Of a stretch of 48,269 nt of DNA, positions 1 through 48,269 are shown piece after piece. The stretch is from Candidatus Altimarinota bacterium (GTDB lineage Bacteria; Patescibacteriota; Gracilibacteria; Absconditabacterales; Absconditicoccaceae). Location of the stretch: contig JALUXR010000055.1 in NCBI GenBank assembly GCA_027013285.1, forward strand, positions 1 to 48,269, in the 5' to 3' direction. Numbering within the stretch: the stretch's first letter is position 1; every line of letters begins with the position of its first letter. The position numbers were made by a program, and so were the translations under genes. A model generated the notes under the pieces. The model saw only the letters and a list, made by a program, of their open reading frames with translations. It made no database searches and had not been told where the DNA came from.

Positions 1-2
1 TA

Positions 3-365
3 TTTGCTCCTTATATGTGAAAAACTTATGATTATACTGAAGTAATTGTAGTTATTTTTTTATGATTAACTTTGTTTTATCTTTTTAAAATGTTTAAGTA
101 TGAATATACCATAAAAGATAATGCTTTGTTTATTAAATGACCTTTTCAACATTATAAAATACCATTTGCAGATATAGAAAAAGTTTGAGAGATAAAAAAT
201 ATTCCATTACATTATAAGATAGGTATGAAATTTAATTCTCTTTCAAAAATATTGTATCTTTGTGGTTATGTAGATAAATGAATTATTTTAAAATTAAAAA
301 CTCACGATATAGTAATTTGCCCAAGAAAATATAAAGATTTTTTCGAAAAACTTAAAAATATATAA
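3..365 (+). CDS. hypothetical protein, C-terminal fragment (5' end outside window)
   Basis: Frame 3 is open from the window edge to TAA 363-365 once TGA is read as sense (5 in-frame TGA). A terminator hairpin follows. No family recognised with confidence. Confidence 0.45.
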
Positions 366-382
366 AAAAATATTGATATTTA

Positions 383-411
383 CCTACAACTTAGATTGTA
401 GGTTTTTTTTA
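383..411 (+). terminator. rho-independent terminator
   Basis: Stem CCTACAA / TTGTAGG (383-402) followed by a T8 run. Confidence 0.7.
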
Positions 412-495
412 TTTTTGTCAATAGACTATATTTGTAAGTTTTAAGATTTTTTTTATAATAGTTTCAAATGATTTATAAATAAAAATAAAAAATAA

Positions 496-2517
496 ATGAG
501 AAAGTTAGCTTTAATTTTGATTTCAGTATTTACATTAAATATTTTTTTGAACACATTAGTTTTTTGAGAAAATCTAGATGAACTTATAAAACAACATGAA
601 CAAAAAATAGAGAAACAAAAAAAACTTCAAAAAGAAAAAACTATGCAAGCTTGGATGAAACAAAAACAACAGATGATAAAAGATATTTATAATCAAACAA
701 ATATTGCTTATCTTATGGATTTAAATCAAGCAGCACAACAATTATCAAATATTTCTTCAAAATTGGAAGATACAAGTTTAAGTTATAGAAGTATAAAAAT
801 TCAAAAAAACAATATTGACAAAAAATATAAGGCAGTTCTCGAAGCTGCTAAACAAGTAATAATTAAATTAAGAGAGAAAGATCTACAAATGAAGAAAAAA
901 CTATTAAAAATTCAAATTTTATCAAAAGAATTAGAAAATTTAAAAAATCAAATATCAGAGATAAAAACAACTATCTATATTTCAAAACAACAAGTAGCTA
1001 AATATGTTTCAGTTTTGTATAAAATAAATAATGAATATTATAATTCTGTAGATAGTTTGGATGATATAAAGTTATTGTTAAAAAGTTCAAATATATCACA
1101 AACATTATCACAGGAAGATATTTTGAAATTACTATCATTGAAAACACAGGAATTACTTATAAAACTCGAAAAATCTCAAAAAATAAAAAGTAATTTTCTT
1201 AGGAAAATTTACATTACAAGGGTTGAATATATAAATACAGTTAATGAATATAAAACAGAGCTAACAATCTTAAATAATAAAAGAAAAATGTTGGTAGATT
1301 TACTAACTATGTTAAAAACTAATAAAAAAGCAGTAGATAAATATTACGATAGAATTTTTAAAAAGAGGGTAAATTTGAAGAAAAGACAAGTAGAATTACT
1401 TAATTCTATCAAAGATACTAAAAATTGAACTTGAAATTCTATCCATACAAAGGCCATAGATTTATCTGCTATACTAAAATATACTACTCAACCAGATGGT
1501 GATAAGTTTTTTAATTGGCCTTCAAGAGATTATAGAAAGATTACTGCATATTTTCATGATAAAAATTATTTTAAAAAATTTGGTTGGCAACATGATGGTA
1601 TAGACATAGCTATGCCTCAATGAACACCTATTTATGCACCTGCAGCTGGTTATGTTTATAAAGTTGTAGATAATAATTCAACTTATTATAATTATATAGT
1701 TATAGTTCATAATTATTGATATATTTCTATTTATGGTCATATTTCAAAAGCTTTGGTTAAAAAATGACAAATTGTAAAAAGAGGGCAGATTATAGCTTTG
1801 TCAGGTGGAGAGAAATGAACTAGATGATCTTGAAAGATGTCTACTTGACCACATTTGCATTTTGAATTATATAAAAATTGACAACATATAGATCCTTTAT
1901 CTGTTTTGGACTTATCAGTTTATCCAAATAAACAAGATGTTCCTGAGAAATGGAGACTTAAATATATCAAAGATTCTTTGACTAGAAAAGTTGATTTGTC
2001 AAATATAAGATATTATCCAAAATGACTTATTCATAAACAAAGAGAACAATTATTTCTTAGAAGAGCTGCAAGTTGATTTAGTAATCTTACAGGTTGGGTA
2101 AGTAAATGAAAACAATTATGAATAGATCCAGATGTTGCAATATGTATTGGGTATGCAGAAAGTTGATTAGGGCACAATATGTCTAGTCCAAATAATGTTT
2201 GAAATGTTTGAAATAATGACAGATGAGATAGAGTTTGATTTGCAACTCCGCAAGATTGAATAAATGCTATTTATTATGCCTTAAATAATAAATACTTATC
2301 AAAATATTTTACAATAGACAGATTATCAAGATATTGAAACAAGGATAGTCATATTTATTCATCTTCATCATATAATTGGTATAAAAATGTAGTTAAGTGT
2401 CTTACAATTATAAAATGATATCCGATAAATGAATTATATCCATTTAGAATATTATCAAACAGTGAAAAAAGAAAATTAGCAAAAATAAAGAATATTAAAT
2501 TAGCTAATAAAAAATAG
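496..2517 (+). CDS. secreted coiled-coil M23/LytM peptidoglycan endopeptidase with C-terminal glucosaminidase/muramidase-like region
   Basis: ATG 496, TAG 2515-2517; track ORF 643-1428 is only its coiled-coil part. Signal-like N-terminus MRKLALILISVFTLNIFL. M23 motifs HDGIDIAMPQGTPIYAPAAGYV and GPHLHFELYKNGQHIDP, with several G encoded by TGA. The C-terminal IGYAESGLGHNM..NVGNVGN resembles glucosaminidase/FlgJ-type domains. Confidence 0.85.
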
Positions 2518-2562
2518 AATATATTAATTATACTGGATTTATTTCAGTATTTTTTATGTTAA

Positions 2563-2589
2563 AAAGCACCTAAAATAAAAAAGTGCTAT
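2563..2589. promoter_or_regulatory. CIRCE-like inverted repeat 1 (putative HrcA operator)
   Basis: AGCAC (2565-2569) - 13 nt - GTGCT (2583-2587). This is the same arm spacing as the CIRCE consensus TTAGCACTC-N9-GAGTGCTAA. The right arm matches 7/9; the left arm is weaker. Confidence 0.4.
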
Positions 2590-2594
2590 TTTTC

Positions 2595-2622
2595 TTGATT
2601 TTTGAAAATAAATTATTATAAA
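2595..2622 (+). promoter_or_regulatory. sigma70-like promoter upstream of clpB
   Basis: TTGATT (2595-2600) - 16 nt - TATAAA (2617-2622), lying between the two CIRCE-like elements. Confidence 0.4.
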
Positions 2623-2623
2623 T

Positions 2624-2650
2624 ATAGCACACTAATTTATTTAGTGCTAT
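2624..2650. promoter_or_regulatory. CIRCE-like inverted repeat 2 (putative HrcA operator)
   Basis: aTAGCACaC-taatttatt-tAGTGCTAt. Both arms match the CIRCE consensus 7/9 with a 9-nt spacer. It sits immediately after the -10 box and 68 nt before the clpB ATG. Confidence 0.55.
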
Positions 2651-2717
2651 TAAAATAAATTGAAAATAGAAATTAATAGTTTAGAATTTATACATTTATA
2701 TATTAAGCAAAATAAAT

Positions 2718-5372
2718 ATGCCAAATTTTAATATTTATACAACAAAAGCTTCTGAAGCTGTTCAGACTGCTCATGATATGGCTTTGGAAAAGAAAAATTC
2801 AAATATGGATACATATCATTTACTTATTTCTATGCTTGAGCAAGACGATGGATATGTTCCTATGATTTTGAAGAAATTAGATGTTGATACAAAACAATTA
2901 AAATTAGATTTACAAAATAAGATAGCAAATTTGCCTTCTGTAAGTTGAAATTATCAAATTTGATTGTCTTATCAGTTAAATACAGTTTTTTCTACTGCAG
3001 AAAATTTAATGGAACAAATGGGTGATCAATATGTAACTACTGAACATTTACTTCTTGCTATGTTAAAAGATAATACAGATGTTGCAAAAGAGTTTTTGCT
3101 ACCTTTAAATATTTCTTATGATAAGGTTAAAGAAACAATAGATAGTTATAGAAATGGAGAAACTATCCAATCTCAGGATCCTGAAGCTACTATGGATACT
3201 TTAAAAAAATATGGTAGAGATTTGACAGATTTAGCTGAAGAATGAAAACTTGATCCTGTAATTGGTAGAGAAGAAGAAATGAGAAGAACTATTCAAATTT
3301 TATCAAGAAGATGAAAAAATAATCCTGTTCTTGTTTGAGATGCTTGAGTTGGTAAAACAGCAATTATAGAATGACTAGCTTTAAAAATTGTAAAATGACA
3401 AGTGCCTGATAGTCTTTTAAATAAAAGAATTATAGAGCTTGATATGTGAGCTTTGATGGCTGGAACAAAATATAGAGGTGAATTTGAAGAAAGATTGACT
3501 GCAATTATGAAAGAGTTAGAAAAAGCAGAATGACAAGTTATTTTATTTATAGATGAAATACACACAGTAGTAGGTGCTGGTAAAACAGAAGGTTCTATGG
3601 ATATGTGAAATATGTTGAAACCTGCATTAGCAAGATGATTTTTGAAAGTTGTCGGAGCTACTACTATTACTGAATATAGACAAAATATTGAAAAAGACCC
3701 TGCTTTGGAAAGAAGATTTCAACCTGTTTATGTAGATGAACCATCAAAAGAAGATGCAATTGCTATTTTAAGATGAATTAAGTGAGCTTATGAAACTCAT
3801 CATGGAGTAAGAATTACAGATGGTGCTATAGTTGCTTGTGTTGAATTGTCTATGAAATATATTGCAGATAGAAAACTTCCAGATAAAGCTATTGATCTTA
3901 TGGATGAAGCAGCTGCAAGTGTAAAAATGTGAATTTCTTCTCAACCAGAAGAATTATTAGTATTAGATAGGAAAATTAGAACATTAGAAATAGAAAAAGA
4001 GAGTTTAAAAATGGAACTTTGAGATGATAAAAAAGACAAAAAAGAGACAAAAAGAATAAAAGAAATAGAAAAAGAGCTTTCTTGATTAGTAGAAGAGTAT
4101 AATACTATGAAAGCTGAATGGGAAAGTGAAAGACAATTAGTTATTGATAGTAAAAAATTGAAAGAAGAAATTAAAAAACTTGAGCATGAAGCAGAAATAG
4201 CTGAAAAACAAACAGATTATAACAAAGTTGCTGAAATTAGATATGGTAAAATTCCTAAAGTTAAAAATGAATTAAAGAAGTTAGAAGAAGATATTGAAAA
4301 AGCAAAAACAGAATGAAGACTTGTAATTAAAGATATAGTTGAACCAGAAGATATTGCAGCTGTAGTATCAAAATGGACAGGTATACCAGTTACAAAATTA
4401 GTTCAATCTGAAAGAGATAAATTAGCACATTTGGAAGATTATTTATCTCAAAAAGTTATTTGACAAGATCATGCTATTAAATCTGTTGCAAATGCAATTA
4501 GAAGATCAAGAGCTTGATTACAAGATGCAAATAGGCCTATTGGTAGTTTCTTGTTCTTATGACCTACATGAGTTGGTAAGACAGAACTTGCAAAAGCATT
4601 AGCTCAATTTTTGTTTGATGATGAAAAATCACTTACAAGAATAGATATGTCTGAATATATGGAAAAACATTCAGTTTCAAAATTAATTGGTGCTCCTGCC
4701 GGTTATGTTGGTTATGAAGAATGATGACAACTTACAGAAGCTGTGAGAAGAAGACCTTTTTCAGTAATATTATTTGATGAAGTTGAAAAGGCTCATCCAG
4801 ATGTTTTCAATATTTTATTACAAATATTAGATGATGGAAGACTTACAGATAGTAAGGGTAAGACAGTAGATTTTACAAATACTATTATTATACTTACATC
4901 AAATTTATGAGCAAATGAAATTATGGATAAGATGCAAGATTCTTTGAAAGACGGTGATTTTACTTCTCAAGAAGCTGATAAAGTAAGAGAAAGTTTAGAA
5001 AAATCATTGATGGATAATTTACAAAATTTCTTTAAGCCAGAATTCTTAAACAGGCTTGATGATATTATTGTATTCAACCCATTATCTGATAAAGTATTAA
5101 GGATGATTGTAGATATTCAAGTTAAGAAATATGTTAGGATGCTCGAAGAAGAGAAAGATATTAAACTAACTTTAACAGAAAAATCAAAAGATTTCTTAGC
5201 AAAAGTTGGTTGGGATCCAATCTTTGGTGCAAGACCATTGAAAAGAGCTATTCAAAAATATTTATTAAATACTTTGTCTTTGGATATCATATCTTGAAAG
5301 ATTACAGAATGATCTGATGTAAGAGTTGATAAATCTGATAAAGAAGAGAAATTGGTATTTAAAGTTAAATAA
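2718..5372 (+). CDS. clpB: ATP-dependent chaperone ClpB
   Basis: Track fragments 2718-2948, 2964-3245, 4107-4316 and 4923-5297 share one frame and join when TGA is read as Gly. Motifs: [17 protein letters not shown]; Walker A GDAGVGKTA (TGA at 3336 and 3345); second Walker A GPTGVGKTE; a long middle coiled coil. Stop TAA 5370-5372. Confidence 0.97.
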
Positions 5373-5377
5373 AAAAA
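5345..5377 (+). repeat. direct repeat copy A (last 9 codons of clpB plus stop and A-run)
   Basis: AGAGAAATTGGTATTTAAAGTTAAATAAAAAA recurs at 5969-6001 with a single T/C mismatch. Confidence 0.9.
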
Positions 5378-5411
5378 TATCCCTAAGAGTAAAATCCTGG
5401 GGATTTTTTGA

Positions 5412-5442
5412 TAAAAAAAAGTATAGCAATTTGTACTATACT
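5412..5442 (-). terminator. rho-independent terminator for the minus-strand gene 5499-5882
   Basis: Plus-strand A8 run followed by stem AGTATAG (5420-5426) / CTATACT (5436-5442). On the minus strand this reads as a hairpin followed by U8. Confidence 0.6.
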
Positions 5443-5498
5443 TTGTGGTGTTTTAGTTTTTACTTTATGTATTTAATAATTCTTATAATTTTTTAGTA

Positions 5499-5882
5499 TT
5501 AATTTTTTGTTTTATTAAAATCTATTATATATTTTTTACCATTTTTTGTTCAGTTTTTATATGTAAAATATATTCAATTTTTATCTTTTCAAATAACTCC
5601 ATAATAATCTGCTTCAACTAAATATTTTGTTTTAATTTCTCTATTTCATTCTTTTATTCAATTAGGTATATATCAAATTAAACATTTTCATCATCATGTT
5701 TTTGTAAAATAAAAATATTTATTAATATATTCTTTAGTGCCTTCTACAGATTTTAAAGCCCTTATAAGTTCATCACTAGCATTATCAACAGTGCTATCAA
5801 ATCAAGTTCATTCTTCTTGTTTAGTTTGAGCTTCTATTTCTTCTGGTGTTAAACTAGGTATTCATGTTAAATCTTTAGCCAT
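5499..5882 (-). CDS. hypothetical 127-aa protein (cargo of the cassette at the clpB 3' end)
   Basis: ATG at 5882-5880, TAA at 5501-5499. I checked every in-frame triplet and found no TAA/TAG but many TGA. Translation starts MAKDLTGIPSLTPEEIEAQTKQEEGTGFDS and ends YYGVIGKDKNGIYFTYKNGTKNGKKYIIDFNKTKN. Absent from the ORF track. No family recognised. Confidence 0.65.
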
Positions 5883-5968
5883 TTTTATTATTTTTTAATA
5901 AGTAAAATATAAACTATTACAATTATCTTATAACTAAAAAGTTTTTTTTGTCAAATTTTTTGTGTCAA

Positions 5969-6001
5969 AGAGAAACTGGTATTTAAAGTTAAATAAAAAA
6001 G
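5969..6001 (+). repeat. direct repeat copy B (orphan copy of the clpB 3' end)
   Basis: 31/32 identical to 5345-5377. Followed by a good terminator at 6007-6036. Confidence 0.9.
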
Positions 6002-6006
6002 TTTAT

Positions 6007-6036
6007 AACTAGTCTAGTATTTGGGCTAGTTTTTTG
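6007..6036 (+). terminator. rho-independent terminator (probably the ancestral clpB terminator)
   Basis: Stem AACTAG (6007-6012) / CTAGTT (6026-6031) followed by a T run. Confidence 0.6.
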
Positions 6037-6053
6037 TTAAATAAAAAAATAAA

Positions 6054-6455
6054 ATGTTAGAAAAAAATGAATTAATTGAAATTACTAAATTAAGAAAAAA
6101 TAAAATTACTGAAAGATTATATTTTGAGGTTTTTTGTTTTCTTATAAAATCAGAATTTTTGTATAAAAAAATTAAAAATAAAGAACATTATATAAGATTG
6201 AAAAATATTAGTTTTCATGTTACAAAAACAGAATTGAAAGAAACTTATCAAATGATAAAATTGCTTACAAAAAGAAGAAGAACAAAAGATGAACAAAAAT
6301 TTATTCAAGAACAATTAAAAGATTTATGAAGAATTTGAATTGTTGGGACAGTTTGAGTTGTACCTTGATGAATAATATTAGGTATAATTTTACAAAAATT
6401 ATGATTAAAATATAGTGTATCTGCTTATGATGAGTTTAAAGATAAAGAAAAATAG
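6054..6455 (+). CDS. hypothetical small membrane protein
   Basis: Track ORF 6054-6329 extends through TGA codons to TAG 6453-6455. The C-terminal Gly-rich hydrophobic segment is GRIGIVGTVGVVPGGIILGIILQ. Confidence 0.7.
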
Positions 6456-6458
6456 TAA

Positions 6459-8360
6459 ATGTTTTATAATATTAAATTAATTAAAATGAAAGTATTACCA
6501 GAAGTTATAAATCTTTATAAAGAAACTTTTGCTCCTTTGAAAAATATGTTTGATGAATTTAAGAAAACTTGAAAAATAAATATAATTATAACTGATTTTT
6601 TGAATGAATTAGGTTTGAAAGAAAATGAAAAAACAATTTATGTAGCATGTGAAAGAATTGCAAATTTAAAAACACCTATTTTAAAATCTTATTTAGATGA
6701 ATCTGATAAAAAAGTAGAAGAAAATATTAAAACTTTAAAAGTAGGTATTCCAAATACATTACAAGATAAACAAAAAATACTTCAAAAAGCATATATTTTT
6801 ACATCAAATTTATATACTGAATATTTTCAAATATTTATTGAAAATGTAAAAGAAAAAAATTTATTAGATGATTTTTATATTACTTTATTAGAATGAAGTT
6901 TAGAAGTTGCAAATGTTTTTAATGATTTTTATTTTGTTTGGTCAGAATATATAGAAAAACAAAATGATATCTTAGATAAAATGTTTTGAAATGATAGTGA
7001 GAAAATAATGACTTATTTAAAAGAAAAGAATTTGTTAGAAAAAGATGAAAATAGAAATTATACCGATAGATCATATACTGTTTTGAAATGATGAATAATG
7101 TTTTCTTATGCACAAGTTTTCCCAAATCAAATAAATAAAATTTCACAAGCTATAGATGATTTTGTAGAAAATTTACAAGATAAAAAAAATAAAGAAAAAC
7201 AGGATATTATAAATTATTTACAAGCTATTAAAGAAGCTTATTTGGAAACTGATACTACAAAACTTTTGAGAAAATGGGAAAAGGTAGATGAATTATGGAT
7301 GCAAATTAAGTGACCTTTTCAAATAGTTCATCCTATGGAATATTATGATGATAAATATAGAAAAGCAGTTCAACCTGAATTTGATATTAGGATTTTGGAT
7401 ACTGAAACATTACAGTCAAATGTTCAACAAGATGTATCTTTTATGTTTGATGAATTATTTAGTAAATTTAATAAAGAAAAATATGAGGAAATTTATAATT
7501 TCTCAAAAGAAAGTTTTTCTCGTGTTTTATTGTTTGTATCTGAACCAGTAATCTATGGAGGTGGTTATATGAACTGACTTTTTTCTGCACAAGTAGTTCC
7601 AAATGATGAAAAAATTAGTGAAAAGTTTGGTAAAAAGATATTTGCTTTCCCAAATAAAGTAAGAGCTGAACAACAAAAAGCTCCTTTAAAAAAACATACA
7701 GTTTTAACTTTTGATAAAGATATTATTGAAGAATATAAAGATATTTTGAATGATTCACAAACTTATTATAAAATTTACGATATAGAAACTATATGACATG
7801 AGTTTGGGCACACACTTTGGATGGGAAATGAAACAGAAGTGAAGATGAATTTTAAAACTTGAAATTTTAAAAATATAGAAGAATGGAAAGCAACAACTTG
7901 ATGATTGGTGGCTTATTTTTATAAAGTTCAGACTCAATTATGAGAGTCCGGACTTGAACAAGAACTTTCTGAATCTGATAAAAAATTGATGTTAATGCAC
8001 TTTAGAAGAAGTGTAGCTTTGATGGAACGGAAAAATTTTGATGAGGTTGCTCCATATTATAATGAAGGACTTATACATTTGGATATCTTGTTTAAATCAG
8101 ATGTTTTACAAATAAAAGACAATAAAGTTTACTTTAATCTAACAGTTCAAACTTATAAAAAATTAAAAGATTTATATTTGAAAACTTATAAAAAACTTAT
8201 TGAAACTTATTTGAATAAAAAAGATGCAGGAGAATTTTTGTTTGATTACATAATTACAGATAAAAATAATTATAACTTACCAAAAGATGATAATCTTAGA
8301 AAATTTGTAATACATTATCAAGAAATATTTGAAAAATATGGAAATGAAGTAGTTAAATAA
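6459..8360 (+). CDS. putative zinc metallopeptidase (HEFGH motif)
   Basis: Track ORFs 6600-6896, 7098-7313, 7335-7577 and 7986-8360 are in one frame and join via TGA codons. Motif ETIGHEFGHTLW, with EEWKATTGG about 25 residues downstream. Start ATG 6459 (alternative ATG 6486). Stop TAA 8358-8360. Confidence 0.8.
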
Positions 8361-8810
8361 AAGTAGCTAAATATCTTTAATTTATTTAATATTAGAAATA
8401 TGGAATTTCTTGTGCATGTGATACCTTGAAGTAAACAAATTTTAGTTAAAAAAGATGGTAAAGATTTGTTGACAAATAGAGATATTTATAAAGTAAAACT
8501 TACTGCGAAACCTATAAATGGAGAAGCAAATAAACAACTTATAGAAGTGTTGGTGGATTTCTTTAAGACAAAAAGAAGATTTATAGAAATTGATAAATGA
8601 GCTAGTAGTAGGTTAAAACTTGTAAAAATAATTGAAAATTAAAAATACTTTTGTACAATTAAATCAATTTTAATTTTTTATTAAAATATTATGAAAACAC
8701 CTTATATTTGGAAAAATGGAGAGTTTATAGCTTGGGATGATGCTTTGGACCATAATATTACTCATTCTTTACATTATGGTAGTTGAGTTTTTGAATGAAT
8801 TAGATTTTAT
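8355..8810 (+). repeat. 456-bp direct repeat, left copy
   Basis: Base-for-base identical to 10757-11212 by line-by-line comparison (offset 2402). Confidence 0.95.
8400..8642 (+). CDS. DUF167 (YggU-like) family protein, copy 1
   Basis: MEFLVHVIPGSKQILVKKDGKDLLTNRDIYKVKLTAKPINGEANKQLIEVLVDFFKTKRRFIEIDKGASSRLKLVKIIEN, the typical DUF167 pattern. Lies inside the repeat. Confidence 0.8.
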
Positions 8811-8822
8811 TATTCTTCATAA
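8691..8822 (+). pseudogene. truncated 5' fragment of ilvE (first 40 codons, then 3 foreign codons and a stop)
   Basis: Identical to the start of the intact ilvE at 11093. The frame leaves the repeat at 8811 and ends at TAA 8820-8822. Confidence 0.85.
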
Positions 8823-8891
8823 GTCCCATAGATTAAGGAGTAAAATTTATAATATTACTTATCACCTAATATTATAATCTTCTATGGGGCT
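8822..8891 (+). other. 70-nt two-tier hairpin at the left edge of the insertion
   Basis: Outer stem AGTCCCATAGA (8822-8832) / TCTATGGGGCT (8881-8891), 11 bp with one G-U. Inner perfect 10-bp stem TATAATATTA (8848-8857) / TAATATTATA (8867-8876) with a 9-nt loop. Followed by a T-rich tract. Confidence 0.6.
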
Positions 8892-8911
8892 TTTAAAATT
8901 GTAATTTTTTT

Positions 8912-8939
8912 TTGACAAAATAATAAAAATAAATAAACT
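8912..8939 (+). promoter_or_regulatory. candidate promoter for the insertion gene
   Basis: TTGACA (8912-8917) - 16 nt - TAAACT (8934-8939). The AT-rich context makes specificity low. Confidence 0.3.
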
Positions 8940-8970
8940 AAACATAGTTTTAAAAAAATAAAAACAAAAA

Positions 8971-10737
8971 ATGAAAGAACATATAGAAAAGGAAGTACAA
9001 AATAATAAAAGTATTACCCCTGTTGAAACAGACCTTTTTAATTCACTTGCTATACCTGAAAATTTTTCAGATTTTTTAAATAGACTGAAAAAATATACTC
9101 AAAACTTAGATTGTCATAATACAAAAACTTGTTTAGAAAATATATTATCCATTTTCTCAAATATGAAAATACCATCATATAGTAATATAATTCAAAAAAT
9201 TGGGAATTTTGATAATAAAAATGGAAATATATTCGAAATAATTAAAAGTAAAGAAATTGAAAATTTTGAATGAGAAGTAGTAAGCATAAGTTTTGATGCA
9301 ATATGAAGTACAAGTTTAGATTCAAGTACTTTGAAAGAATTTATGAAACAAGTTATTTATACAGTAAATATTTTTGAAAATCTGTATAAAAATGAGTGAT
9401 TACAAATGTTTTCTATAAATTGAGATGAAATTCATATTTGATTTTTTTCAAACAAATTAACACAAAAAGAAAAAGTAGAAATTTTCCAATTATTGTCTAT
9501 GATTTTACATTTGATAACTTGAAAAGGATTTCACCATGTAATGTTAGCTTGGGAAAAAGAAAAATGAGAAGGCATCACTGCTGTTTTCCAAGAAAATATT
9601 GCAAATACTATTGTAAGTGAATCTTATAGTTGAGAATACAAAAAAAGCAAAAAATCCAAACTTCCAAATTATATTCAAACAAAATTACTGAAAGAAAAAG
9701 AGCAAATATCACAACTACTATATGGTTTAAATATAAAACCATATTTAAAAATAGATTTTAATAAACTTGAAGAAAATATAGATTATCTTGAAGAAAATAA
9801 TATTCCACTACACAGATTACTAACAAAAATAATCATAAATTATATTTCAAATAACTTACAAAACAAAGAAGTCAATTTATTAGAAAATAAAGAAATAGAA
9901 GTAGTTGAATTTAACAAATGAAAAAAAATAATTTCTTATTGAGAAAAAAATAGTAAGTTATATTTAGTTTTAAATTGAAATGTAGAAATCCAAATTTTTT
10001 GAAATCCAAATTTAGCAAAATATTCTTCTTGAAAAACAATTTTATGAGAAATGTCTATGTATGGAAGACCTGCTAATGCAAATGTAATAGCAGATAGTAA
10101 AGTGAAAACTTTAAAAATAAATAAAAAATTTATAGAAGATATGCTTGTCTGAAATATAATAATAGATGCAAGGTTTACAAAACAATTGGATATATTGTTA
10201 AAAAAATATATTAAGTGAAGAGAAAATTACAATTTACTAATAAATCAATATTTCCAAGAATTAATTAACTATTGAAATAAACCTTTAAGTGAAATATTTG
10301 AAATTTGGAACTTATTTTTGGAAATTTTGCTAAAATCTGAAAAAACATATAAAAAAGCAGAAAATAAACCATTAACTTATAAATGAAAAGAAAACGATAA
10401 ATTATACTTTTTGAGGAAATGAACTATTGTAAGAAAAAATGAAATAAAATTTACATTAGAAAATGATGAATTAATATGAGAAAACACATTTTTACAATAT
10501 ATTAGCTGAAATACAAATCCAAAAGCAAATGCTAGTATAGAAATTGTTGATTGAAAAATAATAGAAATGGATTTTGGGGAAGTTATAAAAGTTTTAGAAA
10601 AAGAGAAAATGGATATAAGTAAATTCCAAGAAGTTTTGGAAAAGATAGCAAAATTAAGAGAAAATAACAATGATTTTGTTTGATTTTGATGAAAAAAAGT
10701 TTTTTCTGGAACTAGTCCTTTCAAAAAAGCAGCCTAA
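8971..10737 (+). CDS. 588-aa protein: nucleotidyl-cyclase-like palm region followed by two cyclic-nucleotide-binding-like domains
   Basis: Verified codon by codon from ATG 8971 to TAA 10735-10737, with 25 in-frame TGA by my count. Only the first 100 aa appear in the track. Motifs: VVSISFDAIGSTSL (9277-9318), INGDEIHIGFF (9415-9447), ENIANTIVSES, GEMSMYGRPANANVIA (10045-10092), GENTFL..NPKANASIEIV (10477-10548). Confidence 0.85.
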
Positions 10738-10756
10738 GATTTCCTCTCCTTCCTAG

Positions 10757-11212
10757 AAATAAAAGTAGCTAAATATCTTTAATTTATTTAATATTAGAAA
10801 TATGGAATTTCTTGTGCATGTGATACCTTGAAGTAAACAAATTTTAGTTAAAAAAGATGGTAAAGATTTGTTGACAAATAGAGATATTTATAAAGTAAAA
10901 CTTACTGCGAAACCTATAAATGGAGAAGCAAATAAACAACTTATAGAAGTGTTGGTGGATTTCTTTAAGACAAAAAGAAGATTTATAGAAATTGATAAAT
11001 GAGCTAGTAGTAGGTTAAAACTTGTAAAAATAATTGAAAATTAAAAATACTTTTGTACAATTAAATCAATTTTAATTTTTTATTAAAATATTATGAAAAC
11101 ACCTTATATTTGGAAAAATGGAGAGTTTATAGCTTGGGATGATGCTTTGGACCATAATATTACTCATTCTTTACATTATGGTAGTTGAGTTTTTGAATGA
11201 ATTAGATTTTAT
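10757..11212 (+). repeat. 456-bp direct repeat, right copy
   Basis: Identical to 8355-8810. Confidence 0.95.
10802..11044 (+). CDS. DUF167 (YggU-like) family protein, copy 2
   Basis: Identical to 8400-8642. Confidence 0.8.
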
Positions 11213-12001
11213 CCTACCGAAAATGGACCGAAGATTTTTAGGCTTAAAGAACATATTCAAAGACTTTTTTATTCTGCATCTTGTATGCAAATGGAAATTC
11301 CTTTTACGGAAGAGGAAATTATAAAAGCTACAATAGAATTAGTTGAAAAATCTGGAATAGAAAGTGGATATATAAGACCTATTGCTTATTTTGGTTATGG
11401 TAAAATGTGATTAAATCCTACATGAGCACCAGTTGAAATTGCTATCTCAGCTTGGGCTTGGTGAAAATATCTTTCAGAAGATCCTATAAATGTAAAAATT
11501 CCATCTGTAAGGAGAATTGATCCTCAAACTATTCCAATGTGAGCAAAAATTTGTGGTAACTATGCAAATAGTATTTTAGCAAGTTTGGAGATTAAAAATG
11601 GAGGTTATGATGAATGACTTTTACTTGATACACAATGATTTATTGCAGAATGACCTGGTGAAAATATCTTTTTTGTAAGATGAAAAGAACTTTTTACACC
11701 AACTTTATGAACTATACTTCCTTGAATTACAAGAGATACTATTATAAAATTATTTAAAGATAAATTTGATATTGATGTAAAAGAAACTAGAATACATCCA
11801 AAACAATTAAAAGAATTTGATGAAACTTTTTTTGTAGGTACAGCAGCAGAAGTAACTCCTATTTGAACTATTACAGATGAGCTTTGAAATAAATTTGAAT
11901 ATAATTCAGGAGAAGAAAATAGCTATACTCAAAAAATAAAAAAAATATATGATGATGTAGTAAAATGAAAAGATAAAGATTATTTACAATGGTTAGCTTA
12001 G
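11093..12001 (+). CDS. ilvE: branched-chain amino acid aminotransferase
   Basis: 302 aa. [40 protein letters not shown]; later GYIRPIAYFGYG, EGPGENIFFV, LPGITRD, FFVGTAAEVTPI. Stop TAG 11999-12001. Track ORF 11139-11324 is in a wrong frame. Confidence 0.93.
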
Positions 12002-12034
12002 GCGAACTTTTTTATTTGAAAAATTATTTTTATT

Positions 12035-12057
12035 AGTTATACTGGTATAACTTTTTA
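12035..12057 (+). terminator. rho-independent terminator after ilvE
   Basis: AGTTAT-ACTGGT-ATAACT followed by TTTTT. Confidence 0.55.
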
Positions 12058-12077
12058 TACTAGTTATTTTTAATATT

Positions 12078-12275
12078 ATGAAACTTTATTGAATTACAAA
12101 ACTTTGACCTAAATGACAAGTTGTGATACCACAGGAAGCAAGAGAAGATTTATGATTAAAACCTGGTGATAAGGTAGTAGTTTTTTCACCATCTTGAAAA
12201 TGAGTTGTGGTAACTTCGACAAAAGAAATGAAAAAACATTTAAAAGATTTTTCTCAATTATTTGAAGAAGAATAA
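12078..12275 (+). CDS. AbrB/MazE/SpoVT-type DNA-binding protein
   Basis: 65 aa. MKLYGITKLGPKGQVVIPQEAREDLGLKPGDKVVVFSPSG is the typical looped-hinge-helix signature. Confidence 0.8.
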
Positions 12276-12308
12276 TTTTTTTATATTTATAAATTAACCT
12301 TAAAATAA

Positions 12309-12941
12309 ATGAAAAATATATTAGATTGTTTAAATTGGAGATATGCTGTAAAAAAGTTTAATTCTAATAAAAAAGTTTCAAACGAGAATTTAGAAAAGAT
12401 ATTACAAGGTTTTACTTTGACAGCTTCTTCTTTTAATTTACAGCCTTGGTGAATTGTTGTTGTAGAAAACCAAGAATTAAAAGATAAATTGTTTGAATAT
12501 TCTTATTATCAAGAGCAAATAAAAGATTGTTCACATTTGTTAGTTTTGTGTAGAAAAACTGATTTATCTGAAAAATTAGTTGATGATTTGATAGACTCAC
12601 TAGTTGAAAAATCTGGAATGAAAAAAAATAATTTTGAATCTTATGAAAATATGATGAGATGATTTCTATCTAGATTGGACGATAATAGAAAAATATCTTG
12701 GGCTGAAAAACAAGTTTATATTGCCTTGGGAAATTTACTTGATGTATGTGCCTGTTTAGAAATAGATTCTTGTCCAATGGAATGATTTGATAAACAAAAA
12801 TATGATGAAATCTTAAATTTACAAGAAAAATGATTATCTTCTGTTTTGGTTTTGCCTATTGGTTATAGAGCAGAAGATGATAAATATGCTACTATTCCTA
12901 AACATAGGTATGATTTGGATGATTTAGTTATAAAAATGTAA
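12309..12941 (+). CDS. NAD(P)H nitroreductase family protein
   Basis: 210 aa. NWRYAVKKFNSNKKVS, SSFNLQPWGIVVV, CPMEGFD and LPIGYRAEDD are typical of NfsB/oxygen-insensitive nitroreductases. Confidence 0.85.
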
Positions 12942-12943
12942 TT

Positions 12944-13450
12944 ATGATTTCTTTTTATGATATTATTTGATATATTTCTGTATGATTTGCAATAGCAGGA
13001 TTTCTTACAAAGTCTAGAAATAGAATGTTAATTTATGGAATTATATCTACATTGTTATTATGAATTTGTGTATATTTTTATTGATGATATAATTGATTAA
13101 GTGTTTCTATAATATCAGTAGTTGTAAAATTATTGTCATTATTTGTAAACAAGAAATATTTAAAATATATCAAATATTCTACACCATTTGTAGCATTATG
13201 ATTGTTTTTTATTCTTCCTGAATGAATTGAATGAATTATTCCAGCTTTGAGTATGTTCTTTATAATTGTTGCAGATAGTCAAAAAGATGTTTTAAAGATG
13301 AAATATTGGTATTATGGTAGTAATTTACTATGGTTAAGTTATGGTATTATATTATTTAGTATTCCTGCTATTTTGTTTGATACATTTTGATTTTTATCTC
13401 TTACTTATGGAGTATATAAAATAAGAAAAGATAGAAAGAAATTAACCTAA
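12944..13450 (+). CDS. YgjV-like inner membrane protein (putative)
   Basis: 168 aa with several hydrophobic helices. Verified open from ATG 12944 to TAA 13448-13450. The family call is tentative. Confidence 0.7.
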
Positions 13451-13501
13451 TTTTAAGGTTAATAATTATTATAAATAGATTTTAAATTATAAAATGAATA
13501 A

Positions 13502-15328
13502 ATGAAAAAAATATTGTTAGTATCTTTATGAATTAGTCTAGTTTTATCTTGATGTAGTTCAAAAGAGCAAGTAATAAAAAAAAACATACAAACACAGGAT
13601 GTAAAACAAACTTGTAATAAATCTTTTGTTGTGTGAAGTTGAAAAAATCAAGTTTATAATTTACAAGCAAAAGTAGTTTCTTCAAACATAAAAAATATTA
13701 CTTCAAATAATGCTTGAGTTATTTCTTACTTGAATTGTACTCCTTGACAAAAAGTAAATTCAAAAACTTTGCTAGCAAAAATAATTCCTGATTGGTCAAG
13801 TCCTACTATAAAAAATTTGATTAACCAGAAAAAAGCTATTCAAACTCAGTTAGAGAATACAAAGAATATTTTTGTTAGTACAAAGTCTAACTTTTCTTCC
13901 CAATTAAATTCTTTAGTTATACAAAAAACTAATTTAGAAAGTCAGATTAAAATATTAAATCAGAATTTAATTAAATTAAATAATCAAAAGAAATATTGAA
14001 TTAATGATCTTTGAGAACAATTAAGTAACTTACAAACTCAATTGAAAAATTTAAAAAAATCAAAAACTAACTTAGAACAAAGTAAGCAAGCAGATATAGA
14101 AAAAATTAAATTATCTATTTTGAATACAAAAAACAGTATTTCATCTTCCATCAAAAATGACTTATTTAGAATTGATGAGATATTTTGAATATCTGATGCA
14201 AATAAACATAAAAATGATGCTTATAAAAATTATTTGAGTGCAAAGAATACTACACTTAAAGATAAAATTAAAAATGATTGGAGAAAAATATCTTCACAAA
14301 AAATAAATAATTTATCAAATAAAGAATTTTCTAATTATATTCAACAAGTTGATTTGCTTGTTCAAGATGTAAAACAGGCAATTAAAAATTCAGTAGCTTC
14401 AAGAAGTTTTTCACAAACACAAATAAATACATACTATAATGAATTTAATTCTTATGATTTAGCTTTAATTTCTTCAAAAACTAAGTTAGATGATTTAATT
14501 CAAAATTATACTACAATTGTTAATAATTATGATACACAAATAATTTCATTAGAAACACAGATAGATACTATAAAATCTAATATAAAAAACATTAAAGATA
14601 ATAAGATAGATTCTTATTCTTCAAGTATAGATATTCAAATAAATACAACTAAAACTCAATTAGATAATACAAATTCAAGTTTAAAAAATATAGAAAATCA
14701 AATTAAATCTCTAGATGATCAAGAAAATATTCAGCTTAAACAATTAGAAAATCAAATTTCTAGTTTAAAATCAAATTTATCTCAAATTAATGTAAATTTA
14801 GCACCACAAAATATTTATGCAGGTGTAAATTGAAAAATTAAAAACAAAAAAGCCGATAAATGAAATAAAGTATGACCAAACGGCTTGATCTGTCAGATAG
14901 TTCCAAATAAGAGTAGTTTAAAATTACAAATTTATGGAGATTTAGGAGTTGGAAGAGATTTAGGAGAAGTTGAATTTAAAGATAACAATTGAAAAAATTG
15001 TAAATTAAAAATAGTTAGTAAATTACCTTACCAAGATCCAATTACTCAAAATAATATTTATGAAACAGAAGATAATATTAATTGTAATATTCAAGAATGA
15101 GAAATTTTGTCTGTAAAATATAATAAAGAAAACAATAAAGTTATAAATTGAAATAAAAAAATATTTATACCATTAGATTTTGTAGTAAATAAACTTACTG
15201 GACAGTTTGTAAAAGAAAAGATAGCTAGCTGAGATATTCAAGAAATTCCTGTTAAACTTTGAAATATAGACTGAACAAATGTAGAGATTTTATCTTGATT
15301 AAAAATATGAGATAAGATTTGTAGATAG
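13502..15328 (+). CDS. lipoprotein, HlyD/RND membrane-fusion (periplasmic adaptor)-like with long coiled coil
   Basis: Signal peptide plus lipobox LVLSGCSS, whose Gly is TGA 13550-13552. Track ORFs 13769-13999 and 14234-14833 are in frame. Has a Q/N/S-rich coiled coil and a C-terminal beta-rich part. Lies upstream of the RND pump. Stop TAG 15326-15328. Confidence 0.8.
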
Positions 15329-15402
15329 GAGATTTGGAGATTAAAGGAGATAATGTAGATGAGTTAATTGCTAAAAAATAATTTAATTTGTAAAATATAG
15401 AA

Positions 15403-15753
15403 ATGTCTAATAATTGTGTATTTTGTAATATAGATAAGAAAAATTATATATTCGAAAATAATCATTTTTTTGTGGTCTTAGATAAAAATCCCATAACTAA
15501 ATGACATTGTCTTATTGTATCTAAGCTTCATTTTAACAACATTTTTGATGCAAATATATCTATATTTAATAATTTATGAGATGTACTTCAATTTCTAATA
15601 ACTAGTTTTAAAAATAAATATTGATTTGAAGATTTTAACATTTTGCATGCAAGCTGAAAAAATGCTCAACAAAGTGTAGGACATTTACATATTCATTTTG
15701 TTCCAAGATATAAGAATGATAATTTAGATTTATGGATTAAAAATAAAAAATAA
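15403..15753 (+). CDS. HIT (histidine triad) family protein
   Basis: 116 aa. CVFCNI, NPITKGHCLIVSK, and the histidine triad GHLHIHFVP. Confidence 0.88.
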
Positions 15754-15757
15754 CTAT

Positions 15758-16933
15758 ATGTTCTCAAAACTAAAAACAACAAAATTTATAGTGCTTAGTA
15801 TTCTATTTCTGGATGTGCTATCTATTGGATTATTTGTGCCACTTTTACCAGATTTGGTAAATTATTTTCATGTATCTATTTTTTTAATTTCACTTGCTAT
15901 TTGAGTTTATGCACTTTTTTCTTTTTTATTTAATCCTATTTTAGGGCAATTATCTGATAAAATTTGAAGAAAAAAGGTCCTGATTTTGTGTGCTGTTTGA
16001 AGTTTTTTTTCAAATTTGATTATGGCTTTGTCAAATACCTATTTATTTTTTATGGTTTGAAGAGTTATAAATTGAATTACTTGATGAAATATTTCTATTA
16101 TAAGTTCAATTTTATCAGATATTTCTGAAAATAAAAAAGAAAGAGCTACAAATTTTTGATTTATGGGAGCTTTGTTTTGAATTTGATTTGTGGTTGGTCC
16201 AGCTTTATCAATATTTTTATTACAATTTTGATTAAAAGTGCCTTTTTATTTTATGGTAGCTTTTAGTTTTATTGAAGTATTTTTAATTTACTTTTTACTT
16301 GAAGAAACAAATAAAGATTTATCAAATAGACAATTAGTTTACAATCCTTTTATTAGTATTTGGAAATTTATAAAAATAAAAAATACAAGATATTTTATTT
16401 TAAGTATGTTTTTTCTTTTGTTAGCTTCTGGTATGTATCAAGGTATGTTACCAGTTTATTTGGTAGATAAATTTAAAGTTTCCATAAATTTTGCAGGTAT
16501 TTTTATGTCTGTAATTTGACTTGTAATACTTATAAATCAAGCAATTTTGTTTAAAAAGTTTTGGTTAAAATATTTTAGTATTAGAAAATTATTTTTTATT
16601 TTGAATATATGAGCTTTGATTCTATTTTTTATTTTAAGTTTTGTTTATAAAATAAATATTTTTATTTGCTTATTTATAATATTAGTTATGTTTTATGGAG
16701 TTATTAGACCTATTTATCAAACTGAACTTATAGAAAATGTAGATAAAACTCAAACTTGAGAGGTCTTGTGAGTTACTTCTTCTATTCAAAGTTTGGTGAT
16801 GTTTCTTTGACCTTTGATAGCAGGTTATTTGATGGATAAAAATATTGATATATTTTTTGCTTCAAGCTTGTTTGTGTTTGTGTCAGTATTATTTCTTGGG
16901 AAATTGAAAAATTATTTAATTATTAAAAAATAG
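15758..16933 (+). CDS. MFS transporter (DHA1/TetA-like)
   Basis: 391 aa and about 12 hydrophobic segments. MFS motif GQLSDKIGRKKVL. Track ORF 16238-16519 is in frame. Confidence 0.88.
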
Positions 16934-16935
16934 CT

Positions 16936-19900
16936 ATGATAGAAAAAATTATTAAAAAATATAAACCATTTTTATTGCTTATTATGATTTTAATAGTATG
17001 ACTTGGTCTTTATAGTTTTAAAAAAATGCCAAAAGAATCTTCTCCTAGTATAGATATTCCATTTTTTGTAATAACTAGTATTTATCCAGGTGCAGATGCA
17101 AAGTCTGTTGAAGAACAAGTTACACAAAAAATAGAAGATAAACTTCCTTCTGTAAATCATATTTCTACTTACAATAGTATCTCTGCTGACAATGTATCAG
17201 CTATTACAGTTCAATTTCAAAGATGAACAGATAAAAATACTGCTTATAATGACTTAAAATCTGCTTTAGATAATGTCAAAAAAGAACTTCCATCTGATGT
17301 TTCTATTAATTTTAAATCAACTGATATTGTATCAATTCCTGTTTATACTTTTTCTATTGAATGAAATTTGTATCCTTCTATTATGTATGACAAAATAAGA
17401 TTTTTAGAAGATGATTTAAAAAAACTTCCATGAGTTGATAGTGTAAATATAATATGAAGTTATATTCCAGTTGTAAAAATAAATTTTAATTATAATAAAT
17501 TAAAAAAATATCATTTTAGTATAAAACAACTTGTATGAATTATAAACTCTTCTATTGTTAAAATACCACTTGGTAAAAAACAAATTGGTAAATTATTATA
17601 TAGTTTTGAAGTGAGAACATATGCTTTAAGTTGATCTAATTTAATAGATAAATTAGAAAATTTTAAAAAGCAATTGTTAAATATACCTTTGATAAACAAA
17701 CAAGGTAATATTTTAAGATTAAAAAATTTAGCAGATGTAGATATTTCTCATCCTTTTTACAAAAAAGAATCTTTCGTAAATGGTAAAACTGCAATAACTT
17801 ATATGGTTTATAAAACATCTTGAACTGATATATTAAACTTAGTTTCAAGAATTAAAAATTATTTAAAAACAAAAGAAAAATTTTTCAAACAAAACAATTT
17901 AAAAGTTGTAGAAGTAAGTTCACAAACTATTGATATAAATAAAACTTTTTATACTTTTATAAATAATTTTCGGGAAACAACTTTAATTATTTTACTTGTA
18001 ATTGGTTTATTTATTGGTCTTAAGGAAGCATTTTCAGTATTTTTAGCATTTCCTTTAGTTTATCTTCTTACATTTATATATTTATATTCTATTTGATATA
18101 CTTTCAATAGTATAGTAAGTTTTTCTCTTGTTCTTACTTTATGAATTATGGTAGATAATCTTATAATTATTATCGAATGAATAGATGAAGCTCTTAATAA
18201 ATGATTAAATAAATATGAAGCAATAGCATTTTCTCTCAAAACATACCGGAAATCCATATTAGCTTGAAATTTTACAACTATTGCAATGTTTTTTCCTTTA
18301 AATTTTATGCTTTCTGGTAGAATATGAGCTTTTATGAAATCTTTACCAACTACTATAGATTCTACACTTATTTTTTCTATGATAGTTGCTTTTATATTTT
18401 TACCTATAATCATAACTTTCTTTAAATTTAATAGAAAAAATAAAATAAAAAGTAATGAAAATAAACAAAACAATAAAACTAATATTTATAAAAAAATATA
18501 TTTAAAACTTCTAAAATATCCCAAAACTGTAATATTTTCTTTTTGGTTAATATTTATTTTATCTACAATGGCTTTTGTAAAATTTGGTTCAGTAAATTTT
18601 TTACCTGCAACAGATAAAAATAATATTTATGTGAATATAAAATACAATAAATCTTTTTCTTTAGCAGAAAATAAAAAAGATACAGAAAAAATTTATACAG
18701 ATATAAAAAAGTTTTTTAATAAATACTATCCTTGAATTGTGAAAAATATGGAAATTACAGTTTGAGATTATCAAACTACACAACCATTGGATAGAGTAAT
18801 TTATAATAATAGTTTCAATCCAGATTTAGCAAAAATAAATATAAGATTAACTGATACAGATGATAGAGATTCTTATCAAAATGCTACAAAAATTTATCCA
18901 AGATTAAACAATTATTTACATTCAAAATTAGTAGAGTTTGGTTGAAAAATAAAAGAAATAAATGCATTTATTAGGAAAAATGGTCCTAGTGCTTGAAAAG
19001 ATGTATGATTTAATATTTCAATTGCTAGTTGAGATAAAACAAATATTGTTACTTTGGCAAATAATTATTCTAAATTACTACCAGAATTGAAAGGAATATC
19101 TTGAACTTATGGTTGGAGTAGCTCGTTAGAGTATACAAATTGAAAAATACAAATTTTATATAATTTAGATAAAATAAAATTATTTAATTTAGATTTATTA
19201 GATATAAATACTTTTTTACTTGGTTTGTATGATAAAACTCAAAATTATCAATGATGAGGTATAAATATTTCATCTTTATCTAATTTTTGAAAAGATATTA
19301 TTCCTGTAAAAGGATATATCATAGCACAAAATAGTCAAAAACTAGATTATTCACATTTAATTATTCCTTGAACAAATATTTATGTTTCACAAGTTGTAAA
19401 AAGTATAAAAATCAAACCAGATATAAAATATTATAAACATTTGGATGGAACTTTGGTTATAAATATTCAATCATATAAAGATCCAAAAACTACTTTGTGA
19501 GATATTACAAAACAAATAAATAATATTATTAAAAAATTCCCACAAATAAAACTTACTTATGCATCAGATGTGAAGGATATGAAGCAATCTATGAAAGATT
19601 TAGGTTTTGCATTCTTAGTTTGAATATTTCTTATGTTTGCTGTATTAGTTCTAAATTTTGAAAATTATAAGTATTCTTTGATAGTATTTAGTATTATTCC
19701 TTTACTTTTTATTTGAGCTTTTTGGTTGTTGATAGTTTTTCATTTGCCTTTTGGTTTTCCAGCACAATTGTGAATGTTTGGACTTATATGAGTTTGAGTA
19801 AATGATGCTATTTTACTTATTGAAAGATATCAGGAGCTTAAAAAATGAAATAAAAAGATGAAAGATATTGATTTTCTAGATGTGGTAAAAACTAGAATTA

Positions 19901-20070
19901 AACCAGTATTCCTTACAACTTTAACAACTGTATTATGATTAGCTACATTAGCAGTAAAGGATGCTTTATGGTGAAGTTTAGCATTGGCATTTATGGGTGG
20001 TTTGATAGTTTGAACTTTTATAAATTTAGTTTATATTCCTTTTATGTTGAAAGTGGTTGATAAAAAATAA
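16936..20070 (+). CDS. RND-family efflux transporter (AcrB/AcrD/AcrF-like)
   Basis: 1044 aa. Track ORFs 17026-17226 and 18334-18735 are in frame, and I checked the gap between them (17221-18360) line by line. Typical SIDIPFFVITSIYPGADAKSVEEQVTQKIE, GIMVDNLIIIIEGI and GVGVNDAILLIERY. Stop TAA 20068-20070. Confidence 0.93.
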
Positions 20071-20137
20071 GATTATTATTGAATAATAAAAAAATATTAT
20101 TATATTTTAGATGTTTAATTAATTAAAATATATTCTT

Positions 20138-20437
20138 ATGTGAAAACCTTGGGAAGAAGATAAAGTTGATTGGGACAATTACGAATGGAGTGAAGATGAA
20201 GAAAATGGAAATACGACACAAGATGATGAAGAAGAACAAATAGTTGTAAAAGATTCAAATGGAAATGTTTTACAAGAATGAGATTCTGTAATTGCTATCA
20301 AAGATATTAAATGAAAATGAGTTAATATAAAAAGATGAGATAAATTTAATAATATTAGCTTTACAGATGATGAAGGCTTGATTTATGTGCCAAAACAAAA
20401 ATTATATTTAAAAACAGAATTCTTTAAAAAAGCATAA
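20138..20437 (+). CDS. PhnA-domain protein
   Basis: 99 aa. DSNGNVLQEGDSVIAIKDIKGKGVNIKRGDKFNNISFTDDEGLI...LKTEFFKKA matches the PhnA C-terminal domain pattern. Confidence 0.75.
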
Positions 20438-20522
20438 ACAAATATAATTTATATATTATAGGTTTAATTGTCTATTTTAGATGGTTGATCCTATATTTTT
20501 ATTATTAAAAAATTTAAAATAA

Positions 20523-20984
20523 ATGTTAAATGAAAATGATTTAAAACAAATAAAAAACTTAATTTTATCTTATTATAAGGAAAAGAAATATTTTCCATTT
20601 GTAGAAGATCTTTTAGAAAAATATAAAATGTTTTTTCCTGAGAATCTTGATGATGAAATAAAACAACAAATTAATAATTTAGTAAATGAAATAATATTAG
20701 AACAGATCGAAGCTAAAAAAACAAAGGGTGGGCAGATAATGTTGAGGTTGCTACAAAACAATGAGGAATTATGGAAAGAATTTAGAAAATTAAATTCAAA
20801 AGAATTTTTTAAAGAGGAAAAATTTCAAGAAATTTGAGTACAAATAGAGAAATTAATACTTGAATGAGAAGATAGACTTACAGAAAAATTAGTTTGAGGT
20901 AGAAGTATGTGAATACAAAAAGCTTCTGAGGCTTGGTATGATATGGTTTATGCTATATTTCCAGAATGGAATAAATTAAAGTAA
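20523..20984 (+). CDS. hypothetical protein
   Basis: Track ORF 20523-20837 extends through 5 TGA codons to TAA 20982-20984 (153 aa). Confidence 0.7.
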
Positions 20985-20991
20985 ATAGATT

Positions 20992-21016
20992 CTAGACTTG
21001 TTCTAGGTCTTTTTTT
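20992..21016 (+). terminator. rho-independent terminator
   Basis: CTAGA-CTTGT-TCTAG, then GTC and a T7 run. Confidence 0.5.
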
Positions 21017-21051
21017 ATAAAAAAAACTATACAAATATTAATGTATAGTTT
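21017..21051 (-). terminator. rho-independent terminator for the korB-like gene
   Basis: Plus-strand A-run followed by a perfect 10-bp stem AAACTATACA (21024-21033) / TGTATAGTTT (21042-21051). Confidence 0.65.
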
Positions 21052-21068
21052 ATCTTCTTAAAATAAAA

Positions 21069-21671
21069 TTACCATTTTTTCCAACTAGGACATGCTTGTA
21101 TCACATCTATATGTGCAAATCATTCGTAATTTATTGCTTCAACTATAGTGCTTTTAAGTCATAAGAAATCTTTGTCTTCTACTTGTTTTGTAAATTTTGC
21201 TCAAGCTGCTTGTAAAAGTCAAATTGGATGAAAAGGAGGATAAGGATTTCCATCTGGTGTAGATGAAGTTTTAATTCATTCTGGAGTAGTTGGACTTGCT
21301 TGTCCAGTCGTAAGTCAATAATTTTCATTGTTATGCACTATTACAGTGATATCTATATTTTTTTTTGCAGTATGTAATAGATGTCCAAGTCATATTCCAT
21401 ACATATCACCGTCTCCACCAAAACATATTACTTTCAATTTTTTATTTGCAAGTTTGATTCAAACTCAAAAAGGAACTGATCTTCCATGTAAAGTCTCAGC
21501 TGCATAACCAGGTATATATTGAGTTATTTTTCCTGCACATCATATTCAGGATACTGTAACTATATTTTCTTTATCTATGTCTAATTCATTTAGTGCATTT
21601 TTTATAGCTCATAAAATAAGATAGTCTCCACAACCTGGACACCATTGTATGTCTTGTAAATTTGTTCTCAT
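21069..21671 (-). CDS. 2-oxoacid:ferredoxin oxidoreductase beta (TPP-binding) subunit-like protein
   Basis: 200 aa; all in-frame triplets checked. MRTNLQDIQWCPGCGDY, GIGCAGK, GGDGDMYGIG, VHNNENYGLTTGQASPTTP. Not in the ORF track because it has about 17 in-frame TGA. Confidence 0.85.
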
Positions 21672-21763
21672 TATTGAAATTAATATCTAAAATTTCTATA
21701 AATATATTGATTAAATTAGAAAAATCTATACTTTGTTAATATTTTAGATTGTATACCTATTTA

Positions 21764-22465
21764 ATGCAAAATTTAGTAAAAGAAATTAAAAAATTTACTT
21801 ACCAAGACTTACTTAATCTAGAACAATATGATGTGCAATATCAAAGTTTGGAGAGTTTATTTTCTGTATTACAAAATAAAGAACAATTTTTGAAATTAAT
21901 AATTATCAATGCTTTGTTGTCTTATCAACTTACTATGAAATGAGAAAAGTATTGGACTTATTTTTCTGAATATTTCAAAAATTGAACTACAAATATTAAG
22001 CAAGATTTTCAAGATTTTTTGTGAAAATACAATAAAAGACTTTTACAAGCAAAACTAAAAAGATTAGACAAAATAATATTATTTGTAAATACTTTAGATT
22101 TGAAGAAATTAGAACATTATAGAAAGCACCAAACAGAGTTTGTGCAGGAACTTGCTGAAGCTATGGGACAGAGAGAAGATGCAAAAACTATAGTTTTTTG
22201 TATAAAAATGTTTATTTGGTGATGAAGAATTATTTGAGAAAATACTATTCCTGATAAAAATATTTTTATTCCAATCGATAGCAGATTAAGTAAAATTTCT
22301 CAAAACAAAAAGGATTGGCTTAAATTATCAGAAGAAACTTGATACAGTTTATTACTTTTGGATACTTTATTTTATATTTCTTTGTGATGAGATTTGGAGA
22401 AAATAGAAGATTTAGAATTGAGGAAGAAGGTTAGTAAGTTTAGAGAAACTTTAGAGAGACTTTAG
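21764..22465 (+). CDS. N-glycosylase/DNA lyase, archaeal-type 8-oxoguanine glycosylase (AGOG) family
   Basis: NALLSYQLTMKGEKYWTYFSEYF and IPIDSRL are typical of AGOG. ATG 21764 (the track starts at in-frame TTG 21749). Stop TAG 22463-22465. Confidence 0.75.
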
Positions 22466-22485
22466 ATGAAAATTATTAAAACTAT

Positions 22486-22511
22486 GCTAGGAAATTACTC
22501 CTAGCTTTTTT
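22486..22511. terminator. hairpin terminator between convergent genes
   Basis: GCTAGGA-AATTAC-TCCTAGC followed by T6. Confidence 0.65.
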
Positions 22512-22614
22512 ATAAGTTAGAAATTATTCTTCTTTAGAACTTTTATGTCTTTTGATAATCTTCTGAATTATTCTTTTTAATTCTCAAATTCTCAATTTTC
22601 AATTATCCATTATC

Positions 22615-25218
22615 TTACAGGCTTTCCCATACAGCTTTTTTTTGTCCATCTACTTCCTTTATTTCCAAAAGTTTTACTCTTATGGTATCTCAAATATTAT
22701 AGTAATCTTTCCAATTTATTCATTCTGGTAAGTTTATGTTTTTTTTATGTAAAAGTCCTTCGTATTCATCAGCTAATACAAATAATCCATAATTAAATTT
22801 TAATTTTACAATTCACTCAAAAATATCTCAAATATCATTATTTTCTTTTTGTCATTTTGAATTTATTTCAGAATCTTTAGATCTTGTTATAAGTTTAGTA
22901 TGACTAAGTAGTTTTCATTTTCAATTATCTTTAAAATCTTTTTTAATATCTAAATTTCTCTTTTTTTTAGTTTGTTCTGTATTTTCTTTATGCTTTTCAA
23001 TATTTTTCTTATTTTGAGTTTTTATGCTTTCTCAAATTTCCTTTTCTACATCTTGCTTTGGTTTCGTATATTTAGATTTAGATAGTTGTTTTATTTCTTC
23101 GATAAATTTATTATTTTTTATGTTTTCATCTAAAATAGGTTGAGTAGCTATTCCAAAAACATCTGTAGAAGTCCCATCTATCATTATTTTTGTGTATGCT
23201 TTGAATTTTGGAATAGAGCTTATGTCGTTTGCAGTGATTTGATTTTTAAATTGTTTAGATAATATCTCAGCATCTTCATTTCAACTATTGAAAACTACAA
23301 GATTTCAGATATTTCCAAAAATAGCATTTCTTACATCTTTATCTATCTGACTAATGTATTGGTTTGCAACAGCAAGTGACAATTTATATTTTCTAGCTTC
23401 AGATAAAATTACAGAAAATGATTCAGTGGCAAAATTTTGAAATTCGTCTATGTAGAGTGTAAATTCTTTTCTTTTATTCATAGGTAAATTTGCTCTTTTC
23501 ATAGTTTCTACTTGTATTTGACTTACGATAAATGAACCTATCATAGCAGAATTATCTTCACCAATAAGACCTTTTGATAAATTTACAAGCAAAATTTTAT
23601 TGTTTTGCATTATTTCAGCTATATTGATAGTTGACTTAGTTTGTCAGAAAATATTTCTTATGATAGGAGAAGAAACAAATTGTCCTACTTTGTTCATAAT
23701 TGGACTTATGGCTTCAGATGCAAATCTTTCTGACCGTTTTGTAAATTCTTTTTCCCAGAAATCTTTAATTATAGGGTCTGCAGTTTGTGTTAATACTTCT
23801 TTCCTAAAATCTTTGTCTGTAAGCATTTTCATAATATGTAAGAAATTTGCTTGGTCATACTCAGATAAGGCTAAAAGTGTATTTCTGAAAATATATTCAA
23901 GTCTTGGTCCCCAGCTATTTCAGTATAATTTTTTAAAAATAGACAATACTGTTGAAACGGATAAATCTTTATTATAATTTTTTCATTTTTCAAAAACATT
24001 GAATCCAACAGGATTTTCTGTATCTGAAACATTGAAATATATTATGTCATTTTTTCTATTTTCAGGTATTACTTGCAAAATATTTTCTGCTAAATCTCCG
24101 TGAGGGTCTATCAAAGCAAGTCATCTGCCTCTTTCTAAATCAGACAAAACCATATTTGAAAGCAATGTAGATTTACCAACTCAAGTTTTTCAAATAATAT
24201 ATACATGACGAGCTTTGTCCTCTTGTTTTAGTCAAACAACTTGTTTTTCATCTGCCCAATCTATTTTTCACAAAACAGTGATATCTTCATCTTTCGATGG
24301 TAAATTTGAAGGTGGAGCAAGTCTTTTGTAGTTGATATATTTGATTCATTTGATGTTTTCTTCTTCTGTTGGAACATGAAATATTTTTGAAAATTCATTT
24401 ATTTCAACTGATGAAAAGACCTCTTCGTTCTGTGTATATAATTCTGTTTCTGTAGCTTCGTTTATGTTCTTAAAAAATAACTTATCAAAATTGTTATAGC
24501 CACCTACTCATATTGAAAGTGCAGTTCATTTGATTCAAGTTTCTATCTTTTGTTTTTTGCTTACTTTTGTTATTTTAGGTTCTACTCAAGTAAAAACTCT
24601 TACAAAAAAATAGTAAATTCAAAATAAAAATAATTTTATTCATTTCCAGATAAGCTCAAATAAACTTTCATAATGTATTTCTCAAGAAGAATTTAATATT
24701 ATTGAATATTTTATGATTCATTTGTTATTTGAAGGAATATCTTTGAATAAGAAAAATGTTTCTTTGAAAAAAGTTTTAGATTTTTTTAACTGAATTTTAT
24801 CATCTCATATTGCATGAATATAAGTTTTTAACTCTATTTTTTCATTAAAATCTATTTTTTGTATTTTTGAAGAAGGAAAGTAATTATAAAAATTATTTAC
24901 GAACTTATTTTCAAAATTTGTAGGAAAAGAAATAATTAGCTTAACTGAAGTATTGTTTCAGATAGTATAGAAATTTATTCTTTTTGAAAAATAAGAAAAA
25001 TTCTTTAGCAATTTTGCAAAAGTTTTGTAATCAAAATTATTTTTGTGATATGGTATTATTTCATAATAACTATTTTCTAACTCAACTATATTTTCAGTTT
25101 TTTTTATTTGAGATTTTTTGGATTCTTTTTTTTGTTTTTTCTTCTTGTTTGAATCCAAAAAATCAACTATTTGCTCAGCTAATATTTCAATTTTTTTAAA
25201 CATAAAATTTTTAAACAT
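22615..25218 (-). CDS. VirD4/TraD-like type IV coupling-protein-family ATPase with C-terminal S1 (OB-fold) domain
   Basis: 867 aa, reconstructed codon by codon. Track ORFs 24958-25218, 23644-23832 and 23305-23610 share its frame. Has a TM segment LIWKGIKLFLFGIYYFFV. Walker A GKTGVGKST (24166-24192). Other motifs: ALIDPHGDL, SWGPRLEYIFRN, Walker B-like TLYIDEFQNF, ARKYKLSLAVANQ. The last 71 aa (22618-22830), GDIFEGIVKLKFNYGLFVLADEYEGLLH...IGDTIRVKLLEIK, match the S1 domain pattern. Confidence 0.85.
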
Positions 25219-25282
25219 ATAAAACTTTCACTGAAATTATATATTTTTTTGTATAAATTAAAAATACTTATATTGACATAAT

Positions 25283-25307
25283 AAAAAAACCTATCATTAG
25301 GATAGGT
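25283..25307 (-). terminator. rho-independent terminator after the pilin gene
   Basis: Plus-strand A7, then ACCTATC-ATTAG-GATAGGT. On the minus strand this is a hairpin followed by U7. Confidence 0.65.
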
Positions 25308-25332
25308 AATTACTGTATGTGTTTAATATTAT

Positions 25333-25749
25333 TTATGGAGTATTTCAAGCTGATCATGCAGTACTTGTATTTGAGCTCATAAAACTAAATACTAAATTAA
25401 TAATCATAGCAGAAGCTCAGATAAGTATAAGTCATATAACTGCTTGTTTTACAATAGTAAATCATTTTTTGTATTTACCATCATCACCAGCTGCAGTAAT
25501 CATTTGAAAACCACCCCAAATAAGAATTATTATAGAAATAAGACCTAAGAATCATAATATCCAATTTACAGCAGTTTGTACAAATGTTATAAATCATGTG
25601 TTTCATGTTCATCATGTTTGTCATCATACTACTCAAATAGTTGTAGTATTTTGTTGAGTAAATCAATTTGCAGTAGTAATCATAGGTGCTGCTATAGTAG
25701 TAGCTCACACAATAGCACTTCAAATTAATATTCAAACTTTTTTATTCAT
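25333..25749 (-). CDS. TrbC/VirB2-like (T4SS-type) pilin
   Basis: 138 aa; frame checked. Signal peptide MNKKVGILIGSAIVGATTIAAP, a Gly/Thr-rich linker, then two hydrophobic helices: WILGFLGLISIIILIWGGFQMITAAGDDGKYKKGFTIVKQAVIGLILIGASAMIINLV. Track ORF 25484-25735 is the wrong frame. Confidence 0.65.
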
Positions 25750-25881
25750 TATCAAATAATTTATAGAAATAAAAATCTATATACTATGATAGTTTAAAAC
25801 TTTTTTTTCTTTTTTCAAGTTTTTTTAATTTAAATATATATTATTAGTTTTACTAATGAGATAAAAAAGTAGAAATATTAC

Positions 25882-25909
25882 TTGATTTTATAAATAATAT
25901 TCTTATATT
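25882..25909 (+). promoter_or_regulatory. candidate promoter of the tRNA cluster
   Basis: TTGATT (25882-25887) - 16 nt - TATATT (25904-25909), about 20 nt upstream of tRNA-Phe. Confidence 0.4.
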
Positions 25910-25929
25910 AGTGCTTACATGAAGTTTGA

Positions 25930-26004
25930 GCCGAAGTAGCTCAGTGGTAGAGCAGAGGCCTGAAAAGCCTTGTGTCGGCAGTTCGATCCTGCCCTTCGGC
26001 ACCA
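25930..26004 (+). tRNA. tRNA-Phe (anticodon GAA), CCA encoded
   Basis: Acceptor GCCGAAG/CTTCGGC, D arm AGCTCAGTGGTAGAGC, anticodon loop CTGAAAA, T arm GGCAGTTCGATCCTGCC, 3' ACCA. Confidence 0.92.
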
Positions 26005-26015
26005 CTTATTATTAT

Positions 26016-26089
26016 CGGGGTGTAGCTCAGATGGCTAGAGTGTCTGGTTTGGGACCAGAAGGTCGCGAGTTCGAGTCCCGCTACCCCGA
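26016..26089 (+). tRNA. tRNA-Pro (anticodon TGG), CCA not encoded
   Basis: Acceptor CGGGGTG/TACCCCG, anticodon arm TCTGG-TTTGGGA-CCAGA, T arm GCGAGTTCGAGTCCCGC. Confidence 0.9.
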
Positions 26090-26099
26090 GACTATTTAT

Positions 26100-26176
26100 G
26101 GGCATGTGGCTTAGTTGGTTAAAGCACACGACTGATAATCGTGAGATCGATGGTTCGAGTCCATCTATGCCCACCA
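26100..26176 (+). tRNA. tRNA-Ile (anticodon GAT), CCA encoded
   Basis: Acceptor GGGCATG/TATGCCC, anticodon arm CACGA-CTGATAA-TCGTG, T arm GATGGTTCGAGTCCATC, 3' ACCA. Confidence 0.9.
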
Positions 26177-26209
26177 TACTTAGACTCATGTAAATATTTT
26201 ATTAAATAT

Positions 26210-26234
26210 TTACGTAATATTATAATTTACGTAA
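26210..26234. promoter_or_regulatory. pair of TTACGTAA palindromes flanking a TATAAT box upstream of tuf
   Basis: TTACGTAA at 26210-26217 and 26227-26234, with TATAAT at 26221-26226 between them, about 30 nt before the tuf ATG. Confidence 0.4.
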
Positions 26235-26262
26235 TCTTTTTATTTATTAATAGATTAAATCT

Positions 26263-27444
26263 ATGTCAAACACAAAACCACATGTTAATATTGGTACATT
26301 ATGACATGTAGATCATGGTAAGACTACTCTTACATCTGCAATCGTACAAGTTTTAGCTACAAAATGATTTGCTAAAGCATTAAACTTCGAAGATATTGAT
26401 AAAGCTCCTGAAGAAAGAGAAAGAGGTATTACAATTAATACTGCTCATGTTGAGTATGAAACAGCTACTAGACATTATGCTCATATTGATTGTCCATGAC
26501 ATGCTGATTATATTAAAAATATGATTGTTGGTGCTGCTCAAATGGATGGTGCTATATTAGTTATTGCTGCTACAGATGGTCCTATGGCTCAAACAAGAGA
26601 ACATATTCTTTTAGCTAAACAAGTTAATGTTCCATATGTAGTTGTTTTCTTAAACAAAGTAGATATGGTAGATGATGAAGAAGAAGTAGAATTAGTTGAA
26701 GAAGAAGTTAGAGATTTATTAACTAAATATGGATTCCCTGGTGATGATGTTCCTGTTATTAAATGATCTGCTTTGAAGGCTTTAGAAAATCCTACAGATG
26801 AAAATTGAGATGCTAAATGTATTTGGGACTTAATGGAAGCTGTAGATACATATATTCCTACTCCAGAAAGAGATATGGATAAAGATTTCTTAATGCCAGT
26901 TGAAGATGTATTTTCTATTAAGGGTAGAGGTACTGTAGTTACAGGTAGAATAGAATCTGGTTCTATAAAACTTAATGAAGAAATAGAAATAGTGGGTTTA
27001 GATAAACCAACTAAGAAAACTACTGTTACTGGTATTGAAATGTTTCATAAAATGCATGAAACAGCTGAAGCTGGTATGAATATGTGATTATTATTAAGAT
27101 GAGTAGATAAAGAAGAAGTAGAAAGATGACAAGTGATTGTTAAGCCTGGTACAGCTACTGCTCATAAAAAATTTGAAGCAGAAGTATATGTATTAAAGAA
27201 AGAAGAAGGTGGTAGACATACTCCGTTTATGACAGGTTATAAACCTCAATTCTTCTTCAGAACAACAGATGTTACTGGTACAGTTTCTTTACCAGAAGGT
27301 ACTGAAATGATTATGCCTGGTGATAATGCAAAAATGATAGTAGAATTATTATATCCTATTGCTATGGATGAATGATTAAGATTTGCTATTAGAGAATGAG
27401 GTAGAACAGTTGGTGCTGGTGTAGTTACAAAAGTTGTTGAATAA
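26263..27444 (+). CDS. tuf: elongation factor Tu
   Basis: 393 aa. [14 protein letters not shown] (Gly14 = TGA 26302-26304), [16 protein letters not shown]. Track ORFs 26521-, 26833- and 27133- are in frame. Stop TAA 27442-27444. Confidence 0.98.
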
Positions 27445-27486
27445 TTATAACAATTAGTTAATTATACTAAAACTATATAATATAGT

Positions 27487-27520
27487 CTCTTACAAAGTTG
27501 TAAGGGGCTTATTGTTCTTT
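27487..27520 (+). terminator. possible attenuating hairpin after tuf
   Basis: 8-bp stem CTCTTACA/TGTAAGGG with loop AAGT, followed by a moderately T-rich tail. Confidence 0.35.
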
Positions 27521-27552
27521 TATAAGATTTAGTTTTATAAGAAAAAACATTT

Positions 27553-27876
27553 ATGGCAGATAAAAAAAATAGTAAGCCAGCTATGAGAATTAAATTCAGA
27601 TCTTATGATCTTAGAATGTTAGATGCTACTGTTGCAAAGGTAATATCAGTTTTATTGAAGTCATGAGCACAAATTAAATGACCTATACCATTACCTAAAA
27701 GAAGAAAAATGTATACAGTATTAAAGGCTCCTTTTGTGTATAAGGATGCAAGAGAACAATTTGAAAGAATTACTTACTCTAGATTAATAGATATAGAGAT
27801 GTTATGAGAGAAGACTATTGAATATTTGAATAATGTTCAAATTCCTGTTGGAATTATGGTTGATCTTCCAAGATAA
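27553..27876 (+). CDS. rpsJ: 30S ribosomal protein S10
   Basis: [27 protein letters not shown]...[12 protein letters not shown]. First gene of the conserved S10 cluster. Confidence 0.95.
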
Positions 27877-27898
27877 GTTTAAATATTAAAAAATGTAA

Positions 27899-28483
27899 AT
27901 GATAGAAAATTGAGGTTTCTTATGTTTAAAACAAGAAATGACACAATTACTTTTAGATGAGAATTTAGAAGCTGTTACATTATTGAAATTCTTAGATCAA
28001 AAGATAATAAGAATCAAGACAGAAGAAAAAGATTGATATTCTGCTATAGTTATATGAGCAGGTATGAAAGAAAAAGACTGAAAAACTACTTATAGATATA
28101 TAAAAGAGTTTAAAGTTGATTCTGTTGGGTGATATAATGTTAATGATGAAGTGTCATTTGAAATACTTAAAGAGTTAAAAGAAGTTACTATAAAAGCTAC
28201 AACAAAAGGTAAATGATATCAATGAGTTGTAAAAAGATTTGGTTTTGCATGATTGTCAGCAACACATGGTAATAAATATAAAAGACATCCATGAGGTATT
28301 GGTAATAGAAAACCAAGAAGAGTAAATAAAAATCATCCTTTACCATGACATATGTGAGATAAACATATAACATTAAAAAATGTTAAAGTTATTGCTGGTC
28401 ATGTTGTAAATAATGAAAATATAGTTGTAGTTAAATGATCAGTTCCTGGTTCAAGAAACTCTTTGATTAGGATGTATATGTAA
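27899..28483 (+). CDS. rplC: 50S ribosomal protein L3
   Basis: 194 aa. GFLCLKQEMTQLL, TKGKGYQGVVKRFGFAG, HGNKYKRHPGGIGNRKPRRV. Confidence 0.9.
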
Positions 28484-28507
28484 ATTTATTATTAAGAAAG
28501 TTTATAG

Positions 28508-29149
28508 ATGAGTTACTCTATAAAGGTATATAATACTGTATGAAAAGAATTGGAAGAAATTACATTAAATGATGCTATATTTACAGATGATAATATTAAT
28601 GCATCTTTAATGCATGAATTTGTTGTTATGCAACTAGCTAATGCTAGAAAAAATGTAGCACAAACTAAATGAAGATGAGAAGTAATCTGATCTGGTAGAA
28701 AACTGTATAGACAAAAAGGTACAGGTAATGCTAGAGTTTGAGATGCTGCATCTCCAATTAGAAGATGAGGTTGAGTTGTTTTTTGACCTACAGGTAATGA
28801 AAATTATACAAAAAATATGCCTAAAAAACAAAGAAGAAAAGCATTATTTAGTGCTTTAACTGTTAAAGTGAAAGATAATTCTACAATTGCTTTAGATTCA
28901 TACAATTTTGATGAAATTAAAACTGCAAATGCTGTAGAAGTTCTAAATAAGTTAAATTTATCAGGAGAAAAAATATTAGTTATTATTCCTGAAGTTAATG
29001 AGGTTATTTCAAAATCTTTTAGAAATATACCTAATGTAAAAGTTATCCTTGCAAGCTATGTAAATCCTTATGATTTATTAACTTTCAAAAAAGTTGTATT
29101 TTTAAAGGATAGTTTACAAAAGATAGAAGATACTTTTTTAAGTAAATAA
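28508..29149 (+). CDS. rplD: 50S ribosomal protein L4
   Basis: 213 aa. [41 protein letters not shown]. Track ORF 28817-29149 is in frame. Confidence 0.95.
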
Positions 29150-29160
29150 TATTGTAAAAG

Positions 29161-29649
29161 ATGCAAATATGATTGTATAGACAAAAGTTAAAAAGAAGAT
29201 GACAAAAGGCTATAGAACCTAAAAAATTAGGTCAATTTACAGCTTCTGATATTATCTTAGGTTTTATAAAGACTGAGAAATCTGATAGTCAGTTAAAACA
29301 AGAGATTAAAATTAAATCTGCTATTCTTAATAAAAAATGAGAAAAGGAGACAGAGAAATATACTGTTTCTTTTAAGTCTGGCAAAACTCTTGAAAAAGAA
29401 AGAATTAAAACAGAAGTAAAAACTGTAGTTAAAAATAAATTAACTTTTAAAGTTATGAAAGGGTGTAATAAAAATGATGTTAAAGAATCAATAAAATCTC
29501 TTTATGGAGTTGAAATTGAAAAAGTTAATATTGTAAAAGCTCCTTATAAAAAAAGACAAAGAAGATGATTGGTAAGAAAATCTTATGTGAAAGCAATTGT
29601 TACTCTTAAAGAATGACAAAAAGTACCTGCATTAGATAGTATTGCATAA
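29161..29649 (+). CDS. rplW: 50S ribosomal protein L23 (extended, 162 aa)
   Basis: Core DIILGFIKTEKS ... LTFKVMKGCNKNDVKESIKSLYGVEIEKVNIV ... KAIVTL. Extra N-terminal and internal segments. Confidence 0.85.
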
Positions 29650-29679
29650 TTATAATTTATTTTAATGAGAGGAAATTAG

Positions 29680-30546
29680 ATGTGAATAAAAACATATAAG
29701 CCTTATACACCTTCTAGGAGGTTTATGACTTGATATACATTTGATGAAATTACTAAAACAACTCCTGAAAAATCTTTAACAAAGTTTATAGGTTCAACAG
29801 GTGGTAGAAATCATCATGGTAGAATAACTACTAGAAGTAGATGAGGTGGTCATAAAAGATTATATAGAATTATTGATTTTAGAAGATATGATAAAATTGA
29901 TGTTCCAGGTAAAATAGCTAGTATTGAATATGATCCATATAGAACAGCAAGAATTGCTTTGGTGAATTATAGAGATGGTGAAAAAAGATATGTATTAGCT
30001 TGGAAATGAGTTACAGTTTGAGATATGATTCAAACATGAGAAAAAGCTCCATTAGAAAATGGTTGTACAAAGAAATTAAAAGATATTCCAGAATGATTTA
30101 CTATTTATGGATTGGAAGTTACTCCAAACACAAAAGCTAAATTATTAAGATCTGCTGGTATATTTGGTACAATTACTGGTAAGGATGAGAATGCTTGATT
30201 AGTATTTGTTAAAATGCCTTCTGGTGAAGTTAGAAAATTTCATAATAACTGTTGGGCAACTATCGGTCAAGTATGAAATGAAGAAAGAAAAAATATAGTA
30301 CTTGGTAAAGCAGGTAGAAATAGATGGAAAGGTAGAAGACCTCATGTATTAGGTATAAATATGAATCCTGTAGATCATCCTCATGGTTGATGAGAAGCTC
30401 ATTCGCCTATTGGTATGAAAACTCCTAAGAACTTTGTTGGTAAGCCAGTACCATATGGTAAAACAACAAGAAAGAAAAATAAATGGTCAGATAAATTTAT
30501 TGTTCAAGGAAGAAAGAGAAAACTATATCCACAAAATAGTAAATAA
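29680..30546 (+). CDS. rplB: 50S ribosomal protein L2
   Basis: [53 protein letters not shown] (TGA TGA at 30388-30393). Confidence 0.97.
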
Positions 30547-30573
30547 TTATTTAAAATTAAATAAATATTGTAA

Positions 30574-30831
30574 ATGACTAGATCTTTAAAAAAAGGTTTC
30601 TATGTTAATCCTAAAATCTTGAAAAAGGTTTTAAAAATGGAAGAAACAGGTTCAAAAAAACCTATTAAAATATGGGATAGAGCTTGTACTATTATTCCAG
30701 AATTTGTTTGATTTACATTTGCAGTACATAACTGAAAAGAATTTGTATCTGTATATGTAAATGATGAAATGATAGGTTATAGATTAGGAGAGTTTGCTCC
30801 TACAAAGATATTTAGATGACATCCTTTCTAG
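30574..30831 (+). CDS. rpsS: 30S ribosomal protein S19
   Basis: [19 protein letters not shown] ... [14 protein letters not shown] ... [12 protein letters not shown]. Confidence 0.95.
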
Positions 30832-30938
30832 TTTGTCTTTTAAATGTAAATTGATGTTTTAAAAAGAAAGGAGTATCCGGATTTAATCCGACTTCTTTGC
30901 CCTTATGGGAGTTTTTATTATTAGATTAAGAAATAAAT

Positions 30939-31361
30939 ATGTCTAGTAAAAAATTTGTAGCTAGAAAGAAATTTATGAAGAATAATACATTAGCTAGTAC
31001 ACTTTCTGAAGATAAGGTATTTAGTCTTACTTCAAGAACTACAAATAAGTCTTATGTAGATACTTCAGTTAAAAAACTTTTAGTAGTTGCTGATATAATA
31101 AGAGGTAAAAATGTAGAAGAAGTTTTAACAATATTGCATAATTTACCTCAAAAAGTTGCAAAAATCTTATATAAACATGTAAAATCTGCTGCTGCAAATG
31201 CAACAAATAATGCTTGATTAGATTTATCAACTTTATATGTAGAAAGAGTAGATTTATGAAGAGGTACAAATATCAAAAGAACTAGATTCGCATCTAGATC
31301 TAGGATACATAGTTATCTAAAATATAGATCTTTTGTTAGAGTAGTTTTAAATTCTAAGTAA
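30939..31361 (+). CDS. rplV: 50S ribosomal protein L22 (N-terminally extended, 140 aa)
   Basis: Track ORF 30939-31217 extends through TGA codons. KLLVVADIIRGKNVEEVLTILHNLPQK...RTRFASRSRIHSYLKYRSFVRVVL. Confidence 0.9.
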
Positions 31362-31369
31362 TATTTTTA

Positions 31370-32086
31370 ATGGGACAAAAAGTAGATCCAAGAGGGTTTA
31401 GAACAGGTATTGTAAGAGGATGGATAAGTGAATACTTTGCACCTACAAAATCTAAATCTGCTGAATATATGGTTCAAGATTTAAAAGTAAGAAATTTAGT
31501 AGATAAATTCTATAAATATTCAGGTATTTCTAAAGTTGTATTTAGAAAATGAATAGTTGCTGATGCTATGAAGAATGATATTCTTATTTTTACTGCAAAA
31601 CCTGCATTAGTTCTTTGAAGAGAAGGTAAAAAATTAGCAGAATTTAATGCTTTATTGAAAAAAACTTTTAAAGAAGAATTTGATGTTGTAGTTAAAGAAT
31701 TCTCAAAACCAGAATTGTCTGCAAAGATAATGTGAGAACATGTTACTTCTCAATTAGAAGGTAGAATGCCTTATAGAAGAGTTATTAAAACAACTATAGA
31801 AAAAGTTATGTGAAAATGAGCAAAATGAATTAAAATACAAATTGCTTGAAGATTAAATTGAGCTGAAATGGCAAGATGAGAAACTTTTAAAGAATGAAGA
31901 ATTCCTTTACAAACTTTAAGAGCTGATGTAGATTATCATTATCTTACTGCTTTAACAAAATATGGTATTCTTGGTGTTAAAATTTGGATTTATAAATGAG
32001 ATATTGATGAATCTGCTTGAAAGACTTTGAATAAATCACAATCTGTAAAGAAAAAAATAGTTAGAAAAGTAGTAAAGAAAAAATAA
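31370..32086 (+). CDS. rpsC: 30S ribosomal protein S3
   Basis: [18 protein letters not shown]..., [40 protein letters not shown]. Confidence 0.96.
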
Positions 32087-32119
32087 CTTCTTATATTTAA
32101 AAATTAACCTTTATGTAAA

Positions 32120-32539
32120 ATGTTGTTAGTGCCAAAAAGGTGGAAACACAGAAAGCAATTTAGATGAAGAATACAAGGTGTTGCTAAAGGAAATACATAT
32201 GTTGCATTTGGTGAATATGGATTAAAAGCTTTAGAAAATGCTTATATTACTTCAAGACAAATTGAATCTGCTAGAAAAGTATTAGTTAGATACAATAGAA
32301 AGGTAGGTAAAATTTGGATTAGAGTATTTCCTGATATTCCTTATACTAAAAAATGATTAGAAATGCCAATGGGTAAAGGTAAGGGTGCAGTTGATATGTA
32401 TGTTGCTAGAGTAAAAAGATGAACAATTATGATGGAGATGTCTTGAGTTTCTGAAGAAGTAGCTAGAGAGGCTATTAAACAGGCTTGATATAAGTTTCCA
32501 ATCAAAGTTAAAATGGTTTCAAGACATGAAATTAATTAG
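32120..32539 (+). CDS. rplP: 50S ribosomal protein L16
   Basis: [37 protein letters not shown]...[11 protein letters not shown]. Confidence 0.95.
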
Positions 32540-32565
32540 TGTTTTATAATTAAACATTTTGGTCC

Positions 32566-32784
32566 ATGAGTGATACAAAAATATTTATGAAAGATCTTTC
32601 AAATCATTCAGTTAAAGATCTTGTAAGTAAAAGAACTGAATTAAGAAAAAGATTATTTACATTGAGAATGCAAAATCAAGGTTGAGCTTTAAAACAAACT
32701 CACTTAGTGAAAGTTGTTAGAAGAAATATAGCTCGTGTAAATACAGCTTTATCAATTAAGATAAAAGAACAAAAATGACAATAA
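32566..32784 (+). CDS. rpmC: 50S ribosomal protein L29
   Basis: 72 aa. LVSKRTELRKRLFTLRMQNQGGALKQTHLVKVVRRNIARVNTAL. Confidence 0.9.
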
Positions 32785-33044
32785 TATGATGAAAAAATTT
32801 GAAAGAATTAGTATGAACTGTTTCAAGTACTAAAATGGCTAAAACAGTAGCTATTGAAGTTGATACAGTTAAAATTCATCCTTTATATAAGAAAAGATAT
32901 GTTAGAAGTAAAAAATATTATGCTCATATAGAGGATAATTCTACTGTATCTGTTTGAGATATAATAAAGATAAGACAATATAGACCAACTAGTAAATTAA
33001 AAAGATGGATTTATGTTGATACAGTTAAGAAGGTTCAAAGTTAA
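32775..33044 (+). CDS. rpsQ: 30S ribosomal protein S17
   Basis: [40 protein letters not shown]...[21 protein letters not shown] 32775 overlaps the rpmC end by 10 nt (alternative TTG 32799). Confidence 0.85.
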
Positions 33045-33066
33045 TTTAGATTGTTAATATTTTTCA

Positions 33067-33435
33067 ATGATTCAAAATGAAAGTTTAGTAACTATAATTG
33101 ACAATACTTGAGCTTTAAAGGCTAAAGTAATAAGAGTATTAGTAGGTCATTTGGGTAAGAGTGCTACTGTATGAGATAGAGTGGTTCTTGCTATTAAACA
33201 ATCAAGACCTGATGCTTCTGTTAAGTCATGAGAGGTTGCAAAATGAGTTCTTGTAAGAACAAGAAAGGAAATTAGAAGGAAAGATGGATCTTTTATAAGA
33301 TTTGGAGATAATGCAGTTGTTTTGATAAAAGATGATAATGCTCCAGTTGGTAAAAGAATATTTTGACCAATAGCTAGAGAAGTGAAAGAAAAATGATTTC
33401 TTCAAGTTGCTAAGTTAGCTGAAGAAGTAATATAA
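33067..33435 (+). CDS. rplN: 50S ribosomal protein L14
   Basis: [25 protein letters not shown]...[15 protein letters not shown]...GPIAREV. Confidence 0.96.
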
Positions 33436-33539
33436 GAAATAAAAATCCTTTATAATGGATAACTATAACTTTTATAGTTCCGATGGATTATTTTCATTTT
33501 TCTTAAATTAAATTTACTTAAATAAATCTTCTATAATAA

Positions 33540-33851
33540 ATGAGAAAGTTAAAAAAATGAGATTCTATTATAGTTATAGCTGGAGCTCATAAGTGAGTAA
33601 AATCTACTATTGTGAAAATAGAAAATGATAAGGTTTTCTTACATAATGTTAATAAAATTAAGAAAGCTGTAAAAGGTCAATGATTTGTAGAAAAGGAAGC
33701 TTCTATTCATCTTAGTAATATTTCTTATTATGATGAAAAAGCTAAGGCTCCTACAAAAGTTGCTATAAAAATAGATGATAAGACTGGTAAGAAAGTAAGA
33801 TATTCTAAAAAGTCTGATAGTGTTATTTCTGAAAACTCAAGAAAAGCTTAA
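33540..33851 (+). CDS. rplX: 50S ribosomal protein L24
   Basis: MRKLKKGDSIIVIAGAHKGVKSTIVKI...EASIHLSNISYYD. Confidence 0.92.
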
Positions 33852-33895
33852 TAACTTATTTGAGTATGAAATTTTAAAACTTTAAGTTATGTATA

Positions 33896-34444
33896 ATGAC
33901 AAGTTTGTATAATGTTTTTAAAGAAAAAGTTAGGTACGAATTAAAAGAGAAACTTAATAAACAAAATATTCATGAAGTACCTAAAGTAGAAAAAGTTATA
34001 GTTGCAATGTGAATTGGTAACTTATCTACAAAAAAGTGAATGAAAGATTTCTCTGAATTAGAATGAAATCTTGCAAAATTTACTGGTCAAAAACCAATAA
34101 TAATTAAGGCTAGGAAAGCTGTATCTAACTTTAAATTAAGGGAATGAATGCCAGTTATGTTAAAGGTAACATTAAGAAGAGAAAAAGCTTATGATTTCTT
34201 AGAAAGATTGAATATGTATGCTTTTGAAAGAGTTAGAGATTTTAAATGATTATCAGATAAAAAGATAGATAGTCAAGCAAATATGAGTTTTTGATTTAAG
34301 GATCAAACAGTTTTTGCAGAATTAACACCAGATGAAATAACTGTTCCTTATGGTGTGCAAATAACTATTGCTACAAATTCTGATTCAAGAGAAGATACTA
34401 AAGCTTTGTTAGAATCATTATGATTTTTATTTACTAATAGTTAG
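33896..34444 (+). CDS. rplE: 50S ribosomal protein L5
   Basis: [58 protein letters not shown]. Confidence 0.95.
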
Positions 34445-34446
34445 AT

Positions 34447-34716
34447 ATGGCTAGAAAATCATTAGTTATTAAACAAGAAAGATTAGATATTATAAGACAA
34501 AAATATGATGAAATCTTAAAAGATAAAAAAAATCTTACTTGGGAAGAAAAATATAAACTTTATAGAAAGTTTAAAGGTAAAACTAGATACTACAATAGAT
34601 GTAAAGTTTGTGGTAGAGTACATTCTTATAATAGAGAATTAGGTATATGTAGAGTTTGCCTTAGAATGTATTGAAGAGAAGGAAAATTAATGTGAATTAA
34701 AAAGGCTTCTTGGTAA
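34447..34716 (+). CDS. rpsN: 30S ribosomal protein S14 (zinc-ribbon CxxC..CxxC form, 89 aa)
   Basis: MARKSLVIKQ...RCKVCGRVHSYNRELGICRVCLRMYGREGKLMGIKKASW. Confidence 0.92.
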
Positions 34717-34742
34717 ATTTTATACTTTTAAAGTAATTATTC

Positions 34743-35150
34743 ATGAGTACTTTTGTAAATGCTCCATTGCATGATATGTTAATAAGAATTAAAAATGCAT
34801 ATATGGGTAGAAAGACAAATATAGATAATGTTCAATATTCTTCATTGAAAGAAAATGTTCTAAAATTATTAAAAGAACATGGGTTCATATTAGATTATTC
34901 TATAATAGAAGATGGGAAAAAGAAATTTATTTCTATCACTGTTAAAGAAGTTACTAATTCTATACAGGATGTTCCTGTAATTAAGTTTCATTCTAAGCCA
35001 TCAAGAAGATTATATGTTTCTTATAAAGAGTTACATAAAGTGGCTTGAGGTTTATGAATAGGTGTTATATCAACAAATAAAGGAGTTATAACAACAAAAG
35101 AAGCAAAAATAAATAAAGTAGGTTGAGAATATATCTTTGATATTTATTAA
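34743..35150 (+). CDS. rpsH: 30S ribosomal protein S8
   Basis: PLHDMLIRIKNAYMGRK...GGLGIGVISTNKGVITTKEAKINKVGGEYIFDIY. Confidence 0.95.
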
Positions 35151-35271
35151 AAATGTTTCTTATAGGTAAGAGTAATATTGCTAACTGCCTATTAAGATGA
35201 TAAGCCGATAATGTAGTTTTATCTGTTTAAGGTTTTAATGAAAACGGTTTTATAATAATAAAAAAATATTA

Positions 35272-35817
35272 ATGTCTAGAATTTGAAAGAATCCTATTAC
35301 TATACCAACAGGTGTAGATGTAAAACAAGATTGAAATAAGATTACAGTAAAATGAAAATTAGGTCAATTAGAATATACACACCCAAATTGAGTTAATGTT
35401 GTTATAGAAGAAAATATTATAACAGTATCTGTAGATTGAAAAGAATACAGAAATTATTGGGGGTTAGTAAGAACTCTTATATCAAATATGATAGAATGAG
35501 TTGCTAATTGATATAAAAAAGAATTATTAGTACTTTGAGTTTGATATAATGCTAAAATGCAAGGTAAAGATTTAGTTTTATCTTTATGATTATCTCATCC
35601 AGTTATTTATAAGGCTCCAGATGAAATAACTGTGTCTATAGATAAATGACCTAAGTGAGCTGTTTTAGTAAGAGTAGAAGGTATAGACAAACAAAAAGTT
35701 TGAGAAGTAACTGCTAAAATAAGAGCATTTAGGAAACCAGAACCATATAAAGGTAAAGGTATCAGATATATTGATGAAGTTATTAAATTGAAACAAGGTA
35801 AGACAGCTGGTAAATAA
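35272..35817 (+). CDS. rplF: 50S ribosomal protein L6
   Basis: [17 protein letters not shown]...[25 protein letters not shown]. Confidence 0.95.
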
Positions 35818-35846
35818 TAATTATATTTAATTCATATTTAAATAGA

Positions 35847-36209
35847 ATGAAAAAATTAACTAATGCTATTAAAGCTAAAAGATCTAATCAAATCAAAAGA
35901 TCTAATAGAGTTAGAGCAAAATTAGTAGCCAATACAGATAAAAATAGAATGGCTATATATAGAAGTAATACTTATATTTATGTTCAAATTATTGATGATA
36001 AAAAATGAGTAACATTGGCTTCTGCTTCAGATTTGAAAATAACTGAAGGAACAAAAACTGAAAGAGCTAAAAAAGTTTGAGCAATGATAGCTGAAGCTGC
36101 AAAAAAAGCTGGTATTGAAGAAATTTCTTTTGATAGAAATGGTTATAAATATACAGGTAGAATTCAAGCATTGGCAGATGCTGCTAGAGAAAATGGTCTT
36201 AAATTTTAA
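35847..36209 (+). CDS. rplR: 50S ribosomal protein L18
   Basis: [18 protein letters not shown]...[28 protein letters not shown]. Confidence 0.95.
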
Positions 36210-36227
36210 TTAATAATCGTTTTGATT

Positions 36228-36674
36228 ATGGCAAAAAAAGTAGAAAAACAATTTGAAGAAGTATTGCTTGAAGTTAGAAAAGTAACTAGAGTAACTACTT
36301 GATGAAGACAAATGGCTTTTAGAGCTACAATGTTAGTTTGAAATTGAAAATGAAAAATTGGTATTGGTAGTGCAAAATGATGAGATGTATTATCTGCTAT
36401 TAAAAAAGCTACACATGAGGCTTATAAAAAAGTAGCTGATGTTACAATTACTGAAAATGGTTCAGTTCCTTATGCTAGAGCTACAAAGTATAAATCAGCT
36501 TTGATTAAATTATTGCCTGCTTCTGCTGGTACATGATTGAAAGCTTGATCTTCTGTCAGAAGAGTTTTAGAATTAGCAGGATATACAAATATCTTATCTA
36601 AAATTGTAGGTACTAATAATAAACTAAATAATGCAAAAGCTGCTATCATAGCATTATCAACATTTAAAAAATAA
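36228..36674 (+). CDS. rpsE: 30S ribosomal protein S5
   Basis: VRKVTRVTTGGRQMAFRATMLVGNGKGKIGIGSAKG...PASAGTGLKAGSSVRRVLELAG. Confidence 0.95.
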
Positions 36675-36685
36675 TCAATTAAAAT

Positions 36686-37132
36686 ATGTTGTTACATGAA
36701 CTAAAAAGAAGTAAATGTTATAAAGATTCAAAAAAAAGATTAGGTAGATGAAATGCTTCTTGAAAATGAAATTATTCAACAAAAGGTCTTAAATGACAAA
36801 GAGCAAGAAGTGGTTGAGCTAAACCAATCTGGTTTGAATGAGGACAAACTCCTTTGACAATGAGAATTCCTAAATTAAAATGATTTAAAAGATACTATAA
36901 ATTAGTTACAAACTATGATGTAGTAAATGTTTGAGATTTGAATAGTTTTAGAGCTTGAACTACTGTTACAAAAGAAAAATTATTTGAATCAAATTTGATT
37001 TCTTCTAATACTGTTGCTGTTAAAATATTAGGTAATGGTAAATTAGAAAAAAAAATAAAATTTGAATGAATTGAAAAATTTTCTAAAACAGCTGAAGAAC
37101 AAATTAAAGCTCAAGAAGGAGAAATTGTATAA
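36686..37132 (+). CDS. rplO: 50S ribosomal protein L15
   Basis: RLGRGNASGKGNYSTKGLKGQRARSGG...GGQTPLTMRIPKLKGF. It follows rpsE directly, with no rpmD in between. Confidence 0.95.
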
Positions 37133-37188
37133 TCTTCTCTTTTTTTGTAGATTGAATTATCAATCTTTTATAATTTTATATTATTTTG

Positions 37189-38511
37189 ATGTTAAATACA
37201 GTAAAACATATACTGACTTCTAAGAGTATTAGAAATAAAATATTGTTTACTATAGGTATATTAGTTATTTATAGATTCTTTGTTTTTACTCCTGTTCCAT
37301 TTGTAGATATAGCAACATTGAAAGATGCAGTTAATCAAACAACTGGTGGTATGCAATTCTTTGCAATGCTTATGGGTTGATCTTTAAAGAAGTTTTCTAT
37401 TATTGCTCTTGGACTTATTCCTTTTATTAATGCTTCTATTATATTACAATTGTTAACAGTTGTAATACCTCATTTAGAAGATTTGAAAGAAGAATGAGAA
37501 ACTGGTAATATGAAGATACAACAATATACTAGACGGTTAACTTTTCCGTTAGCATTTTTACAAGCTATATGAATGGTTTATTTGATTAGTACTTATATTC
37601 CATGAGTTATAAATACACATAGTTTTGCTATTGTATTATCAGCTGCATTTGCTTTAACTGTATGAACTGTTTTGCTTATATGGTTAGGTGAGATGATTAC
37701 AGAAAAATGAGTTTCTAATGGTATATCATTATTAATTTTTGCAAGTATAGTTTCTGGTATGACAAGTTCATTTATGAATTTTATGAATCCACATTCATGA
37801 GGTAGTCTTTTGTCTATATTTATATTTATTATAGTTATAGTGTTAGTTCTTATAATATTATCAATATTGCTAATTAGAACTATAAAAGAGATACCTATTA
37901 CTTATTCAAGAGCTGGTAAAATACAAGAAACAGCTACTTTGCCAATTCCTTTGAATCCAGTATGAATGATTCCAATTATCTTTGCAATTGCATTTGTTTC
38001 ATTTCCATATTTGTTATGAAATATATTGTATAAATTTAATCCTGCATCTCCTGCAGCAACTTGGTTAAAAGATTTTACAAGTACATACTTTAATATTTAT
38101 ACTCAAAATCCTTATTGGACAGTAGTAGTATTATATTTTATACTTATAGTATTGTTTACATTCTTTTATAGTTGGGTAACATTCAAACCAGAAAAGATGG
38201 CTGAACAAATTCAAAAAAGAGGTGGATATATTGCTTGAATTAGACCTGGTGAAGATACTGCTAATTATATAAATAGTTTATTAAACCATTTATGTTTTTG
38301 GTGAGGTATTTGATTATGAGTTATAGGTATTTATACTTATGTAATTAATTGGATTCCATTTATTCAAGATACTATAAGAAGTGGTTGATTAAGTTGAGTT
38401 CCAGTTATAGTTTCTGGTGCTTGAGTAATTATTATTGTTTGAGTAGTTCAAGAAATTATAAATAAATTAAATGCTGATTTACTTATGGAGAAATATAGTA
38501 AGATAGTATAA
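37189..38511 (+). CDS. secY: preprotein translocase subunit SecY
   Basis: 440 aa. Track ORFs 37186-37380 and 38026-38238 are in frame. [38 protein letters not shown]-like [24 protein letters not shown]. Confidence 0.96.
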
Positions 38512-38518
38512 AACTAAA

Positions 38519-38543
38519 GGATGGAGCTTATCCGTCTTTTTTT
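38519..38543 (+). terminator. weak terminator after secY
   Basis: Short stem GGAT/ATCC with a 7-nt loop, followed by a T7 run. Confidence 0.35.
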
Positions 38544-38635
38544 ATAATAAAAAGAAATTATGTAAATAGTTATATTTTTCAAATTATTAGAAAATAGTAT
38601 TATAGTATTATAAATTTAATTATTAAATATATCTA

Positions 38636-39301
38636 ATGACAGTTCCTTTGATAGAAATAGAAAATTTAACTTGGTGATATGAGAAATCTTATCAATTTGT
38701 TTTTAATAAATTTTCTTTTAGACTTTATGATAAAGATTTTTTGATTTTGTTGTGAAAATCAGGTAGTTGAAAAACTAGTTTAGTTAAATTTTTGATAAGA
38801 CAACTTAAACCACCCAAAAAAACTATATTTTTTAAAAAAGAAGATATTGCAAGATTTTCTGATGCAGAAGTTCAAAGGTATAGAAGAGATATTTGAGTGA
38901 TATTTCAAGACTTTAAACTTATAGATTGGAAAACAGTTTATGAAAATATAGCTTATAATCTTGAAATGAGAGGAGAAAAAAAAGAAGTTATAGATAAAAA
39001 GGTGAATGAAGTTTTGTATAAAGTTTGATTATTTGATAAAAAAGATATAAAAATACCATACTTGAGTTGATGAGAAAAACAGAGGATAGCTATAGCAAGG
39101 GCATTGATTTCAAATCCTAAATTTATTATTGCTGATGAACCTACTTGAAATCTTGATCCTTATACAGCCAAGCAAATTGTAGACTTACTTATAGAATTAA
39201 ATAATCAATGAAATACAGTTTTGTTTATTTCTCATGATATGAATTTAGTTTCATACATAAAATCTAAGAAAAGATGAGTTAAAGAAGTAGACTTATGATA
39301 A
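38636..39301 (+). CDS. ftsE: cell-division ABC ATPase FtsE-like
   Basis: 221 aa. LLGKSGSGKTSL, IGVIFQDFKLI, LSGGEKQRIAIARALI, FIIADEPTGNLDP. No ftsX-like permease gene follows. Confidence 0.85.
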
Positions 39302-39315
39302 AGTATTAAATTTTA

Positions 39316-39343
39316 TTGACTTAACAATTTTCTATTGTATAAT
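39316..39343 (+). promoter_or_regulatory. strong sigma70-type promoter
   Basis: TTGACT (39316-39321) - 16 nt - TATAAT (39338-39343), 31 nt upstream of ATG 39375. Confidence 0.6.
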
Positions 39344-39371
39344 TAACATACTTTTAACAATTTAACAATTT
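39321..39371 (+). promoter_or_regulatory. three exact copies of TTAACAATTT (candidate operator set)
   Basis: Copies at 39321-39330 (starting at the last base of the -35 hexamer), 39354-39363 and 39362-39371 (tandem, overlapping, ending 3 nt before the ATG). Confidence 0.45.
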
Positions 39372-39374
39372 ATA

Positions 39375-39581
39375 ATGTCTGAAAAACAAAAATTAAAACA
39401 AAAAATCTTAAATAAATTGGAGAAAGAACAATTCTTAAATATAGTGTTGGAAGAGATTGCGGATTCATTAGATTATCTTAATAAATATAAATTACAAAAT
39501 ATATATGATAATATAGTTTATTTTATACATGATTTGAAAACTATAAATGTTAATTGTATAAATTGATTAAAAAATATTTAA
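39375..39581 (+). CDS. hypothetical 68-aa protein
   Basis: Track ORF 39375-39566 extends through one TGA to TAA 39579-39581. Confidence 0.6.
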
Positions 39582-39601
39582 GAAAATAAATAAAAATATA
39601 A

Positions 39602-40018
39602 ATGAAAATAAAAAATATAAATACCATAGAGTGATTTGAGAATAAAGAGGCATATATCCAATATTTACTAATGAATGATGATGTTTCTAAAATTCAAAAA
39701 GCATTAGATTCATTGGATAATCCTTTATCTGTAACAGAAGCATTGGAAACTGCAAATAGTTTAATTGAAGGTAATGATAAAATCTCTTCTATGTTGTTTA
39801 CTCTAGATAAAGAAGATAGAGATGTAATAGTCTTAAATATATTGTTGTCTTCTTTTATGAATAATAATGAGTTTTCTAAAGAATTAGAACTTTTTGTTAG
39901 AAAAAAATCACCAGTTATAGCTTGAGCAAAAGTAGAAACTGGTATGAGTATAGCTAAATTTGCAAATAAAGTTTATAGACCTGAAACTAAGGAAAATGAT
40001 GATTTATTAGTTGCTTAA
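39602..40018 (+). CDS. hypothetical 138-aa protein
   Basis: ATG 39602 is in frame with track ORF 39671-39925. Continues through TGA to TAA 40016-40018. Confidence 0.65.
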
Positions 40019-40446
40019 TTTTTCTTATAAATTTCAAAAAGTATTATCAAAAATCATATACTTACAAATACATCTGCCATATTGAAAATAGGAAATTGAT
40101 ATCAAAAGATAGGTGGTAAAGCAATAAAGTCTCTTACTCCGTGAAATATAATTCTATCTATAAAATTTCATATTCATCCAGAAATTATAAAGATAAAAGC
40201 TAATGTAGAAATCTGTTTTTTGTAAAATAAATAGCATATCAAAAATAGGATACTAGGTATTAAAAATATAAGAACATCAAAGTGAAAAAAACTAATTCAC
40301 CAACTTATTCATTTGTTTAATGTTAATATAAATAAATTGTTTAGATAATGTAGGTTATAAATATAATATTTTGTTATCTGATCAATAAAAATTAGTATTA
40401 ATATACTGATAAGCATAAATAAGTTTTTATGTTTGTAAAAAGACAT
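40015..40446 (-). CDS. lspA: lipoprotein signal peptidase (signal peptidase II)
   Basis: 143 aa; frame checked. GGIGNFIDRIIFHGVRDFIALP and PIFNMADVFVSIG are the LspA signatures. Its stop overlaps the convergent gene's stop. Confidence 0.88.
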
Positions 40447-40507
40447 TTTTTAATTAAATTAAGACTAAATTGAACTTAATTTTATGATTATATTAACTTA
40501 TTTCAAT

Positions 40508-40975
40508 ATGTTTTTGTGAGTAGATCCTTGAATTAGAAAATTATGATTTGCATTGATAGATAAAGATAAACAGATTTTTGAATTATGAGCTTTAATAAAT
40601 GAAATAGATGGTTGAAGAGAAGATAATGTAAGGAGAATGTCTGATATCTCTAATTTTTTTGATGAGATACTTGATAAATATAGTATAAAATCTGCTTGTA
40701 TAGAAAAGTTGTTTTTTACAGAATTTAATAAAGGTAATGCTGAGTTTGTGTATGGAATAAGATGATTACTTATGGTTAAATTTTATGAAAAAAATATAAA
40801 TATAATAGAACTTTCTCCAAAAGAGATAAAAAAGTATATTACCTGATCAGGAAATGCTACTAAGATAAATATGCAGAAGAAAACACAAAAATTATTTAAT
40901 TTATCGAAGATACCAGAACCTCATGATGCTGCGGATGCCTTGGGTATGGCTTACATAGCAAAGATACTTAGTTAA
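40508..40975 (+). CDS. ruvC: crossover junction endodeoxyribonuclease RuvC
   Basis: MFLGVDPGIRKLGFALID, CIEKLFF, EPHDAADALGMAY. An alternative upstream in-frame ATG is at 40484. Confidence 0.85.
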
Positions 40976-40983
40976 TTTATAAT

Positions 40984-41010
40984 AAAAAAACTAGATTTTT
41001 AGTCTAGCTT
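40984..41010. terminator. bidirectional hairpin between ruvC and the convergent gene
   Basis: A7 run, CTAGA-TTTTTAG-TCTAG, then a T-rich tail. Confidence 0.45.
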
Positions 41011-41015
41011 ATATT

Positions 41016-41570
41016 TTATAATTTAGCTTCTATAGCTGCAAAATCTCATTTGTTGTCTGAATTTATAATAATACTCATTTGATTTCAAACAGATAGTCAG
41101 AAATATGAAATAGCTGCAGGATTTAACTTATAAGTTTTTCAGTTGTCTCATATTGCTATGTATTCATTATTATTTTGAGATAGACTAGCTTTTATTGTAC
41201 TCCTTGGAGCTGGTTGTATAAGTTTATACATTAATCTACCATTTGGAAGTATTGTAAGTTTTAATATATCTTGAGTTAATAGTTTTGATTTACTAGAGTA
41301 GTTTAGAGGAACAGGATATTTTTTACCGTCTGAACCAACCATATAAAGTCCATCATATACTCATTCAACAACTTCTCATTGTTCTGGAACTGAATAATTT
41401 AATAATTTAGAAGATAAATCTTTAATCTCATTTTCATCTATTTCATTTTGATAAGATCCATCTTGTAATCTTTGTAGAAGTAATCTTACTCTTTTTGAAT
41501 CATTTTCAATATTTGTAAGTAATCATGATACTGCTGATATAATTTTGTTTATATTATCTTGTTCTGACAT
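41016..41570 (-). CDS. conserved hypothetical protein (184 aa)
   Basis: ATG 41570-41568 and TAA 41018-41016; frame checked. Includes track ORF 41148-41342. GVYDGLYMVGSDGKKYPVPLNYSSKSKLLTQDILKLTILPNGRLMYKLIQP. Confidence 0.75.
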
Positions 41571-41683
41571 AATTTTATTTTTATATTATTAAAATACTTT
41601 TTGTTGTATAATTACAAAATATTGTTAATATAATTATTATCTTAATAATTGCAAGAGTTGTTTAATTTGCTTAATTTTGTATT

Positions 41684-43084
41684 ATGTTTAAAAAAAGTAT
41701 AATTTATTTATTTTTGGTTTTATTTTCTTTTCCATTTTTGGGATTTGCTTGATATTGTGATTGAGATATTTCTTGAGCTGGAGAAAAACCTCCTATTTGT
41801 TATTCTTCTCCAGAAATTGTAGATAAGTATTTACAGGATATGGTTTATGTAATTTCTCTGGTAAGTAATGCTAAATCTAATAGTAGTGGGCTGTGAGCTT
41901 TATGAAAAAAGGTTTGAGATACGTGAATTTGATCTTTGGCTGTTGCGACTATGTTTGCTTCAAACTGATTATGAAATTTTTTCCAGAATTTTATTATTAT
42001 TTTTAAATGACCAGATATAGTTAGAGATCGGGTAAAAATAACAAATTTTCAACAATATATTACAAAAAATGCATTAGAATTATCTTCTAAATGAATACTA
42101 AATCAAAATATATCAAATCTAACTGCAATAAAAAATTATATAAAATTAAAAGATAGTTTTATAATTGAACCTGATTGAATTACTACCTATAAAGATTTAT
42201 TTAAATATTTATGGCAAAATCAAATTCTTTTTGAACAAATTTATTATGAAAAAGTTGTGTTAAAAGATAGTGTAAATGCTATAAATCACAATGTTATTTC
42301 TACACTTTTAAGTAATTGATATAAATTTCCTATAAATTCTAATGCTTTATTTTATGTAGGAAATAAATTTGATATTTATAATAAATATAATTGTAATACT
42401 TTTTTTGATGATTTTAAAAAAAATTTGAAACATATAATTTGCTCAGTTTGATGAAAAGAGCTTTCAAAAGCTAATGATAGATTTAAATGTAATTACAATA
42501 GATTATTATATGTTTTAGAATTGTGACCTAAACCTAAAAACCAATGTTGATCTGTAGCAATAGCAAAATGGATACCATTATCTAAAAGGGTAAAATCTAA
42601 AGTTTCTGTAGAATGAATTTGAACTTTATCTTATAATAATGAGTGAATCCAGAATTGATGGACTGAAGATACTCAAGCTTTAAATCAAATGTCAAAGGAC
42701 TTAAAAAAATATTCTTGATTGATAAACTGAATAAAAGAATTGTGATCTGAGTTAAATCCTTCTAATTGGAAAGCATATAAAACTTTTACATGAAATGTTT
42801 CACCAGCAGATTATGCAATAGCAAAGCAAACTGATTTTATAAATTATAACTTAAATGCTGTTATAAGTGATTATAATGAAGTAAAAAATATAACTAATTG
42901 ATTAGAACCTTGAAATGCTACACATTGAATTACTACATTATTTCCACAAATAAGCCAGCAAATAGATGAAATAAGACAAAAGATTTGAAAATCAGTAAGT
43001 GAGAAAGACACAATTTATAAAAATTTAGAAAAAACTTGTCAAAATCAATCTCCACAAAAATGAAATTGTTCTTATTCAAAATAA
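41684..43084 (+). CDS. secreted Cys- and Gly-rich hypothetical protein (466 aa)
   Basis: Signal peptide MFKKSIIYLFLVLFSFPFLGFA. The frame was checked line by line from ATG 41684 to TAA 43082-43084, with 31 in-frame TGA by my count. Completely absent from the ORF track. Confidence 0.8.
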
Positions 43085-43085
43085 T

Positions 43086-44018
43086 TTATTTTGCAAAATA
43101 GTAATTTTTTCCTAACTCTTCGTAAGTGCTGATCAGTCAGTCTTGTAGCATATTTTCTAAAAAATTGTTTTCATTGTTTTTTAATTTTACCAAATCTATA
43201 AGTTTTCAGTCTATAAATTTAGCATAAATCATAAAATATATGTTATTTTGTCCTTTTATTTTTACAAAATATCCTGTAATTTTCTCATCAAGTTCTATAG
43301 TTTGTTTCTCAGTTAATCTTTCCAATTTTAAATAAGTATTTTTCAAAATATTCGCATATTCAAAGTTTTGTTTTTCTATAGCTTGTTCTATTTTTTCTTT
43401 GATAAGTTTTTTAACCGGATTAGTTTTTCAGTTAAAAAAATCTATGATAATTTTTACTATTTTTTTATATTCTCATTTTCAATTATCAATTATCAATTTT
43501 CAATTATTTAAGCATCGTCCAGCACATAATCATAATGTAAAATCTGAACATAGTTGTCATTTGTTAAATTTGGTAGTTGAGCATGTTCTAAATTTAAGTA
43601 TTTGTCTTAAAATTTGTAAAATATTTTTTGTATCTTTTTTCCAAGGTTTAGGTCAGATGTAAGTTCAAGGTTTATCTTTGTATCTTGTAAATTCTATCTT
43701 TGGAAAGTCTTCTTGAGTAATTCTAATATAAGTATAGCTGTTGTCTCATTTTAGAAGGCAGTTGTAAGCAGGAGAGTATTTTTTGATTAAATTATTTTCT
43801 AGAATTAAAGCTTCTTCCTCCGTTCTTGTGAGTAAATATTCAATGTCTGTAGCTTTGCTTACCATATCTTCTTTCCATACTCAAATTCAAGTCCTAAAGT
43901 ATTGATGAATTCTTTTATTTAAGTCCTTAGCTTTTCCTACATACAAAACTTTGTTTCATTTTTTCCATAAATAAATTCAAGGTTTATGAGGAAACTTAGC
44001 TATTTTTTCTTTTATCAT
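43086..44018 (-). CDS. UvrC N-terminal-half homologue (GIY-YIG nuclease plus Cys cluster plus UVR domain; Cho-like, 310 aa)
   Basis: [104 protein letters not shown]. Ends about 80 aa after the UVR motif, with no RNase H-like/HhH half. Confidence 0.8.
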
Positions 44019-44132
44019 ATATTTTTTGTATATTTTGTAAATTTGTTTATATTGTTAAATATTTATTATAGAAAAGCTAGTTTAAATTTAAAAAATAATT
44101 ATAAAAAGCTAGTTTATAAATTAAATATAAAA

Positions 44133-44917
44133 ATGAATCAATATTCACTTACAGAAATGACAACTTTTTTGAAACTCATTATTTTCAACAACTTGAAAAA
44201 ATAAAAAATAATAAAAATATTTTAAATTATAATAACCATAAAATAAGGCATACTTATGGAGTGCTTTTTACAGCTCAAAGAATTATGACTTATGAAAAGG
44301 AAGTATTTAATAGCCCTGAGATAATAAAAAAAGCTGAAATAGCTAGTTTATTACATGATATAGGAAGATTTTATCAAAATGATTGAGACAGGATTTTATC
44401 TTGAAAAGAGTTTGAACATGGAGATATTTGATATGAAACTTTAAAAAAAGAATGAATTACGGATTTAGCTATACTTTTTTGAGTAAAATATCATAATAAA
44501 AAAGATATAAATTGAATTTATAATGAAGAAGCTTTTAAAAATTCTACAAATCAGGAAGAAATTATTAATGTTTTAAATCTTGTAAGGGATGCAGATAAAT
44601 TACAAAATTTAGAGTATATTTTATTTAATTTTAATGATAGAATATTTAATTTAGATAAAATAGATGATAAATATACTGAAATAGTAGTGGAACAAATTTT
44701 AAACAAAGAAATTGTAGATAGGCAACATAAAAAAACTTATATTGATAATATTTTAACATTTACTTGATGGATTTTTGATTTAAATTTTCAAACTTCAAAA
44801 AAATTTTTAGTTAATGACAAATTTGTGGATTTTATTATTTGAAAATTGGTAGAAGTAAATTTAGAAAAAGATTTAATTTCTAAAATAAAAACTACTTTAG
44901 AAGAATATTTGAAATAA
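44133..44917 (+). CDS. HD-domain phosphohydrolase, reading frame broken at a T6 run (frameshift or non-canonical start)
   Basis: The HD frame (HTYGVLFTAQRI, LLHDIGRF, VRDADKLQNLEY) is open from 44120 to TAA 44915-44917. It has no ATG/GTG/TTG before the first conserved His. ATG 44133 (MNQYSLTEMTTF) is in the frame one position off and meets it at TTTTTT 44165-44170. Confidence 0.6.
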
Positions 44918-44956
44918 AAAAACTAGGATTTGGATTTCCTAGCTATATTTTTTTTA
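44915..44956. terminator. bidirectional terminator between the HD gene and flotillin
   Basis: A-run, stem CTAGGA (44923-44928) / TCCTAG (44937-44942), then a T8 run (44948-44955). Confidence 0.65.
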
Positions 44957-46354
44957 TGATTTCTTTTTTGTAATATTTATAGCTTTTTTTGCTATTTCAT
45001 TAAATTTTTCTTCTCATACAGTATTTTTAAATGATTCTACCATAGCTCAAACATTTGCACCACCTTTTGAAGTAAATAAATCCATAAATGAATTCATACC
45101 TTCATCTCCATTTGCACCAGTAGAAATAACTTTAATATCAGCTTTTTCAAGTGCTTTTGCTTTTTCTAGATCAACTTTTGTATTGTATTTAAGATTAAGC
45201 TCTTGAGTTAAATATTCTAATGTAGTTTGAGAAAACATATTCAAAGCTTTTGCCATTTCCATTTTATTTTTAGCTTCAGCAGTACCAATATAATCAATAC
45301 TTTTAGCTTTTGCTAATCATTCTTTTTCTACAGCACCTTGTTTAGCTTCAGCATCAAGTTCAACAGCTCTAGCTCTAGCTTCAGCATCAAGTTCTATAGT
45401 TCTAGCTTTAGCTTCAGCATTTTTAATATCTATTTCTTTAGATTTTTCAGCATCAATAATTTCTTTAACTTTTTGTATTTCAGCTTCTCTTTCTTCTTCA
45501 AGTAATTTAATATCTAGTTCTTTTTGTTTAGTTTCTTTTTGTTTTTCAAAAATTTGTTTTTTAGATTCTTCTTCTTGTAATCTAATTAATTTTTCTTTTT
45601 CAACTTCTTGAGTTCTTGTAAGTTTATCAGCTTCAATTTGTGCTAATTTTGCTTCTTTTTCATTCTCAATTCTTTTTACTTCAGCTTCTTTCTTTGCTTG
45701 TGCTTCAACTATTTCTATATCTCTATTTCTTCTTGCTACTTCATTTTTTGAATCTGATTCAATAGCTTTTCTCTTTTTTTCAAGTAAGTTTCTAATTACT
45801 TCAAATCATTCAGCATCAATAATATCCATAAATTCTATATTTTTTAGATCAACTCACCATTCTTTTACAGCTTGAGTAATTTCTTCATAAAATTTAGTTG
45901 CTAAATCACCTCTTGCTTCCATAATCTCTTGTATATCGTATTGAGATAATGTTTTTCTAATAGATCATTTTACAATCTCTTTTAATTGAAGTTTTAATTC
46001 TTCAAAATCAGCAACTCTTTTGGCAGCTAATTCTGGGTCTTTAATTATAAAGAAAGCTGTAACATCTACATCAAATGGTATTTTACCATTATCATATGCT
46101 TGGTATTTTTCTAATTTTATATCAAATACATATAATGGTAATTTAGTTACAGAAACACCAAATCAAGGCATCCATTGAGGGAAATTGTAATAGACATTTC
46201 ATTCTTCAAAATCTTTACCTTTTATAATAGTTCTTTTACCTTTTTGTAAAATATGAACTTCATTTGTAGAAACTACTTTTCTTAAATTTACAGCTATAAT
46301 TATAAAAACTATAAATATAACTATACCTACTGGTCATAGAATTAATCAACTCAT
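44954..46354 (-). CDS. flotillin-like SPFH/band-7 protein (466 aa)
   Basis: All in-frame triplets checked. N-terminal TM GPVGIVIFIVFIIIAV; SPFH-like region; a long E/K/A-rich coiled coil (AEAKARTIELDAEARARAVELDAEAK); C-terminal part equals track ORF 45047-45262. Confidence 0.88.
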
Positions 46355-46409
46355 TTTTTATTTTAAATTATAAATAAAATTATATCTTTATTATATGTTT
46401 TTTATTCTA

Positions 46410-47093
46410 TTATGTCAAATTGTTTAGTATTTTTATAATTTTTGTTATAAATTGGTTATAAATAACTATAATTTTTTCTAAATTTTCTTTATCTAGTTTT
46501 AGTCTTTCTTCAAGTAGTTTTTTATGTCATTTATATTCAGGTAAATTAACTTTTGTATTTTTTAAGTGTTTTTTTACAGTATTAGTTTCTTTATAATTTT
46601 TTACTAAAGTGTAATGTAGATAAAGTATTATGTTATAATATTGTCTGAATTTTTTATAATTTGGATTATTGTTATCTATCAATTTTTTTTCAGAATAATC
46701 GTTTATAAAATTTTTAAAAATCTTTTCTGCATCATTTAGGATATTATTTATATTATCTGTTTGTAGGAAATTATCTAAATAATTATTTTCAATATCTGTA
46801 TTTATTAGAAAATTTTCACTTCAATGAGATAAAAAAATACCTAAAATATCTTTTATTTGTTTTTCATTTAAATTTCCTTTTAGTTCGAAAATTATTTTTG
46901 GAATAATAAAATCATTATTTTTTGAAATAAATAAACTACTTTCTACATTTGTTAATTTTATAAAATTATTGAACGATTTTCAAAAATGATAAATAAAAAA
47001 ATTATGTAAATCGTATTTTATAGATTTTAAAAGAGTAGTTTCTTTATATTTTTTAATTAGTGGAAATGAAAAGTAGTATATTTCTAAATACAT
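46410..47093 (-). CDS. hypothetical protein (227 aa)
   Basis: ATG 47093-47091 and TAA 46412-46410. Frame checked triplet by triplet. Not in the ORF track. No family recognised. Confidence 0.65.
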
Positions 47094-47169
47094 TTAGTTA
47101 ATTTTGAATTATAAATTATAAGATCTTAAAAAATGATTAGAATAATAAAAAAGTTTAGTTCCGTAATTT

Positions 47170-48102
47170 TTATTCAAATCCTTTAATTTTTATTTTTCCT
47201 TCTGATAATTTTTCATAAGCTTTTATTACAAGTTTTACTTTTTTTTCTAGTATTTTATCTTTTTTGATTCTTTTTATTAAATTATTGTAATTTGTAATAA
47301 GTTCTTCTGCAACAGTTGCTTGGTCTTCTGATATGTTTTCTTTTCCGTAGTTTCTAGCAAATCAAGGAACTTTCTTATCTATATCTTTATAAAGATATTT
47401 TAATTTTTGATTTTTTCTAATTTCCTCCCATTTTTTAGAATTATTGTAATATTGCATAGCTTGATGAAAAAGTTCATGATGAAAACTTTTTTCAATTCAT
47501 CTTAAAGCAAGGTAAATATTATCATCAGATTGAGTTTCAAATCATCACAAAACAGTAATTCAATAATCATTTTTTCTATAAAAATAACTACTTACTACTA
47601 TATTTGCTAAGTTTATATTTTTTATAAAAGTAAGTGGATAAATTTCTAAACATTTTTTAACTTTTCTAAAAGCTATGATTTGTTGTGTTTTCAAAAGTTT
47701 ATGTCCATAAATTCAAGCATTTGGAAACTGAATATCTTTATCAACCAAAATAATTTTTATTCAATATTTTTTTTCTAAGAATTCTTTTTCTGATATTTCT
47801 CATTTGTAGTATTTTTCAAAAAATGATAGTTTGTTTATAATATTTTCTACTTCATCAGTATCTATTTTCTTTCATAGTAAATCATTTTCTACAATTGCAT
47901 CTAGTAATTCAATAGGGTTATAAACTATTCTTTCATCAAATTCGGTATTTTTGTTTAAGTAAATTTCTATAATTTCTTTTAAACTTTTGTCAGAAATATT
48001 TAATTTATTCAAAAAATCTTCTAATAACTTTTTATCTTTCTTATATGTAAAGTTATACTTGTCTAAAATTTTGTGCATTATTTCAAAATAAATTATATTC
48101 AT
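47170..48102 (-). CDS. putative zincin-like protein with HExxH motif (310 aa)
   Basis: Track ORF 47872-48102 continues through TGA codons to TAA 47172-47170. Motif EKSFHHELFHQAMQYY. Confidence 0.75.
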
Positions 48103-48133
48103 TTTAGTTTTAAAAGTTATTAAGTCAAAAGTT

Positions 48134-48269
48134 TTATTCCATAAATCTTGCCCGTCATTTAAGATAATAGTTAATTATCATTTCATTGTCTAAATCATTT
48201 ATTTTTAAAGTTTTCATATTTACAAGGTAGTCTTTATCAAATTTTGTAGAAATGTATTCTCAAGTAAGT
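48134..48269 (-). CDS. 3' end of a hypothetical gene (start outside window)
   Basis: The only minus-strand frame open from the window edge. Ends at TAA 48136-48134 with ...KINDLDNEMIINYYLKGRARFME. Confidence 0.35.

What the first reader, a model, noticed from the sequence alone, without database searches (positions are those of the whole stretch)
8355..11212. Base-perfect 456-bp direct repeat brackets a 1.95-kb insertion that split ilvE
8355-8810 and 10757-11212 are identical in my line-by-line comparison. Each copy carries the spacer after the peptidase gene, a complete DUF167 gene and the first 40 codons of ilvE. The left ilvE copy leaves the repeat at 8811 and terminates 3 codons later. 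The right copy runs on into an intact 302-aa ilvE. Between them (8811-10756) lie a two-tier hairpin, a promoter-like stretch and a single 588-aa gene. No integrase, transposase or short inverted ends are visible. This R-X-R geometry is what single-crossover (Campbell-type) integration of a circular molecule carrying X plus a copy of R would leave. A duplication-insertion event would leave the same. Zero divergence implies a very recent event, an actively excising and reintegrating element, or an assembly that merged two population variants.
Basis: seen in the sequence. Interest (0 to 1): 0.78.

Follow-up and report, generated by a model that had tools for sequence, protein, structure and literature searches.

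The report
Gene captured inside a 456-bp duplication
In an uncultured, UGA-recoded Gracilibacteria genome, one intact signalling-type gene sits between two identical 456-bp copies of the start of the DUF167-ilvE operon, so a gene was added without breaking any host gene; it looks like a recombination scar, not a mobile element, and only the original reads can prove it.

Summary
Window 8355-8810 and 10757-11212 are identical (456/456) with sharp ends. Each copy holds the last codon and stop of a DUF7897 gene, a complete DUF167 gene, the ilvE promoter and exactly 40 ilvE codons. The genome uses UGA as Gly (code 25, 24% GC). The 1,946 bp between the copies (X) look like an ordinary chromosomal fragment: hairpin, promoter, one intact 588-aa gene and a 19-nt tail. 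X is compositionally native and under purifying selection. Its homologues are single-copy genes in three other chromosomal contexts in related genomes. No recombinase, inverted ends, attC or tRNA is present within 15 kb. Relatives about 89% identical have the uninterrupted site, so both outer junctions are native and both inner ones are new. The structure is a 456-bp tandem duplication with X caught at its junction, and ilvE stays intact. Both new junctions recur in at least four assemblies, but two of those stop exactly one k-mer into R. Contigs therefore cannot separate an integrated R-X-R from a chromosome plus a 2.4-kb circle. A related genome carries an independent, smaller duplication-insertion at the same locus. 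Verdict: real, probably recent, recombinase-independent duplication-insertion. Moderately interesting.

The parts
6459..8360 (+). Upstream flank U: 633-aa DUF7897 gene with an HEFGH motif. Its last sense codon and stop (8355-8360) are the first 6 nt of R.
   Evidence: Pfam PF25448, E = 1e-149, covering residues 15-631. Collinear with relatives L032 and L016.
8355..8810 (+). R, left copy of the 456-bp direct repeat.
   Evidence: Identical to 10757-11212, with no extension on either side.
8400..8642 (+). DUF167 (YggU-like) gene, copy 1, 80 aa.
   Evidence: Pfam PF02594, E = 8e-17.
8632..8659 (+). ilvE promoter-like site (TTGAAA-16-TACAAT), copy 1. It now drives only the 43-aa stub.
   Evidence: The same site occurs in the right copy at 11034-11061.
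8691..8822 (+). Truncated ilvE': 40 native codons, then Y-S-S and a stop read from X.
   Evidence: Called as a 43-aa product in public assemblies (P0126; L001).
8811..10756 (+). X: the 1,946-bp single-copy insert at the duplication junction.
   Evidence: 21.7% GC over the whole insert, with native-type codon usage in its gene.
8821..8892 (+). Two-tier hairpin followed by a T-rich tract. Inferred to be the terminator of the gene that preceded X in its source context; here it would insulate X from the ilvE' stub. It is absent upstream of the X homologues.
   Evidence: Fold: -23.4 kcal/mol, z = -2.86. No Rfam match. Unique in the window and in all fetched loci. The strict terminator scan did not call it.
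8912..8939 (+). X's own promoter-like site (TTGACA-16-TAAACT).
   Evidence: The block from about 8905 on is conserved upstream of the homologues in L005 and L013.
8971..10737 (+). X gene, 588 aa. N-terminal beta-alpha-beta-beta-alpha-beta core with invariant D109 and D152 (nucleotidyl-cyclase/GGDEF-like only by motif and predicted topology), followed by tandem cyclic-nucleotide-binding domains.
   Evidence: Pfam cNMP_binding at residues 312-392, E = 6e-12. PDB profile hits to PKA regulatory subunits. AF2 model pLDDT 61 and Foldseek matches to tandem CNB domains, E = 7e-10. The N-terminal profile has no PDB sequence hit. dN/dS 0.24-0.28.
10738..10756 (+). 19-nt C/T-rich tail of X (GATTTCCTCTCCTTCCTAG), ending at the new X|R junction.
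   Evidence: Unique in the window. No counterpart downstream of the homologues.
10757..11212 (+). R, right copy.
10802..11044 (+). DUF167 gene, copy 2.
11093..12001 (+). Intact ilvE (302 aa, class IV aminotransferase) with its own promoter (11034-11061) inside R.
   Evidence: Pfam PF01063, E = 1e-50. Collinear with relatives through the insertion point.

Best explanation
This is a recent, recombinase-independent duplication-insertion in the chromosome of a code-25 Gracilibacteria-type bacterium. The ancestral arrangement was DUF7897 - DUF167 - ilvE (U-R-D). A 1.95-kb piece of ordinary chromosomal DNA from the same kind of organism was joined by two non-homologous joints. That piece carried the tail and terminator hairpin of one gene, then the promoter and coding sequence of a cNMP-binding protein gene. 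One joint links it to the end of ilvE codon 40. The other links it to the last codon of DUF7897, 456 bp upstream. The 456 bp between the two joints therefore ended up on both sides of the insert. Topologically it is a 456-bp tandem duplication with X trapped at its junction. Three routes give exactly this product: (a) a single homologous crossover of a circular R+X molecule (Campbell type); (b) a DNA fragment bridging two sister chromatids broken or paired 456 bp apart; (c) two replication template switches. Because R contains the DUF167 gene and the ilvE promoter, ribosome-binding site and start, the right-hand DUF167-ilvE unit stays fully functional. The only by-products are a second DUF167 copy and a 43-aa ilvE stub that ends before the hairpin. 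X is expressed from its own promoter. RecA-type recombination between the two R copies would delete X precisely, release a 2,402-bp circle and restore the empty site, so the insertion is reversible.

Shown: the anatomy, which junctions are native and which are new, the native composition and intactness of X, the absence of mobility genes, the empty site in relatives, and a second independent event at the locus. Inferred: the physical linkage across R, the route taken, the source of X, and expression.
For: - Exact 456-bp repeat with sharp ends.
- U|R and R|D are native. L032 is collinear from DUF7897 into DUF167. L036 and L028 run from the DUF7897 end through R' and the whole of ilvE without interruption, and L024-L031 pass ilvE codon 40 uninterrupted.
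- Both new junctions recur in L001 (NCBI MAG contig, full R-X-R), L002 (k141) and L003 (k55, two samples), all 100% identical. L023 confirms the R->D branch.
- X runs through both junctions a full k-mer into R without branching, so X has only this one context in those data.
- X is native in type: 21.8% GC in the gene, 76% of its Gly codons are UGA, and codon-usage r = 0.93 against the rest of the window. dN/dS is 0.24-0.28.
- X homologues (72-74% aa identity) are single-copy genes in three unrelated contexts: mutL/EF-G-like, recG-like, and dnaA/M23. Homology runs only from about 60 nt upstream of the ATG to the stop codon.
- No integrase, transposase or resolvase within 15 kb on either side, no terminal inverted repeats, no tRNA within 15 kb, no Rfam hit.
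- Independent precedent at the same locus: L035 carries, on one contig, a roughly 76-nt direct repeat (DUF167 end, ilvE promoter and ATGAAAA; 4 mismatches) around a 930-nt insert holding a different gene.
- Mechanistic precedent: transforming fragments that bridge sister chromatids create tandem duplications in S. pneumoniae (PMC3784515).
Against: - Linkage across the 456-bp repeat rests on assembler decisions. Two assemblies could not resolve it (L002 and L003 stop exactly k nt into R).
- The assemblies may not be independent. L023 differs from the window only in one 184-nt patch, so this is essentially one strain.
- No microhomology can be scored, because X's source context is unknown. The head and tail pieces match nothing.
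- A 456-bp perfect direct repeat should be unstable in a RecA-proficient cell. Its persistence needs either recency or selection for X, and neither was tested.
- The dS test of X's origin was inconclusive: X vs L005 gives 0.71 +/- 0.07, while flanking genes against the same species give 0.32-0.63.
Confidence: 0.55

Rival explanations
1. Mixed population or free circle. Most cells carry the empty site U-R-D. X exists on a 2,402-bp R+X circle (an excision product or integration intermediate), in a minority of cells, or as a longer tandem array. The contig's R-X-R is just one traversal of a looped assembly graph.
For: L002 and L003 end exactly 141 and 55 nt into R on both sides of X, and L023 starts 141 nt before the end of R. 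These are unitigs bounded by a collapsed repeat with two entries and two exits. Perfect 456-bp repeats are expected to recombine.
Against: A 2.4-kb circle carrying DUF167, an ilvE stub and X has no replication function. It could only be transient, and it must derive from, or give rise to, the integrated form. Its R is 100% identical to the chromosomal R. Two assemblies (the window and L001) did thread U-R-X-R-D.
Confidence: 0.2
2. Pure assembly or library artefact. Chimeric joins of unrelated molecules or strains created junctions that exist in no cell.
For: This is a metagenome source with related strains present in the same sample series. L013 shows that artefactual hairpin ends do occur in such data.
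Against: The same two junctions, base for base, appear in at least four contigs built with different k values and pipelines (48-kb window, L001, L002 at k141, L003 at k55 in two samples). A 2,168-nt JGI contig carrying a 39-aa ilvE fragment is probably a fifth (inferred from its length). Both junctions are needed, and they are mutually consistent. L035 shows the same type of structure spanned within one short contig, with diverged repeats that cannot collapse.
Confidence: 0.07
3. Older duplication-insertion kept identical by gene conversion between the two R copies, rather than a recent event.
For: Direct repeats 2.4 kb apart can be homogenised. X is under purifying selection like a resident gene. 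The L035 event shows such structures persist long enough to accumulate, or start with, 5% divergence.
Against: Relatives at dS of about 0.3-0.45 have the uninterrupted site, which caps the age. Only one strain carrying X is known. Zero differences in 456 bp is most simply explained by recency.
Confidence: 0.1
4. X is a dedicated small mobile or integrative cassette moved by a recombinase encoded elsewhere (integron-like, Xer-dependent, or IS200/IS605-like with hairpin ends). On this reading R is an unusually long attachment-site duplication.
For: There is a strong hairpin at one end of X. X homologues lie in different contexts in different genomes. The DUF7897-DUF167 spacer is a recurrent breakpoint in relatives.
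Against: The hairpin and tail are absent from all homologue loci, so the unit that is conserved is promoter plus gene, not an element with ends. There are no inverted or direct end motifs, and the GTTRRRY core is absent at both boundaries (sequence). No recombinase lies within 15 kb. The viral-contig scan was negative. A 456-bp duplication is far outside known target or att duplications. The boundaries in relatives are at different nucleotides (24 vs 45 nt upstream of the DUF167 ATG).
Confidence: 0.05

Closest known systems
Campbell-type (single-crossover) insertion-duplication, as produced by non-replicating circular DNA that carries a chromosomal homology segment
   Same: Identical end product: the insert is flanked by two direct copies of one contiguous chromosomal segment. 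The outer junctions are wild type. Reversal by recombination between the repeats gives a circle of insert plus one repeat.
   Different: There is no vector or replicon, and no evidence that a circle ever existed. In the laboratory an internal gene fragment is used to disrupt the gene. Here R includes the promoter and start, so the downstream gene stays intact.
Tandem duplications (merodiploids) created by transforming DNA that bridges sister chromatids (Johnston et al. 2013, PLoS Genet, PMC3784515)
   Same: A short DNA fragment joins two positions on sister chromatids and creates a tandem duplication whose junction is defined by the fragment. No transposase is needed.
   Different: Those duplications are 100-900 kb and form by homologous pairing at IS repeats. 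Here the duplication is 456 bp, the junction carries 1.95 kb of non-homologous DNA, and both joints are illegitimate. Competence of this organism was not examined.
Microhomology-mediated template switching (MMBIR/FoSTeS) giving a duplication with inserted sequence at the breakpoint (from general knowledge, not tested here)
   Same: It predicts exactly a duplication flanking a templated insertion, with arbitrary breakpoints and no recombinase.
   Different: It would leave the template copy of X in place. The assemblies show X in only one context. Microhomology cannot be assessed without the source locus.
IS26-type translocatable units (from general knowledge)
   Same: R-X-R geometry with a circular R+X intermediate that inserts next to an existing R.
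   Different: There R is an IS that encodes its own transposase. Here R is host DNA (DUF167 and the 5' end of ilvE) with no transposase.
Pycsar and other cyclic-nucleotide defence or signalling proteins (relevant to the cargo gene only)
   Same: X has cNMP-binding domains that match PycC and PycTIR models over residues 306-391, and a possible cyclase-like palm core.
   Different: The matches cover only the cNMP-binding domain. There is no effector domain (TIR or transmembrane), no Pfam or PDB sequence support for a cyclase, and no partner gene.

Membership tests
Campbell-type insertion-duplication / tandem duplication with junction insert | The insert is flanked by direct repeats that are copies of one contiguous chromosomal segment. 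| tested here: met
   456/456 identical and 2402 nt apart.
Campbell-type insertion-duplication / tandem duplication with junction insert | The outer junctions (U|R, R|D) are wild type, and removing X plus one R restores the ancestral sequence. | tested here: met
   Relatives L032, L036, L028 and L024-L031 are collinear across U|R, across R, and through ilvE codon 40.
Campbell-type insertion-duplication / tandem duplication with junction insert | Physical linkage U-R-X-R-D on one molecule, and for the Campbell route a circular R+X donor. | not testable with these tools
   Only contigs are available. L002, L003 and L023 break at R. Reads are needed.
Transposon / insertion sequence | A transposase gene, terminal inverted repeats, and a short (2-14 bp) target-site duplication. 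| tested here: not met
   The only gene is a cNMP-binding protein. No terminal inverted repeats at 8811 or 10756. The duplication is 456 bp.
Integron gene cassette | An attC site with a GTTRRRY core at the cassette boundary, and a nearby intI integrase. | tested here: not met
   The boundaries read TTTTAT|TATTCT and CCTAG|AAATAA. The hairpin is at the 5' side and is not conserved in homologues. No integrase within 15 kb.
Site-specific integrative element (phage, ICE or IME with tyrosine or serine recombinase) | An element-encoded recombinase, short att repeats, and often a tRNA or gene 3'-end target. | tested here: not met
   No recombinase. The nearest tRNAs are at 25.9-26.2 kb. No viral-contig relatives.
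MMBIR / template-switch duplication-insertion | Microhomology at both switch points, and retention of the template copy of the inserted segment. | tested here: inconclusive
   The source context of X is unknown, so microhomology cannot be scored. The assemblies show X in a single context only, which argues against an intragenomic template but not an exogenous one.
cNMP-binding (CAP/PKA-R type) domain proteins (cargo X) | A significant match to the cyclic-nucleotide-binding domain. | tested here: met
   PF00027, E = 6e-12, above the gathering score. PDB profile hits to PKA-R at 4e-8. Foldseek matches to tandem CNB domains at 7e-10.
Class III nucleotidyl cyclase / GGDEF palm domain (cargo X, N-terminus) | Sequence or structure match to the catalytic palm domain with two metal-binding Asp residues. 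| tested here: inconclusive
   No Pfam, NCBIfam or PDB sequence hit. The AF2 model shows beta-alpha-beta-beta-alpha-beta with invariant D109 and D152, but the domain could not be searched on its own.
Pycsar defence system | A PycC cyclase plus an effector with a cNMP-binding domain fused to TIR or transmembrane domains. | tested here: not met
   The PADLOC hits cover only residues 306-391, the cNMP-binding domain. There is no effector domain and no partner gene.

The most novel reading that the evidence does not exclude
The DUF7897-DUF167-ilvE interval of hydrothermal-vent Gracilibacteria may be a recurrent gene-capture site. At this site, single foreign or relocated genes would be added by a recombinase-independent duplication-insertion that always re-creates the promoter-proximal part of the downstream operon, so cargo is gained at no cost to host genes and can be lost again precisely. 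Support so far: the window (456-bp repeat, cNMP-binding gene); L035 (about 76-nt repeat, a different 303-aa gene that uses the ilvE start); and the within-species polymorphism of what lies upstream of DUF167 (510-aa secreted protein cluster vs DUF7897). If general, this would be a distinct mode of accessory-gene turnover in small, mobile-element-poor, possibly competent CPR genomes.
Probability: 0.2. Interest if true: 0.6.

Novelty: new member of a known kind. Interest (0 to 1): 0.4.

Why it matters
If the linkage is real, this is a clean natural example of how a reduced, UGA-recoded CPR bacterium with no visible mobile-element machinery can gain a working gene. Duplicating the operon's 5' end makes the insertion harmless and reversible. 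A second, independent event of the same design at the same locus suggests the process recurs there. That gives a concrete, testable handle on gene flux in Gracilibacteria, through read-level structure, excision circles and empty sites. It is also a practical warning: perfect repeats of a few hundred bp around single genes in metagenome contigs are exactly where assemblers guess. Finally, the cargo belongs to a tiny family restricted to code-25 organisms (about 8 clusters among 1.84 billion representatives), combining a possible cyclase-like core with tandem cNMP-binding domains. That family is uncharacterised.

Tried and rejected
Solved by going through database ids, which carry W at UGA.
- **Structure prediction with correct code-25 sequences:** The 11-sequence model reached pLDDT 61, but Foldseek was dominated by the CNB domains.
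- **N-terminal profile vs PDB sequences:** no hit. The cyclase assignment remains unproven.
- **'L023 is an independent strain, so X is unusually conserved':** rejected. All 14 differences lie in one 184-nt patch.
- **'Contigs of the X homologues break near the gene because their flanks vary':** rejected. They are collinear sub-pieces of L005 and L013.
- **Shared breakpoint at about 8620 between L035 and the rnc-ilvE junction of L022/L027:** the similarity is low-complexity K/I/E codons and not convincing.
- **Linking L032's divergent tail to the L037 cluster to prove a third R'-X'-R':** no overlap and no homologues. Left open.
- **dS test for vertical vs foreign origin of X:** ranges overlap, inconclusive.
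- **The 303-aa L035 cargo as an EEP-type nuclease (GDFN and SDHD motifs seen by eye):** no Pfam support.
- **Metagenome and viral scans for more X loci:** they returned only a contig already held, or nothing.
- **Search for papers naming the samples or MAGs:** none found.

Full report
**1. Observation**

Window 8355-8810 and 10757-11212 are identical over 456 nt. The match stops abruptly on both sides, and the copies are 2402 nt apart. No other long repeat exists in the 48-kb window.

The window is 24% GC and cannot be read with the standard bacterial code. ORFs of at least 100 aa cover 18% of it under table 11 but 115% (all six frames summed) when UGA is a sense codon. UGA falls on the conserved Gly of the ilvE motif VFEGIR, so the code is 25 (UGA = Gly). 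The closest genomes are labelled Candidatus Gracilibacteria.

- R begins at the last sense codon and stop of a 633-aa DUF7897/HExxH gene.
- R contains a complete 80-aa DUF167 gene.
- R contains a promoter-like TTGAAA-16-TACAAT.
- R contains exactly 40 codons of ilvE.

The left ilvE stub runs into X and stops after Y-S-S. The right copy is an intact 302-aa class IV aminotransferase. ilvE is therefore duplicated at its 5' end, not destroyed.

**2. What lies between the copies**

X (8811-10756) has four parts:
- A 72-nt two-tier hairpin followed by a T-rich tract (8821-8892). It folds at -23.4 kcal/mol, with z = -2.9, and none of 200 shuffles was as stable. It has no Rfam family, and the strict terminator scan did not call it.
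- A TTGACA-16-TAAACT promoter-like site.
- One 588-aa gene.
- A 19-nt C/T-rich tail.

The gene has a significant cyclic-nucleotide-binding domain (Pfam E = 6e-12). Profile and fold comparisons show a tandem pair of such domains, like PKA/PKG regulatory subunits.

The N-terminal 300 residues match no Pfam, NCBIfam or PDB sequence. The family alignment and an AF2 model (pLDDT 61) show a beta-alpha-beta-beta-alpha-beta core with invariant Asp109 and Asp152. That resembles a nucleotidyl-cyclase or GGDEF palm, but this is my inference from motifs and topology, not a tested assignment. PADLOC hits to Pycsar proteins cover only the cNMP-binding domain.

The family is tiny. It has four clusters in 5.8 billion proteins by word search, and twelve hits, about eight of them full length, among 1.84 billion representatives. 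All members are rich in W at conserved Gly columns, so all come from UGA-recoded organisms.

**3. X is host-type DNA, not an element**

- The X gene is 21.8% GC. 76% of its Gly codons are UGA, against 58% in the rest of the window. Its codon usage correlates 0.93 with the other genes, which is typical for this window.
- dN/dS against three homologues is 0.24-0.28, the same as among the homologues themselves.
- Those homologues (72-74% aa, about 80-84% nt identity) are single-copy genes in three unrelated chromosomal contexts: between mutL and an EF-G-like gene, next to a recG-like gene, and between dnaA-side small ORFs and an M23 peptidase.
- Homology to the window runs only from about 60 nt upstream of the ATG to the stop codon. 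The hairpin and the tail have no counterpart there or anywhere else I could search.
- No integrase, transposase or resolvase lies within 15 kb on either side. There are no terminal inverted repeats and no integron core site. The nearest tRNAs are 15 kb away, and viral contigs hold no relative.
- X begins with TAT TCT TCA TAA plus a hairpin. That looks like the last codons and terminator of whatever gene preceded X at its source (inference).

**4. Which junctions are new**

Relatives about 89% identical in DNA (dS about 0.3-0.6) were recovered through the ilvE and DUF167 protein clusters.
- L032 is collinear with the window from DUF7897 into DUF167.
- L036 and L028 run from the DUF7897 end through R' and all of ilvE.
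- Every relative passes ilvE codon 40 without interruption.

Hence U|R and R|D are ancestral, and the new joints are R|X (8810/8811) and X|R (10756/10757). The insertion postdates the split from these relatives. Formally the structure is a 456-bp tandem duplication whose junction carries 1,946 bp of extra DNA.

**5. Is it physically real?**

The X protein occurs on four contigs:
- L001 (NCBI MAG GCA_027023925.1) reproduces window 7823-12775 exactly, including both R copies.
- L002 (a k141 assembly) is X plus exactly 141 nt of R at each end.
- L003 (two samples) is X plus exactly 55 nt of R at each end.
- L023, from the same assembly as L002, starts 141 nt before the end of R and continues into ilvE.

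A 2,168-nt JGI contig carrying a 39-aa ilvE fragment is probably another X unitig (inferred from its length).

Both new junctions are therefore reproducible, and X has no other context in these data. But the repeat is collapsed in the graphs. Contigs alone cannot distinguish an integrated U-R-X-R-D from U-R-D plus a 2,402-bp R+X circle, or from a mixed population.

The assemblies are also not demonstrably independent. L023 differs from the window only in a 184-nt patch.

I favour the integrated form. A circle made of DUF167, an ilvE stub and X has no replication function. With an R identical to the chromosome's, it could only be a transient product or precursor of the integrated form.

**6. 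A recurrent pattern at this locus**

L035, from a relative, carries on one 1,337-nt contig: DUF167, then the ilvE promoter and ATGAAAA, then a 930-nt insert encoding an unrelated 303-aa protein that uses the ilvE start, then again the last DUF167 codons, the promoter and ATGAAAACACC... of ilvE. That is a roughly 76-nt direct repeat with 4 mismatches. It has the same design on a smaller scale, and its diverged copies cannot be an assembly collapse.

In the same relative species (ilvE dS 0.017 between MAGs WFMV and WFMP), DUF167 is preceded either by DUF7897 or by a cluster ending in a 510-aa secreted protein. That cluster holds an S74 tail-fibre-like gene, two paralogous lipoproteins and the 510-aa gene. 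Contigs end or start exactly 55 nt around that boundary.

L032 has a DUF167 copy that is 94-96% identical to the others and then diverges 5 nt after its stop. It may be the left half of a larger duplication-insertion, but I could not link the pieces.

The repeat boundaries differ between genomes: 45 vs 24 nt upstream of the DUF167 ATG, and codon 40, ATG+7, or stop+5 on the other side. That argues against a site-specific mechanism.

**7. Mechanism**

All evidence fits a recombinase-independent duplication-insertion with two illegitimate joints. Three routes give the same product:
- A single homologous crossover of a circular R+X molecule (Campbell type).
- Capture of a linear fragment between sister chromatids paired or broken 456 bp apart. 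This is analogous to the transformation-driven interchromatid integration shown experimentally in S. pneumoniae (PMC3784515).
- Two replication template switches.

The single context of X argues against copying from a resident template. The zero divergence between the R copies suggests both derive from this genome rather than from a diverged donor. The dS comparison for the origin of X is inconclusive. I cannot choose among the routes without the source locus of X or the reads.

Functionally, the design is neutral for the host operon, because R carries the DUF167 gene and ilvE's promoter and start. It places a hairpin between the ilvE stub and X, and it is precisely reversible by recombination between the repeats.

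**8. Comparison, novelty, verdict**

The end product is that of classical insertion-duplication or tandem duplication with a junction insert. It fails every tested defining feature of transposons, integron cassettes and recombinase-borne integrative elements.

I file it as a new member of a known kind of structural change. Its interesting features are the host (a CPR bacterium with an altered code), the exact preservation of the operon, the uncharacterised lineage-restricted cargo, and a second independent event at the same site.

Confidence that it is a genuine, recent chromosomal duplication-insertion is about 0.55. The main alternative is a mixed or circular state of the same sequence (0.2). 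Interest is 0.4. It would rise to about 0.6 if read-level data confirm a recurrent gene-capture process at this locus.

Noticed in passing
whole window (1-48269): The window uses genetic code 25 (UGA = Gly; 58% of Gly codons overall are UGA) at 24% GC. Public protein databases hold these proteins with W at every UGA, which hides Pfam hits and degrades profiles and structure prediction.
   Followed up: yes
window 12941-13423 (gene 12944-13450): A 168-aa Imp-YgjV membrane-protein gene is present in the window but absent from the relatives that are about 89% identical. Those relatives join window-equivalent 12940 directly to 13424. This is another single-gene indel 1 kb downstream of the finding, and no flanking duplication is evident.
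   Followed up: partly
window 15343-15757 (HIT gene 15403-15753): This interval does not align with the relatives. L024 has about 310 nt there without a called gene, and L025/L031 carry a 109-aa and a 226-aa gene instead. It is a third variable slot in the same 8 kb.
   Followed up: no
window 15103-15286: Fourteen substitutions cluster in 184 nt at the 3' end of the 608-aa lipoprotein gene between the window and L023. The other 4.1 kb are identical. This is either a hypervariable surface-protein patch or a small recombined tract.
   Followed up: partly
L030/L033/L037-L041 vs L028/L036/L032: Two MAGs of one species (ilvE dS 0.017) differ in what precedes DUF167. One has DUF7897. The other has a cluster with a Peptidase_S74 (tail-fibre chaperone) protein, two paralogous lipoproteins and a 510-aa secreted protein. 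k=55 contigs end and start exactly at that boundary. The 10-15 nt just upstream of the shared segment differ in every strain.
   Followed up: partly
L035:298-1209: The cargo of the second duplication-insertion is a 303-aa protein with GDFN and SDHD motifs that recall EEP-type nucleases or phosphatases, but it has no Pfam hit. Its cluster has only 3 members, all on contigs of about 1-1.3 kb.
   Followed up: partly
L013:3105-3180 and 4756-4831: A 76-nt inverted repeat duplicates the 5' end of the M23 peptidase gene at the contig end. It is probably an assembly hairpin artefact.
   Followed up: no
L022:~10160-10240 and L027:~1790-1870: In more distant relatives (about 85% nt identity) ilvE follows L32-NusB-RNase III instead of DUF167, and a tRNA-like sequence lies just downstream. 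The neighbourhood of ilvE is rearranged repeatedly in this clade.
   Followed up: no
window 22615-25218 (-): An 867-aa protein combines HerA/FtsK/TraG-TrwB-type ATPase domains with a C-terminal S1 RNA-binding domain. This is an unusual fusion. It is the only DNA-translocase-like gene near the finding, and it is not a recombinase.
   Followed up: no

What the first reader, a model, noticed from the sequence alone, without database searches (positions are those of the whole stretch)
8971..10737. Insertion cargo: one polypeptide combining a cyclase-like palm region with two cNMP-binding-like domains and no recognisable effector
The table-25 translation is a single 588-aa ORF. VVSISFDAIGSTSL and INGDEIHIGFF resemble the two metal-binding Asp motifs of class III nucleotidyl cyclase / GGDEF palm domains (FxDIxGFT and IGDxxM). 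ENIANTIVSES occupies the position of GDTVNxASR. The canonical substrate Lys and transition-state Arg do not appear conserved, so the activity or product could be unusual or lost. Downstream are two segments with phosphate-binding-cassette-like motifs: GEMSMYGRPANANVIA (Arg retained) and GENTFL..NPKANASIEIV (Lys in place of Arg). A putative signal producer and two sensors in one chain, with no TIR, nuclease, transmembrane or HTH output, differs from the two-gene cyclase-plus-effector defence systems (Pycsar, CBASS). It also differs from CNB-regulated transcription factors. It sits alone on a freshly acquired cassette in a minimal CPR genome. The function is open; defence, host-interaction signalling and self-regulated cyclase are all possible.
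Basis: inference. Interest (0 to 1): 0.72.

Follow-up and report, generated by a model that had tools for sequence, protein, structure and literature searches.

The report
Orphan Gracilibacteria sensor protein, possible cyclase
A real, conserved 588-residue gene found only in a few Gracilibacteria carries two cyclic-nucleotide-binding-type domains that lack the residue normally needed to bind cyclic nucleotides, while its N-terminal half matches no known family, so the proposed "cyclase" is only a plausible guess.

Summary
The ORF is real. Positions 8971-10737 (+) encode 588 aa under code 25, with 25 in-frame TGA. EF-Tu motifs confirm that TGA means Gly. The first CNB domain is a true Pfam member (PF00027, 45.8 bits against a cutoff of 27.5). 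The second is a divergent copy of it (hhalign 88.6% between the two). Both keep the Gly-Glu of the phosphate-binding cassette but replace the canonical Arg with a family-wide "ANA" motif, so cNMP binding is doubtful.

The cyclase-like N-terminus has no statistical support from Pfam, PDB profiles, hhalign or Foldseek. What remains is suggestive only: invariant D109 and G151-D152 spaced 40-43 aa apart (44 in class III cyclases), a βααββα pattern in two low-confidence AlphaFold models, and weak fold hits enriched in palm enzymes. The canonical Lys and Asn-Arg are absent.

The family is tiny: 8 clusters, all code 25. It is under purifying selection (dN/dS 0.26), monocistronic, and sits in a different housekeeping context in every genome. 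Here it lies in a 1946-bp insert flanked by perfect 456-bp direct repeats, with no mobility gene.

Verdict: a new, very rare variant of CNB-regulated signalling proteins. Its enzymology is unproven.

The parts
8971..10737 (+). 588-aa ORF (code 25; 25 TGA=Gly codons), the family member under study
8971..9225 (+). aa 1-85: predicted helical N-terminal region with conserved FLNRLK motif; least constrained part (dN/dS 0.46)
9226..9675 (+). aa 86-235: putative palm-like core. Invariant K92, G101, D109, N133, F135, E136, G151-D152, G157, F159, T183, K196, G199, T213, S216, K224, N233. Predicted β-α-α-β-β-α. Most constrained globular part (dN/dS 0.17). No family match.
9676..9870 (+). aa 236-300: variable helical linker ending in the conserved INYISNNLQ
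9871..10170 (+). aa 301-400: CNB-fold domain 1 (PF00027 above gathering); PBC GEMSMYGRPANANV without the canonical Arg
10171..10335 (+). aa 401-455: long, very conserved helix between the CNB domains (dN/dS 0.09); candidate dimerisation/transduction helix
10336..10590 (+). aa 456-540: CNB-fold domain 2 (divergent); PBC GENTFL...KANASI, the same GE...ANA variant
10591..10737 (+). aa 541-588: helical tail, Gly-rich FxGFGG, C-terminus ...KKAA (terminal Ala invariant in the family)
8912..8939 (+). promoter-like TTGACA-16-TAAACT; a TTGACA box at the same distance is present upstream of all but one of the 8 family genes
8811..10756 (.). 1946-bp unique insert between the two repeat copies. Only 8908-10737 is shared (about 80% nt identity) with homologous loci.
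8355..8810 (.). direct repeat copy 1 (456 bp, 100% identical to copy 2): last 6 nt (final sense codon plus stop) of the DUF7897 gene, a DUF167 gene, and the first 40 codons of the class IV aminotransferase gene
10757..11212 (.). direct repeat copy 2, continuous with the intact aminotransferase gene (11093-12001)
8691..8822 (+). truncated duplicate 5' fragment of the aminotransferase gene, running into the insert and stopping after 43 codons
8821..8892 (+). long imperfect hairpin followed by UUUU, inside the part of the insert not shared with other loci

Best explanation
The gene encodes a soluble, probably dimeric, ligand-gated nucleotidyl-transferase/cyclase-type signalling protein restricted to code-25 Gracilibacteria. 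Its layout is: a helical N-terminus; a very divergent palm-type catalytic core with two invariant carboxylates (D109 at the end of β1, G151-D152 in the β2-β3 hairpin); and a tandem pair of CNB-fold sensor domains joined by a highly conserved helix.

Proposed mechanism: a small ligand binds the CNB-fold pair. Because the phosphate-clamping Arg is replaced by an invariant 'ANA' motif in both domains, this ligand is probably not canonical cAMP or cGMP. Binding is relayed through the 401-455 helix and switches the palm domain on or off. The output is the nucleotide product rather than a fused effector.

Shown: the ORF and genetic code; CNB1 membership; CNB2 homology; loss of the Arg; purifying selection; rarity; lack of synteny or a partner gene; repeat-flanked insertion. 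Inferred: the palm fold, catalysis, dimerisation and direction of regulation.

The copy in this window reached its site by a recent duplication-insertion (or Campbell-type integration of a 2.4-kb circle) without any mobility gene.
For: CNB1 matches PF00027 at 45.8 bits (cutoff 27.5) and PKA-R at E 4e-8. CNB2 is homologous to CNB1 (hhalign 88.6%). 7 of 8 members hit PF00027. All top-50 Foldseek hits of the full-length model are CNB proteins.

In the N-terminal core, D109 and G151-D152 are among only 18 invariant positions across 8 members at 23-80% identity. The pattern D-x-x-[GN]-[SN]-[TSN]...GD has a D-D spacing of 40-43 aa in the family and 44 aa in genuine class III cyclases; the scripted regex matched 7 of 8 members (the eighth, with 40-aa spacing, misses its gap bound by one residue) and had 0 hits in 26.6 k residues of neighbouring ORFs. 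Two independent AlphaFold runs on different family members give the same β-α-α-β-β-α(-β) order. That order is the class III signature topology (PMC4886424). The weak Foldseek top hits include many palm enzymes: AC C2 domains, AC9, sGC, the uridylate cyclase PycC, Cas10, Thg1-like, RTs and AbiA.

This core is the most constrained globular segment (dN/dS 0.17) and holds many invariant polar residues (K92, N133, E136, T183, K196, T213, S216, K224, N233), as expected of an active site. Each family gene has its own promoter-like box and no conserved neighbour.
Against: No statistical support for the palm or cyclase assignment. There is no PF00211 or PF00990 hit at E<=10 for any of the 8 members. 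PDB profile searches of the N-terminal region return only single spurious hits at E 0.9, none to a cyclase. hhalign against a 120-sequence class III profile gives 0.9% probability, and 7 of 100 column shuffles score as well. hhalign against GGDEF gives 0.06%. Foldseek finds no hit at E<=0.001.

The models are low confidence (pLDDT 37 and 51). They had to be built from sequences carrying Trp at every TGA-encoded Gly, including motif positions.

The canonical substrate Lys (K-x-x-G-D) and the transition-state Asn-x-x-x-Arg are absent family-wide; the equivalent region reads (N/Q)-T-x-x-S. With the Arg-less PBC there is no evidence that any nucleotide is bound.
Confidence: 0.33

Rival explanations
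1. A CNB-fold ligand sensor whose N-terminal half is a new, non-palm (or at least non-catalytic) output domain. It would act by protein-protein interaction or sequestration, in the manner of a PKA regulatory subunit: two tandem CNB domains controlling a binding surface. No messenger is made by this protein.
For: The best PDB matches of the CNB region are PKA-R subunits with tandem CNB-A/B. The N-terminal 300 aa match nothing in Pfam, NCBIfam, PADLOC, PHROGs or PDB. Profile-profile scores lie within the shuffle distributions. The canonical cyclase Lys and Asn-Arg are missing.
Against: Invariant acidic residues fall exactly at the two positions and spacing typical of palm active sites. Many polar residues are invariant. 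The predicted ferredoxin-like βααββα order recurs in two models. No conserved neighbouring gene could serve as a partner.
Confidence: 0.3
2. A degenerate palm pseudo-enzyme. The N-terminal core descends from a cyclase/GGDEF-type palm but has lost catalysis. It now serves as a nucleotide-binding or dimerisation module, so the whole protein is a three-site nucleotide receptor or scaffold.
For: The Asp pair and topology are retained, while the substrate Lys and transition-state Asn-Arg are lost in all 8 members. Both CNB domains are likewise non-canonical.
Against: The core is under the strongest constraint of any globular segment (dN/dS 0.17). Both metal-binding carboxylates are kept invariant, whereas these are usually the first residues to drift in dead palm domains (own knowledge).
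Confidence: 0.15
3. A single-gene anti-phage or conflict system, in effect a fused Pycsar-like module. A signal sensed by the CNB-fold pair would trigger the palm domain to deplete NTPs or make a toxic or alarm nucleotide. This would explain the patchy, non-syntenic distribution and the recent insertion.
For: Every PADLOC hit is to a Pycsar model (one labelled PycC, four PycTIR/TIR-effector models), E 6.5e-10 to 4.6e-6. The gene sits at a different locus in every genome, and contigs often break at its edges. Perfect 456-bp repeats mark a recent gain. The top weak fold hit is the abortive-infection polymerase AbiA.
Against: The PADLOC hits cover only the CNB region. There is no effector (TIR, TM, nuclease) and there are no neighbouring defence genes. 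Neighbours are housekeeping genes: mutL, fusA, dnaA, recG, ilvE. No viral contig, phage or plasmid relative was found. The AbiA hit has E 0.11 and TM 0.23.
Confidence: 0.12
4. An artefact: the repeat-insert-repeat layout is a mis-assembly, or the ORF is a decaying pseudogene.
For: Short-read de Bruijn graphs cannot separate A-R-I-R-B from A-R-B plus a 2402-bp circle. Two other assemblies stop exactly k-mer-deep inside the repeat (L012, k141; L013).
Against: Both insert/repeat junctions are present, at 100% identity, in three other public records from other assemblies or samples. The ORF is intact in 8 diverged lineages with dN/dS 0.26 and host-like codon usage.
Confidence: 0.03

Closest known systems
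Tandem-CNB regulatory proteins (PKA regulatory subunit type; PF00027)
   Same: Two CNB-fold β-barrel domains in series with a connecting helix. These are the best sequence matches in the PDB (E 4e-8). The Gly-Glu of the phosphate-binding cassette is conserved in both domains.
   Different: The canonical PBC Arg is replaced (GE...ANA) in both domains family-wide. There is no docking or inhibitor segment. The CNB pair is C-terminal to a 300-aa orphan region. The host is bacterial, code 25.
Class III nucleotidyl cyclases (PF00211), including Pycsar PycC
   Same: A D-x-x-G-[SF]-T-like motif and a G-D motif 40-43 aa apart (44 in cyclases). Predicted βααββαβ order (topology per PMC4886424). Weak Foldseek hits to AC C2, AC9, sGC and PycC 8jsz.
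   Different: No HMM, profile-profile or significant structural match. No substrate Lys/Glu and no Asn-x-x-x-Arg. The region after the hairpin is shorter. Membership is not established.
Pycsar (PycC cyclase plus CNB-TIR/CNB-TM effector)
   Same: The CNB domain scores best against Pycsar models in PADLOC (one labelled PycC, the rest PycTIR/TIR effectors). The idea of a cyclase plus a CNB receptor is shared.
   Different: Pycsar is a two-gene system whose CNB keeps G, E and R (PMC11224242) and is fused to a killing domain. Here there is one gene, no effector, no Arg and no partner.
CNB-homology domains that do not bind cNMP (KCNH/EAG CNBHD; CRP/FNR members such as CooA)
   Same: The best PDB profile hit of CNB2 is a mosquito potassium-channel-type CNB-homology domain (4l11; own reading of the entry, which the depositors name only AGAP007709-PA). 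CooA is among the fold hits. The fold is retained without the cNMP-binding Arg.
   Different: No channel or HTH context. The 'ANA' replacement motif is specific to this family.
GGDEF / Cas10-mCpol palm domains
   Same: An x-G-D-[EKR]-[IL] hairpin motif loosely resembles GG[DE]EF/GGDD. There is a weak Foldseek hit to Csm1.
   Different: No PF00990 hit. The second acidic residue is not conserved. hhalign gives 0.06%.

Membership tests
Class III nucleotidyl cyclase (PF00211) | Match to the family HMM at or above the gathering score | tested here: not met
   No PF00211 hit even at E<=10 for the full protein, for 4 close members or for 8 N-terminal cores. PDB profile searches return no cyclase.
Class III nucleotidyl cyclase (PF00211) | Two metal-binding Asp residues (end of β1; β2-β3 hairpin), about 44 aa apart | tested here: inconclusive
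   Invariant D109 and G151-D152 with 40-43 aa spacing, against 44 in 120 genuine cyclases. The structural register rests on models with pLDDT 37-51.
Class III nucleotidyl cyclase (PF00211) | Substrate-specifying Lys (or Glu) four residues before the G-D Asp | tested here: not met
   The position holds S/A/Y/S/Q across the family.
Class III nucleotidyl cyclase (PF00211) | Transition-state Asn-x-x-x-Arg | tested here: not met
   The candidate region reads (N/Q)-T-x-x-S, with no conserved Arg anywhere in residues 86-235.
Class III nucleotidyl cyclase (PF00211) | βααββαβ palm topology confirmed by significant structural similarity | tested here: inconclusive
   The same strand/helix order appears in two AF2 models. 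Foldseek gives no hit at E<=0.001; palm proteins appear among weak hits at E 0.1-0.8. The hhalign control (GGDEF against cyclase, also about 0.4%) shows my profile tests cannot see fold-level homology.
Class III nucleotidyl cyclase (PF00211) | NTP to cNMP + PPi activity as a dimer | not testable with these tools
   Needs recoded expression and biochemistry.
GGDEF diguanylate cyclase (PF00990) | HMM match and GG[DE]EF active-site motif | tested here: not met
   No PF00990 hit. The motif is x-G-D-[EKR]-[IL]. hhalign gives 0.06%, and 57 of 60 shuffles score as well.
Cyclic nucleotide-binding domain (PF00027) | HMM match at or above gathering (domain 1) | tested here: met
   45.8 bits against a cutoff of 27.5, residues 312-392; PKA-R at E 4e-8.
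Cyclic nucleotide-binding domain (PF00027) | Second domain is also a CNB fold | tested here: met
   Below gathering alone (13.1 bits), but 7 of 8 members hit PF00027 (best E 1.2e-4). Nearly all PDB profile hits are CNB/CNBHD proteins. hhalign of CNB1 against CNB2 gives 88.6%, E 2.6e-6. All top-50 Foldseek hits are CNB proteins (low-confidence model).
Cyclic nucleotide-binding domain (PF00027) | PBC Gly-Glu (ribose 2'-OH contact) | tested here: met
   G359-E360 and G503-E504 are invariant in the 8 members.
Cyclic nucleotide-binding domain (PF00027) | PBC Arg that clamps the cyclic phosphate (conserved G/E/R triad; PMC11224242) | tested here: not met
   The PKA Arg aligns with A368. The family-wide motif is A-N-A in both domains. 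R366 and K518 of the window protein are out of register and not conserved.
Cyclic nucleotide-binding domain (PF00027) | Actual binding of cAMP, cGMP, cUMP or cCMP | not testable with these tools
   Needs ITC or DSF on purified domains.
Pycsar | Adjacent PycC cyclase gene plus a CNB-TIR or CNB-TM effector gene | tested here: not met
   All PADLOC hits map to the same CNB-region residues (306-391). There is no effector domain. The 8 genomic contexts all differ and have housekeeping neighbours.
CBASS | CD-NTase (Pol-β fold) plus an effector operon | tested here: not met
   No CD-NTase or SMODS hit in PADLOC or Pfam; no operon.
CRP/FNR transcription factors | C-terminal HTH DNA-binding domain after the CNB domain and dimer helix | tested here: not met
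   The CRP equivalog reaches only 18.8 bits against a cutoff of 266, through the CNB domain. No HTH family hits.
Canonical mobile element (IS, transposon, integron cassette, prophage) | Transposase or integrase, terminal inverted repeats or attC, and a short target duplication | tested here: not met
   The insert holds only this gene. The flanking duplication is 456 bp. No terminal inverted repeats. No phage, plasmid or viral relatives.

The most novel reading that the evidence does not exclude
A self-contained, one-polypeptide nucleotide-messenger module of a new kind. It would combine a strongly diverged palm cyclase or transferase that uses non-canonical catalytic residues with two CNB-fold receptors whose Arg-less 'GE...ANA' cassette recognises a non-canonical ligand. 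The module would move between Gracilibacteria genomes without any mobility gene, and would act in conflict or episymbiont-host interaction, perhaps with turnover set by the conserved C-terminal Ala-Ala end.
Probability: 0.1. Interest if true: 0.75.

Novelty: new variant of a known kind. Interest (0 to 1): 0.4.

Why it matters
If the N-terminal core is an active palm enzyme, this would be a very divergent branch of nucleotide-messenger synthases. It would be fused to receptors that have abandoned the universal cNMP-binding Arg, and it would sit in a candidate-phyla-radiation lineage where almost nothing is known about signalling. That could point to a new messenger or a new CNB ligand class.

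If it is not an enzyme, the family still supplies a conserved 300-aa orphan domain and an Arg-less CNB variant. It also shows how genes are gained in reduced code-25 genomes: a 456-bp duplication-insertion with no mobility gene.

The practical lesson is that public predictions for code-25 organisms carry Trp (or stops) at Gly codons. This cripples homology and structure inference for such families.

Tried and rejected
Only the database versions, which carry Trp at TGA-encoded Gly positions, could be folded. The full-length model had pLDDT 37 and the N-terminal model of P0009 with an 8-sequence MSA had pLDDT 51. Neither is usable for firm fold assignment.

(2) Foldseek found nothing significant against PDB or BFVD.

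(3) Pfam, NCBIfam, PADLOC and PHROGs scans of the N-terminal region found nothing for up to 8 members.

(4) PDB profile searches of the N-terminus returned no cyclase, only single spurious hits at E 0.9.

(5) hhalign against class III cyclase profiles built here (4 and 120 sequences) and against a GGDEF mini-profile scored within shuffle nulls. The GGDEF-against-cyclase control also failed, so these tests reject family membership but say nothing about fold.

(6) A second word-index homologue search with the family profile added no members. A genome-collection scan gave one Gracilibacteria locus. A custom TGA-aware DNA pattern gave 4 JGI contigs and 0 viral contigs.

(7) The empty-site search (A-end, 441-471 nt, B-start) in JGI metagenomes gave 0 hits.

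(8) Metallophosphoesterase, Pol-β NTase and GGDEF readings of the D.../GD motifs were considered and rejected because motif spacing or residues do not fit (inspection).

(9) Rfam found nothing on the insert and flanks.

(10) A foreign origin of the cargo is rejected: TGA supplies 76% of Gly codons and GC3 is 0.12, both within the host gene range.
Full report
**Observation.** Window 8971-10737 (+) is a single 588-codon reading frame only if TGA is sense: it has 25 in-frame TGA and one terminal TAA. The window's EF-Tu has TGA at the Gly of GHVDHGKT and DCPGH. Homologues swap TGA and GGN at the same columns. The code is therefore table 25 (Gracilibacteria/SR1). One family-bearing contig is titled 'Candidatus Gracilibacteria bacterium'. 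TGA supplies 76% of the gene's Gly codons and GC3 is 0.12, both inside the range of neighbouring host genes. The gene is therefore native to this lineage, not foreign.

**The C-terminal half.** Pfam gives one family above threshold: cNMP_binding (PF00027), E 6e-12, 45.8 bits against a cutoff of 27.5, residues 312-392. A family profile hits PKA regulatory subunits at E 4e-8. The PADLOC hits are all Pycsar models (one labelled PycC, four PycTIR/TIR-effector models) and all cover the same CNB-region residues, 306-391.

The second domain is below the Pfam cutoff in this protein, but several lines support it:
- 7 of 8 family members hit PF00027 there.
- Nearly all its PDB profile hits are CNB or CNB-homology domains.
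- The CNB1 and CNB2 family profiles match each other by hhalign (88.6%, E 2.6e-6).
- All top-50 Foldseek hits of the otherwise poor full-length model are CNB proteins.

Two CNB-fold domains are therefore confirmed. Their phosphate-binding cassettes are not canonical. Gly-Glu is invariant in both, but the Arg that clamps the cyclic phosphate is not there; G, E and R form the conserved triad (PMC11224242). The PKA Arg aligns with A368, and the family-wide motif in both domains is A-N-A-x-[VIF]. The 'Lys' of domain 2 is present in 5 of 8 members. Canonical cAMP or cGMP binding is therefore doubtful. A conserved replacement motif in both domains argues for a conserved ligand or contact that differs from the canonical one.

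**The N-terminal half.** Nothing in Pfam, NCBIfam, PADLOC, PHROGs or the PDB matches residues 1-300, for this protein or for any relative.

An exhaustive phmmer search of 1.84 billion cluster representatives with residues 1-297 found four remote relatives (P0005, P0006, P0007, P0009; 31-40% identity to the query). All have the same architecture and all use code 25. With the three close homologues (P0002-P0004) and the window protein itself, the family has 8 clusters. Across them only 18 positions of the 86-235 core are invariant. These include D109, G151-D152, G157, F159, K92, N133, F135, E136, T183, K196, G199, T213, S216, K224 and N233.

- D-x-x-[GN]-[SN]-[TSN] followed by G-D gives a D-D spacing of 40-43 residues, against 44 in genuine class III cyclases. 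The scripted regex matched 7 of 8 members (the member with 40-aa spacing misses the gap bound by one residue) and occurs 0 times in 26.6 k residues of neighbouring ORFs. This test is post hoc.
- Two AlphaFold runs on different members give the same β-α-α-β-β-α(-β) order, with the Asp residues at the end of β1 and in the hairpin. That order is the class III signature topology (PMC4886424).
- The weak Foldseek hits (E 0.1-0.8) include AC C2 domains, AC9, sGC, the Pycsar uridylate cyclase, Cas10, Thg1-like proteins, reverse transcriptases and AbiA, as well as generic ferredoxin folds.

None of this is significant:
- The models have pLDDT 37 and 51.
- hhalign against a 120-sequence cyclase profile gives 0.9% probability, and 7 of 100 column shuffles score as well. 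Restricting the comparison to the motif region does no better. GGDEF gives 0.06%.
- My positive control, GGDEF against class III cyclase (two families that share the palm), also scores about 0.4%. These tests therefore exclude family membership but cannot address fold-level homology.
- The substrate Lys and the Asn-x-x-x-Arg are absent family-wide.

I estimate about 50% that the core is a palm-type fold and about one third that it is an active nucleotidyl transferase or cyclase.

**Is it functional?** Yes. Among the four close homologues dN/dS is 0.26 overall. It is 0.17 in the putative palm core (the most constrained globular part) and 0.09 in the long helix between the CNB domains. The protein has no TM segment. 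All members end in Ala and 6 of 8 end in -AA. This resembles a ClpX C-terminal degron, but that is untested.

**Context and distribution.** The family is extremely rare: 8 clusters in the searches of 5.8 and 1.84 billion proteins, four JGI metagenome contigs for a TGA-aware DNA pattern, and no viral contig. There are no phage or plasmid relatives.

Each member sits in a different place:
- between mutL and fusA (L001);
- after dnaA and before an M23 peptidase gene (L007);
- next to recG (L010);
- next to a translational GTPase gene (L014);
- next to SfsA (L016);
- next to an MGDG-synthase gene (L018);
- here, between DUF167 and a class IV aminotransferase gene.

No partner gene recurs. All but one of the family genes have their own TTGACA box about 55-65 nt upstream. 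The rest of the 48-kb window holds housekeeping genes with no cyclase or other CNB protein among the proteins scanned.

**The insertion.** A perfect 456-bp direct repeat (8355-8810 and 10757-11212) brackets 1946 bp of unique DNA. The repeat carries the last 6 nt of the DUF7897 gene, a whole DUF167 gene and the first 40 codons of the aminotransferase gene. The layout leaves all host genes intact plus a truncated 43-codon fragment. Only 8908-10737 is shared with homologous loci, at about 80% nt identity. The remaining 97 nt on the left contain a strong hairpin with no Rfam match.

Three other public records from other assemblies or samples reproduce both junctions at 100% identity. Two of them end exactly k-mer-deep in the repeat. 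That is what a de Bruijn graph yields for either A-R-I-R-B or A-R-B plus a 2402-bp R-I circle, and short reads cannot distinguish these. There is no transposase, integrase, terminal inverted repeat or short target duplication.

The event looks like a recent template-switch or illegitimate duplication-insertion, or a Campbell-type integration (inference). An empty-site search found nothing in the JGI collection, which does not appear to hold this strain.

**Mechanism.** Best supported (about 0.33): a dimeric, ligand-gated palm enzyme whose product is the output, controlled by a tandem Arg-less CNB-fold sensor through the conserved helix.

Rivals:
- a PKA-R-like sensor with a non-catalytic orphan output domain (0.30);
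- a palm pseudo-enzyme or nucleotide receptor (0.15);
- a single-gene conflict system (0.12, overlapping the others);
- an artefact (0.03).

**Comparison and novelty.** The protein is a member of the CNB-domain superfamily (domain 1 by Pfam threshold). It fails the defining Arg test for cNMP binding. It is not a member of PF00211 or PF00990, nor of Pycsar, CBASS or CRP/FNR. Fusions of cyclase and CNB domains exist elsewhere (own knowledge), so the concept is not new.

What is new is the orphan N-terminal domain, the 'GE...ANA' cassette in both CNB domains, the restriction to code-25 bacteria, and the mode of gene gain. I file it as a new variant of a known kind, of moderate interest. Recoded expression and a proper structure prediction would settle it quickly.

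Noticed in passing
window 10726-10737 and C-termini of L001, L007, L010, L014, L015, L016, L018 genes: All 8 family proteins end in Ala, and 6 of 8 end in -AA (KKAA, KKTA, KKAA, KRVA, AKAA, QKAA, RLAA, ETAA). This resembles the ssrA/ClpX 'LAA' C-terminal degron and could mean regulated turnover.
   Followed up: partly
window 8821-8892: A long imperfect hairpin (10-bp outer and 11-bp inner perfect stems) followed by UUUU, z = -3.2. It lies in the 97 nt of the insert not shared with any homologous locus, is unique in the window and loci, and has no Rfam match. It may be a terminator for the truncated upstream fragment or a remnant of the donor context.
   Followed up: partly
window 8355-8810 / 10757-11212; L012, L013: Contigs from other assemblies contain only the insert plus exactly k-mer-length pieces of the repeat on each side. 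The graph is equally compatible with a free 2402-bp circle (repeat plus insert) beside an uninterrupted chromosome.
   Followed up: partly
L007 3018-4247 (+) and 4118-4831 (-): Two near-identical Peptidase_M23 genes in inverted orientation overlap at the contig end, probably an assembly fold-back artefact in that hydrothermal-vent contig.
   Followed up: no
window 22615-25218 (-) and 25333-25749 (-): An 867-aa HerA/TraG-like ATPase with a C-terminal S1 RNA-binding domain lies next to a T4SS-type pilin gene, just upstream of the tRNA cluster and EF-Tu. This is an unusual domain combination.
   Followed up: no
window 6459-8360 (+): A 633-aa protein matches DUF7897 end to end (E 1e-149). It contains an HExxH-like 'GHEFGH' motif, suggesting an uncharacterised metallopeptidase.
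   Followed up: no
database proteins P0001-P0009: Public gene calls for these code-25 contigs were translated with TGA = Trp (23-26 wrong residues per protein in the four checked, often at conserved Gly). This depresses homology and structure prediction for the whole lineage.
   Followed up: yes
window 44285-44917 (+), 43086-44018 (-): An HD-domain protein (a possible phosphohydrolase) and a GIY-YIG protein (UvrC-like N-terminus) lie about 33 kb from the gene. No link to the CNB protein is evident.
   Followed up: no

What the first reader, a model, noticed from the sequence alone, without database searches (positions are those of the whole stretch)
22615..25749. Minimal T4SS-like pair: VirB2-type pilin next to a coupling-protein ATPase that ends in an S1 domain
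The 138-aa protein (25333-25749) has the signal peptide plus two-helix layout of TrbC/VirB2 pilins. The adjacent 867-aa protein has a TM segment, Walker A GKTGVGKST, DPHGDL, and Walker B-like YIDEFQNF with ARKYKLSLAVANQ, as in VirD4/TraD/TrwB coupling proteins. Its last 71 residues match the S1 OB-fold pattern (GxxxxGxVxxxxxxGxFVxxxxxxEGLxH...GDxxxVKxxxxD). I know of no described coupling protein with a fused single-stranded nucleic-acid-binding S1 module. Such a module would fit direct handling of ssDNA or RNA during uptake or export, which is relevant for an episymbiont that scavenges nucleic acids. No VirB4, VirB6 or relaxase is in the window.
Basis: partly seen in the sequence, partly recalled or inferred. 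Interest (0 to 1): 0.65.

Follow-up and report, generated by a model that had tools for sequence, protein, structure and literature searches.

The report
Orphan coupling-type ATPase with S1 tail
A tiny symbiotic (CPR) bacterium encodes a conjugation-type motor ATPase ending in a single-strand nucleic-acid-binding S1 domain, next to a secretion-pilus subunit gene; both identifications hold and the S1 fusion is a lineage-wide trait I found no paper describing, but the two genes are not a self-contained secretion system.

Summary
Read with code 25 (UGA=Gly), 22615-25218(-) is an intact 867-aa ATPase. It matches Pfam TrwB_AAD_bind, TraG-D_C and DUF87 above their cut-offs and ends in a real S1 domain. 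25333-25749(-) is a PF18895 VirB2-like T4SS pilin.

The "minimal T4SS pair" reading does not hold.
- The two genes are adjacent only in the closest relative.
- A terminator hairpin lies between them.
- No pilin lies within 10 kb of the ATPase in any of the 80 fetched loci from other genomes.
- The ATPase has no N-terminal membrane anchor.

The ATPase belongs to the "orphan" T4CP-like family already counted in about 96% of Patescibacteria genomes, usually far from virB4.

What I found that appears undescribed:
- The S1 tail is conserved in about 45 close homologues and 17 GTDB species genomes.
- Other clades carry a basic tail or a Zn ribbon at the same position.
- The S1 clade has lost the N-terminal TM helix that other clades have.
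- The N-terminal domain weakly resembles the VirB4 N-domain.

Best reading: a T4CP-derived hexameric nucleic-acid motor whose tethered S1 domains capture single strands. Whether it docks on a T4SS is unresolved.

Verdict: a new variant of a known kind, of moderate interest.

The parts
22615..25218 (-). 867-aa T4CP-like ATPase gene (code 25; the true start may be the second ATG at 25203, which is where homologues begin)
   Evidence: Intact ORF with 29 UGA=Gly codons. Pfam hits. 2817 homologues across Patescibacteria.
24349..25218 (-). N-terminal domain (residues 1-290): an amphipathic helix (MFKKIEILAEQIVDFL, 25156-25203) followed by an alpha/beta domain. It aligns with the DUF8128 region of relatives.
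   Evidence: Alignments A1 and A3. AF2 models of the A. praedator orthologue. Foldseek best hits are the TrwK/VirB4 N-domain region: E about 1e-3, TMq 0.41-0.49.
24583..24639 (-). Borderline hydrophobic stretch IKLFLFGIYYFFVRVFTGV (residues 194-212).
   Evidence: Kyte-Doolittle 1.62. Not conserved in the orthologues. It has low pLDDT in the model.
23083..24234 (-). T4CP-type P-loop ATPase core with an all-alpha insertion (residues 329-712). Walker A is at 24166-24192, DPHGDL at 24091-24108, Walker B at 23431-23457, and SEARKY..ANQY at 23356-23403.
   Evidence: Pfam TrwB_AAD_bind, TraG-D_C and DUF87. Invariant motifs. TrwB superposes with TMt 0.62-0.69 and rmsd 4-5.5 A. Against PDB sequences the family profile ranks TrwB, then DotL, then HerA.
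22834..23082 (-). Lys-rich linker (residues 713-795; 22 of 83 residues are Lys)
   Evidence: Composition. In the orthologue model it forms helices followed by a segment with pLDDT below 50. Its length varies between homologues.
22618..22833 (-). C-terminal S1 (OB-fold) domain, residues 796-867
   Evidence: Pfam S1, 33.5 bits against GA 22. PDB sequence hits to ribosomal protein S1 (E 1.4e-9), GSP13, PNPase and Rrp5. The orthologue model shows b1-b2-b3-helix-b4-b5 at pLDDT about 89. The signature G.VKLK.NYGLFV..EGLLHK..IGD.I.VK is conserved in about 40 homologues.
25333..25749 (-). 138-aa VirB2-like T4SS pilin gene (signal-like helix 25666-25749; PF18895 core 25390-25587)
   Evidence: PF18895, 40.7 bits against GA 26.6. 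NCBIfam Mbov_0395 pilin-like, 30.8 bits, below its cut-off of 40. Three hydrophobic helices. 84 homologues.
25289..25307 (-). Terminator-like hairpin plus T-run between the pilin stop codon and the ATPase start codon
   Evidence: Scan found 3 such sites in 3.7 kb against 0.6 expected. Folding energy -11.3 kcal/mol, z -2.6. L005 has a hairpin with a different stem at the same position, followed by the same TTTTTTTATTATGTCAA.
22486..22505 (.). Bidirectional terminator-like hairpin between the convergent ATPase and AGOG glycosylase genes

Best explanation
The 867-aa gene is the Absconditabacteria/Gracilibacteria form of the chromosomal 'orphan' VirD4/TrwB-type ATPase that almost all Patescibacteria carry away from virB4.

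Shown:
- It has four modules. First, an N-terminal amphipathic helix plus an alpha/beta domain (DUF8128-type, weakly like the VirB4 N-domain). Second, a T4CP-type P-loop core with an all-alpha insertion and intact catalytic motifs. Third, a Lys-rich linker of about 80 residues. Fourth, a genuine S1 OB fold.
- The S1 tail is conserved across a whole clade.
- Sister clades carry a basic tail or a CxxC zinc ribbon at the same position.
- The S1 clade lacks the N-terminal TM helix that other clades have.

Inferred:
- Like other FtsK/HerA/VirD4-superfamily ATPases, it forms a hexameric ring that uses ATP to move nucleic acid.
- Its six tethered S1 domains capture single-stranded nucleic acid (ssDNA or RNA) and hold it at the ring. 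This would replace the relaxosome-recognition tails of plasmid coupling proteins.
- It acts at the cytoplasmic side and does not strictly need a T4SS.

The neighbouring 138-aa gene is a real VirB2-like pilin of the dispersed patescibacterial T4SS gene set. It is transcribed largely on its own. Its position beside the ATPase is a recent, genus-level rearrangement and not an operon.
For: Identity and architecture.

Clade-wide S1:
- The tail sits at the extreme C-terminus in about 45 of the top 120 homologues, with its signature residues conserved.
- It is present in 17 GTDB species-representative genomes.
- Precomputed PF00575 is recorded on the A. praedator protein and others.

Alternative nucleic-acid-binding tails: K/R-rich tails in most other clades, and a CxxC-x17-CxxC ribbon in P0102, P0104 and P0117.

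Anchor loss: none of the S1-clade proteins P0001-P0042 has an N-terminal hydrophobic helix, whereas 47 of 101 full-length homologues do, including most outside the S1 clade.

Orphan status, from PMC12102498:
- T4CP homologues occur in 2,918 of 3,035 genomes against 2,417 for VirB4.
- Only 148 of 5,713 lie near virB4.
- The homologue is dispensable in S. epibionticum, although the T4SS itself is essential.
- The S. epibionticum T4SS cluster has no recognisable coupling protein (PMC10633639).

Not a pair.

Strong core conservation, 45-50% identity across CPR classes, fits a universal substrate.
Against: - There is no biochemical evidence for a hexamer, for ATPase activity or for nucleic-acid binding.
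- S1 domains usually bind RNA, whereas T4CPs handle ssDNA or proteins. The substrate is therefore open.
- Loss of the TM helix does not exclude docking through a partner such as a VirB3- or VirB4-like protein. The N-terminal helix could be such a docking element.
- The pilin is adjacent in two related genomes, which could still reflect co-function.
- Whether this genome has VirB4 at all could not be checked.
Confidence: 0.55

Rival explanations
1. It is a genuine coupling protein of this lineage's dispersed T4SS. The ATPase docks on VirB4 and the channel components encoded elsewhere. Its S1 arms recruit relaxase-free single-stranded nucleic acid for export to, or import from, the host through a pilus built from the neighbouring pilin.
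For: - The core is T4CP-type.
- The pilin is a real T4SS pilin and is adjacent in two genomes.
- T4SS genes are known to be scattered in class Gracilibacteria: only 4.7% of VirB3 homologues lie near virB4 (PMC12102498).
- Relaxases are absent from most patescibacterial T4SSs, so a direct nucleic-acid-binding module would make sense.
- The archaeal Ced system shows that T4SS-like DNA import can work without a relaxase (PMC11868833).
Against: - T4CP homologues are found in about 500 more genomes than VirB4.
- The homologue is dispensable in S. epibionticum, where the T4SS is essential.
- The S1 clade has no membrane anchor.
- Linkage to the pilin is not conserved, and a terminator separates the two genes.
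- No T4SS gene is a conserved neighbour in 17 examined loci.
Confidence: 0.25
2. It is a cytoplasmic RNA motor. The S1 domain points to RNA, so the T4CP-derived ring would have been re-used as a Rho-like or degradosome-like RNA translocase or remodeller, unrelated to secretion.
For: - The best S1 matches are RNA-binding proteins: ribosomal S1, GSP13/CvfD, PNPase and Rrp5.
- The S1-clade proteins appear soluble.
- The gene has housekeeping neighbours: tRNAs and the tuf-S10 operon.
Against: - Sister clades are membrane-anchored and have non-specific basic tails.
- No RNA-metabolism gene is a conserved neighbour.
- OB/S1 folds also bind ssDNA.
- Nothing tested here separates RNA from DNA.
Confidence: 0.1
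3. It is a HerA/FtsK-type DNA repair or segregation ATPase, or a defence-system ATPase (MADS Mad8 or HerA-type), and has nothing to do with T4SS families.
For: - Pfam DUF87/HerA scores 30.8 bits, above its cut-off.
- NCBI names the A. praedator protein 'helicase HerA domain-containing'.
- PADLOC mad8 scores 59.9 bits, with weak HerA hits as well.
- HerA structures appear among the top Foldseek hits.
- One paralogue in another genome lies beside DivIC and mur genes.
Against: - HerA superposes poorly (rmsd 14-17 A, TMt 0.4-0.5), while TrwB superposes well (4-5.5 A, TMt 0.62-0.69).
- Against PDB sequences the family profile ranks TrwB (E 5.9e-4), then DotL (0.039), then HerA (0.15), with no FtsK.
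- FtsK_SpoIIIE matches only the P-loop region and scores below its cut-off.
- The modelled N-domain's best PDB matches are VirB4 and not HerA.
- No NurA gene and no other mad gene lies nearby.
- The MADS HMMs were built from HHpred alignments against PDB, so the mad8 hit is generic.
Confidence: 0.07
4. It is a self-sufficient two-gene 'minimal T4SS', in which the pilin and the ATPase alone form an uptake or export device.
For: The genes are adjacent on the same strand here and in L005.
Against: - Every known T4SS needs VirB4, and the published patescibacterial systems have it.
- The adjacency is not conserved.
- A terminator lies between the genes.
- The ATPase has no membrane anchor.
Confidence: 0.03

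Closest known systems
TrwB / VirD4 / TraD / DotL type IV coupling proteins (Pfam PF10412, PF02534, PF12696)
   Same: It has a P-loop core with an all-alpha insertion, a Walker A followed by DPxGD, and Walker B hhhDE. TrwB is the only significant PDB sequence hit and the best structural superposition. It also has a variable C-terminal extension that could recruit substrate, as TraD's tail does for TraM.
   Different: - It has no N-terminal TM domain.
- It has a 290-residue N-terminal alpha/beta domain that T4CPs lack.
- It has an S1 domain at the C-terminus.
- It is chromosomal, with no relaxase, oriT or virB4 nearby.
- Its sequence is far more conserved across phylum-level groups than plasmid T4CPs are (my own knowledge; not measured here).
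Patescibacterial 'orphan' T4CP homologues (Quinonero-Coronel et al. 2025, PMC12102498)
   Same: This is the family the window protein falls in. It is near-universal in CPR, has about two copies per genome, usually lies far from virB4, and is suggested there to be 'exapted for other functions'.
   Different: In the text I read (sections 12-14 and term searches), that paper counts the homologues. It does not describe their domain architecture, the S1, Zn-ribbon or basic C-terminal tails, the DUF8128 N-domain, or the loss of the anchor in the Absconditabacteria-type clade.
Archaeal Ced DNA-import ATPases CedB/CedD (PMC11868833)
   Same: The layout is a TM helix, then a VirB4-like N-domain, then a HerA/VirB4-superfamily ATPase. 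They work with VirB2-like two-helix pilins (CedA1) and move DNA without a relaxase. NCBIfam CedD gives a weak hit (E 3.3e-7).
   Different: The CedD hit covers only the P-loop region and falls far below its cut-off. The Ced ATPases are of HerA/VirB4 type, whereas this core is TrwB-like with an all-alpha domain. No S1 is reported for Ced.
VirB2/TrbC-type T4SS pilins of Patescibacteria (PF18895) and Mycoplasma ICE pilin-like proteins (NCBIfam NF045849)
   Same: The 138-aa protein has a signal peptide and two hydrophobic helices joined by a short charged loop, and it scores above the Pfam cut-off.
   Different: It is a single gene rather than an array, and it is not beside virB4. It has a Gly/Thr-rich spacer after the signal peptide. 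The NCBIfam score is below its cut-off.
FtsK gamma domain and Rho (functional analogies only)
   Same: Both are hexameric ring motors that carry a small nucleic-acid-recognition domain: a winged helix in FtsK-gamma and an OB fold in Rho.
   Different: There is no sequence or family relationship. The analogy comes from my own knowledge and was not tested here.

Membership tests
VirD4/TrwB-type coupling protein (T4CP) | P-loop NTPase core of the FtsK/HerA/VirD4 superfamily with intact Walker A and Walker B | tested here: met
   GKTGVGKST 343-351 and LYIDEFQNF 588-596. K344, T345, D591 and E592 are invariant in 42 sequences.
VirD4/TrwB-type coupling protein (T4CP) | T4CP-specific sequence families score above their curated cut-offs, including the all-alpha domain | tested here: met
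   TrwB_AAD_bind 23.8 bits (GA 20.5) and TraG-D_C 28.2 bits (GA 22). Relatives also hit T4SS-DNA_transf. The margins are small, and the NCBIfam TraD models score far below their cut-offs.
VirD4/TrwB-type coupling protein (T4CP) | The fold superposes on a solved T4CP better than on VirB4, HerA or FtsK | tested here: met
   Tested on the orthologue model. TrwB: TMt 0.62-0.69, rmsd 4-5.5 A over about 455 columns. VirB4 and HerA: rmsd 14-17 A. The sequence profile ranks TrwB, then DotL, then HerA.
VirD4/TrwB-type coupling protein (T4CP) | N-terminal transmembrane domain anchoring the ring at the membrane | tested here: not met
   There is no N-terminal hydrophobic helix, only one borderline internal stretch. 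No S1-clade homologue has an N-terminal hydrophobic helix, whereas 47 of 101 full-length homologues do. From my own knowledge, some accepted T4CPs also lack a TMD.
VirD4/TrwB-type coupling protein (T4CP) | Genetic association with a T4SS (virB4) and/or a relaxase | tested here: not met
   None among the 19 other window ORFs scanned. No T4SS gene is a conserved neighbour in 17 loci. The literature reports only 148 of 5,713 homologues near virB4.
VirD4/TrwB-type coupling protein (T4CP) | Hexamer that hands substrate to the T4SS channel | not testable with these tools
   This needs biochemistry or cryo-EM.
S1 domain (PF00575) | Profile score above the curated cut-off | tested here: met
   33.5 bits against GA 22, E 5.5e-8, residues 796-856. 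PDB sequence hits to ribosomal S1, GSP13 and PNPase.
S1 domain (PF00575) | Five-stranded OB beta-barrel (b1-b2-b3-helix-b4-b5) | tested here: met
   AF2 model of the A. praedator orthologue: E751-760, E763-768, E771-776, H788-791, E797-808, E811-817, pLDDT about 89. The two tails are closely similar (alignment). The window protein itself could not be submitted.
S1 domain (PF00575) | Binds single-stranded nucleic acid | not testable with these tools
   The residues of the S1 signature (NYG-LFV, LLHK, GD..VK) are conserved. Binding itself needs an assay.
T4SS pilin, VirB2-like (PF18895) | Profile score above the curated cut-off | tested here: met
   40.7 bits against GA 26.6, E 2.5e-10.
T4SS pilin, VirB2-like (PF18895) | Signal peptide plus two hydrophobic helices joined by a short charged loop | tested here: met
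   Hydropathy peaks at 6-24, 59-77 and 103-121. The loop is AAGDDGKYKKG.
T4SS pilin, VirB2-like (PF18895) | Encoded with virB4 and other T4SS genes | tested here: not met
   Not in this window. Orthologues lie between folD and a GIY-YIG gene. Scattering of T4SS genes is reported for class Gracilibacteria.
HerA helicase | HerA central domain together with an N-terminal HAS barrel and a NurA partner (my own knowledge of the family) | tested here: not met
   DUF87 scores above its cut-off. However, the N-domain's best PDB matches are VirB4 and none is HerA, HerA superposes poorly, and no nuclease gene is adjacent.
VirB4 | VirB4 N-terminal domain plus a VirB4-type ATPase | tested here: inconclusive
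   The N-domain model's best PDB hits are all TrwK/VirB4, but only marginally: E 9e-4 to 5e-3, TMq 0.41-0.49, rmsd about 8 A. No VirB4 Pfam family and no VirB4 PDB sequence is hit by the core.
MADS defence system (Mad8) | mad8 encoded within a multi-gene mad operon that includes a methylase | tested here: not met
   The mad8 HMM hit scores 59.9 bits, but no other mad-like gene lies nearby. The HMM was built from PDB homologues.

The most novel reading that the evidence does not exclude
The S1-tailed, anchor-less clade would be a T4CP-derived motor that works on RNA rather than DNA. It could be a Rho-like or degradosome-like cytoplasmic RNA translocase. More radically, it could be the receptor that feeds RNA into, or receives RNA from, the envelope-spanning T4SS of a predatory episymbiont. 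As far as I know, either case would be the first RNA-handling member of the coupling-protein family.
Probability: 0.12. Interest if true: 0.8.

Novelty: new variant of a known kind. Interest (0 to 1): 0.45.

Why it matters
Patescibacteria make up a large share of bacterial diversity. They cannot make nucleotides, and they depend on a T4SS whose substrate is unknown and which lacks a relaxase.

Their near-universal T4CP-like ATPases have so far only been counted. At one fixed position, different clades attach an S1 domain, a zinc ribbon or a basic tail. This gives a concrete, testable hint that the family handles nucleic acid directly.

The cultured Ca. Absconditicoccus praedator carries the S1 version, so the hint can be tested experimentally. 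If the motor proves to move host-derived or self ssDNA or RNA, it would bear on how these episymbionts acquire or exchange nucleic acids.

The practical lesson is smaller. Public translations of this lineage read UGA as Trp, which hides domains such as S1 from precomputed annotation.

Tried and rejected
I modelled the A. praedator orthologue P0026 instead and its N-domain separately.
- I searched for the pilin next to the ATPase in relatives. tblastn with code 25 and a pilin HMM run against six-frame ORFs of 89 loci found it only in L005. The HMM is narrow, so very divergent PF18895 members could have been missed.
- Clustering of neighbour genes across 17 loci found no conserved T4SS neighbour. 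One sub-clade with long paralogues has conserved neighbours that, by eye, look like a degenerate PriA, PilC, CorA and FolD. I did not run these against Pfam.
- Defence reading: the PADLOC mad8 and HerA hits were rejected. There is no system context, and the MADS HMMs derive from HHpred alignments against PDB.
- FtsK-substitute idea: the literature search on FtsK in CPR was unproductive. FtsK_SpoIIIE hits only the P-loop region and scores below its cut-off. This idea remains untested.
- The supplement of PMC12102498 is stored truncated and holds no A. praedator rows. I could not read off the T4SS gene content of that genome.
- The representative-library search with the S1-tail profile was swamped by multi-S1 ribosomal proteins. 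It gave no clean census. It showed only that several more proteins of 850-1080 aa end in this type of tail.
- Sequencing-run look-up: only DNA metagenomes from hydrothermal vents were listed. No RNA run was listed and a kind=rna search was not tried, so expression was not examined.
- Protein comparison cannot translate code-25 DNA. I did that comparison in Python instead.


Full report
**Observation**

Table-11 ORF calling breaks the region into pieces. UGA falls on invariant glycines of EF-Tu, uL2 and SecY, and on the Walker A of the ATPase itself. The window (GC about 24%) therefore uses code 25. This is the code of the Gracilibacteria/Absconditabacteria branch of the Patescibacteria.

Under code 25, 22615-25218(-) is one 867-aa ORF with 29 UGA codons. 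25333-25749(-) is one 138-aa ORF with 17 UGA codons.

**The small protein**

- It scores 40.7 bits on Pfam PF18895 (T4SS pilin) against a gathering cut-off (GA) of 26.6.
- It scores 30.8 bits on the NCBIfam model for Mycoplasma ICE pilin-like proteins, below that model's cut-off of 40.
- Hydropathy shows a signal-like helix and two hydrophobic helices joined by the charged loop AAGDDGKYKKG.
- It has 84 homologues, nearly all annotated PF18895.
- It is the only such gene in the window.
- The pilin identification stands.

**The large protein: ATPase core**

- Pfam gives TrwB_AAD_bind (23.8 bits, GA 20.5), TraG-D_C (28.2, GA 22) and DUF87/HerA (30.8, GA 23.2). FtsK_SpoIIIE matches only the P-loop region and scores below its cut-off.
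- A profile of 42 family members finds TrwB as the only significant PDB sequence (E 5.9e-4). DotL (0.039) and HerA (0.15) follow. No VirB4 or FtsK appears.
I therefore modelled the 41%-identical orthologue from the cultured Ca. Absconditicoccus praedator (P0026) with a 47-sequence alignment. The model has mean pLDDT 88.8 and pTM 0.78.
- Foldseek against the PDB returns TrwB with the best superposition: TMt 0.62-0.69 and rmsd 4-5.5 A over about 455 columns. VirB4/TrwK and HerA have similar E-values but rmsd of 14-17 A. Cag-beta and DotL also appear.
- The core is therefore T4CP-type and not HerA- or FtsK-type.
- The PADLOC mad8 hit (59.9 bits) does not change this. The MADS HMMs were built from HHpred alignments against the PDB, and no other mad gene is present.

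**The large protein: S1 tail**

- Pfam S1 scores 33.5 bits against GA 22 (E 5.5e-8) on residues 796-856.
- A PDB sequence search with the tail alone finds ribosomal protein S1 (E 1.4e-9), GSP13, PNPase and Rrp5.
- In the orthologue model the tail is a b1-b2-b3-helix-b4-b5 barrel at pLDDT about 89.
- The signature G.VKLK.NYGLFV..EGLLHK...IGD.I.VK is conserved in about 40 homologues.
The S1 call is sound.
- The tail is joined to the core by an 83-residue linker with 22 lysines.

**The large protein: N-terminus and membrane**

It is missing in A. praedator.

Among the 120 listed homologues, 47 of 101 full-length proteins start with a hydrophobic helix. In the examples I read, basic residues follow it, which suggests (my inference) an N-out/C-in anchor. 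None of the S1-clade proteins P0001-P0042 does. They all start with a conserved amphipathic helix of the form M.kkIE.lAE.iVDy.

The roughly 290-residue N-domain aligns with the region that relatives have annotated as DUF8128. Modelled alone it reaches pLDDT 79.7. Its best PDB matches are all TrwK/VirB4, but only marginally: E 9e-4 to 5e-3, TMq 0.41-0.49. The layout of anchor, VirB4-like N-domain and ATPase recalls the archaeal DNA-import ATPases CedB and CedD (PMC11868833).

**Distribution**

- The ATPase has 2817 homologues at E below 1e-5, from Absconditabacteria, Gracilibacteria, Peregrinibacteria and many other CPR groups. The core is 45-50% identical across these groups.
- The S1 tail sits at the extreme C-terminus in about 45 of the top 120 homologues.
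- It is present in 17 GTDB species-representative genomes.
- Precomputed PF00575 is already recorded for the A. praedator protein, which NCBI names "helicase HerA domain-containing".
- After the conserved SRERY..PRE.VEDKI.RWS helix, other clades carry a K/R-rich tail, a CxxC-x17-CxxC zinc ribbon (P0102, P0104, P0117), or an extra domain followed by S1 (P0034, P0036-41).
- Several of the examined genomes have two paralogues, one of about 830 aa and one of about 990 aa.
- Close homologues in the database are translated with UGA=Trp. This explains why their precomputed annotation lacks S1.

**Is it a pair?**

- The synteny tuf / pilin / ATPase / AGOG recurs only in L005, where the ATPase is 79% and the pilin 86% identical.
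- In assembly GCA_041694255.1 the ATPase (62% identical) is on one contig, and the 290 nt upstream of it show no pilin. The pilin orthologue (57% identical) is on another contig, between folD and a GIY-YIG gene. L009 shows the same pilin context.
- A. praedator has no pilin within 10 kb of the ATPase.
- None of the 80 fetched loci from other genomes has one either.
- No T4SS gene is a conserved neighbour in 17 loci.
- Between the pilin stop and the ATPase start lies a terminator-like hairpin with a T-run. The scan found 3 such sites in 3.7 kb against 0.6 expected by chance, and the fold has z -2.6.
- L005 has a hairpin with a different stem at the same place, followed by the same T-run. This argues that the hairpin is functional.
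- None of the 19 other window ORFs I scanned hits a VirB4, VirB6 or relaxase family.
- The two genes are thus neighbours by a recent rearrangement. They are probably not one transcription unit.

**Literature**

Quinonero-Coronel et al. 2025 (PMC12102498) report the following for Patescibacteria:
- VirB4 in 2,417 of 3,035 genomes.
- VirB2-like pilins in 1,948 assemblies.
- 5,713 VirD4-type T4CP homologues in 2,918 genomes, of which only 148 lie near virB4.
- Almost no relaxases.
- Scattered T4SS genes and undetected VirB6 in class Gracilibacteria.

Wang et al. 2023 (PMC10633639) found the T4SS cluster of that organism essential, but without a recognisable coupling protein or relaxase.

None of the best-ranked papers holding "coupling protein" or "T4CP" mentions an S1 domain.

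The general theme is therefore published. The architecture of these orphan ATPases is not described in what I could read.

**Mechanism: shown and inferred**

Shown:
- The four-module architecture.
- Intact catalytic motifs.
- Clade-wide conservation of S1.
- Replacement of S1 by other nucleic-acid-binding tails in sister clades.
- Loss of the anchor in the S1 clade.
- No conserved linkage to the pilin or to virB4.

Inferred:
- A hexameric ATP-driven ring, as in TrwB, FtsK and HerA.
- Six tethered S1 domains that capture single-stranded nucleic acid and hold it at the pore.
- This would be a relaxase-independent counterpart of TraD's relaxosome-binding tail.

T4CP homologues occur in about 500 more genomes than VirB4. 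The homologue is dispensable where the T4SS is essential, and the S1 clade looks soluble. I therefore lean towards a motor that does not strictly depend on a T4SS (confidence 0.55 for the overall statement).

Rivals:
- A true coupling protein of the dispersed T4SS (0.25).
- A cytoplasmic RNA motor (0.10).
- A HerA/FtsK or defence ATPase (0.07).
- A self-sufficient two-gene system (0.03).

**Verdict**

This is a new variant (S1-tailed, anchor-less, with a VirB4-like N-domain) of a known kind, the patescibacterial orphan T4CP-like ATPase. It lies beside an ordinary patescibacterial VirB2-like pilin gene.

Interest is moderate. The recurring nucleic-acid-binding tails turn a counted but uncharacterised, near-universal CPR family into a testable nucleic-acid-motor hypothesis, and a cultured organism is available for testing it.

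Noticed in passing
window 8355-8654 and 10757-11056: A perfect 300-nt direct repeat, spaced 2402 nt apart. It duplicates an identical 80-aa ORF (8400-8642 and 10802-11044) on both sides of the cNMP-binding-domain gene at 8971-10737. It could be a real duplication or an assembly artefact.
   Followed up: partly
whole window; database proteins P0001-P0025 and P0121 onwards: The window uses code 25 (UGA=Gly). Public translations of this lineage, including the stored translation of the window's own pilin (P0121, 88% identical to the code-25 translation), read UGA as Trp. This degrades precomputed Pfam annotation: S1 is missing on the closest homologues.
   Followed up: yes
window 496-2517 (+); L001 7937-9931: A 673-aa Peptidase_M23 protein. 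It is a full-length homologue (34% identity over 627 aa, E 3e-140) of the gene directly upstream of the A. praedator ATPase orthologue. In the window it lies 20 kb away from the ATPase.
   Followed up: partly
L014-L018, L021, L070 (GTDB loci): A second, longer paralogue (about 970-1200 aa) carries an extra domain between the ATPase core and S1. It has a conserved, divergently transcribed neighbour of about 250 aa that looks to me like a degenerate PriA. In some of these loci, genes that look like pilC and pilN/O lie upstream. The neighbours were not run against Pfam.
   Followed up: no
L006 3714-9487: A type I restriction-modification gene set (HsdM; a 372-aa ORF without a Pfam hit, possibly HsdS; HsdR) lies between the ATPase and the two genes that precede tuf in L004. 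It looks like an island insertion.
   Followed up: no
L002/L003 2561-4816 and 10001-12502: In this genome (protein labelled Candidatus Gracilibacteria by NCBI), two DUF8128 + T4CP-like paralogues lie 5 kb apart among MurL, Mur ligase and DivIC genes. This might hint at a cell-envelope or division context for the family.
   Followed up: no
window 25930-26176 (+): A tRNA-Phe(GAA), tRNA-Pro(UGG), tRNA-Ile(GAU) cluster lies directly upstream of tuf and the S10/spc ribosomal operon. It is transcribed divergently from the pilin gene.
   Followed up: no
window 41684-43084 (+) and 13502-15328 (+): Two large predicted secreted or lipoproteins have no Pfam hit. One is 466 aa and Cys-rich with a signal peptide. 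The other is 608 aa with a lipobox-like LSGC and an Asn/Ser/Lys-rich sequence.
   Followed up: no
window 6459-8360 (+): A 633-aa protein gives a very strong full-length match to DUF7897 (499.9 bits). It contains an HEFGH zinc-metalloprotease-like motif.
   Followed up: no
window 22615-25749: Near-identical DNA is found in hydrothermal-vent metagenomes from several studies (up to 90% of sampled 31-mers). This gives the likely habitat.
   Followed up: partly
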